Shown piece after piece: positions 1-35,620 of a stretch of DNA of 35,620 nt. The DNA comes from an uncultured Ruminococcus sp. (lineage in GTDB: Bacteria > Bacillota > Clostridia > Oscillospirales > CAG-272): contig CADBQA010000073.1 of assembly GCA_902796675.1 (NCBI GenBank), positions 1 through 35,620 of the forward strand, in the 5' to 3' direction. Each line of letters starts with the position of its first letter. The first letter of the stretch is position 1. The notes under the pieces are model-generated. The model was not told where the DNA came from. It did no database searches and saw only the letters and a list, made by a program, of their open reading frames with translations. The translations under genes and the position numbers were made by a program.

Positions 1-78
1 CGCCGGTAGATTTGGTGATCTCGCCGCGGTAGGCGTAGTGACCTACGTCAAGCGGCGAGAGCGCCGAAAAGCAATGAC

Positions 79-127
79 GGCGGGGGACTTGGGTTAATCC
101 CAATTCCCCCGCCTCTTTGATTTTCGG
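79..127 (+). terminator. Rho-independent terminator-like hairpin
   Basis: Seen: GGCGGGGGA (79-87) pairs with TCCCCCGCC (105-113). Inner TTGGG (89-93) pairs with CCCAA (99-103). The hairpin is followed by TCTTTGATTTT. Confidence 0.55.
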
Positions 128-219
128 TGATGCTTTATCTTCTTATGATGTTATGCTTACCTCACCTTTTTTGCCAGTCATTGCTGCTCTACCAAGTTTG
201 TCTTCGCTCTGAGACAGCG

Positions 220-1635
220 TCAGCTGTCTTTTTTCGTATTTGATTCCGCATACGCGCAGAACGCGCGGCAGAGGTCGGGGTGTCTGAAAATAAGCGACAT
301 CTTCGGCTGTGCGAGCCTCGTGAGCGAGACCGCGCTCTCGGAATAGCAGACCTCGACGTCGGGGAAGCGCTCGCCGCGAAGGACGTCGAACTCCGTCCTT
401 CTGAAGATCCTTGCAAACTCTTCCGCGGTGAGGGCGGGCGCGCTCTCGGCGAGCGGCTCGCATTTTTCAAGGAGCGAGTTGAACGACGCCCCGAGAGAAG
501 AAAGGAGCGCATCATCCTCGTCGTAACGGTAGACGCCGTCCTCCGCCTCGCGTCCGGGGGAGCAAAAACCGGAGATACACGCGCCGTGAGGCGCCAGAAA
601 CAGGGTCGACGAAAATCTGCCGGACGGCGGCGTTTTGCAGTAGTAGGACTTTATCGCGCCTGAGGGATAGAGCGGAAGCCAGCTCTTGATCGCGCTCGCC
701 ATCTCCTCCATTCCGCGGTCGACGTTGTGGATGATCGTTATCTTCGTCCCGCCGCGCACGGCGTGCGCCATCAGCGACGCCCACCTCGCTCTGAACGAGG
801 GGTCGGCGACCATCCACTCCATATTCTGATCGGAGTAAAGAAGCATCGACGGGGCGCGCTTGTCGATGACTAAGGAGAGAAAACGTATGACGGCGGCTCT
901 GAGCCCTTCGGCGCCGACGTAAACGTTCCGACCGTCAGCGCCCGATGCGCGGACCGCGTCGAGCGGAAGGATCGGGTTCTTAAGGGCGCCGGGAAAATCG
1001 TTCACGCTGACGATTAGTTCTTCGACGAGAGGCGCGCCGGACTCGGGCGTCACGTCGTAGAGCCAGCGGTAGAGGGAGGAGCGCGCGTCGTCTCTGTTCT
1101 TTGCTCCGATGATGCGGAAGAGCTCTTCCTCGCGCCCGTTTTCAAACGTTTTCACGAGAAGTACGGCGCAGAGCTCGTCCATCACCTTCGGATTTGAGCG
1201 CGGCGAACGCTTGCCGCTTCTGAATCTACTGACGTAGGAGGGGTCAATATTCAGCGCCCTTCCGAGGCGTATGTTTGATATGCCGGAGAGCGTCATCACG
1301 GCGTCGAGACGACTGCCGAACGAGTCGACCTCAGGCGCTGGACCCTGCTCCGTCTCTTCGCCGTCAAACAGGTATTCTTCGATTCGGCGCTGCAGATCTT
1401 CCGGCGGGTATTCTTCACCTACTGCGCGGCAAAGTTCGATCTCAAGGTCGTTCGTCGAGGCGTAAGATGCTATTCCCTCACAGATTCGCCGCGCTCCTCG
1501 ACCGCCCCGCTTCGGCGCTCTTTCGCCCGAGCGGAGTTTTACGATATACGATCTGTCGCACCCTATCGCCTTTGCCACAGCCGACGGCGTGGCGGAGAGC
1601 GCGTCCATAATATACGAAAACCTTTTTGCAAACAT
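220..1635 (-). CDS. Dual helix-turn-helix (XRE-like) transcriptional regulator with an uncharacterised C-terminal domain
   Basis: 471-aa ORF. ATG at 1635 with a GAGGG SD 6 nt upstream. Two HTH-like segments: TPSAVAKAIGCDRSYIVKLRSGER and SNIRLGRALNIDPSYVSRFRSGKR. The C-terminal ~270 aa has no motif I recognise. Confidence 0.8.
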   Translation of the reverse strand: MFAKRFSYIMDALSATPSAVAKAIGCDRSYIVKLRSGERAPKRGGRGARRICEGIASYASTNDLEIELCRAVGEEYPPEDLQRRIEEYLFDGEETEQGPAPEVDSFGSRLDAVMTLSGISNIRLGRALNIDPSYVSRFRSGKRSPRSNPKVMDELCAVLLVKTFENGREEELFRIIGAKNRDDARSSLYRWLYDVTPESGAPLVEELIVSVNDFPGALKNPILPLDAVRASGADGRNVYVGAEGLRAAVIRFLSLVIDKRAPSMLLYSDQNMEWMVADPSFRARWASLMAHAVRGGTKITIIHNVDRGMEEMASAIKSWLPLYPSGAIKSYYCKTPPSGRFSSTLFLAPHGACISGFCSPGREAEDGVYRYDEDDALLSSLGASFNSLLEKCEPLAESAPALTAEEFARIFRRTEFDVLRGERFPDVEVCYSESAVSLTRLAQPKMSLIFRHPDLCRAFCAYAESNTKKDS

Positions 1636-1695
1636 AACAGACCCTCAACAACAGTTTTTTCTATTCTAACATAATAGACGCCGCGGCGCAATACG

Positions 1696-1786
1696 TTGAC
1701 TAAAATTTGTCATTGACAATATGACGTCACATATTGAAGGCGGCGTTTCTTTATTGTATATTTATATTGAAGAAATATATTGAAGG
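1696..1786. promoter_or_regulatory. Divergent control region with palindromes and a triple direct repeat
   Basis: Seen: TTGACT at 1696-1701. Palindrome TGTCA-T-TGACA at 1708-1718. Perfect palindrome TGACGTCA at 1722-1729. ATATTGAAG occurs three times, starting at 1731, 1764 and 1777. Confidence 0.35.
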
Positions 1787-1799
1787 GGTAATAAAAGGT

Positions 1800-2207
1800 A
1801 TGAAAAAAGTCATTGTTTTGATACTCGCGGCGTTCCTTGTGTTCTTCGCCGCGTCGTGCGGCGCGGAGTTGCCGCCCGACGACGGCACGCCCGCCCCGGC
1901 TCCGCTCGACGGCGTATATTCCGGCGACGGCGGGACGATGACGTTCAACGGCGACGGCAGGAGCGTGGTGTGCGACCTGACGGAGGATCTCGCCGCGAAG
2001 ACGGGTCTTCCCGCGGGACATACCGAGGGGACGTACGTCTTTCTCTTCGCGCACGGAGAATGGCGCCGCGACAAGGCGGAAACGTTCCGTCTCACCGTGA
2101 ACGGCGAGAGCTTCGAGGTGCCGAACGAGCCCGGTTATTCGGGCGACTCTTTCGCCATCACGGCGGACCGTGAGCCTGTCGTGTTTTACAAGAACGGAGG
2201 CAAATGA
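1800..2207 (+). CDS. Small lipoprotein (hypothetical)
   Basis: Internal ATG at 1800 of the 1734..2207 ORF gives MKKVIVLILAAFLVFFAASCG, a signal peptide plus a lipobox Cys. The upstream 22 codons lie in the AT-rich promoter region. The stop overlaps the next start (ATGATG). Confidence 0.8.
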   Translation: MKKVIVLILAAFLVFFAASCGAELPPDDGTPAPAPLDGVYSGDGGTMTFNGDGRSVVCDLTEDLAAKTGLPAGHTEGTYVFLFAHGEWRRDKAETFRLTVNGESFEVPNEPGYSGDSFAITADREPVVFYKNGGK

Positions 2208-2938
2208 TGTTTTGTCCAAACTGCGGCAAAGAGATTACCGAAGGCGCGAAATTCTGCACGGGCTGCGGAGCGGCGATCAACGGTCAACCTTCTGCATCTT
2301 ACACCGCACAGTCATATAGTCAAGCGCCGCATTACGCCGGAGGCGGCGAGGTGCGGCAGGGAATCCCCGCGCCGGGCTTCTCCGACCGGGTGGATCATCC
2401 GGAGATCGTCGCGGCGGTAAAGAAAAACCGCAAAGCGGCGGGTATCTTCGCCTTCTTTCTCGTTCCGCTGCCGGTGATAGGAGCCGTTATTTTCGCTTTG
2501 GTCAGCGGAAAAACGGTTATCGGTCAGGCGGCGACGTACGGCGGGATCGTATCGGCGGTGTTCCTTGTCTTTGCGCTGTATAGTTTTATCAAGGAGCGTG
2601 CGAAAAACACTTATGAGGCGACCGTGATCGACAAGAAATCGGGCCTTACCTACCGCCACAAGAATACCGACGATCCGGAAATGGTGACGGAGTACGTAAC
2701 CGTTGTGCGCACAAGCGACGGCAAGAAAAAAAGAATCGTCGAGCAGGAAGGGTCTCAGATTTTGGCGTGGGAGTATCTGCAAGTGGGCGACCGCTTCAAG
2801 TATCACCCGCAGTTCCATTTTCCCTACGAATTGTACGACAAATCACGCGCGCCGTATATCGCCTGCGTGAACTGCGGAACGAGAAACCCCGTGGAAGCCG
2901 ACCGGTGCGGAAAATGCGGTCTGCCCCTGCTTAAGTGA
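2204..2938 (+). CDS. Zinc-ribbon membrane protein (hypothetical)
   Basis: N-terminal CPNCG-x11-CTGCG zinc ribbon and C-terminal CVNCG-x10-CGKCG ribbon. Two hydrophobic helices (IFAFFLVPLPVIGAVIFALV and GGIVSAVFLVFALYSFI). GGAGG SD upstream. Confidence 0.85.
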   Translation: MMFCPNCGKEITEGAKFCTGCGAAINGQPSASYTAQSYSQAPHYAGGGEVRQGIPAPGFSDRVDHPEIVAAVKKNRKAAGIFAFFLVPLPVIGAVIFALVSGKTVIGQAATYGGIVSAVFLVFALYSFIKERAKNTYEATVIDKKSGLTYRHKNTDDPEMVTEYVTVVRTSDGKKKRIVEQEGSQILAWEYLQVGDRFKYHPQFHFPYELYDKSRAPYIACVNCGTRNPVEADRCGKCGLPLLK

Positions 2939-2950
2939 GAGGAGAAGAGT

Positions 2951-3589
2951 ATGAACGGAAATGAAACGCAAAACGACCGCGTGACGCTTTGCCCGGACGG
3001 TAAATACCGCTGGACGTATGAGATGAGTCTTTTCAAAAACCCGACGGTCTTTCTTCTCATTACCAAGATATTTTTCTTTATATTCGTCGGGATCTTCGCT
3101 TTCATAACGGTCCTCGACCTTATAGGCGGTGATTTCGAATGGGGAATATTTTTGTCGACGGCAAAGATCTTCGGCATAGTCATCCTCGGCGCGCTCGTCG
3201 TCATCACGCTCGGCTATCTCGTTTACGCCGCGGTAATGGGCGGAAAGTATATAGTCGAGTTTGAGATGGACGAGAGGGGCGTGAATCACCGCCAGACGGA
3301 GTCTCAGGCGGTAAAGGCGCGAAAGATAGGCCGCGCCGCCGCCATCGGCGGTCTTGCATCGGGCAGGTTCTCCGTGGCGGGCGCGGGTATCGCGGCGCAA
3401 AGGACCGAGATGTACTCCGAATTCTCGAAGGTTAAGAAGGTAAAGGCGTACCCCCGGCGCTGTCTCATAAAAGTCAACGAAACGCTTGGTCACAATCAGG
3501 TGTACGTCCGTAAAGAGGATTTTGACTTCGTGTTCAACTATATAACAGACCGTTGCCAAAACCTGAAGAAGAGTGCCGAAAGGAGATAG
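2951..3589 (+). CDS. Membrane protein (hypothetical)
   Basis: 212-aa ORF 13 nt after the previous stop. Two to three hydrophobic helices (VFLLITKIFFFIFVGIFAFITVL and IFGIVILGALVVITLGYLVYAAV). No family recognised. Confidence 0.8.
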   Translation: MNGNETQNDRVTLCPDGKYRWTYEMSLFKNPTVFLLITKIFFFIFVGIFAFITVLDLIGGDFEWGIFLSTAKIFGIVILGALVVITLGYLVYAAVMGGKYIVEFEMDERGVNHRQTESQAVKARKIGRAAAIGGLASGRFSVAGAGIAAQRTEMYSEFSKVKKVKAYPRRCLIKVNETLGHNQVYVRKEDFDFVFNYITDRCQNLKKSAERR

Positions 3590-3593
3590 AAAA

Positions 3594-6470
3594 ATGGCTT
3601 TTTGTCCCAACTGCGGTTCAAAGACGGAAGACGGCGCCGTGTTCTGCGGCGTATGCGGCAAGCCGGTCACTCAAAGGACAAATCAGAACGAAGTGATCGA
3701 CAATCTTAAAAAATATCAGACGGCGCCTCGCCGGAACGAAGCGGTCGAGAACCTCAAAAGGTATCAGACGGCGCCCGCGGCGACGCCCGAGGCGCCGCGT
3801 CAGGCGATGCGCCGGCAGTACGCATCTCCCGCCAAGAAAAAGGGCAAAGGGTGGATCGCCGTCGTATCGCTCGTGCTCGCCGCGGCGATCGTCATCGGTA
3901 TATTAGGTTTTCGTGATGGAGGCTGGTTCCGCGGTAAAGACGGAGAAAATACGGCGGTAGTCGGAAACGTTATAAAGACGGAGACGGGAAAGGTCAGCAA
4001 GGATTCCCCCGCCGTCACGCTCTGCGGAGTCACCGTCGACGTCGACGCGCTCATGCTCGGGTCCGGCGAACGCGACGTTTCGGTTTCGGTTTACGAGGGC
4101 GGAGAGGATACGGACGGCTCGCGCTGCGACATCTACGAGCTTGAAATGGGCGACCATGAGGATTTCCGCGTTCCGGTCGAAGTCACGTTCCCGTGTGACG
4201 TCGAATCCGGCGCCGACGTCGTCGTGGAGCACTACGAGGACGGCGCATGGAAACCGCTCATCTCGTTCGTCGATGAGAGCGAGGAGACCGTCAGCGCCTA
4301 TTTCGGCAGTTTTTCTCCCGTAAGGGTCAGCTATCGCAAGGTCGGCGACAATCCGTCTCTTTACTATACGACGACCGATGAAGATAACCCGTATATGGTA
4401 AAGATGGGCGTCAAGTCAAACTATTGGGAAATACTGAAAAGGACCGATCCTTCCGAATATACGGACGAGGTGAAATCGTTTATGGGAGATCCCGAGAATT
4501 TCGCCGTGGAATTTCCGACGCTCGACCCGAAAATGGACGCCAAGGCTGCGTACGAGGCTTTCGTCGGCGTCAACACGATGTGGCCCTTCTGCGACGCTAT
4601 GATAAATCTCGGTATAGAGACCCTTCCTTACTCCTCACAGAGCAAGGTCGTCAGCTTTATGATAGACCACTCGGGCGAGCTCGGCAGCGCCATGAACGCG
4701 ATACCGTTCGTCGCAATGGCGACGCAGGTCGGCTTTGACCTCTATACGGGCGGCAAGGACGCATCGGATAACGCCGCGATAAATCTTTACAAAAATATGC
4801 TCGGAAGCTCGGGTACAATCTACTCCCTCGCGACCGGTTACAGTCATATCGGCTTCACGCTCGCCTTCGTCGGCGTCGCTCTGTTCGGTATGGAGCTGGA
4901 CTATTTCATAGACGCGGCGAAGGAGGCCAAAGCCGAAAACGTCGCCGCCGTTTTCAACGCCTATTATTCGGAGATCAAACCGTTTGACGCCGATCATTGG
5001 TACGACGTTTTCGTCGACGCGTACTGGCGCTCGAACGGCGACGCCGACGCCGCCATGAGGGAGATCAAAAAGGCGGTCGACGACTATTGCGGTAAATTCT
5101 GGACGGAGGTCTACAAAGAGGGCAACGACGACATCATCTTCGCGACGGACGCCGCCGGATACAAAAATGTCTTCTTCAACGCGACTGACGAGCAAAAGCT
5201 CGCGCTCACCGAACAGCAGAAGAGAAAGGTATGGGACCTCATCGAGTCGCAGTCGATGCCGCACATCAAGCGCTTTCTGTTCGCAAGGCTCCAGGAGAAC
5301 ACGCTGAAGGAACTTGCAAAGGCAACCGATCTGTACAACACGGAGCTCTATTTTACGATACAGGAGTCCGTAGATCAGCAGACGACGGAGGTCACGAAAT
5401 ACAAGGGCTGCACCATCTGCCTCGGAAATGCCGGCGTACCGATACCGGAGCTTTACTGGAACGTAGCGGACGACGACAGTCTCGACGACGGCTGGGAGAT
5501 CGAATATGAATGCACCCGCCTCGGCTACCTCAAGATGGGTATGGCGGATCAAGTGCTCGTCTACGAGGACGAGGAGGCGTATAACAACGGCGACAAACCG
5601 CTGGTCACCAAATCGTTTAAGCTCGTCACCGACGGAGACCGCCGCACCGTAATCGAGCTCGGAAGCGGGAATACGCCCGCCACCGGCGCGCCGGAATGGC
5701 TCGAGGGCGCATGGAGCCACACGGCGGGCATCGACGACGAGCAGTACTCGGAGTTCTCGCGGGAGAGCGTAAGGATCACGGTCATCGACGAGGACACTCT
5801 TCTTTACGAGGAATACTATTATCCGAATCCCGGAAAACCCGAATGGAATCACGGCGTGGATTACGCCTTTGAAAGACAGTATTATTACGACGCAAAAACC
5901 GACTGTGTGTTTATACTCAAGACCGAAACCGGCGAATTTGAGGGCGACGTCTTCCCCGGCGTTCACGACAAAGGCTACCTCTCGCCGATAAGGATCGAGC
6001 GTCATCCGGATAAGGATTCGATACACGGGTGTCCCGCCGCGAGGTTCGTTCAGGACCCGAAGGAGATCACCGGCGACGAAAAGACCGAATGGTGGAGCAA
6101 CCTGCGCTTTAACCGCGACTTAAAGGAGTATGACTGGACGTTCAACGGAACGTCTCTCCCCGAGCCCGAAACGAAGGGAAGTGTGACCGAATGGACGGTG
6201 AAGGACGATTCCGTCACGATCCGCCTCGACGGGCTGACGTACGATGAATTCAAGGCGTACTGCGGCAAGCTTCAGGCGATGTCCGGCTGGAAGAGCGAGA
6301 ACGACGAGGATACGGCTCATTTTCCCGCCGATTACAACGACAGAGACAAGGTTTACTTCACCGGGAGCTACAAAAACCTTCCGCACATATCGGCTCAGTA
6401 TTACAGCGACTCGACTGTGAAAGGAAGCGGTCTGCCTCATTTCGTGATATTCGTCTTTACCGAGTGGTAA
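3594..6470 (+). CDS. Large single-pass membrane protein with an N-terminal zinc ribbon (hypothetical)
   Basis: ATG at 3594 (MAFCPNCGSK...CGVCG) is 7 nt after an AAAGGAGA SD, which I prefer to the track start at 3573. TM segment WIAVVSLVLAAAIVIGILGF, then about 850 aa of acidic extracytoplasmic sequence. Confidence 0.85.
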   Translation: MAFCPNCGSKTEDGAVFCGVCGKPVTQRTNQNEVIDNLKKYQTAPRRNEAVENLKRYQTAPAATPEAPRQAMRRQYASPAKKKGKGWIAVVSLVLAAAIVIGILGFRDGGWFRGKDGENTAVVGNVIKTETGKVSKDSPAVTLCGVTVDVDALMLGSGERDVSVSVYEGGEDTDGSRCDIYELEMGDHEDFRVPVEVTFPCDVESGADVVVEHYEDGAWKPLISFVDESEETVSAYFGSFSPVRVSYRKVGDNPSLYYTTTDEDNPYMVKMGVKSNYWEILKRTDPSEYTDEVKSFMGDPENFAVEFPTLDPKMDAKAAYEAFVGVNTMWPFCDAMINLGIETLPYSSQSKVVSFMIDHSGELGSAMNAIPFVAMATQVGFDLYTGGKDASDNAAINLYKNMLGSSGTIYSLATGYSHIGFTLAFVGVALFGMELDYFIDAAKEAKAENVAAVFNAYYSEIKPFDADHWYDVFVDAYWRSNGDADAAMREIKKAVDDYCGKFWTEVYKEGNDDIIFATDAAGYKNVFFNATDEQKLALTEQQKRKVWDLIESQSMPHIKRFLFARLQENTLKELAKATDLYNTELYFTIQESVDQQTTEVTKYKGCTICLGNAGVPIPELYWNVADDDSLDDGWEIEYECTRLGYLKMGMADQVLVYEDEEAYNNGDKPLVTKSFKLVTDGDRRTVIELGSGNTPATGAPEWLEGAWSHTAGIDDEQYSEFSRESVRITVIDEDTLLYEEYYYPNPGKPEWNHGVDYAFERQYYYDAKTDCVFILKTETGEFEGDVFPGVHDKGYLSPIRIERHPDKDSIHGCPAARFVQDPKEITGDEKTEWWSNLRFNRDLKEYDWTFNGTSLPEPETKGSVTEWTVKDDSVTIRLDGLTYDEFKAYCGKLQAMSGWKSENDEDTAHFPADYNDRDKVYFTGSYKNLPHISAQYYSDSTVKGSGLPHFVIFVFTEW

Positions 6471-6559
6471 TTACCGGACGGCAAATAAACGTAAATATCA
6501 AATAATATGAATAAAATACCTTCCGTGTAATATTCTATTACTACACGGGAGGTGTTTTT

Positions 6560-7027
6560 ATGAAAAAAATAAATTGGGGAACCCTTGTTTCTTCGCTCGT
6601 GATACCGCTCGCCGTCGGAGGCGCCGCGGCGCTCATAACGGACGCCGGCGCGGGCTTTTACGACGAGGTGACTCAGCCGCCGCTCTCGCCGCCGTCGTGG
6701 GTGTTTTCGGTGGTATGGACGATACTTTATATCCTGATGGGCGTATCGCTGTACCTTGTGCGCACGTCGGGCGGCGGAAATAAAAGAAGAGCGTACGTCC
6801 TTTTCGGGGCGCAGCTCGCGGTAAACCTTATTTGGAGCATAGTCTTCTTCAACGCGAGGGCGTTTCTCGCAGCGTCCGTTATTATAGTTCTTCTGTGGGC
6901 GCTGATCCTCGCCATGGTCGTTGTTTTCCGCTCCGTGCGTCCGGCGGCGGGGTATCTGCAGTTTCCTTATTTCTTCTGGGTGACGTTTGCCGCGTATCTC
7001 ACCTGGTCGATTTATTATTTGAATTAA
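6560..7027 (+). CDS. tspO: TspO/MBR family tryptophan-rich sensory protein
   Basis: 155 aa with five hydrophobic helices and Trp-rich motifs (PPSWVFSVVWTILYILMG, NLIWSIVFF, FFWVTFAAYLTWSIY). GGGAGG SD upstream. Confidence 0.85.
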   Translation: MKKINWGTLVSSLVIPLAVGGAAALITDAGAGFYDEVTQPPLSPPSWVFSVVWTILYILMGVSLYLVRTSGGGNKRRAYVLFGAQLAVNLIWSIVFFNARAFLAASVIIVLLWALILAMVVVFRSVRPAAGYLQFPYFFWVTFAAYLTWSIYYLN

Positions 7028-7063
7028 TTTTCATTTTTCGATATTTTTTTCGATGCAAAAATG

Positions 7064-7092
7064 TTGACTTGACGCCCAAACAGTTATATAAT
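7064..7092 (+). promoter_or_regulatory. SigA-type promoter
   Basis: TTGACT (7064-7069), 17-nt spacer, TATAAT (7087-7092). Lies about 40 nt upstream of the 7131 start. Confidence 0.6.
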
Positions 7093-7130
7093 ATACAGGT
7101 AAAAAATACAGCAAAGGGTGGTATTTCAAC

Positions 7131-8321
7131 ATGAGATGTACCGGTACAGTATCCCGCGGCGTCCGCGCTCCCATCATCAGACAGGGAGACGACATCGCAA
7201 AGATCGTCGCCGAGAGCGTTCTCGAAGCGTCGAAGAATGAGAATATCGAAGTCCGCGACCGTGACGTCATAGCGGTCACGGAGGCCGTCGTAGCCCGCGC
7301 TCAGGGCAACTACGCGACGGTCGACGACATCGCGTGCGACATTAAGAGAAAATATCCCGACGGCACGGTAGGCGTTCTTTTCCCGATCCTCAGCCGCAAC
7401 CGCTTTGCGATCTGCTTACGCGGTATTGCGAAGGGAGCGAAAAAGATAGTCCTTATGCTCTCCTATCCGTCCGACGAGGTCGGCAACCACCTGATCGACC
7501 TTGACAGCCTCGACGACGCGGGCATCGACCCGTGGCGCGACGTGCTGACTGAGGCGAAGTTCCGCGAACTCTTCGGCATCGTGAAGCATCCCTTCACCGG
7601 CGTCGACTATATAGAATATTACAGATCCCTCATCGAAGAGGCGGGCGCCGAGGCTGAAATAATCCTGGCGAACGACCCGAGGGCGATCTTGGCGTATACG
7701 AAGAACGTTCTCGTCTGCGATATCCATACGAGAGCGAGATCGAAGAAGCTTCTGAAGGCAGCAGGCGCCGACACGGTGTACGGTCTTGACGATATCCTTT
7801 CCGAGAGCGTAAACGGCTCCGGCTACAACGCCGAATACGGTCTTTACGGCACGAACAAGGCGACAGAGGATACGGTAAAGCTCTTCCCGCGCGACTGCAA
7901 GCCGGTCGTCGAGAAAATTCAGTCCCTCATCGCGGAAGCGACGGGACGTCACGTCGAGGTCATGGTTTACGGCGACGGCGCGTTCAAGGACCCGGTCGGA
8001 AAGATCTGGGAGCTCGCGGACCCGGTAGTATCCCCCGCGTACACGGACGGACTTATCGGTCAGCCCAACGAGCTCAAGCTGAAATACCTCGCGGACAATG
8101 ATTTCGCAGACCTCTCGGGCGACGCGCTCAAAGAGGCTATCAAGGGCAGGATCAAGACGAAGGACGCGAACCTCGTCGGCAAGATGGCGTCCGAGGGAAC
8201 GACCCCGCGCCGCCTCACCGACCTTATCGGCTCGCTTTGCGACCTGACGAGCGGCTCCGGCGACAAGGGGACTCCGATAGTCTGGATCCAGGGCTATTTT
8301 GACAATCTTACGGCTGAATAA
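7131..8321 (+). CDS. CofE-like (F420-0:gamma-glutamyl ligase family) protein, long form
   Basis: The N-terminus GVRAPIIRQGDDIAKIVAESV...RDRDVIAVTEAVVARAQGN resembles the CofE/F420-ligase fold family. At 396 aa it is longer than canonical CofE. GGTGG SD 9 nt upstream. Confidence 0.7.
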   Translation: MRCTGTVSRGVRAPIIRQGDDIAKIVAESVLEASKNENIEVRDRDVIAVTEAVVARAQGNYATVDDIACDIKRKYPDGTVGVLFPILSRNRFAICLRGIAKGAKKIVLMLSYPSDEVGNHLIDLDSLDDAGIDPWRDVLTEAKFRELFGIVKHPFTGVDYIEYYRSLIEEAGAEAEIILANDPRAILAYTKNVLVCDIHTRARSKKLLKAAGADTVYGLDDILSESVNGSGYNAEYGLYGTNKATEDTVKLFPRDCKPVVEKIQSLIAEATGRHVEVMVYGDGAFKDPVGKIWELADPVVSPAYTDGLIGQPNELKLKYLADNDFADLSGDALKEAIKGRIKTKDANLVGKMASEGTTPRRLTDLIGSLCDLTSGSGDKGTPIVWIQGYFDNLTAE

Positions 8322-8327
8322 TAGATA

Positions 8328-8358
8328 AACCTCCGGGACGATGCCCCGGAGGTTTTTT
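8328..8358 (+). terminator. Rho-independent terminator
   Basis: AACCTCCGGG / CCCGGAGGTT stem followed by TTTTTT, immediately after the stop at 8321. Confidence 0.8.
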
Positions 8359-8368
8359 GCTCATATTC

Positions 8369-8397
8369 TTGAATTGTTAATGTTTACGTAGTAATAT
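8369..8397 (+). promoter_or_regulatory. Candidate SigA-type promoter
   Basis: TTGAAT (8369-8374), 17-nt spacer, TAATAT (8392-8397). Confidence 0.45.
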
Positions 8398-8424
8398 ATC
8401 ATTGACCCGCTTGTAAAGGAGAGT

Positions 8425-9621
8425 ATGATATCTATGAAGAAAAGTGTTTCAGTTGTAATGATCGTTCTGGCTGTCGTTATGACCCTGGCGCTCGGCGCGT
8501 CGCTGACGCTGAACATCGCCGCCATGGGAAAGGCGGATTCGTTGAAGAACGACGTCTTCGCGCTCTCGGAAAAAGTTTCATCCGTGTCCGGCGACGTCGT
8601 GGAACTCAAGGAAAATCTGACCGCCGAGGTCGCGCCGGACGAGGACGTCGCCGCCGAGGACGGTGTGACGATAGCCGGGCAGTACGAGATAGAATCGACC
8701 CGGGCGATATCGGACGCTTATATTTCCGGCGACAGAACGGGCCTTGACGACAGAGAGCTTGAAACCCTCGATATGGCGTCTTCCGTACTCGATACGATCA
8801 TCGAGGACGGAATGACTGATTATGAAAAGGAGATGGCGGTTTACGTCTGGATGACCCATAACCTCCGGAACGACGGCGGCATCCTTCCCGTCATCCCGAC
8901 GAGCAGGACCGACTCAGACAACCCCTACGGAGTTCTGAAATATCGCAGCGCCGTCTGCGTAGGTTACGCGACGACCTTCCGCCTCTTTATGCAGATGTGC
9001 GATATAGAGTGCATGGTCGTTCACAACACGGAAAGATACCACACATGGGATCTCGTAAAGCTCGGGGACGGGTGGTATCACACGGACGTTTACGCTGACG
9101 TTGGCAGCGGCTCGTTCTCTCATTTCAACATGACCGATATTATGGTCGAAGGGCAGGGCTGGAACACCGATTTCTTCCCGGCGGCCGACAAGTACGAATA
9201 CTGCTACGCATATATCAATTCGGTCGAATGTGAAGACGTTTTCGCTTTTCCGTCGATGCTCAGAGAGTGCCTTGACAAAAAGGCGCCGTCTTTGTATCTG
9301 AGACTCAGCGTCGCGCTTTACGGAGGACCTGAGGCAAGCCTGCTTTCGGGTATGATGTCGGAGATAGAGAGCAGAGCGGCGACTTCCGCCGAGCTCTCCG
9401 GCGTTTCGTTCTACTATTCGTTCGTGCCGGCCGACGTGGGATTCATATTTGCCGTCACCGTTCAGTATCCGGATGACGGGCCGATCATTCCGTCGGGCGA
9501 GCTCACCGAGGAGGAATACGAAAAAATGTACGAGGCTGTCGACGGGTCGTTCGGCGATCTGACGTGGGACGACGGCGGATATACGGAAAACGGCTTCGGT
9601 TGGGACGGTGACGCGGAATGA
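8425..9621 (+). CDS. Membrane-anchored transglutaminase-like cysteine protease domain protein
   Basis: N-terminal TM or signal segment (VSVVMIVLAVVMTLALGA). Transglutaminase core Cys-His-Asp pattern: RSAVCVGYATTF ... YHTWDLVKLGDGWYHTDV. Confidence 0.85.
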   Translation: MISMKKSVSVVMIVLAVVMTLALGASLTLNIAAMGKADSLKNDVFALSEKVSSVSGDVVELKENLTAEVAPDEDVAAEDGVTIAGQYEIESTRAISDAYISGDRTGLDDRELETLDMASSVLDTIIEDGMTDYEKEMAVYVWMTHNLRNDGGILPVIPTSRTDSDNPYGVLKYRSAVCVGYATTFRLFMQMCDIECMVVHNTERYHTWDLVKLGDGWYHTDVYADVGSGSFSHFNMTDIMVEGQGWNTDFFPAADKYEYCYAYINSVECEDVFAFPSMLRECLDKKAPSLYLRLSVALYGGPEASLLSGMMSEIESRAATSAELSGVSFYYSFVPADVGFIFAVTVQYPDDGPIIPSGELTEEEYEKMYEAVDGSFGDLTWDDGGYTENGFGWDGDAE

Positions 9622-10106
9622 AAAAGGTTTTGACGGCGTTTCTCGTGTGCCTGCTCACGCTGTCCGTCTTTTCGTGCGGCGAGACGGCGCAGACGGCCGA
9701 AGACGTCAGCCTGTACGAGTTGTCAAAATCCATGCTGTCGGCGGACGAATTTCCCGAGATGGTCACCGTCTCTTCGTCCGACAAGGACGCGAAGGATAAT
9801 TTTCTCTTCCTCTCCGACGTCGACTACGATCTGACGGACGGCTATTTCCTGTCGTACGCTAAGGAGGGCTCCGCATACGAGCTCGCCGTGATAAAGGTCG
9901 CGGATGAGGGCAGCGCGGGAGAGGTCGAGGACTCCCTCGCAAGGCACGTCGCAGGAAGAGTGAATCTTTATAAGAACTACTCCCCGTCCGATCTTCCGCT
10001 CGCAAAGAGCGCCGAGATCGGCTCCGTCGGAAAATACTGCTACCTCATAATGTGCCGCGACACCGCCGCGGTCAGGACGGCGATGCTCGACATGATAAAA
10101 GGATAA
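9618..10106 (+). CDS. Lipoprotein, DUF4358-like
   Basis: MKKVLTAFLVCLLTLSVFSCG is a signal peptide plus lipobox. The start overlaps the previous stop (ATGA). The DUF4358 family call is from memory only. Confidence 0.75.
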   Translation: MKKVLTAFLVCLLTLSVFSCGETAQTAEDVSLYELSKSMLSADEFPEMVTVSSSDKDAKDNFLFLSDVDYDLTDGYFLSYAKEGSAYELAVIKVADEGSAGEVEDSLARHVAGRVNLYKNYSPSDLPLAKSAEIGSVGKYCYLIMCRDTAAVRTAMLDMIKG

Positions 10107-10160
10107 AAAAGACAACCGCCGAATATCGTGAGATATTCGGCGGTTGTCTTTTTGTTTTTT
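10107..10160. terminator. Bidirectional rho-independent terminator
   Basis: AAAAGACAACCGCCGAATATC / GATATTCGGCGGTTGTCTTTT, a stem of about 20 bp. It has an A-tract on one side and a T-tract on the other, between convergent genes. Confidence 0.85.
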
Positions 10161-10171
10161 CTACCTATAAA

Positions 10172-10234
10172 GTAGGGATCGATGCCCACATCGATCCGCA
10201 AAAACCGTAGGGATCGATGCCCACATCGATCCGC
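10172..10234. repeat. Two tandem REP-like hairpin repeats (35-nt period)
   Basis: GTAGGGATCGATGCCCACATCGATCCGC at 10172-10199 and 10207-10234. The 9-bp stem is GGATCGATG/CATCGATCC with loop CCCA. Confidence 0.9.
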
Positions 10235-10249
10235 CGACAATATAATCAA

Positions 10250-10783
10250 TCACAGATCTTTATGATACGGATCATACGCCCATTTGACCGGGTTCTCTTG
10301 GATGTATCTCACCCTGATCATGTAATCATTATAATCTCTTATAATGTGATCGTAGAAGCTTGATTGGAAAATGCTTTTTCCGATCTCCTTTGAAACCAAT
10401 ATCTTATATGAACGGATTGCATTTGAAATATTCTGATTGTTGCTGTCATTGTTCAGAATAATAATTAGATGAATATGGTTAGGCATTATTACATAGCAAT
10501 CAACGCATTTCATTGATAGTATGTACTTTTCCGCAATTTTGCCGATTTGGGTTAATTCGACTCGCGGACCGATGTGGGCATCGGTCCCTACGGTTTTTCG
10601 CGGATCGATGTGGGCATCGATCCCTACGGTTTTTTGCGGACCGATGTGGGCATCGGTCCCTACGGGAATGTGCGACAGAATACATTCGCGATCTTTAGTA
10701 CAAATCGTAATAAAGTATGCGCCGTCATTTGAGTAATCGTATTCTTTCAACCGAAGCCTTTTTCTTTCGGGTAATGATTCCAT
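10250..10783 (-). CDS. REP-associated tyrosine transposase-like (RAYT; IS200/IS605-type Y1 HUH) protein
   Basis: YFITICTKDRE beta-strand, HUH motif MPNHIHLII, and the catalytic-Tyr region SFYDHIIRD...YIQENPVKW. A spot count gives about 28% GC against about 57% in the flanks. Hairpin repeats lie inside and just downstream. Confidence 0.85.
   Translation of the reverse strand: MESLPERKRLRLKEYDYSNDGAYFITICTKDRECILSHIPVGTDAHIGPQKTVGIDAHIDPRKTVGTDAHIGPRVELTQIGKIAEKYILSMKCVDCYVIMPNHIHLIIILNNDSNNQNISNAIRSYKILVSKEIGKSIFQSSFYDHIIRDYNDYMIRVRYIQENPVKWAYDPYHKDL
10564..10663. repeat. Three tandem REP-like hairpin repeats inside the RAYT coding sequence (36-nt period)
   Basis: GCGGA(C/T)CGATGTGGGCATCG(G/A)TCCCTAC at 10564-10591, 10600-10627 and 10636-10663. 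This is the reverse complement of the external copies. It is read in-frame as VGTDAHIGPQKT / VGIDAHIDPRKT / VGTDAHIGPR. Confidence 0.9.
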
Positions 10784-10784
10784 A

Positions 10785-11663
10785 TTATCTTTTGAAGATC
10801 GAAAAGATATCGAAAAGGATATCGCGGCAGGCGCCGGCGGGGTCCCTTCGCGGGTTATACTCGACGACGTCGAGCGAGACGACGGGCACGTCGTCCCAAA
10901 CCGCGCCGAGCGCGTATACCACGTCGGAAAGCGGCAGACTGTCCTTCAGCGCGTACCCGGTCGCCGGAAATTCGTCGCCGCGTATCGAGTCGACGTCGAA
11001 GGAGAGGTGGACGTGCATTCCCTCCGTTGCCCGTATGACCTCGTTTATAACTTCGTCAATACCGCGGCGCTTTACTTCATCCGCGGTGTAGAGGTGAACG
11101 CCCTGTTCTTCGATTATTCCCCATTCGCCCTCGTCGATGCTGTGAGCGCCCACGATGTAGGTGTTCTTGCCGTAAAGGTTTACGCGGCGCTTCCCGACGG
11201 TAAGACGCTCGGTGCAAAGACCCATCGCGGCGGCGAGGGGCATACCGTGTATCATACCGGAGGGCGACGTCGCCTCCGTGTTGATGTCGGCGTGAGCGTC
11301 GATATATATGACCGCGACGCCGTCCGCGCCGTATTTTTCGGATACCGCCGCGACGGACGACATAGCGAGCGAATGGTCGCCGCCGAGAGTCAGGGGTATA
11401 TAACCGTCCGAGAGCGCCTTCGCCGTGCGTCGGTAGTTTTCCCGGCATACCGTCATCACGGTCTCAAGGTGGCGAAGTCTTTCGTCGTGCAGCGTCTCTT
11501 TCGCCGACCTCTCACCGTCGTAAGGCGAGAAGACCGCGGCGTCGCCCATAACGCCCGGAAGACCGTCCGAGACGAGAGCGGAATACGCGTCCTCCGTTCC
11601 CCTTGTCGGGGAACCGACGCTGACGGGCGCTTCGAGTATCAGAAGTTTTTTACCGTTTCTCAT
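10785..11663 (-). CDS. Arginase-family ureohydrolase (arginase-like)
   Basis: Mn-binding motifs GGDHSLA, IYIDAHADINT and SFDVDS, plus SGMIHGMPLAAAMG, which is typical of arginases. Confidence 0.85.
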   Translation of the reverse strand: MRNGKKLLILEAPVSVGSPTRGTEDAYSALVSDGLPGVMGDAAVFSPYDGERSAKETLHDERLRHLETVMTVCRENYRRTAKALSDGYIPLTLGGDHSLAMSSVAAVSEKYGADGVAVIYIDAHADINTEATSPSGMIHGMPLAAAMGLCTERLTVGKRRVNLYGKNTYIVGAHSIDEGEWGIIEEQGVHLYTADEVKRRGIDEVINEVIRATEGMHVHLSFDVDSIRGDEFPATGYALKDSLPLSDVVYALGAVWDDVPVVSLDVVEYNPRRDPAGACRDILFDIFSIFKR

Positions 11664-11672
11664 GATACGTCC

Positions 11673-12908
11673 TTATTTTTTGTCTTTATCAAAGAAATAC
11701 CTTTTGAAATTATTTTTCTGTCCGATGTAGTACCTTTTGATCCAAAGAAAGCGTCGAAGTGACGGCTCGGCGGGGCGGTCGAGAGTGCGGTAATACTTTT
11801 TCTCCTTAACAAGCCGCTTCGCCTCGGCGCGAAGCGCCCCGTCACTGACGTATTTCTTTACGACGGATCTCGGCACGTTGAGCCAGAGCGATTCGCCGTC
11901 GGCGAAAACGCAATCGCACCTCTTGCCGAACACCGCGTCGTCTGTCATCACCTTCATCATATTTATACCCGCGCCGCGGACGAAGTAACTGCTTCTTCCG
12001 AGGCGGGGATTTATCTCGAACATAACGCATCGCCCGTTTTTGCGGTCGTACTTCATATCTATATTCGAGAAACCCACGTAGCCGATATCCTCAAGGAATT
12101 TTTTGACCTTTCCGTAAATCTCGGCGTCGTGACGCGAGATTATCGCGGCGTAGTTGCCGAGGGTCTTCGGCGCGTACTCCTCGAGCACGGGCTGACCGAG
12201 CGCCATCGCGCGGACCTTTCCGTCAGCGTCGGAGTAGGAGTTGACGACTCTCATCGCGTCGTCGCCGCCCTCGATGAATTCCTGGATTATGATCTTTCCC
12301 TTGTAGTCGGAGTGGTTCATGCTCTCCATTACGCGAAGGTACTCCTCGCGGTCGTTGAAGAAGAACACCTTTTTCTTGCCCTCGAATTTTGCGTGGAGAT
12401 ATTCGACGGCGTTCGAGTTTTCCGGTTTCACGACGATGGGAAAATCAAAGGGGAGATCCTCGACGGCGGAGATCCTCCCGTCCGGCTCCGCAACGACGGT
12501 CTTCGGATAGTCCATTCCGTGCTTTTCGCAAAGGGCGTAGAACTTGTCCTTCGTGTCGAGCGCGTCGAGAAGCTCGGGGGATATGAAGCGGTTGGCGATA
12601 AGCCCCTCGAACTCCTTCGCGTGGCGCGAAACCATCGCGGCGTAGTAGTCCGAACACGGTACGACGACGAGAGCGTCGTACTTCGGCGAAAATTCTTCAA
12701 GTATCTTTTTCATCTCCGGCGCGAAGACTTCGTCGAGGTCAAAGCCCTCGACGCGGCGCAGAGTGAAGAGGCGGCTGTAAAGGGTCGGGATAAGCTGCCT
12801 CGTGCAGACGAGAAGCGGCTTTACGCCGTACGCGTCGTAAAAAAGACGCGCGGTGCCGTAAGCGTTCTCGTCGGAGCCGAGTATGATTGGAAGAAACGTT
12901 TTGCTCAT
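11673..12908 (-). CDS. ATP-grasp carboxylate-amine ligase, D-aspartate-ligase-like (COG3919 type)
   Basis: PIILGSDENAYGTARLFYDAYG N-terminus, FPIVVKPENS, and FEINPRLGRSSYFV. The pattern resembles the enterococcal and lactococcal peptidoglycan D-Asp ligases, as recalled from memory. Confidence 0.75.
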   Translation of the reverse strand: MSKTFLPIILGSDENAYGTARLFYDAYGVKPLLVCTRQLIPTLYSRLFTLRRVEGFDLDEVFAPEMKKILEEFSPKYDALVVVPCSDYYAAMVSRHAKEFEGLIANRFISPELLDALDTKDKFYALCEKHGMDYPKTVVAEPDGRISAVEDLPFDFPIVVKPENSNAVEYLHAKFEGKKKVFFFNDREEYLRVMESMNHSDYKGKIIIQEFIEGGDDAMRVVNSYSDADGKVRAMALGQPVLEEYAPKTLGNYAAIISRHDAEIYGKVKKFLEDIGYVGFSNIDMKYDRKNGRCVMFEINPRLGRSSYFVRGAGINMMKVMTDDAVFGKRCDCVFADGESLWLNVPRSVVKKYVSDGALRAEAKRLVKEKKYYRTLDRPAEPSLRRFLWIKRYYIGQKNNFKRYFFDKDKK

Positions 12909-12918
12909 ATGACGCCTC

Positions 12919-14757
12919 TTATCTTATAACGAAGTACTGCTCGTACCAGAGCAGGAAGGAATATACGGTGTAAATAGCCCTCGCGTTGTTCTTTTCTCCC
13001 GAGACGTGCTCGTCGAGAAGACGGAGAAGTTCGTCGCGGCGGAAAAATTTTTCCGTATAGTCTCGCTCGAAGACCTCGCGGACGCGCGACGAGTATTTTT
13101 CATCGCGGAGCCATACGCGGAAGGGTACCATGAAGCCGGCTTTTTTGCGGTGCGCCCAGCCGTCGGGTATCGCGCTCCTCGCCGCCTCGCGGAAGGCGCG
13201 CTTCGTGTGACGTCCCTTCATCTTTTGCGCCGACGTCAGCGTGCGGGCGAGCGCCCAGACCTCGCGGTCGAGGTACGGCACGCGAAGCTCGAGAGAGTGA
13301 GCCATCGTCATCTTGTCCGCCTTGAGAAGGATGTCGTAAGGAAGCCACAGATTCATATCGAGGTAGAGCTTCTTCGTTAAGTCGTCGCAGCCCTTCACCT
13401 CGTCGTAGTACGGACGGGTGACGTCGCGGTACGAGAGGGAACTTCTGTATTCGTCGGAGAGGATAGCGTTTGCCTCATCGTCCCCCATTATGAACGCCTG
13501 ACCTATATATGTATCCTCGACGCGCTCGGCGTTCGACGTGAAAAACTTCCGGATATGACGCTGCGGGATCTTTCCGAGAGTCTTGGCGAAGAATTTGCGA
13601 AGCCCCATCGGGAGCTTCTTGTAGAACTTCGACGCGCCGCTCTGGATGTACCAGTCGTACCCGCCGAAGAATTCGTCCGCGCCCTCGCCGCTGAGCACGA
13701 CCTTGACGTCGCGCCGCGCAAGCTCGGAAAGGTAGTAAAGAGGAACCGCGGAGAGATTCGCGTGAGGCTCGTCCGAGTGGTACTGGACCGCGGGCAGCGC
13801 CTCGAAGAATTCGTCCGGCGTTATCTCCTTCATCTCGTTGTTGATGCCGAGAATGCGGCAGAGCTCCGAGGCGTAGCCGGTCTCGTCAAAGCCCTCGACC
13901 TTGAAGCCGACGGAGTAAGTGTGTACGGGCTTCGCGTCGGAGACGATGTAGCTCGAGTCGACGCCGCCGGAGAGAAACGCGCCCACCTCGACGTCGGCGA
14001 TCTCATGATACTTCACGGATTCCGCGACAGTCTCTTCAATGAGCTTCACCGCGTTGTCGAACGAGCGGCTCTTCGGGTCGTAGGTCGGCTTGAAGTATTC
14101 GAACTCCTCGAATTTCCCGTTTTCGTATTTGAAATAGTGACCCGGCGTCAGCTTGTACACGCCCTTGAAGATCGACTCCTTGAGAGGGGAGTACTGAAAT
14201 TCGAGGTACATCTTCAGCGCGTCGGGGTTGACCTCTTTTTTGAACTTCGGGTGATGGAGAAAGCTCTTTATCTCAGAGCCGAAAAGAAGCGCGCCGTCGA
14301 ACTCTCCGTAGTAGAAGGGCTTTATTCCGAAGTAGTCTCTCGCGCCGTAGAGAGAGTTTTTCTCCCTGTCGTAAATCACGAAAGCGAACATACCGCGGAG
14401 GCGCGACGCCGTGCGCTCGCCGTATACCGTGTACGCGCGGATTATCGACTCCGTGTCCGAATTCGTTCTGAACTTTATTCCGTGTTTTTCCTCAAGCTCC
14501 GCCCTTAGCTCGCGGTGGTTGTAGATCTCGCCGTTGAAGACGATGACGTACCGTCCGTCCTCCGTGACGATGGGCTGGTCGCCGCCCGCGAGGTCGATGA
14601 TGCTGAGCCTCCTGAAGCCGAGGGAGACCGCGCCGTCCTCGTAAGAGCCCGCGCTGTCGGGACCTCTGTGGGCTATCGCCTCGCTCATCTCCTCAAGGAC
14701 CGCGGTTCGGTCGTAAGCGACGGCATCCGTATCAAAAAATCCTGCAAATCCGCACAT
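12919..14757 (-). CDS. asnB: Asparagine synthase (glutamine-hydrolysing) family amidotransferase
   Basis: N-terminal MCGF nucleophile Cys2 and PP-loop motif FLSGGVDSS. 612 aa. Confidence 0.92.
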   Translation of the reverse strand: MCGFAGFFDTDAVAYDRTAVLEEMSEAIAHRGPDSAGSYEDGAVSLGFRRLSIIDLAGGDQPIVTEDGRYVIVFNGEIYNHRELRAELEEKHGIKFRTNSDTESIIRAYTVYGERTASRLRGMFAFVIYDREKNSLYGARDYFGIKPFYYGEFDGALLFGSEIKSFLHHPKFKKEVNPDALKMYLEFQYSPLKESIFKGVYKLTPGHYFKYENGKFEEFEYFKPTYDPKSRSFDNAVKLIEETVAESVKYHEIADVEVGAFLSGGVDSSYIVSDAKPVHTYSVGFKVEGFDETGYASELCRILGINNEMKEITPDEFFEALPAVQYHSDEPHANLSAVPLYYLSELARRDVKVVLSGEGADEFFGGYDWYIQSGASKFYKKLPMGLRKFFAKTLGKIPQRHIRKFFTSNAERVEDTYIGQAFIMGDDEANAILSDEYRSSLSYRDVTRPYYDEVKGCDDLTKKLYLDMNLWLPYDILLKADKMTMAHSLELRVPYLDREVWALARTLTSAQKMKGRHTKRAFREAARSAIPDGWAHRKKAGFMVPFRVWLRDEKYSSRVREVFERDYTEKFFRRDELLRLLDEHVSGEKNNARAIYTVYSFLLWYEQYFVIR

Positions 14758-14772
14758 AGATAATATCTCCTG

Positions 14773-16281
14773 TCAGTTTACCGCGAGGACGGCGCGGTCG
14801 TATTCTTCAAGCGTCCGTTTCGTGTATTCGACGTCGGAGGGACAGTCGACGTAGAGAGTCCCGCGCTTCTGCCTCGTTTCCTCGCCCTTGCCCGTGATGA
14901 GCACGACGCGCGGCTCGTCCGTTATTTCCGTCAGCGCGCGTCTTATCGCCTCGCCCCTGTCCTCGATTATAGCGAAATCGCATTTTTCGATGTTCGCGGC
15001 GACGTCGCGGGCGATGTTATCGAAGGGCTCCTCGCCGGAATCCTCTTCGGTGATGATTATATAGTCGCAGTTCTCGTCCGCGGCGGCTGCGAGGTCGTGG
15101 CGTCGAAGATACGCCTTCCCACCCGGGCAGCCGAAGACGGAAATTATCTTTCTTCCGGGGTACTCGACCTTGACGGAATCGTAGAGCGCCTTGAAGCTCA
15201 TCTCGTTGTGAGCGTAGTCGACGATGGCGACGGCGCGTCCGTCCGCGCTCTTGTAGGTCTGCATCCTGCCTCCCGCTCTCGCGCGGAGAAGTCCGCTCCT
15301 CACGTACTTTTCGGGCACGCCGAGGACGTGGCTCATGGCGATGGCGGCGAGCGCGTTCGATACGTTGAAGATGCCCGGCATCGTTATCTCAAGTTCTCCC
15401 TCGAAGTCGGGAGTCCTGACGTCGAAAAGAATACCGCCGTCCACGGTCTCGATCCTCCTGCAGTATACGTCGTCCGTCTCGTGAGAGCCGAAGGTCACGA
15501 CGCGGCACTTGCCGTCGGCGTAGGAAAATATCCTGTCCGCAAAATCGGAGTCGGTGTTGACGCAGGCGACGCGGCAGGAGTCGAATATTTTGAGCTTCGA
15601 TGAGAAATAGTCTTCAAAATCGCTGTGCTCGGCGGGGCTGATGTGGTCGACGCCGATATTCATAAAGCAGGCGACGTCGAACTTGATCCCCGCGGTACGC
15701 CCGTATTTCAGCGCCTGGCTCGAGACCTCCATCACGAGGTGCGAGATGCCGGACGCCTCGGCGTTGGCAAAGTGACGGTAGACCTCGACGACCTCCGGGG
15801 TCGTGAGGTGAGATTCGAATTTTTCGACGCCGTCGTAGGTGTCGATCGACGAGATGACGGCGACGTCGGGTCGCCCCTCGTCCCTCATCATATCGTCAAG
15901 TATCGCGCGAAGATAGTACGCCGCCGTGCTCTTGCCCTTCGTGCCGGTGATGCCGACCGACGTGACGCGGCGCGGCGCGTCGTTGAAAAAGAGCCTTGAC
16001 AGCGTCGCCATGGCGCGTCTTACGTCCGTCACGGTGATAAAGGGTGCCGACGTTTCGTATCTTTTCTCACCGACGAGAGCCGCCGCTCCGGCGTTTGCCG
16101 CATCATCTGCGTACTCCGGCTTGAAATGTACGCCCTTGCAAATAAAGATCGCGCCGGGGACCATCTCTCTCGTGTCGTAGGTCAGCCCGTCGATCAGCTT
16201 GTCATCAAATCCGTCCGCGTCGACGAGAAGCCCGTCGCGGGAGAGCGCCTCGGTATATTCCGATAATTTGTGTTTTTCCAT
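14773..16281 (-). CDS. murE: MurE-type UDP-MurNAc-L-Ala-D-Glu:diamino-acid ligase (Lys-type lineage)
   Basis: P-loop GITGTKGKSTAAYY, HLVMEVSSQAL, and VDYAHN. The N-terminal domain LTYDTREMVPGAIFICKG matches MurE. The usual DNPR / D(D/N)P(N/A) specificity motif position reads EEDSGEE. Confidence 0.85.
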   Translation of the reverse strand: MEKHKLSEYTEALSRDGLLVDADGFDDKLIDGLTYDTREMVPGAIFICKGVHFKPEYADDAANAGAAALVGEKRYETSAPFITVTDVRRAMATLSRLFFNDAPRRVTSVGITGTKGKSTAAYYLRAILDDMMRDEGRPDVAVISSIDTYDGVEKFESHLTTPEVVEVYRHFANAEASGISHLVMEVSSQALKYGRTAGIKFDVACFMNIGVDHISPAEHSDFEDYFSSKLKIFDSCRVACVNTDSDFADRIFSYADGKCRVVTFGSHETDDVYCRRIETVDGGILFDVRTPDFEGELEITMPGIFNVSNALAAIAMSHVLGVPEKYVRSGLLRARAGGRMQTYKSADGRAVAIVDYAHNEMSFKALYDSVKVEYPGRKIISVFGCPGGKAYLRRHDLAAAADENCDYIIITEEDSGEEPFDNIARDVAANIEKCDFAIIEDRGEAIRRALTEITDEPRVVLITGKGEETRQKRGTLYVDCPSDVEYTKRTLEEYDRAVLAVN

Positions 16282-16315
16282 ATCTTAAACCCGATTGGTA
16301 TATATTTATCATATT

Positions 16316-16344
16316 ATTTTATCATATATGTTGCAGTTTTGCAA
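16316..16344 (-). promoter_or_regulatory. SigA-type promoter with extended -10, for the murE operon
   Basis: On the minus strand: TTGCAA (16344-16339), 17-nt spacer, TGaTAAAAT (-10 at 16321-16316). Lies about 35 nt upstream of the murE ATG. Confidence 0.55.
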
Positions 16345-16467
16345 GAGTGAAATCGGACGTGAAGTTTGCGCCGTTGGCGCAAGTGATGCAGTTCGCTTCG
16401 CGAACAGTGATGTATTGCGGCTATGCCGCAAAGTGATGTGATGTGTTCCGCCGTGGCGGAACACATC
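16331..16467. repeat. Array of five short, divergent palindromes, three followed by the heptamer AGTGATG
   Basis: Hairpins: TTGCA/TGCAA (16331-44), TTGCGCC/GGCGCAA (16366-82), GTTCGC/GCGAAC (16391-16405), TTGCGGC/GCCGCAA (16415-31), GATGTGTTCCGCC/GGCGGAACACATC (16440-67). AGTGATG occurs at 16382, 16406 and 16432. Confidence 0.8.
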
Positions 16468-16470
16468 GTT

Positions 16471-16522
16471 CCCAGCCACGCAAAAGGGCGATGCTTACGC
16501 ATCGCCCTTTTGCATGGCTGGG
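16471..16522 (-). terminator. tRNA-Gln terminator hairpin, extended into the tRNA 3' end
   Basis: CCCAGCCAcGCAAAAGGGCGATGC-TTAC-GCATCGCCCTTTTGCaTGGCTGGG. The arms are 24 nt with one mismatch. The right arm includes the tRNA acceptor 3' strand and CCA. Confidence 0.75.
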
Positions 16523-16588
16523 ATAGCAGGGTTCGAACCTACGATACAGGAGTCAAAGTCCTGTGTGTTACCACTACACCATATCCCA
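16515..16588 (-). tRNA. tRNA-Gln (anticodon UUG)
   Basis: Folded by hand. Acceptor TGGGATA/TATCCCA, D arm GTGT/ACAC, anticodon arm CAGGA-CTTTGAC-TCCTG, T arm GTAGG-TTCGAAC-CCTGC, and an encoded CCA. Confidence 0.93.
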
Positions 16589-16599
16589 CCGTGCGGTTT

Positions 16600-16628
16600 A
16601 TTATACCACAGCGCGAGGCGGGTGTCAA
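16600..16628 (-). promoter_or_regulatory. SigA-type promoter for tRNA-Gln
   Basis: On the minus strand: TTGACA (16628-16623), 17-nt spacer, TATAAT (16605-16600). Lies 11 nt upstream of the tRNA 5' end. Confidence 0.7.
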
Positions 16629-16655
16629 GATTTTTCGCGCTCACTTTTTTATATC

Positions 16656-16684
16656 TGTACAAAACGGTAAAAATATGGTATACT
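16656..16684 (+). promoter_or_regulatory. Candidate extended -10 promoter
   Basis: TGTACA (16656-61), 17-nt spacer, TGgTATACT (-10 at 16679-84). AGAGGGGA SD before the ATG at 16716. Confidence 0.5.
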
Positions 16685-16715
16685 GTAAAAAAATATTCCC
16701 AAAGAGGGGATTTAT

Positions 16716-17792
16716 ATGAAATATTACGGTTACAGCGGAAAAAAGAGCCAGAGCCGGAGAAAGGCGAACAAGAAGAGGCTCATTATAAATATCGTGATAA
16801 TCGCGTCGGCGGTCATACTGTCGGTGACGTTTGCGCTTTTGCTCGGGAACCATTTGAAGAAAAAGCTCGAGGAGGCGCCGATATCTCACGACCCGATAGA
16901 AGAAATCGTAAACAAGCAGGAGAAGCCCGACGACACGGGGTACGACTTCAAAAAGAACGACCGCGCCGCGTCGGAGATGGCGGCGGTATTCGGATATCTC
17001 GACCTCGAAGGGTGCCCCGACGCCGCGTCGGCGAGAAAATTCGTTTCAAATCTTAAGACGGCGGGTTACACGGGCGTCGTTTTCAGCGCGAAGGGCGCGG
17101 ACGGGAATTATTCCTTCGCCTCCGAGGAGGCGTACGCCATAGCGCATCTTACGCCGTCGGACGCCGTCGTGTCGCCGGGTATCATAGCGGAGGCGCTCGC
17201 CGAGGCTGAGTCTCTCGGCATGCGCAGCGCCGCGTATATTGACGTTGCGGACGCCGCAAACGCGGTTTCGTACGAGCTTGACCGCGCGGTGATACGCGAA
17301 CTTTGCTCGCTCGGCTTTTCGGAAATAATAATCGACGGCGCCGCGAGGGGCGACCTGACGCCCGCCGTTGCGATATCGGTTTACGGTATCGTCGGGGAGA
17401 TAAGGCGCGACTTTCCCGAGTGCGACGTCGGGCTCGTGATAGACCCGTCTGCTGTCGGCGACGCGGAGGCTACGAGCGCGCTTGAGATAATGTTCCGCTA
17501 CTCCGACTTCTTCGCGCTCGACTTTTCCGACCGCGGGATCTACACGGCGGACGCCGTGAAGGAGTTCTACAAAACTTACGAAAAGTCGGTATCGGTATAC
17601 TCCGCGCTGGCGGTAACGGGCGGCGGCACGCTTGAGGAGATAAGGAGCGCCGCGGCGACCTTTTCTTCCTTCAAGCCCGCGAACGTCGCCTTCGTGACGG
17701 CGCGCACCGACGCCGGGAGCGACTACGCGTCGAAGCTGAAATCCTATTCGCTGACCGAAAAAGAGACCGAAGACACTGCATCATCCGACTGA
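16716..17792 (+). CDS. Membrane-anchored hypothetical protein
   Basis: Basic N-terminus, TM segment LIINIVIIASAVILSVTFALLLG, then an extracytoplasmic domain of about 290 aa. It vaguely resembles DUF4015-type putative glycoside-hydrolase barrels, at low confidence. Confidence 0.75.
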   Translation: MKYYGYSGKKSQSRRKANKKRLIINIVIIASAVILSVTFALLLGNHLKKKLEEAPISHDPIEEIVNKQEKPDDTGYDFKKNDRAASEMAAVFGYLDLEGCPDAASARKFVSNLKTAGYTGVVFSAKGADGNYSFASEEAYAIAHLTPSDAVVSPGIIAEALAEAESLGMRSAAYIDVADAANAVSYELDRAVIRELCSLGFSEIIIDGAARGDLTPAVAISVYGIVGEIRRDFPECDVGLVIDPSAVGDAEATSALEIMFRYSDFFALDFSDRGIYTADAVKEFYKTYEKSVSVYSALAVTGGGTLEEIRSAAATFSSFKPANVAFVTARTDAGSDYASKLKSYSLTEKETEDTASSD

Positions 17793-17803
17793 CGGAGGAT
17801 AAA

Positions 17804-18802
17804 ATGAACGGACTCGAAGACACCCTTGTTACGGAGCTTATAACCTCCTCGTCCGGATGCGCGGATCTATCCGCTCCCGTACTGTTCAGCGGGGAGGACC
17901 TCGCGCTCGTCGAGATGAACGGCGCGGCGCGCTCGCGCTCGACGCTTCGCCGCGGCGACGACTTAAGGGAGCATCTGCCGCCCGACGACGCTCACGAGGT
18001 AAGGGCGTTGATACACCGACAGAACGCGGGACACACCGTGGCAAGGATAATAAAAAGCCGTGAATTCAGTTGGGCGCTCGTTATACCGAGGAGATTCTTC
18101 GGTATGAATTTCGGGCAGTTTTTCCTTTATAAAAACAAGAGAGAAATGCTCTCCTCGCAGTCCTTTCGCAGCATAGTTGCGCCGCCGCGTTTTTCCGGAG
18201 GTCGGGGTGCGCTTTACGTCAACAACGAGACGGAGCGCGTATACGGCGCCGTCGCGTCGTCGACTCCGTCCGTGCTCGACGTCAAGAGCGCGGCGCTCGC
18301 CGTCGTCAGGGAGGCTCGGACGCTTGGTATAAAGAACCTCAGATGCGCGACGTCGCTGCCGGTCGGAGAAGTTCTGATACAGGTTTCCGAGGTGACGCTC
18401 GCCGTCAGGACCCTCGCCGTCGCCTATTCCGTCGTTTCCGAACTGTCGTCGGAGGGCGAGGCAATGCTTAAGGTCGAGCGCGGCGAGTCGGACGCCGCCG
18501 TCACTTTCACATGCCGCGCCGTTACACCCGCGGGCCGCCTTTTCGGCGATTTCTCGCCGGAACTGATAGGAGAGGCGTATCCGCGCGTCGCCGCGCGCTC
18601 GAACATTCTTCACTACCTCTGTTCGCTGTCCGGGGTCTTTTGCTCCTTTGCCGTATCGGGCGGGAAAATCACCCTTCGTCTCGTCTTTCGTGAAGACGGT
18701 ACGGAGCCGATACGCGTGAAGCACGAGGACGCCGTGATCACCGGCGTTCCCGCCGAGGTCGGTCTTTTCATAAAATATCTTGCGAGGTTCGACGAATGCT
18801 GA
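17804..18802 (+). CDS. Hypothetical cytoplasmic protein
   Basis: 332-aa ORF with host-like composition. Its stop overlaps the comF start (ATGCTGA). No motif recognised. Confidence 0.7.
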   Translation: MNGLEDTLVTELITSSSGCADLSAPVLFSGEDLALVEMNGAARSRSTLRRGDDLREHLPPDDAHEVRALIHRQNAGHTVARIIKSREFSWALVIPRRFFGMNFGQFFLYKNKREMLSSQSFRSIVAPPRFSGGRGALYVNNETERVYGAVASSTPSVLDVKSAALAVVREARTLGIKNLRCATSLPVGEVLIQVSEVTLAVRTLAVAYSVVSELSSEGEAMLKVERGESDAAVTFTCRAVTPAGRLFGDFSPELIGEAYPRVAARSNILHYLCSLSGVFCSFAVSGGKITLRLVFREDGTEPIRVKHEDAVITGVPAEVGLFIKYLARFDEC

Positions 18803-19572
18803 AAACGCTGAGGCGTATATCGGAGCGTCTCGCCGTCCACCGCTGTCCGGCGTGCGGCGCGGTGACAAGGAGAGCGGCGACACTTTGCCCCGAGTGCCTT
18901 GAAAAATACGCCGAGGAGCGGGAGCGAAGATGCCCGTTCTGCAAAATGACCGCTCCCGTCTGCGTCTGCAGTACGAGAGAACTCTATTACTGCCGCGAGC
19001 TCGGCAGGACGATGCGCTCGATCCTCTTTTATTCGCCCGAAAACCCAACGGCGAAAAAGCTTATAAAAGGTCTTAAATATTCGTCAGACAGGGAAGCGGA
19101 GATATTTTTCGCCCGCGAGCTCTCCCGCGAGATATTATCTCTCTTCGCCGAGTCGGGAGAGGCGGCGAAGGAGTGGCGCGTGACCTTTCCTCCGCGCCGT
19201 CCGCGCAGCGTTCTCATGTTCGGCAAGGATCAGGCAAAGAGCCTGGCAAAGCTCGTCGCCGAATATACCGGTATGACATTCTCGCCCGTTCTCCGTCACC
19301 GCGGAGGAAAGGCGCAAAAGACGCTCGGCGCCGCGGCGAGAGTGAAGAACGCGGCGAGATCGTATTCAATGAAGAGGGGCGCCGACGTCAAGGGCGGCAA
19401 GTTCGTCATAGTGGACGACGTCGTCACGAGCGGCTCCACGATGTCCGCCTGTCAGACGATACTTCTCAAAAACGGGGCGAAGTGCGCCTTCGTCCTCTCC
19501 GTCGCCAAGACGCCGCGCCGCGGCGAGGGCGCGGATATGATGAGGAGCTTCAGAGGCAGAAAAATCGGGTAA
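18796..19572 (+). CDS. comFC: ComF-family protein (phosphoribosyltransferase domain with N-terminal double zinc ribbon)
   Basis: CPACG...CPEC and CPFC...CVC ribbons. PRTase motif FVIVDDVVTSGST. Confidence 0.85.
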   Translation: MLKTLRRISERLAVHRCPACGAVTRRAATLCPECLEKYAEERERRCPFCKMTAPVCVCSTRELYYCRELGRTMRSILFYSPENPTAKKLIKGLKYSSDREAEIFFARELSREILSLFAESGEAAKEWRVTFPPRRPRSVLMFGKDQAKSLAKLVAEYTGMTFSPVLRHRGGKAQKTLGAAARVKNAARSYSMKRGADVKGGKFVIVDDVVTSGSTMSACQTILLKNGAKCAFVLSVAKTPRRGEGADMMRSFRGRKIG

Positions 19573-19601
19573 AATACGTTTTTCTTTAGGACTTATTCCG
19601 A

Positions 19602-19630
19602 TTGACAGACTGAAAAAATGATAGTATACT
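19602..19630 (+). promoter_or_regulatory. SigA-type promoter for trpS
   Basis: TTGACA (19602-07), 17-nt spacer, TATACT (19625-30). Confidence 0.6.
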
Positions 19631-19662
19631 TATATGATAGATAACCATTCGAGAGGTATGAT

Positions 19663-20667
19663 ATGTTTCAGGACAAAAAAGTCGTCTTCTCCGGAGTACA
19701 GCCGTCGGGCTCGCTGACGCTCGGCAACTACCTCGGGGCGATAAAGAATTTTTCGGCTTTCTCCGACGAATACAGATGCTATTACTGCGTCGTCGATATG
19801 CACGCGATAACGGTAAGGCAGAACCCCGCGGAGCTTCGCCGCCGCACGTACGACACGCTCGCGCTTTATATGGCGTGCGGTCTCGACCCGGAACGAAACG
19901 TGCTTTTCGTACAGAGCCACGTCCCCGCTCACGCCGAGCTCGCATGGATCCTCGACTGCTACACGATGTTCGGAGAACTCTCCCGCATGACTCAGTTCAA
20001 GGACAAGAGCGCGAAGAACGCGGACAATATAAACGCGGGTCTTTTCACATATCCTTCTTTAATGGCGGCTGACATCCTGCTCTATCAGACGGAGCTGGTC
20101 CCCGTCGGCGTCGACCAGAAACAGCACCTTGAGCTCTCGCGCGATATCGCGAACCGCTTCAACGGCGTCTACGGCGACGTCTTCGTCGTGCCGGAGCCGT
20201 ACATCCCGACGACCTCGGCGAAGATAATGTCGCTCGCGGAGCCGTCGAAGAAGATGAGCAAATCAGACCCCAACGAGAACGCGGTCATCCGCATTCTCGA
20301 CGACCGCGACACGATCGTCAGAAAGTTCAAGAGAGCGGTCACGGACTCCGGGTGCGAGGTGCGCCGCGGAGAGGGCAAAGAGGGGATAGAAAACCTGATG
20401 TCGATCTACGGCGCGGTCACGGGCAAGAGCTTCGACGAGATCGAGCGCGAGTTCGACGGACGCGGCTACGGCGACTTCAAACTTGCGGTAGGAGAGGCTG
20501 TCGCCGACTCTCTCGAGGGTGTAAGACGGGAGTTCGCCCGTCTTTCCGCCGATAAGAAGTATCTCGAGGAGATAATGGCGAAGGGCGCCTCGGAGGCAGC
20601 CCGCGCCGCCGCGAGAACGCTCGGCAAGGTAAAGAAAAAAGTCGGATTCACCGATATAAGATACTAA
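19663..20667 (+). CDS. trpS: Tryptophan--tRNA ligase
   Basis: Class I motifs: GVQPSGSLTLGNYLGA (HIGH-type region) and KMSKS. 334 aa. Confidence 0.95.
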   Translation: MFQDKKVVFSGVQPSGSLTLGNYLGAIKNFSAFSDEYRCYYCVVDMHAITVRQNPAELRRRTYDTLALYMACGLDPERNVLFVQSHVPAHAELAWILDCYTMFGELSRMTQFKDKSAKNADNINAGLFTYPSLMAADILLYQTELVPVGVDQKQHLELSRDIANRFNGVYGDVFVVPEPYIPTTSAKIMSLAEPSKKMSKSDPNENAVIRILDDRDTIVRKFKRAVTDSGCEVRRGEGKEGIENLMSIYGAVTGKSFDEIEREFDGRGYGDFKLAVGEAVADSLEGVRREFARLSADKKYLEEIMAKGASEAARAAARTLGKVKKKVGFTDIRY

Positions 20668-20679
20668 GAAGGTGACGAT

Positions 20680-21954
20680 ATGAAAACAAGAGCCACGAGG
20701 CTTTACGGCAAAAACGACATACGCACGGAGGAGTTCGAGCTCCCCGAAATGGGTGAGGACGAGATCCTCGCCAAGGTCATCTGCGACTCGATATGTATGT
20801 CGAGCCACAAGGCGGCGCTTCAGGGCAAGGATCACAAGAGAGTCCCCGACAACGTCGCGGAAAACCCGGTCATACTCGGACACGAGTTCTGCGGCGAGAT
20901 ACTTAAAGTCGGCTCCAAATGGCAGGGCGATTTCGCCCCCGGCGACCGCTTCACGATCCAGCCGGCGCTGAACTACAAGGGCACGCTCGCCGCGCCCGGT
21001 TATTCGTACCGCAACATAGGCGGCGGCGCGACCTACGTCATAATCCCGAACGAGGTCATGGAGTGCGGCTGTCTTCTCAAATACAACGGCGACGCTTTCT
21101 TCTGGGGAAGCCTCTCCGAGCCGATGAGCTGTATCGTCGGCGCGTTCCACGCTAACTACCACGTCAAGCCCGGCACGTACGTTCACCATATGGGCACGGT
21201 CGAGGGCGGAAATATGGCGATCCTCGCGGGAGCGGGACCGATGGGACTCGGCGCCGCGGACTACGCCATCCACGGCGGCAGAGCGCCGGCCCTTCTCGTT
21301 GTGACCGATATAAACGACGAGCGCCTCGAGAGGGCGGCGAGCCTCCTCACAGTTGAGGAAGCCGCGCGCCACGGTACGAAGCTTGTCTATCTCAACACGG
21401 CGTCGATCGACGACCCGGTCGCGTATATGAAGGAAATGACACGCGGCGTCGGATTCAACGACATTTTCGTCTACGCTCCCGTAAAGAGCGTCGTCGAGAC
21501 CGCCGACGGCATCCTCGCCCGCGACGGCTGCCTCAACTTCTTCGCCGGTCCCACAAACCCCGCGTTCTCCGCGGAGTTCAACTTCTACAACGTTCACTAC
21601 GCCGCGACCCACGTCGTCGGCACGAGCGGCGGCAACACGGACGATATGAAGGAAGCTCTTTCCCTGATGGAGTCCGGCGCGATACACCCCGCGGGAATGA
21701 TAACCCACGTCGGAGGACTGAACGCCGACGCCGAGACGACGCTGAATCTGCCGAACATCCCCGGCGGAAAGAAGCTGATCTACACGCACATAACCCTTCC
21801 TCTCACCGCCATCGCCGACTTCGGCAAAGCGGCGGCTGAGGGCGGACCTCACGCGGAGCTTTTCCGCGACCTCGACGAGATCTGCCGCCGTCACAACGAG
21901 CTCTGGTGCTACGAGGCGGAGCAGAGATTACTTAAGGAAGCGAACGAAGATTAA
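20680..21954 (+). CDS. Zinc-dependent medium-chain dehydrogenase/reductase (sorbose-1-phosphate-reductase-like)
   Basis: CDSICMSSHK and GHEFCGE zinc-ligand motifs. Rossmann motif AILAGAGPMGLGA. Confidence 0.88.
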   Translation: MKTRATRLYGKNDIRTEEFELPEMGEDEILAKVICDSICMSSHKAALQGKDHKRVPDNVAENPVILGHEFCGEILKVGSKWQGDFAPGDRFTIQPALNYKGTLAAPGYSYRNIGGGATYVIIPNEVMECGCLLKYNGDAFFWGSLSEPMSCIVGAFHANYHVKPGTYVHHMGTVEGGNMAILAGAGPMGLGAADYAIHGGRAPALLVVTDINDERLERAASLLTVEEAARHGTKLVYLNTASIDDPVAYMKEMTRGVGFNDIFVYAPVKSVVETADGILARDGCLNFFAGPTNPAFSAEFNFYNVHYAATHVVGTSGGNTDDMKEALSLMESGAIHPAGMITHVGGLNADAETTLNLPNIPGGKKLIYTHITLPLTAIADFGKAAAEGGPHAELFRDLDEICRRHNELWCYEAEQRLLKEANED

Positions 21955-21967
21955 AATAAACGTCAAA

Positions 21968-22012
21968 TACCGACCGGAACAAGATTTTACCGTTCCGGTC
22001 GGTATTTTAATA
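21968..22012 (+). terminator. Rho-independent terminator
   Basis: 13-bp stem TACCGACCGGAAC / GTTCCGGTCGGTA followed by TTTTAAT. Confidence 0.8.
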
Positions 22013-22039
22013 TCTTTTACGCACTTTTCATATGATCAC

Positions 22040-22624
22040 TTATAAATCAAAATAGTTTTTTTCAGGATATAAACTAATAACATAGCTGAAACTGTCTTGA
22101 TTAAGTATGACGCCGTCATAAACGTCAAGGTAATGAGCGTCAATTGTATATGGGATAATAATTGTCCGTGATTCATAAGGCATTAAATCATCAACGATTT
22201 GTGACATATCCTCGTTATAAAAAAAGTTTTTCATCATCAATAGGTCCAGATTTGTTGAATAACCGCTATTGGTTTGTAAGGAGAAGTATCCGCAAAAAGG
22301 CATCGGTGATTCTTCGTTTTTCAGATTTGTTATTGACATAGTCAAAATGAAAACGTGTGTTTCATTCTCGTCCACATAAACCTCCAACCCATAAGTGTCT
22401 TTATAGTTGTATTCCTTTTTAAAGTCCCAATACTTCATCATCTTTGTCTGAACGATATCAAAAGCATAATCTTTATATATCATTGTTTCTCCGATATCGT
22501 ATCGGTTTATGATTTTTTGCGGATACTTTTCGTTTATTATCTTATACCGAATTACGCTGAAAGCAATTGCAAAAACAAGAGATATAATCGCAAAGATTAT
22601 AAGCGGCTTTTTAGTTGTTTTCAT
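22040..22624 (-). CDS. Membrane-anchored beta-sandwich-like protein (DUF4352-like pattern)
   Basis: N-terminal anchor PLIIFAIISLVFAIAFSVI. Pattern HVFILTMSITNLKNEE...FSLQTNSGY...LMPYESRTIIIPYTI. It overlaps the ATPase stop by 14 nt. Confidence 0.75.
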   Translation of the reverse strand: MKTTKKPLIIFAIISLVFAIAFSVIRYKIINEKYPQKIINRYDIGETMIYKDYAFDIVQTKMMKYWDFKKEYNYKDTYGLEVYVDENETHVFILTMSITNLKNEESPMPFCGYFSLQTNSGYSTNLDLLMMKNFFYNEDMSQIVDDLMPYESRTIIIPYTIDAHYLDVYDGVILNQDSFSYVISLYPEKNYFDL

Positions 22625-23246
22625 ATATTTTACCGCCTTTCATCTCAATTGTTTCATCCGAAATGTCGTCAAGCAAGGACCTATCGTGACATGAAAGGAT
22701 AATAATTCTATTTTCACATTTCATATCTCTGATTATTTCCTTAATATTTACAATGCTCTCCTCGTCTAAGGCATTGAAGGGCTCATCCAACAGCACCAAA
22801 TCAGGCGATTCGAAAATAGCTGCTGCTATACCGAGTTTCTGTTTCATTCCGAGGGAGAACTTTCCGAATTTTTTCTTGCTAAAAGGATCCAAGCCAACAT
22901 TTTTAATGGCATTTATTATTTCGTCATTTGTTGCTGTCCCTTTTATTGATGCTATCAGTTTTAAATTGTTGTATGCCGAATATTCAGGAAGCAGAGCCGG
23001 GGATTCTATGAGGGCTCCGACTCTTTCCGGAAAAGATATGTCTTCCCCCAATTTCTTTCCGTTTATTGTAATGAATCCTTTTGTAGGATAAATCAGTCCG
23101 CAAATAGCCCGGATCAACATCGTTTTTCCACTTCCGTTAACGCCGCGCAACCCGTATATTTTCCCCCCGCTCAAGGTTAAATTTATATTGTCCAGTATCG
23201 TTTTTTTGCGAATAATCTTTGTATATTCTCTTATTTCTATATTCAT
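22611..23246 (-). CDS. ABC transporter ATP-binding protein
   Basis: Walker A GVNGSGKT, signature-like FSLGMKQKLG, Walker B LVLLDEP, and H-loop SCHD. Confidence 0.92.
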   Translation of the reverse strand: MNIEIREYTKIIRKKTILDNINLTLSGGKIYGLRGVNGSGKTMLIRAICGLIYPTKGFITINGKKLGEDISFPERVGALIESPALLPEYSAYNNLKLIASIKGTATNDEIINAIKNVGLDPFSKKKFGKFSLGMKQKLGIAAAIFESPDLVLLDEPFNALDEESIVNIKEIIRDMKCENRIIILSCHDRSLLDDISDETIEMKGGKIYENN

Positions 23247-23248
23247 TT

Positions 23249-24091
23249 TTATGACCTCGGTAAGTAATCGATTTTTCTTAATTTTATGACCAAAATCAAT
23301 ATAACAACAAATAAAACAATCAATTCTGTAATAATAGCATCTGAAAATAAAAAACCGTTATAAGTACATATGTTGCTTCGCAATAACATAGAATAACTGC
23401 CTATAAGAAACGGGAATGAAAAATAGGCGGAGAGAACTTGATAGCAAATAATTGATATAAACCCGACAATTGGTCGAAATATTATTGTCAGTAGAGTTTG
23501 ACAAACCGAAATGACAAAGGATGTAAAGACCGGCAAGACTATAACGTACATTAGCAAGGATTTTGAATCAATTAAAACTTGTGATTCATAGTTGATTTCG
23601 TTAAGATTATAGCTTACGATTCCCGTTAAGCTTATATCGCATCTTGTCAGCCCGAGAAGTGTTCCAAACAAAATCACGGCTATTATGATCAAGTAGTATG
23701 ATAATACTACTGAAAAGCAATAGGCTATTTTACCAAAGAACCATTTGCGCTTTTTAGATGATCTTATCAATAATTGCTGACCGATTCCTGACATTTCATC
23801 GGTACTGTACTTTCCGATTGAAAAAGTAATAAACAGTTGTATTGCGAGCCATGAAGCCGGTATTTTAAACGGTTCCTTAAAGCCCGGGTCATACCTGTAT
23901 TCACCACGAAGGATGTGTATCAGTGCATCTGAAATCGACGGGTTTTCGTCAATAATTCCGGCAACTTTCATTGATTGGCACTCTGAAATGAAAAATGAAT
24001 AAATAGTCGCAGTCACTAAAAAAAACGCTAAATACTTAAACTTATTTTTTTTGAACGAATTTTTTATATCGTTAATAATTATGTTTATCAT
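23249..24091 (-). CDS. ABC-2-type transporter permease
   Basis: 280 aa with about 6 hydrophobic helices. It lies 2 nt upstream of the ATPase gene. Confidence 0.8.
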   Translation of the reverse strand: MINIIINDIKNSFKKNKFKYLAFFLVTATIYSFFISECQSMKVAGIIDENPSISDALIHILRGEYRYDPGFKEPFKIPASWLAIQLFITFSIGKYSTDEMSGIGQQLLIRSSKKRKWFFGKIAYCFSVVLSYYLIIIAVILFGTLLGLTRCDISLTGIVSYNLNEINYESQVLIDSKSLLMYVIVLPVFTSFVISVCQTLLTIIFRPIVGFISIICYQVLSAYFSFPFLIGSYSMLLRSNICTYNGFLFSDAIITELIVLFVVILILVIKLRKIDYLPRS

Positions 24092-24096
24092 TGTGT

Positions 24097-24939
24097 TTAG
24101 TCAATCGTCTCATTTTTACGTGAGTAAAAGAAAAGCGCGCATCCCGTTGACAATAAAAGAATTAGGAATTCGAAAATAATAATTTGCGGAGTAATGCCTG
24201 TTATCCGGGGAGTAGGAGATAAATAGCAAAAAGGTGAATATTGAGGTATATGCATGATGTCAAAAACAAAGTGGATAAACGCATAAGTCATAAACGGAAA
24301 AATCGTGGACATAAATTGACTTTTTGTCATTTCACCTATTACAAGGGAAAAAACAGAAAACAAACCAGAAAATGCAAAAATCAATAAAAAATATATTAGA
24401 ATGTAAAGGTTCGGATGAGTAAAATACAAGCTTGAAAGCATCATATTATCTGTTATCATCGACGTTCCGGTAGCCGGGTCGGGAATAATCGATGGTAACG
24501 TTAATATGCTGAGCCATAAATTCAAAAATAAAGGAAGAAGAACTGCAATTCCTCCCGAAATGAACGATACAATGTACTTTGACGCATAGTATCTGTTCTT
24601 TTTTTCTCTTATAAATAGCTGATATTGAAATCCTGTTTTTTTATCTTTGGCAAGTGAAATACCGCACGGTGTAGCCGCTAATATTGGAATAATCAAAAAA
24701 AGAATATATGATTGAGATGTATACCACTCGCCGCCTATCCATTTTTCATACCAAGTGTGTGGACACATCCCGCCAAAAGCCTCGTTTTTATATACGTCCA
24801 GATATTTGACACATGGAAGAACATTAAGAAAGTATTGCGATACTGAAATAACACATCCGATAAATAACGTGATCCAGAATAGTTTATTACTCAGAATTCT
24901 TTTTATTTCGATATTAATTAATCGTTTCATAACATTCAC
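24097..24939 (-). CDS. ABC-2-type transporter permease
   Basis: About 6 hydrophobic helices. The track start at 24939 is GTG. The ATG at 24930 (MKRLINIEI) is an alternative start. Confidence 0.8.
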   Translation of the reverse strand: MNVMKRLINIEIKRILSNKLFWITLFIGCVISVSQYFLNVLPCVKYLDVYKNEAFGGMCPHTWYEKWIGGEWYTSQSYILFLIIPILAATPCGISLAKDKKTGFQYQLFIREKKNRYYASKYIVSFISGGIAVLLPLFLNLWLSILTLPSIIPDPATGTSMITDNMMLSSLYFTHPNLYILIYFLLIFAFSGLFSVFSLVIGEMTKSQFMSTIFPFMTYAFIHFVFDIMHIPQYSPFCYLSPTPRITGITPQIIIFEFLILLLSTGCALFFYSRKNETID

Positions 24940-25786
24940 TCATTTCTATTGATCTCAATGGAATCAAACTGCAAAGATCAGGCGAATAGTCTGCCGAACC
25001 GTTTGGATTAGATAAAAGAAACATATCATAGTTTTCAAATTCTCCCCCGAAAGGCGCATAGAATAAAAGCGATGTCTTTATTGAGTCCCCGGGATTGAGT
25101 GAATCCTTAAAATATACATGGGTGTCGAGGCCCGGTTGATAAGTGCAATATAGCAAAGAGCATCCGTATACAGTCATATTATTGTTAATAAGCCATACGT
25201 AAAAACCATTTACAGGCAAATCGAGTATTATCTCTTCAGAATCATTATCTATTTCGACGTCAATCAACAAGTATTTATAATTGTCAACCATATCCGATTC
25301 AACCGGTTGAAGCATCAATGCTTTATCTCCTTCGAGTTCAGGGCATCTGTCATAATACTTTGCGCCGGTTATCCTGTAAGCAATTTGAATGCCTCTTATA
25401 TTCATCCAATTCATTGAAGTGTCATTTGACTTGTCACGCTGATAAATATATTCAATATTGGATAGTTTCTGTTTTGAAAATTCGGCGTATATACTATGTT
25501 CCGCTTCCTTAGTGGATTTTTGATAATACTCGTTATAAGGATCAGACACGGGAGAAGAGTTTTGTTTTTTATCATCAGTATCGGATGTTTTTTGGGGTTT
25601 ATCAACTATTCTTTTTGTTTCAGCGTCTTTATTCGATCCGTTTTTTTCTTCCGTCAACTCTCTTCCGGCGTTTTCGATTTCTTGCTCAAATTTATAATAA
25701 TTTGCTTTAAGAATCGGAATTAAAAACCTTGCAGCAAAAACTGCCATTATAATTAGAAGTATAGCGAATATTAGCTTAGTTTTCAT
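24914..25786 (-). CDS. Membrane-anchored protein with a low-complexity linker and a DUF4352-like beta-sandwich pattern
   Basis: Anchor LIFAILLIIMAVFAARFLIPIL, a charged K/D/E/S linker, then YLLIDVEIDNDSEE...LNPGDSIKTSLLFYAPFG. Confidence 0.75.
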   Translation of the reverse strand: MKTKLIFAILLIIMAVFAARFLIPILKANYYKFEQEIENAGRELTEEKNGSNKDAETKRIVDKPQKTSDTDDKKQNSSPVSDPYNEYYQKSTKEAEHSIYAEFSKQKLSNIEYIYQRDKSNDTSMNWMNIRGIQIAYRITGAKYYDRCPELEGDKALMLQPVESDMVDNYKYLLIDVEIDNDSEEIILDLPVNGFYVWLINNNMTVYGCSLLYCTYQPGLDTHVYFKDSLNPGDSIKTSLLFYAPFGGEFENYDMFLLSNPNGSADYSPDLCSLIPLRSIEMSECYETIN

Positions 25787-25824
25787 TTTTTCTATAGTTT
25801 TTAAGTAAAATCTTGATTTTTAAT

Positions 25825-25850
25825 TCGCCGGCGGTTTTTGCCGCCGGCGA
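25825..25850 (-). terminator. GC-rich hairpin, possible internal terminator or attenuator
   Basis: TCGCCGGCGG-TTTTTG-CCGCCGGCGA lies 5 nt after the stop at 25856. There is no clear U-tract on the minus strand. Confidence 0.45.
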
Positions 25851-25855
25851 AACAG

Positions 25856-26314
25856 TTATTGAATGAAATCGGACTCTGGCAGCACTCCGTATTCATATAC
25901 ACTATCAGGGCTCCACAACCCTGAAGCGACGCCGTTTGTTGAACAAGAAGCGCCGATGCAAAGATACGGGTAACCCCATTCGTATGCATAATTGTACATA
26001 AACCGTCTTTCGTGTGCTAATGTAAATGAATAATGATATCCGGCAGACACATCATCTGCGACCGGTCCTTCTTCTTGAGGCATACCGAGTGCTTGTGCAG
26101 TGTATGAGATAGACCCGGAATTATAATTCATGTAACAACTGGAAGAGTCAGTTTTTGCTCGTGCAACCGTTATCGCGGAATTATTTGAAAAAGAATAGTT
26201 ATAAGCAGTATCAATGTTGTTAGCTGCGTATACAACCAAAATCATTGACACTAAGAACATAACTGTAAACATAAGAGCAATTGTCTTTTTTACGATAATC
26301 TTTTCTGTTTTCAT
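25856..26314 (-). CDS. Small secreted protein (hypothetical)
   Basis: Signal peptide KKTIALMFTVMFLVSMILVVYA|ANN. The mature part is about 122 aa, rich in Tyr/Ser/Asn, with 3 Cys. The RBS is GGAAAAGAGGAAAAGAGGAAA directly before the ATG. Confidence 0.75.
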   Translation of the reverse strand: MKTEKIIVKKTIALMFTVMFLVSMILVVYAANNIDTAYNYSFSNNSAITVARAKTDSSSCYMNYNSGSISYTAQALGMPQEEGPVADDVSAGYHYSFTLAHERRFMYNYAYEWGYPYLCIGASCSTNGVASGLWSPDSVYEYGVLPESDFIQ

Positions 26315-26400
26315 TTTCCTCTTTTCCTCTTTTCCTTTATAATATTTTTTGTAGAATGGTAAATAATATCTTTACTAAACCATTGGAATCACCCCCGTTA

Positions 26401-27468
26401 TCAATTAGTTATATGATTTTTTACGTCGATCAATCTTCCGTCGAAGTAAATTGCGTCGACGCTCTCCGGGTCGATCACAGTCGCCGAGAGCCATTGTATC
26501 AGCGAGTAGTCCTCATTTGGCATGGTGCCGCCTCCGGTCTTGCTGCCGAGCGGTATTTTTTCATCGCCGCAAATCAAATACGCATCAGCCATTAGCGGCT
26601 GAAGTTCATAAACCGGTCCTCTGAGCGTCCAGTCGCACCATAGTGTGACGGAAGTCGCGGTGATCTGTCCGTATTTGAATACCATTCCGCCGTCCAATAT
26701 CGAAAAATCATCTATATCGAATGAAACCGTGTTGTCAATTATATCGAGCTTTATTTGCACCGGTTCATCAAAAGCCGCGAAAGACTCGTCATAAGAGCCG
26801 ATATATCTGTCAAGCGGTTTATCTTTATATTCGTCAAGGCTATGTGTTACGGTCATTTCGCCGAGATATAACTTTGCGGTTTTACCAAGGTATTTTCTGT
26901 TTATCTCGTTGAACATGAAGATGCATTCAAGATGATAACAGCAGTCGTTCGTGTCGTTGAGCATTATATATCCCGGAAGTTCCATTATGTGACCGTCTTC
27001 AAATTCAAGCCGATTTCCTGTGAAATCACATCGCGATATGTATCTGCCTTCCTCCGCTTCGGCTATAACGCCGCCGTCGCTTCTCATAATGGAAACCTCT
27101 ATATATCCTCTTTGGGCATCGCCTGCAAAGCCGTTTACGGTGAAAATCAGCTTTCCCTCTTCATCTGTGCTCATATTATTATCGGTATCGACGCTGTTAT
27201 TGGGTAAAAGCGAAAAATCAACATGCGGATCATTGTCGGTAAAGTAAAACAAATGCCGTGCGAGCGCAAAGCCCGAGACCGCCGCTCCTGCTAAAAGGGC
27301 TAAGACTATAGCTATTGCAAGTGTTCGTTTTAGTCCGGGTATCATCCTTTTTTCGCGATAACGGTCCTCCACCGCTTCGATACACGCGTTTGTTATTCTG
27401 CGTTTCATGGCGTCTCCCATCTCAATCTTATTTATTGCGGTGGAAATTGCGTCAAATATGTCATCCAT
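26401..27468 (-). CDS. Putative anti-sigma factor (single-pass membrane protein)
   Basis: Its start overlaps the sigma stop by 8 nt (ATGGATGA). It has a cytoplasmic N-terminus of about 50 aa, TM segment LAIAIVLALLAGAAVSGFALA, and a large extracytoplasmic domain. There is no HxxxCxxC zinc motif. Confidence 0.65.
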   Translation of the reverse strand: MDDIFDAISTAINKIEMGDAMKRRITNACIEAVEDRYREKRMIPGLKRTLAIAIVLALLAGAAVSGFALARHLFYFTDNDPHVDFSLLPNNSVDTDNNMSTDEEGKLIFTVNGFAGDAQRGYIEVSIMRSDGGVIAEAEEGRYISRCDFTGNRLEFEDGHIMELPGYIMLNDTNDCCYHLECIFMFNEINRKYLGKTAKLYLGEMTVTHSLDEYKDKPLDRYIGSYDESFAAFDEPVQIKLDIIDNTVSFDIDDFSILDGGMVFKYGQITATSVTLWCDWTLRGPVYELQPLMADAYLICGDEKIPLGSKTGGGTMPNEDYSLIQWLSATVIDPESVDAIYFDGRLIDVKNHITN

Positions 27469-27970
27469 TGTGCCTCTCCTCTAGCTTTTCTTTCAATAAT
27501 TCCCTGCCCTTTTTGAGACGCATCTTTACTGCGGAATCGGTTTTTCCGATTATCTTTGCAATTTCTGCGGACTTATATCCTTCCACGTAATGAAGGTAAA
27601 GAACGGTTTTATACTTGTCCGGCAGGCTCATCAAAGCGTCGGTCACGTATGTATAATCTTCTTCCCGAGACTGCTCAGCTACAGTTTCAACGTCAATAAA
27701 GTTATGGCTTTTCCGGGTTTTTGAAATATCGCGGCTTTTGTTTGTGGCGACTTTGATAAGCCAGGCTTTTTTATGTTCTTCAGAAACAAAATCTGGAGCT
27801 TTTTGAAAGAATTTGATAAAAGTTTCTTGAACTGCGTCCTCGGCATCAAACCTGCTTTTCAGAATTATGTAACATATCCGGAACAACATATCGCCGTAAA
27901 CGTCGATTGTGCGTTCGATATCAGAGGAGATGTATTGCTTCTTGTTATTCGTAAGCTCCACCCCTTTCAA
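27461..27970 (-). CDS. ECF-type sigma-70 family RNA polymerase sigma factor
   Basis: Region 2 reads DAEDAVQETFIKFF. Region 4 HTH reads LPDKYKTVLYLHYVEGYKSAEIAKIIGKTDSAVKMRLKKGR. The track start codon is TTG. Confidence 0.88.
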   Translation of the reverse strand: MKGVELTNNKKQYISSDIERTIDVYGDMLFRICYIILKSRFDAEDAVQETFIKFFQKAPDFVSEEHKKAWLIKVATNKSRDISKTRKSHNFIDVETVAEQSREEDYTYVTDALMSLPDKYKTVLYLHYVEGYKSAEIAKIIGKTDSAVKMRLKKGRELLKEKLEERHNG

Positions 27971-28035
27971 TAATAAAACGATTCAAAATGCAGAAAAGTC
28001 AATTTTTGATAAAAATATTTTAATTTCGATATATT

Positions 28036-28070
28036 AAAAAGCAGACTGACGAGTATTATCAGCCTGCTTT
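28036..28070 (-). terminator. Rho-independent terminator of the Rrf2 gene
   Basis: On the minus strand: AAGCAGGCTGA ... TCAGTCTGCTT hairpin with one mismatch, followed by TTTTTAATAT. Confidence 0.7.
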
Positions 28071-28106
28071 GTCGGACATGATCGTTTTTAATATTTGTTT
28101 GATATT

Positions 28107-28502
28107 TCACATAATGTCGGACAGTTTTTTTGATTTCAGAAAGTCGTGCGTTATCGCGTCGAGCTGTTCCCATATCGGGAGCGATTTGCACTCGGCGGCT
28201 CTCGGGCAGGGCTCGGCGTCGGGACCGAGGCAGGCGACGGTGACGACGGGCCCCTCCGACGCTTCGATTATCTCGAGCGCGGTGTACTCCTCCGGCGCCT
28301 TCGTGAGGTGATATCCTCCGCCCTTTCCGCTCGAGCCCTTTACAAGCCCGGCGCGGACGAGGTCTTTCACGATGATTTCAAGGTATTTTTTCGATATGTC
28401 CTGTCTCTCTGCGATATCTTTGAGCGGTATCGCCGCGCACTCGCGGTGATCCGCGAGGTCTATCATTACGCGCAGCGCGTAGCGTCCTTTTGTCGAGATC
28501 AT
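28107..28502 (-). CDS. Rrf2-family transcriptional regulator (IscR/CymR-like)
   Basis: MISTKGRYALRVMIDLA N-terminal wHTH. Three clustered Cys (CLGPDAEPCPRAAEC) are consistent with Fe-S ligation. Confidence 0.92.
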   Translation of the reverse strand: MISTKGRYALRVMIDLADHRECAAIPLKDIAERQDISKKYLEIIVKDLVRAGLVKGSSGKGGGYHLTKAPEEYTALEIIEASEGPVVTVACLGPDAEPCPRAAECKSLPIWEQLDAITHDFLKSKKLSDIM

Positions 28503-28527
28503 ACAGCACCTCCGTCGTCATTCTTTT

Positions 28528-28556
28528 TACCTATTATACCACAAGGTAAATAGGTA
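28528..28556. promoter_or_regulatory. Candidate Rrf2 operator 1
   Basis: TACCTATT-N13-AATAGGTA, a perfect 8-nt inverted repeat next to the Rrf2 gene start. Confidence 0.45.
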
Positions 28557-28589
28557 AATCAAGAGGGCGGAGAAGTTTTTTATACAAAT

Positions 28590-28624
28590 TACCTATTGAC
28601 ATAGTAGGCGAATAGGAGTATAAT
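28590..28624 (+). promoter_or_regulatory. nifS promoter overlapped by candidate Rrf2 operator 2
   Basis: TACCTATT (28590-97)-N13-AATAGGAG (28611-18). TTGACA (28596-28601), 17-nt spacer, TATAAT (28619-24). Confidence 0.55.
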
Positions 28625-28646
28625 TCAGACAACAGGAGGGACAGCG

Positions 28647-29831
28647 ATGAAAATTTACGCGGACAACGCAGCTACAACGAAGATGAGCCGTCGCGCCGTC
28701 GACGCGATGATGCCTTATATATATGATATTTACGGAAATCCCTCGAGCCTCTATTCGGAAGGGCAGAGGGCTAAGGAGGCGCTCGAGGAGGCGAGGCGGC
28801 GCGTCGCTCTCGCGATTGGCGCCGAGGCGAAAGAGATAATATTCACGTCCGGCGGGAGCGAGGCGGACAATCAGGCGATAACGTCTGCCGCCGTCGGCGC
28901 GAGAAAGAATAAAAGGCACATAGTTACAACGGCGATAGAGCATCACGCGGTGCTTCACACGCTGGAGAGGCTTGAAAAAGAAGGGTTTGAGGTGACCCGT
29001 GTCGGAGTGGGGGAGGACGGCGTCGTCGACGCTCGCGACGTCGCCTCCGCGCTCCGCGACGACACCTGTCTTGTGACGGTGATGTACGCGAACAACGAGA
29101 TAGGCACGCTTCAGCCGGTAAAGGAGATCGGACGTATCTGCCGTGAGCGCGGCGTGCCGTTCCACACGGACGCGGTGCAGGCTGTCGGGCATATTCCCGT
29201 CAACGTCTCGGACGACAACGTCGATATGCTCTCGGCGTCGGCGCACAAATTCCACGGACCGAAGGGCGTCGGCTTCCTTTACGCAAAGCGCGGAGTGAGG
29301 CTTCAAAACCTCATCGAGGGCGGCGCGCAGGAGCGCGGACGCCGCGCGGGCACCGAGAACGTAGCCGGAATCGTCGCGATGGCGGAGGCGCTCGACGAAT
29401 CGATAGAGAATATGGCGCGCGACGCGTGCGCTCTGACGAGGGCGAGAGACAGAATGATCGCGGGACTCTCAAAGATCCCTCATTCGGCGCTGAACGGCGA
29501 CGCGGCTCGCCGCCTGCCCGGAAACGTCAACTTCTGTTTCGAGGGCATCGAGGGCGAGAGCCTTCTTCTTCTCCTCGACGACCGCGGTATCTCGGCGTCG
29601 TCCGGCTCCGCCTGTACGTCCGGGTCGCTCGACCCGAGCCACGTTCTCCTCGCGATAGGCAGGGTACACGACGTGGCGCACGGCTCGCTCCGTCTCACGC
29701 CGTCGCCCGACATCACGGATGACGAGATAGATTACGTCATAAAGTCGGTGACGGAGGTCGTCGCTTATCTCAGAAGCTTTTCGCCCGTCTGGCGCGACCT
29801 TGTGAACGGACAAAAACAGCATATACTGTAA
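28647..29831 (+). CDS. nifS: Cysteine desulfurase (NifS/IscS type)
   Basis: PLP-Lys motif SAHKFHGPKG and catalytic loop SSGSACTSGS. AGGAGGG SD upstream. Confidence 0.95.
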   Translation: MKIYADNAATTKMSRRAVDAMMPYIYDIYGNPSSLYSEGQRAKEALEEARRRVALAIGAEAKEIIFTSGGSEADNQAITSAAVGARKNKRHIVTTAIEHHAVLHTLERLEKEGFEVTRVGVGEDGVVDARDVASALRDDTCLVTVMYANNEIGTLQPVKEIGRICRERGVPFHTDAVQAVGHIPVNVSDDNVDMLSASAHKFHGPKGVGFLYAKRGVRLQNLIEGGAQERGRRAGTENVAGIVAMAEALDESIENMARDACALTRARDRMIAGLSKIPHSALNGDAARRLPGNVNFCFEGIEGESLLLLLDDRGISASSGSACTSGSLDPSHVLLAIGRVHDVAHGSLRLTPSPDITDDEIDYVIKSVTEVVAYLRSFSPVWRDLVNGQKQHIL

Positions 29832-29841
29832 GGAGGAAAAT

Positions 29842-30240
29842 ATGGCACTGTACAGCGAAAAAGTTATGGATCATTTCAGAAATCCGCGTAACGTCGGCGT
29901 TATCGAGAACGCGGACGGCGTCGGCGAGGTCGGCAACGCGAAATGCGGCGACATTATGAAGATGTATCTGAAGATAGAAAACGATATAATCGAGGACGTG
30001 AAGTTTGAGACCTTCGGCTGCGGAAGCGCCATCGCTTCGAGCTCCATGGCGACGGAACTCATAAAAGGTCGTCCGGTGTCCGAAGCGGCGGCGCTGACGA
30101 ATAAAGCTGTCGCGGAAGCTCTCGACGGGCTTCCGGATTATAAAATGCACTGTTCGGTCCTCGCGGAGGAGGCGATACAGTCCGCGCTCGAGAACTACTA
30201 CGAGCGACACCCCGAAAAAAAGAAGGATAAAGAGGTATAA
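29842..30240 (+). CDS. nifU: Fe-S cluster assembly scaffold (NifU/IscU type)
   Basis: Cluster-ligand motifs NAKCGD, FGCGSAIASS and HCSVLAEEA. Confidence 0.93.
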   Translation: MALYSEKVMDHFRNPRNVGVIENADGVGEVGNAKCGDIMKMYLKIENDIIEDVKFETFGCGSAIASSSMATELIKGRPVSEAAALTNKAVAEALDGLPDYKMHCSVLAEEAIQSALENYYERHPEKKKDKEV

Positions 30241-30242
30241 AA

Positions 30243-31520
30243 ATGTCGGAATATAAATTTGAAACGCTTCAGCTTCACGTGGGTCAGGAAACGGCGGATC
30301 CGGCTACGGACTCCCGCGCGGTCCCGATATACCAGACGACAAGCTACGTCTTCCATAACTCCGCCCACGCGGCGGCGCGCTTCGGTCTTGCCGACCCCGG
30401 CAACATCTACGGAAGACTTACAAACTCGACCCAGGACGTCCTTGAGAAGAGGGTCGCGGCGCTTGAAGGCGGCGTCGCCGCGCTCGCGCTCGCGTCCGGA
30501 GCCGCCGCCATCACCTACACGGTAGAGGCGCTCGCGGCGTCAGGCGGCCACATAGTCGCGCAAAAGACGATTTACGGCGGAAGCTACAACCTTCTCGCCC
30601 ATACGCTCCCCCAGTACGGGATCGAAACGACTTTCGTCGACGTCCACGACCTTGATGAGGTGACATCGGCGATCAAGCCGAATACAAGAGCGATATTTAT
30701 CGAAACGCTCGGCAATCCGAACAGCGACATTCCCGATATCGACGCGCTCTCGGAGATAGCCCACTCGCACGGGATACCGCTCGTGATAGACAACACGTTC
30801 GGCACGCCGTACCTCATAAGACCCATCGAGCACGGCGCGGATATCGTCGTCCACTCGGCGACGAAATTCCTCGGCGGACACGGAACGACCCTCGGCGGCG
30901 TCATCGTTGACTCCGGTAAATTCAACTGGATTCCGGAAAAGTATCCGAATATAGCCGCTCCCAACCCGAGCTATCACGGCGTCGCCTTTACCGCGGCGGC
31001 GGGACCGGCGGCGTTCGTCACGTACATCCGCGCGATACTCCTTCGCGACACGGGAGCCGCTATCTCTCCGTTCAACGCGTTTCTCCTTCTTCAGGGGATC
31101 GAGACTCTCTCGCTCCGCCTCGAGCGGCACGCGGAGAACACGAAGAAGGTAGTGGAATATCTTGCGAACCACCCGAGGGTGGCAAAGGTCAATCATCCCT
31201 CGCTCCCGGATCACCCCCAGCACGCGCTCTACGAGAAATATTTTCCGAACGGCGGCGCGTCGATATTCACATTCGACATCAAAGGCGGACGCGACGAGGC
31301 GTGGAGATTTATAGATAACCTTAAGATTTTCTCGCTTCTCGCAAACGTGGCTGACGTCAAGAGCCTCGTTATCCACCCGGCGACGACGACCCACTCCCAG
31401 CTCTCTCATGAAGAACTCGAAGAACAGGACATCCACGACGGCACGATCCGTCTCTCCATCGGCACGGAACACATAGACGACATTATCGCGGACCTTGAGA
31501 ACGGTTTCGCATCGCTTTGA
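30243..31520 (+). CDS. metY: O-acetylhomoserine sulfhydrylase / aminocarboxypropyltransferase
   Basis: Cys/Met-metabolism PLP enzyme with the motif [12 protein letters not shown]. 425 aa. Confidence 0.9.
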
Positions 31521-31536
31521 TGAAAGGAGAAAAACA

Positions 31537-32472
31537 ATGGCAAACGTATATAAAGGAACACTCGGACTCATAGGAAACACGCCGCTCGTGGAGGCGGTAA
31601 ACGTTGAAAAAGAGGTCGGCGCCGCTGCGAAGATCATCGTGAAGCTCGAATACTTCAATCCCGCCGGCTCCGTCAAGGACAGGATCGCGAAGGCGATGAT
31701 CGAGGACGCGGAGGAGAAGGGCGCTCTTAAAGAGGGCTCCGTCATAATCGAACCGACGTCCGGCAACACCGGCATCGGCCTTGCGGCGATCGCGGCGGCG
31801 AAGGGTTACAGGATCATTCTTACCATGCCCGAGACGATGAGCGTCGAGCGCCGCAACATCCTCTCGGCATACGGCGCCGAGATAGTCCTCACCGAGGGCG
31901 CGAAGGGAATGAAGGGCGCCATCGCGAAGGCGGAAGAGCTCGCCGCCGAGATCCCGAATTCCTTCATCCCCGGTCAGTTCGTAAACCCGGCAAACCCGGC
32001 GATACATAAGGCGACGACGGGTCCCGAGATCTGGCGCGACACGGACGGCGAGGTTGATATCTTCGTCGCGGGCGTCGGCACTGGCGGCACCGTAACGGGA
32101 GTCGGCGAATATCTCAAGGAGCAAAATCCGGCCGTGAAGGTCGTCGCAGTAGAGCCGGAGTCGTCCCCCGTCCTCTCCGAGGGCAGGAGCGGACCGCATA
32201 AGATACAGGGGATCGGCGCGGGATTCGTTCCGGACGTGCTGAACACCGCGATCTACGACGAGGTCTTCAAGGTCACGAACGAGGACGCTTTCAAGACCGC
32301 GAAACTTCTCGCCAAGCGCGAGGGCATCTCCGTCGGCATCTCGTCCGGCGCCGCGCTCTTCGCCGCGATCACGCTTGCAAAGAAACCCGAAAACGCGGGA
32401 AAGACGATAGTCGCGCTCCTTCCCGACAGCGGAGACAGATACTACTCCACGCCGCTGTTTACGGAACAGTAA
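31537..32472 (+). CDS. cysK: Cysteine synthase A (O-acetylserine sulfhydrylase)
   Basis: The ATG at 31537 (MANVYKG...) is preceded by an AAAGGAGA SD. Motifs [15 protein letters not shown] and GVGTGGT. Confidence 0.95.
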
Positions 32473-32491
32473 TATAAAAAGAAATGAAAAA

Positions 32492-32511
32492 GGGCGGGGA
32501 ACTCCCCGCCC
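32492..32511 (+). terminator. cysK terminator hairpin
   Basis: GGGCGGGG-AACT-CCCCGCCC. The T-tract is weak. Confidence 0.55.
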
Positions 32512-32522
32512 TGACGTTTATC

Positions 32523-32759
32523 TTCGAGCCCTTGCCTCATCTCCACCAAAAAAGGCAGCTGACGCCGTCAAAAAATGAATTGAGGGGGCTCGCTCGGCGC
32601 ACTACCGTGCGCCGACACGCCAACGGGAACCCCCGAAATCCGCGCGCGGATTTTGGGGAACCCCTATGTCGGCGAAAAACAGTCCCCCGGACTGTTTTTC
32701 TTCCGAAAACTCCTGCGGAGTTTTCTCCCTCCTTTTCGAGCCCTGACCTCATCTCCACA
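32523..32759. repeat. Hairpin-dense tRNA-Val trailer with duplicated fragments of the tRNA 3' end
   Basis: TTCGAGCCCTTGCCTCATCTCCACCA (32523-48) and TTCGAGCCCTGACCTCATCTCCACA (32735-59) mirror the tRNA 3' end on the opposite strand. GAGGGGGCTCG (32582-92) is a same-strand fragment. Hairpins lie at 32631-58, 32675-99 and 32705-25. Confidence 0.75.
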
Positions 32760-32786
32760 AAAAAAGACGGCATTAGCCGTCTTTTT
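32759..32786. terminator. Bidirectional terminator directly after tRNA-Val
   Basis: AAAAAAGACGGC-ATTA-GCCGTCTTTTTT. Confidence 0.8.
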
Positions 32787-32863
32787 TGGTGGAGATGAGG
32801 GGGCTCGAACCCATGACCTCTCGGATGTGAACCGAACGCTCTGACCAGCTGAGCTACACCTCC
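32787..32863 (-). tRNA. tRNA-Val (anticodon CAC)
   Basis: Folded by hand. Acceptor GGAGGTG/CATCTCC, D arm GCTC/GAGC, anticodon arm TTCGG-TTCACAT-CCGAG, T loop TTCGAGC with one U-C mismatch in the T stem, and an encoded CCA. Confidence 0.88.
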
Positions 32864-32874
32864 GCGCAGAATAT

Positions 32875-32903
32875 ATTATATTCCAACAGAAGGGATAAAT
32901 CAA
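32875..32903 (-). promoter_or_regulatory. SigA-type promoter for tRNA-Val
   Basis: On the minus strand: TTGATT (32903-32898), 17-nt spacer, TATAAT (32880-32875). Lies 11 nt upstream of the tRNA 5' end. Confidence 0.7.
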
Positions 32904-32926
32904 GTCTTTTCCGAAAAAAACGTCAG

Positions 32927-34003
32927 TCATGCTTCCGCTTTTTTATAAAAAACGTTCAGTATCGTTTCAAAGACGGCGGAGCGGTCGAGGTCGATCTCCA
33001 TATATCTTTTTCCCATCGTCGCCTCACCCGGCAGGACGATTATATCGTCGTCCGACAGGGAGAAGACGTCGTGTTTTTCAAGGACGACCGATACGAGGTA
33101 GATAAAGCGCGAGAGCTCGAAGTTAGTGCAGGAGTAGTCGCCCGCGACGTTGTAAAGCTCAGTGGCTTTGGAAAAATCCGCCTTGATCGCGGCGAACGCC
33201 TTCGCGGCGAACGCCTTCGCGTACTGTATCTGACGGCGGCGGCGCAGCGCGTCGGAGTTGAAAGTCGACGTATCTCTTATCTGAACGTAATAGCGCGCCT
33301 CTTTGCCGTGAAGGACTCTCCACTCGCCCTCGGTAAAGAGTTTGCCGATGGTCTCGAGGCAGGTGACCTCGACCCCTCCGACGGCGTCGTTCAGCGCGCC
33401 GATACCGTCGAGGTCGAGCGAGTAGTAGTTCTTTATCTCGATACCGTAGAGCAGACGCTCCATCGAGCGAAGGACGTTCTCGCAGCTCCTCTCCCTGCCG
33501 TCTCCGTAGGAGTACGCGAGGCAGAGCTGGAGGCGTTCCGTCCCGATGCGCTCGCCTTCCGCGTCCATAATGTTGACGTCGGTCATGGAGTCTCTCGGTA
33601 TCACGATGAGGGACATTTTACCACTCGCCGTATCGACGGCGATTATCATATTCGTATCAGACTGTCCCGCGCTGTTCGACACGCCCTCCTCGGTGTCAAG
33701 TTCTCTTTTATCGACGCCCATAAACGCGACGTAGATGACGTCCTCGTTGTAGACGTACGTTTCGCCGTTATATTTGATCGTTTTACCCTCGTCGTAGGGA
33801 ACAGCGTTTTCGACCGCCTTAACGTGCTCGACGTTCATCACGGCGGGCTTGAAGTGGCTCTTTCCCACGGCGCGAAGGATGAAATACGCGCACGCCGCGA
33901 GAACAATAAGCAAAAGGATCACCGATAGAACTATCAGGGTGACCTTAAGCGCTTTATTCATTTTTTTCTTTTCGGTCATTCCGGTGTTTTCGTTATCCAT
34001 CAT
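32927..34003 (-). CDS. LCP (LytR-CpsA-Psr) family cell-wall glycopolymer transferase
   Basis: N-terminal TM segment, then VAFMGVDKRE, SDTNMIIAVD...LIVIPRDS and LNDAVGGVEV. Confidence 0.9.
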   Translation of the reverse strand: MMDNENTGMTEKKKMNKALKVTLIVLSVILLLIVLAACAYFILRAVGKSHFKPAVMNVEHVKAVENAVPYDEGKTIKYNGETYVYNEDVIYVAFMGVDKRELDTEEGVSNSAGQSDTNMIIAVDTASGKMSLIVIPRDSMTDVNIMDAEGERIGTERLQLCLAYSYGDGRERSCENVLRSMERLLYGIEIKNYYSLDLDGIGALNDAVGGVEVTCLETIGKLFTEGEWRVLHGKEARYYVQIRDTSTFNSDALRRRRQIQYAKAFAAKAFAAIKADFSKATELYNVAGDYSCTNFELSRFIYLVSVVLEKHDVFSLSDDDIIVLPGEATMGKRYMEIDLDRSAVFETILNVFYKKAEA

Positions 34004-34824
34004 TTCGTTTTCTCGTCCGATACGAGAACGCCGTTGACGAGGTATCTGTACGAGTTATCCTCCATGCAGGTCGAGAGCACGACGAGACGGTCGTCGTCCT
34101 TGAGGGTGACGCCCTCTCTGACGTTCTGAGGTATCATCGTGGGGTGCATAACGTAGTCGAAATACTCTCTCACCACGGCGGGGTTGGAAAAGTCGAATGA
34201 ATTCATTATGTGGCGGTCGTCGTATCTGTACGCGGATACTATCTTATAAGTAAGGATATGACCGGGGGTGTAGATATAAAAAGTATCGTTCTCCTTGAAG
34301 AAATCCTCGTCCTCGAAGTTGTGGAGCGTCGCGAACATCGTGCCGAACTCGGTCATATTGTGACCGTAGATCACGGTGACGGGGTCTTTGAAGTCGCGCT
34401 TGTTGTGGCTCTGCGTGAAGAGGACGCCGGAGATATCGTACTTGCCGTCGAGCCCGCGGCGTAAGTAATAGAGGTCGTCAATGCGGCTTTGGAGTATCGG
34501 GTAGTTCACGTTCGTTCCCGGCACGTAGATCCACGAGTATATTTCGTCGTTTATCGCCTGCTGTTTTGAGAAGTTTATCGGGTTTTCCGAAGGAGAGGTC
34601 TCCGTGTCCGTTATCTCCGATTCGGTGCCGACGGGGTACTCCGTCGTCGCGGTCGGGTCGCTCACCGTGTCCGACGCGGGCAGCTTACCGGGGTCGCTTT
34701 TGAAAATCGGAGTACACATGGAAAGATAAAGCAGGCACGCTACGAGGATCGCGGCGAACGCCGCCACCGCTATATAAAATCTGACGGCAGCTTTATCTTT
34801 TTTCTTTTTTTCGTTTTGATCCAA
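34000..34824 (-). CDS. srtB: Class B sortase
   Basis: N-terminal TM segment, YSWIYVPGTNVNYPILQ, VIYGHNM, and the catalytic VLSTC. Its stop overlaps the LCP start (ATGA). Confidence 0.9.
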   Translation of the reverse strand: MDQNEKKKKDKAAVRFYIAVAAFAAILVACLLYLSMCTPIFKSDPGKLPASDTVSDPTATTEYPVGTESEITDTETSPSENPINFSKQQAINDEIYSWIYVPGTNVNYPILQSRIDDLYYLRRGLDGKYDISGVLFTQSHNKRDFKDPVTVIYGHNMTEFGTMFATLHNFEDEDFFKENDTFYIYTPGHILTYKIVSAYRYDDRHIMNSFDFSNPAVVREYFDYVMHPTMIPQNVREGVTLKDDDRLVVLSTCMEDNSYRYLVNGVLVSDEKTK

Positions 34825-34841
34825 AGTTTGCCTCCTTGCGG

Positions 34842-34872
34842 CAAAAAGACTCCCGTTATATAATAACCGGAG
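34842..34872 (-). terminator. Terminator of the surface-protein gene
   Basis: On the minus strand: CTCCGGTTA-TTATA-TAACGGGAG (8 of 9 bp) followed by TCTTTTTG. Confidence 0.55.
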
Positions 34873-34897
34873 CCTTTCTCATACTATTCAAACCGGC

Positions 34898-35377
34898 TTA
34901 TTTACCGCAGAAATATCTTCTGCCGGTAACGACAACGGACGCCGCGCCGATCGTGAGAACGACCGCCATGACAGCGAGCGCCGCGCTCATATTGTAGCCT
35001 GTTCCGGGGGACGTGTGATCGTCGTCCTTCTTTCCGCCTTCGCCTTTGAATTCCGCGATAAACTTGACGTCGCTCTTCGGTCTGATGACGACGACGAGGC
35101 TGTTGGCGTCGCCTTCGACCCAGTCGAACTCGCCCTCGAACGTCCAGCCGACAAACTCGTAGCCCTCGTCAGCCTTAGCGGTGATCTTGGAAGTATCGCC
35201 GTAAGGAACCGTCGCGGGGTCGGCGTTTGCCGTGCCGCCTTTATCGTCCTTGACGACGGCGACGACGTTCCAGTAGCCGGACGGGCTCGGATAATCTCCG
35301 CCTTCAGCGGATACGGCGACGGTGAAAACAGCCGCCAGCATTATAACTGTCAGTAAAACTGATAATACTTTTTTCAT
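34898..35377 (-). CDS. Sortase-anchored surface protein with a Listeria-Bacteroides (InlB B-repeat-like) domain
   Basis: Signal peptide MKKVLSVLLTVIMLAAVFTVAVSA and GYEFVGW repeat motif. The C-terminal sorting signal is SPGTG plus a hydrophobic helix plus an RRYFCGK tail. Confidence 0.85.
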   Translation of the reverse strand: MKKVLSVLLTVIMLAAVFTVAVSAEGGDYPSPSGYWNVVAVVKDDKGGTANADPATVPYGDTSKITAKADEGYEFVGWTFEGEFDWVEGDANSLVVVIRPKSDVKFIAEFKGEGGKKDDDHTSPGTGYNMSAALAVMAVVLTIGAASVVVTGRRYFCGK

Positions 35378-35416
35378 AATGGCACCTCGCGTAAAGGATT
35401 TATGATATACACTATT

Positions 35417-35445
35417 ATATTAGCACAAAAAACTTTTCTTGTCAA
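35417..35445 (-). promoter_or_regulatory. SigA-type promoter for the surface-protein gene
   Basis: On the minus strand: TTGACA (35445-35440), 17-nt spacer, TAATAT (35422-35417). Confidence 0.55.
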
Positions 35446-35483
35446 TATTATAACCTTTAATATTATAATTATTTCTTTTTATG

Positions 35484-35512
35484 AAAAAAAGCCCTCCGGA
35501 GAGGGCTTTTTC
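35484..35512. terminator. Bidirectional terminator
   Basis: AAAAAAAGCCCTC-CGGA-GAGGGCTTTTT. Confidence 0.8.
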
Positions 35513-35523
35513 GTCAGTTGATT

Positions 35524-35620
35524 TTATTTGAGGGCTTCCTCTACCGCGACGGCGCACGCGACGGTCATACCGACCATCGGGTTGTTGCCGGCGCCGATGA
35601 GACCCATCATCTCAACGTGA
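35524..35620 (-). CDS. 3' end of an unidentified gene (partial, runs off the window)
   Basis: An open frame reads ...HVEMMGLIGAGNNPMVGMTVACAVAVEEALK then TAA (35526-35524), followed by the terminator. Family not recognised. Confidence 0.5.
   Translation of the reverse strand, partial: HVEMMGLIGAGNNPMVGMTVACAVAVEEALK

Follow-up and report, generated by a model that had tools for sequence, protein, structure and literature searches.

In-frame and downstream GTAG-headed REP hairpins at a RAYT-type locus of gut Clostridia, a new example of a published arrangement

To our knowledge, REP cleavage and rejoining are known only in vitro, for a few proteobacterial enzymes. In E. coli, TnpAREP was demonstrated to cut and rejoin REP hairpins in vitro (Corneloup 2021, PMC8266576). 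REPs that lie in frame within the gene of the enzyme have been described for tnpAREP genes of subclass 2.4 (Quentin et al. 2018, BMC Genomics 19:475, PMC6006769). The locus analysed here, from a 35,620-nucleotide stretch of contig DNA of an uncultured Ruminococcus sp. (the window), is a clear new example of this published arrangement with added detail, not a new kind of system. As far as the text of PMC6006769 describes subclass 2.4, our RAYT family resembles it, being likened by described features and not by phylogeny. Shared with that description are in-frame REPs, a variable, repeat-containing, peripheral insertion region and a patchy taxonomic spread. The likeness may extend to the lack of a C-terminal extension (17 aa are left after Y160 in the protein studied here) and to canonical GTAG REPs with a G-C rich stem bottom, e.g. 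GTAGGGGCGACCCTTGCGGTCGCCC, where the fit is partial: most REPs of our family have the form GTAG-GGG...CCC, matching the listed subclass 2.4 REPs, and the stem bottom of the window REP, GGA/TCC, comprises two G-C pairs and one A-T pair in place of the three G-C pairs of that subclass. The features of the locus are as follows, in positions of the window.

10250..10783, minus strand: RAYT/TnpAREP-type Y1 HUH nuclease gene, 177 aa by ORF translation
10469-10477: HUH motif (H103-I-H105) of the RAYT gene
10304-10306: catalytic Tyr160 of the RAYT gene
10785..11663, minus strand: arginase-family gene, just upstream of RAYT in the operon
10636..10663, minus strand: in-gene REP copy 1 (numbered in the coding direction), stem variant ACC/GGT, encoding V41-G-T-D-A-H-I-G-P49 and the first base of the Q50 codon
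10600..10627, minus strand: in-gene REP copy 2, ATC/GAT, encoding V53-G-I-D-A-H-I-D-P61
10564..10591, minus strand: in-gene REP copy 3, ACC/GGT, encoding V65-G-T-D-A-H-I-G-P73
10562..10669, minus strand: three 36-nt repeats in tandem and in frame, made up of the REPs and 8-nt spacers (AAAAAACC, GAAAAACC)
10172..10234, plus strand: two head-to-tail external REPs, ATC/GAT (copies 10172-10199 and 10207-10234)
10106..10153, no strand assigned: bidirectional intrinsic-terminator-like hairpin with a 22-bp stem, beyond the external REPs

With up to three mismatches allowed, GTAGGGAYCGATGCCCACATCGRTCCGC had exactly five matches in the window, three in the RAYT gene and two 3' of its stop codon, against an expected count of 0.00 from 100 dinucleotide shuffles. 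Positions, strands, the 35- and 36-nt periods and the open frame all matched those given in an earlier note on this DNA. Beyond the five, neither further copies nor other GTAG-headed hairpins were found in the 35.6-kb window. The earlier note had also described a paired stem change that preserves the hairpin, and indeed both variants (ACC/GGT and ATC/GAT) fold, as DNA hairpins of −9.2 to −10.7 kcal/mol (z −3.9 to −5.7), with a 9-bp stem and a 4-nt loop. The external REPs are inverted with respect to the in-gene copies and lie 16-78 nt past the RAYT stop, presumably within its 3' UTR; their period is 35 nt, versus 36 nt in the gene. In-gene copy 2 together with its spacer (10600-10634) matches the external unit AAAAACC+REP (10200-10234) in inverted orientation at 35/35 positions. 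The REP followed by GGTTTTT scores as terminator-like, and the hairpin at 10106..10153 is common to the RAYT operon and a convergent lipoprotein gene. Rfam families gave no match at the RAYT locus, and just two tRNAs matched in the whole window.

The RAYT frame (10250-10783, minus strand) translates as ...YFITICTKDRECILSHIPVGTDAHIGPQKTVGIDAHIDPRKTVGTDAHIGPRVELTQ...MPNHIHLII... and scores below the cutoffs of both curated profiles, NCBIfam REP_Tyr_transpos (NF047646, 63.4 bits, cutoff 80) and Pfam Y1_Tnp (PF01797, 16.5 bits, cutoff 23), which cover just the C-terminal half of the protein; the family is a divergent branch. That the gene is of RAYT type, as proposed from the letters, was corroborated by sequence and fold: a profile of 63 homologues had 4ER8 (E. 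coli TnpAREP, E 1.3e-10) as its sole PDB match, and 4ER8 was also the best Foldseek match (E 3.3e-6, TM 0.52-0.56), followed by the ISDra2, IS608 and IS200 TnpA structures. H103-I-H105 and Y160 are invariant in the 27- and 63-sequence alignments. According to the labels in Fig. S11 of Quentin 2018 (PMC6006769), the GTAG-contact residues of 4ER8 are W94/Q95/W99/E100/H101/R104; the aligned positions in our protein are F139/Q140/Y144/D145/H146/R149, with W as the family consensus at 139. All four of Q140, D145, H146 and R149 are invariant in alignment A1; in alignment A2 this is true of Q140 and R149, with D145 and H146 conserved at ≥90%.

RAYT is the last gene of an operon in the order Mur-ligase-like, Asn-synthase-like, ATP-grasp, arginase-family, RAYT. 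Its ATG (10781-10783) follows the arginase-family stop codon (10785-10787) at a junction of 1 nt, and both the gene order and this junction are the same at the related locus L199. The gene is poor in GC (40% vs 53%), and RAYT genes are AT-richer than their flanks in 48/50 loci. Recent horizontal acquisition was rejected as the cause of the AT-richness, given how widely it recurs and given that the gene is syntenic in a species with a 71% identical RAYT. P0015 was found in one genomic context in 4/4 places among the matches listed and is indexed in 110 blocks of the collection. A search of 72,556 plasmids returned 0 RAYT matches, and phage-labelled records contributed a single one, an unannotated 4.8-kb contig, by which carriage on plasmids or phages was discarded. 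Inheritance of the RAYT is vertical, chromosomal and single-copy; an exception to the last is L007, which has two adjacent RAYT paralogues, each with its own REP type.

Comparison of 56 non-redundant metagenomic homologues revealed a recurrent layout, in which a hairpin precedes the HUH motif (site A) and an inverted copy follows it (site B). Both sites are occupied in 38/56 genes, B only in 4, A only in 2 and neither in 12. The reading frame through the hairpins is fixed (40/41 at site A, 41/43 at site B), and independent repeated insertions in different frames were dismissed on these counts. GTAG-headed hairpins occur in the same two loops in 1,174 clusters at 50% identity (E≤1e-30), and their density is 2.97 per kb in the gene versus 0.26 per kb outside. 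REP stems differ between lineages, and in many genes A and B are different REP variants, with 2-11 mismatches between them. A+B genes mostly lack flanking REPs, with none downstream in 34/38. The one A-only gene for which 3' sequence was available is like the window lineage in having a '-' copy 16-18 nt after its stop. In the window lineage site B is lost and the inverted copies are kept just past the stop. Copy 3 (10564..10591) is the ancestral occupant of site A, shared by nearly all homologues; copy 1 (10636..10663) is an extra, missing from one- and two-copy alleles.

Read as protein, the sense REP at site A gives V-G-x-D-A-H-I-x-P and the antisense REP at site B gives G-x-M-W-A-S-x-P-T. 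The site A peptide VGxDAHIxP is near-invariant in the family (V65, G66 and P73 ≥90%), D-A-H-I is common among close homologues, and the RAYT protein has a weak Hexapep-like Pfam match. Across the wider family the peptide is fully replaced (VGATSGRP, VGRDALIPP, VGDAAFGVP and others) over DNA that still forms a perfect GTAG hairpin. Stems of the in-gene hairpins show double changes at 7/9 and 5/8 pairs; since these input sequences were chosen as hairpins, the percentage paired is circular, and we relied instead on two protein-level covariation tests that used sequences unselected for hairpins. In the first, peptide positions 3 and 8 were codon-reverse-complement compatible in 35/46 distinct 9-mers versus 13.2±2.7 after shuffling (0/2000 shuffles reached 35). 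In the second, 31/103 cluster representatives, versus 7/204 mismatched controls, had a site B peptide of which at least 7 aa could be decoded from A in reverse complement. These covariation results indicate that the conserved entity is the DNA hairpin, not the peptide, and that the encoded residues follow the stem.

In an AlphaFold model, residues 41-75, which form the repeat segment in the β1-αA loop, have a pLDDT of 36-49 and no secondary structure, and the core blocks 21-40 and 81-110 have a mean pLDDT >90. The in-gene REP segment is thus predicted to be a disordered, permissive β1-αA loop, in line with the surface loop proposed earlier. The accompanying suggestion of REP insertion into a tolerant loop held in part: recent origin applies to the one or two additional 36-nt units, but one copy is native to the family, as the conservation of V65, G66 and P73 attests. 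Homologue alignment had been set beforehand as a decision between a native loop and a repeat, and this choice proved a false one, as homologues carry both the peptide and palindromic, covarying DNA.

Related alleles differ in copy number. In-gene and downstream REPs number 3/2 in the window, 2/2 in L202, 1/≥4 in L205 and 1/1 in L199. The downstream REPs of L199, L202 and L205 lie 18 nt after the stop and are of the ATC/GAT variant, with the layout of the window. L206 has five in-gene tandem copies, one at site B and four downstream; all of them are identical, and the rest of its 20 kb contains no other. These alleles were read from short-read metagenome contigs, and as those of L203, L204 and L205 end at or within arrays, some of the copy-number differences may reflect assembly. 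The earlier reading of the paired stem change as compensatory evolution in situ did not survive the allele comparison: ACC/GGT forms an in-gene lineage and ATC/GAT a downstream lineage in 4/4 alleles compared, and the middle in-gene copy of the window was imported from the downstream array. Between the window and L199 the REP columns are 56/56 identical, versus 401/505 (79%) of the remaining aligned columns, coding and non-coding. Other orthologue pairs gave 100% identity for in-gene REPs vs 83-84% elsewhere, and 98% vs 90%. The surrounding codons change faster than the in-gene hairpins, which shows that a nucleic-acid constraint overrides the protein-coding one at the hairpins.

The hairpin also occurs away from RAYT genes. 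A 26-mer of it was found in at least 118 stretches, none overlapping the window, from at least 15 other Clostridia assemblies (MAGs). JAZSPR01 alone has at least 93 copies, and JAFYVE01 has at least 71. With up to four mismatches allowed, those stretches hold at least 228 copies, including stem-preserving paired variants. Among the 228 copies listed, 207 (91%) lie outside long ORFs, though long ORFs make up ~84% of the loci. The copies include 63 convergent doublets, ~170 nt long with a conserved spacer and mostly 143-144 nt from start to start. Membership of the hairpin in a REP family, as the earlier note supposed, is upheld by this dispersal, mostly between genes, and on sequence grounds we take the hairpin to be a genuine REP. 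Neither the 35.6 kb of the window nor the 20 kb of L199 contained dispersed REPs, and outside the RAYT locus the window contained no REPIN-type doublet. A RAYT found in the REP-rich MAG L027 lacks in-gene REPs. Origin of the ~170-nt doublet as a decayed A-to-B segment of a RAYT gene was rejected, since comparison of spacers with RAYT genes by blastn and tblastx gave short AT-rich matches with E ~0.004 or higher among the matches listed. The A-to-B spacing in L007 and L207 is 141-144 nt, close to the doublet spacing.

We favour, with a probability of roughly 60%, the reading that the locus is a REPtron, in which a single-copy, vertically inherited RAYT of a Clostridia family is accompanied by cognate GTAG REPs whose copies were amplified locally in cis. 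The inverted REP pair that usually flanks a RAYT gene would in this family lie inside the reading frame. The enzyme would bind the hairpins in single-stranded DNA and cut and rejoin at the hairpin foot, and, as the positions of the REPs suggest, it may prefer the copies nearest its own gene. Such a preference would lead to homogeneous REPs and to amplification as REP+spacer modules; within the gene just in-frame lengths would survive, hence 36 nt there versus 35 nt outside. The three in-gene copies of the window would represent a recent local amplification together with exchange with the downstream array. On these sequence patterns, we regard cis-acting REP proliferation tolerated in permissive loops as the favoured explanation; the in-gene placement probably has no catalytic role. 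As a counterpoint, the slow evolution of the in-gene REPs and their retained inverted partner within one transcript are no less compatible with a selected function than with neutral tolerance. Against the REPtron reading also count the lack of dispersed REPs in the window and in the 20 kb of L199, the RAYT of L027 without in-gene REPs and the profile scores below the curated cutoffs.

One selected function, which we consider doubtful, is that the inverted pair in the RAYT frame, in effect a REPIN bracketing the HUH segment, is kept by DNA-level purifying selection as a functional part, e.g. as an autoregulatory site of self-binding or self-cleavage, or as a protected master copy that reseeds genomic REPs. 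In the window lineage the pair encloses all of the catalytic two-thirds of the gene. If this were true, a master copy would keep enzyme specificity and substrate co-inherited, and the family would offer a natural handle on the in vivo role of RAYTs.

A related alternative is that selection maintains the in-gene hairpins as a device for regulation in cis, the sense REP pairing with its inverted partner (site B or 3' UTR) in mRNA or transient ssDNA, as a long REPIN-like duplex or RAYT-binding site that dampens expression or activity of the RAYT, with negative autoregulation or RNase III-type cleavage as the outcome. The inverted partner is often kept in the transcription unit, as in the 38/56 A+B genes and the A-only gene with its copy past the stop, and the 34/38 A+B genes without downstream REPs fit as well. 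In the predicted fold of 10100-10700 (minus strand), the two 3' copies form a ~63-bp duplex with in-gene copies 1-2 (MFE −257 kcal/mol vs −145±6.7 for shuffles, z −16.8), but any inverted REP pair folds alike, so that the fold is not independent evidence for regulation. In its favour are also the slow evolution of in-gene REPs relative to neighbouring codons, in-gene stems no less perfect than extragenic ones (60/88 vs 63/122), and hallmarks of low expression, namely an AT-rich gene and a start 1 nt after the upstream stop. However, the 12/56 homologues without an in-gene REP indicate that it is dispensable, and the 2-11 mismatches between A and B variants in many genes would weaken long-range pairing. 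Strict Watson-Crick stems in both orientations and an invariant GTAG head, moreover, fit recognition of DNA by the enzyme and not an RNA structure. We consider such a device unlikely.

Less probable by a clear step is that the arrays arose and stayed uniform without RAYT, by slippage, by template switching between inverted quasi-palindromes or by gene conversion, with the hairpins being ordinary terminator or mRNA-stabiliser elements. The exact inverted match between the middle copy and the downstream REP and spacer is the expected signature of template switching, the in-gene and external periods are 1 nt apart, A/T runs in the spacers could slip, and the REP with GGTTTTT is terminator-like. 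This account leaves unexplained why GTAG hairpins occupy the same two loops of one family in 1,174 clusters, why each paralogue of L007 has its own REP type and why the GTAG head and the GTAG-contact residues are jointly conserved; nor could slippage produce the first duplicate from a single copy. The last alternative, that VGxDAHIxP is a functional peptide repeat (e.g. a metal- or DNA-binding motif) under protein-level selection with an incidental palindrome, can appeal to the conserved V, G and P, the common D-A-H-I and the Hexapep-like match, but is close to refuted by replacement of the peptide beneath a perfect GTAG hairpin, by covariation of residues 3 and 8 under the reverse-complement codon rule, by the same DNA read antisense as the site B peptide, by the predicted disorder of the segment and by its absence from 12/56 homologues.

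Under the favoured REPtron reading, the Clostridia family ties enzyme to substrate physically, because every gene encodes its own cognate hairpin. REP-RAYT specificity pairs may then be read from protein sequence alone, and the family would supply hundreds of natural enzyme/hairpin covariation pairs. Length variation of the locus between near-identical gut strains is a possible read-out of activity. There is also a warning for annotation, as low-complexity peptides in such 'transposases' (VGADAHIGP, GPMWASAPT) are translated REPs.

Compared with subclass 2.4 as presented in the text of PMC6006769, site B of our family falls in the same loop after the HuH strand as the variable insertion of that subclass (β3-αC). 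In the window, by contrast, all three copies precede HUH (β1-αA) and the host belongs to gut Clostridia, whereas the emphasis for subclass 2.4 is on the region between HuH and Y. The earlier note had called the configuration unusual; in-frame REPs as such were published in 2018 for that subclass, while the text of PMC6006769 makes no mention of the β1-αA site, inverted A/B pairing, a fixed frame, slow evolution, copy-number variation between strains or Clostridia. The supplementary REP table of Quentin 2018 lists none of five family REPs, the 12-nt core of the window REP included.

The E. coli TnpAREP/REP-BIME system (4ER8; Messing 2012; Ton-Hoang; Corneloup 2021, PMC8266576) has the HUH/Y1 fold, catalytic Tyr and GTAG-contact residues in common with our family, and the E. 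coli REPtron (PMC8266576) further shares the 5' GTAG head, a single-copy chromosomal gene and inverted REPs. E. coli REPs differ in being imperfect, bulged palindromes that flank the gene and are never in frame; the enzyme, about 20% identical, lacks the ~9-aa site B segment and the β1-αA insertion. With the Pseudomonas REPIN-RAYT system (Bertels & Rainey 2011, PMC3116915; Bertels 2017, PMC5581495) our family shares dispersed inverted doublets, those of JAZSPR01 and JAFYVE01 being ~170 nt long, and a RAYT that is single-copy, vertical and not on plasmids (PMC5581495). Pseudomonas REPINs flank the RAYT gene, whereas the inverted pair found here is internal to the ORF and encloses the HUH-coding segment.

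IS200/IS605 TnpA has a related fold (ISDra2, IS608 and IS200, E 2e-4 to 1e-3) and likewise recognises hairpins in ssDNA, but these elements are multi-copy and mobile and carry both end hairpins on one strand outside the gene, in contrast to the syntenic, single-locus RAYT with inverted hairpins described here. The single syntenic locus, the inverted and partly in-ORF hairpins and the absence of plasmid copies also led us to discard identification of the locus as an IS200/IS605 insertion sequence. Rickettsia RPEs and REPs within ORFs (Di Nocera et al. 2013, PMC3733652) provide a further parallel, with in-frame palindromes tolerated in surface loops and peptides derived from the element. Those insertions are sporadic and lie in unrelated host genes; here the host is the REPs' own presumed enzyme, and the sites are conserved family-wide.

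Matching of the degenerate 28-mer GTAGGGAYCGATGCCCACATCGRTCCGC (≤3 mismatches) against the window gave exactly five copies of the GTAG-headed hairpin (REP), with none expected in dinucleotide shuffles:

10172-10199, + strand: external REP copy 1, ATC/GAT stem
10207-10234, + strand: external REP copy 2, ATC/GAT stem
10564-10591, − strand: in-gene REP, ACC/GGT stem
10600-10627, − strand: in-gene REP, ATC/GAT stem
10636-10663, − strand: in-gene REP, ACC/GGT stem

Each copy is predicted to fold into a 9-bp stem with a 4-nt loop. All three − strand copies lie inside the RAYT ORF (10250-10783, −, 177 aa), which reads ...GAYFITICTKDRECILSHIP VGTDAHIGPQKT VGIDAHIDPRKT VGTDAHIGPR VELTQ...YVIMPNHIHLII..., and their period is 36 nt, versus 35 nt for the external copies. 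A pattern scan of the 35.6-kb window revealed no sixth copy and no other GTAG-headed hairpin. Direct reading, pattern matching and folding confirmed the earlier note's account of the hairpins, coordinates, periods and stem variants throughout. Elsewhere in the window, next to tRNA-Val (32787-32863, −), a sequence similar to the 3' end of a tRNA (TTCGAGCCC..CTCATCTCCAC(C)A) occurs twice (32523-32569 and 32735-32781, +), each time with a hairpin behind it. The true 3' end of tRNA-Val and one of these two copies make up an inverted repeat of 25 nt. Remnants of attachment sites, or a terminator that uses the tRNA end, are possible explanations.

The RAYT protein, for which no identical database record was found, scored under the curated cutoffs of NCBIfam REP_Tyr_transpos (63 bits, cutoff 80) and Pfam Y1_Tnp (16.5 bits, cutoff 23). 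The sole PDB sequence match to a profile of 63 homologues was E. coli TnpAREP (4ER8, E 1.3e-10), and Foldseek with the AlphaFold model (pLDDT 79; core blocks 21-40 and 81-110 averaging >90) ranked 4ER8 top, followed by the ISDra2, IS608 and IS200 transposases. HUH residues H103 and H105 and Y160 are invariant in homologue alignments, and the GTAG contacts W94/Q95/W99/E100/H101/R104 of 4ER8 align with F139/Q140/Y144/D145/H146/R149. Because of these sequence and fold matches and conserved residues, the gene is assigned to the RAYT-type nucleases, with the predicted catalytic and GTAG-recognition residues in place.

RAYT closes an operon, its ATG lying 1 nt past the stop of an arginase-family gene (10781-10787). 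Since the gene order and 1-nt junction are the same in a species with a 71% identical RAYT (L199, 9999-10001), the gene is vertically inherited at a fixed locus. No relatives were found among 72,556 plasmids, and phage records held only one, on an unannotated fragment. In the window and three further loci (L199, L206 and L207), RAYT is always the last same-strand gene behind a housekeeping-type gene, 24 nt behind ThrRS and APH genes in two other lineages (L206 and L207, 9976-10001); this placement suggests read-through or coupled low-level expression. In 48 of 50 loci (L119-L198, L199-L207; mean −7.9 GC points) the RAYT gene has a higher AT content than the flanking DNA, despite synteny and the GC-rich hairpins inside; here the gene has 40% GC and the window 53%. 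Selection might act to keep its codon usage poor and its expression low.

The hairpin belongs to a genuine repetitive extragenic palindrome family, seen dispersed in other MAGs. A 26-mer scan of one genome per species gave at least 118 stretches (L001-L118) from at least 15 assemblies, among the matches listed mostly Acutalibacteraceae, Oscillospiraceae and unclassified Clostridia MAGs; none of the 118 stretches listed overlaps the window. At ≤4 mismatches there were at least 228 copies (at least 93 in MAG JAZSPR01, at least 71 in JAFYVE01); among the matches listed, 207 of 228 lie outside long ORFs, which cover ~84% of the sequence. ACC/GGT is the dominant stem among the dispersed copies listed, which also include the stem-preserving variants AGC/GCT, ATC/GAT, CCC/GGG, AAC/GTT, CAC/GTG, TGC/GCA and others. 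The commonest layout, and the main dispersed form in JAZSPR01 and JAFYVE01 (e.g., L002 7764-7933, L004 6395-6563), is a convergent doublet spaced 143-144 nt start to start and found in both orientations. This ~170-nt element is a REPIN- or MITE-like unit in which two REPs in inverted orientation enclose a conserved AT-rich spacer of ~117 nt that itself holds two hairpins; among the matches listed, sequence comparison found the spacer unrelated to the RAYT coding sequence. Doublets with 48-50-nt spacing are also present. In the REP-rich JAFYVE01, the RAYT homologue found (L027 3352-4211) contains no in-gene REPs and shows the classical layout, with one REP upstream and a full REPIN 21 nt past the stop; the ORF as annotated seems to be truncated at the N-terminus. 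The REP is also present on contigs of assemblies labelled Bifidobacteriaceae, Bacteroides and Bacteroidales (L003, L034 and L062 from CAVIFY; L010, L037, L040 and L110 from CAYNGP; L033 from CALCUQ); these contigs are most likely mis-binned rather than cases of cross-phylum REPs.

The earlier note had set a repeat insertion against a native loop for the in-gene segment, and both descriptions apply: homologue alignment identified V-G-x-D-A-H-I-x-P as a native single-copy peptide among 5,440 homologues (V65, G66 and P73 conserved ≥90%), yet codon covariation indicates that it is written in palindromic DNA. Residues 3/8 obey a reverse-complement codon rule (T/G, I/D, H/V, A/G, S/A, Q/L, D/V, C/A, N/V), with compatible codons in 35 of 46 distinct 9-mers versus 13.2±2.7 after shuffling (0/2,000 shuffles reached 35). 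In many homologues the HUH strand is followed by another such segment, G-x-M-W-A-S-x-P-T, which is exactly what the same hairpin encodes when translated antisense; thus VGHDAHIVP at the first site (A) predicts GTMWASCPT at the second (B), and VGADAHIGP predicts GPMWASAPT.

In-frame embedding was found family-wide in the DNA of 80 metagenomic loci (homologues 29-46% identical), comprising 56 non-redundant genes: 38 with A and B, 4 with B only, 2 with A only and 12 with neither. The hairpin (GTAGGG-stem-loop-stem) follows β1 and precedes the HUH motif at site A, where it is in the sense orientation; at site B, past the motif, it is inverted. The reading frame is constant (40/41 at A, 41/43 at B), sites A and B are most often 174 nt apart, and GTAG-hairpin density is 2.97 per kb in the gene versus 0.26 outside. 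Stems differ wholly between lineages (GGGCGACCAGTGGTCGCCC, GGCGGGATGCCCTCATCCCGCC, GGGACGCCGCCTTCGGCGTCCC and others), with an invariant GTAGGG head. Among 103 cluster representatives (50% identity) sampled more broadly (the family has 1,174 such clusters at E≤1e-30), B was decodable as the reverse complement of A over ≥7 residues in 31, versus 7 of 204 mismatched controls. At locus L007, two adjacent paralogues (4095-4580, 6198-6665) differ in REP type, each using its own at sites A and B (VGEGLCALP/GGHGGPPLQ versus VGGDAHIAP/GPMWASVPT) and each having a further REP behind it; they make a natural specificity pair. Columns 11/20 of an alignment of in-gene 26-nt REPs (A3) are non-Watson-Crick mid-stem in 11 of 25 distinct REPs, e.g., GGGGCGACG/CGACGCCCC; these REPs may form a class with a conserved mismatch or bulge, or may in truth fold differently.

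Residues 41-75 form a predicted permissive loop at the protein level (pLDDT 36-49, no secondary structure), and orthologue comparisons place the constraint on the DNA rather than on the peptide. The two REPs common to the window and L199 are 56/56 identical, versus 401/505 (79%) of the other aligned columns, coding and non-coding; two further independent comparisons gave 46/46 versus 83-84% and 45/46 versus 90%. At deep divergence the stems are replaced altogether. Perfect stems are at least as frequent in genes (60/88) as outside them (63/122).

Copy number varies locally among four alleles, as counted on short-read contigs, of which L203, L204 and L205 end at or within arrays.

REP copies in alleles of the RAYT locus (allele; in-gene; downstream)
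L199 (other species); 1; 1
L205 (otherwise near-identical to the window); 1; at least 4
L202; 2; 2
Window; 3; 2

In all four alleles the ancestral in-gene REP is ACC/GGT and the downstream REPs are ATC/GAT. The middle in-gene REP of the window (ATC/GAT), taken with its spacer, matches the downstream AAAAACC+REP in inverted orientation at 35/35 positions, and the in-gene unit equals the downstream 35-nt module plus one spacer base that restores the frame. Because of this exact match, the stem difference records exchange between two inverted arrays rather than stepwise compensation in place; the earlier note's interpretation was otherwise largely correct as to the RAYT, the REP family and a tolerant loop. 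A stronger case of such array behavior is L206 (10136-10854), where ten identical 26-nt REPs occupy one RAYT locus: five form an in-frame tandem at site A (42-nt period), one lies antisense at site B, and four follow the stop codon at a 45-nt period, with no REP elsewhere in 20 kb.

In analogy to E. coli TnpAREP, which cuts and rejoins at the REP foot in vitro (Corneloup 2021, PMC8266576), we propose that RAYT would recognize hairpins on single-stranded DNA, cutting and rejoining at the hairpin foot. It would work mostly on REP copies beside its production site, so that REP modules within the gene and next to it become homogenized and amplified; in the two permissive loops, only products that keep the frame would survive. 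The main alternative is that the inverted REP pair is selected as a regulatory structure. Consistent with this, the inverted partner is usually retained in the same transcript. In addition, A+B genes mostly lack flanking REPs (34 of 38 have none in the 300 nt downstream), whereas a − copy closely follows the only A-only gene for which 3' sequence is available, and a + copy lies downstream of 3 of 4 B-only genes; one inverted pair thus seems to be conserved, in frame or outside it. However, in-gene REPs are absent in 12 of 56 genes, A and B are often unlike, and stem pairing is strictly Watson-Crick in either orientation. The in-gene and 3'-UTR copies are predicted to form a ~63-bp duplex (MFE −257 versus −145 kcal/mol, z −16.8), but the same fold is expected from any inverted repeat. 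The external REPs also precede a predicted bidirectional terminator, as a regulatory role would suggest.

REPs flanking RAYT genes are described in passages of Nunvar 2010 and Corneloup 2021, and REPs in frame within other genes by Di Nocera 2013 (PMC3733652); targeted term searches of Nunvar 2010, Corneloup 2021 and Bertels 2017 returned no passage that places REPs within a RAYT ORF. The core idea is already published, since Quentin et al. 2018 (PMC6006769) describe intragenic REPs of subclass 2.4. The relevant passages present in-frame REPs within tnpAREP genes as a unique feature of that subclass, and a variable repeat-containing insertion between β3 and αC as peripheral to DNA binding. As described there, subclass 2.4 REPs (e.g., GTAGGGGCGACCCTTGCGGTCGCCC) have the shape of the window-family REPs. 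In contrast, all three in-gene copies of the window lie at β1-αA, a site absent from those passages, which likewise contain no regular inverted A/B pairing in a fixed frame, amino-acid covariation, slower-than-coding evolution, strain-level array dynamics or Clostridia setting. The hairpin feature is genuine and well supported, and it adds a new member, with useful new detail, to an arrangement already published.
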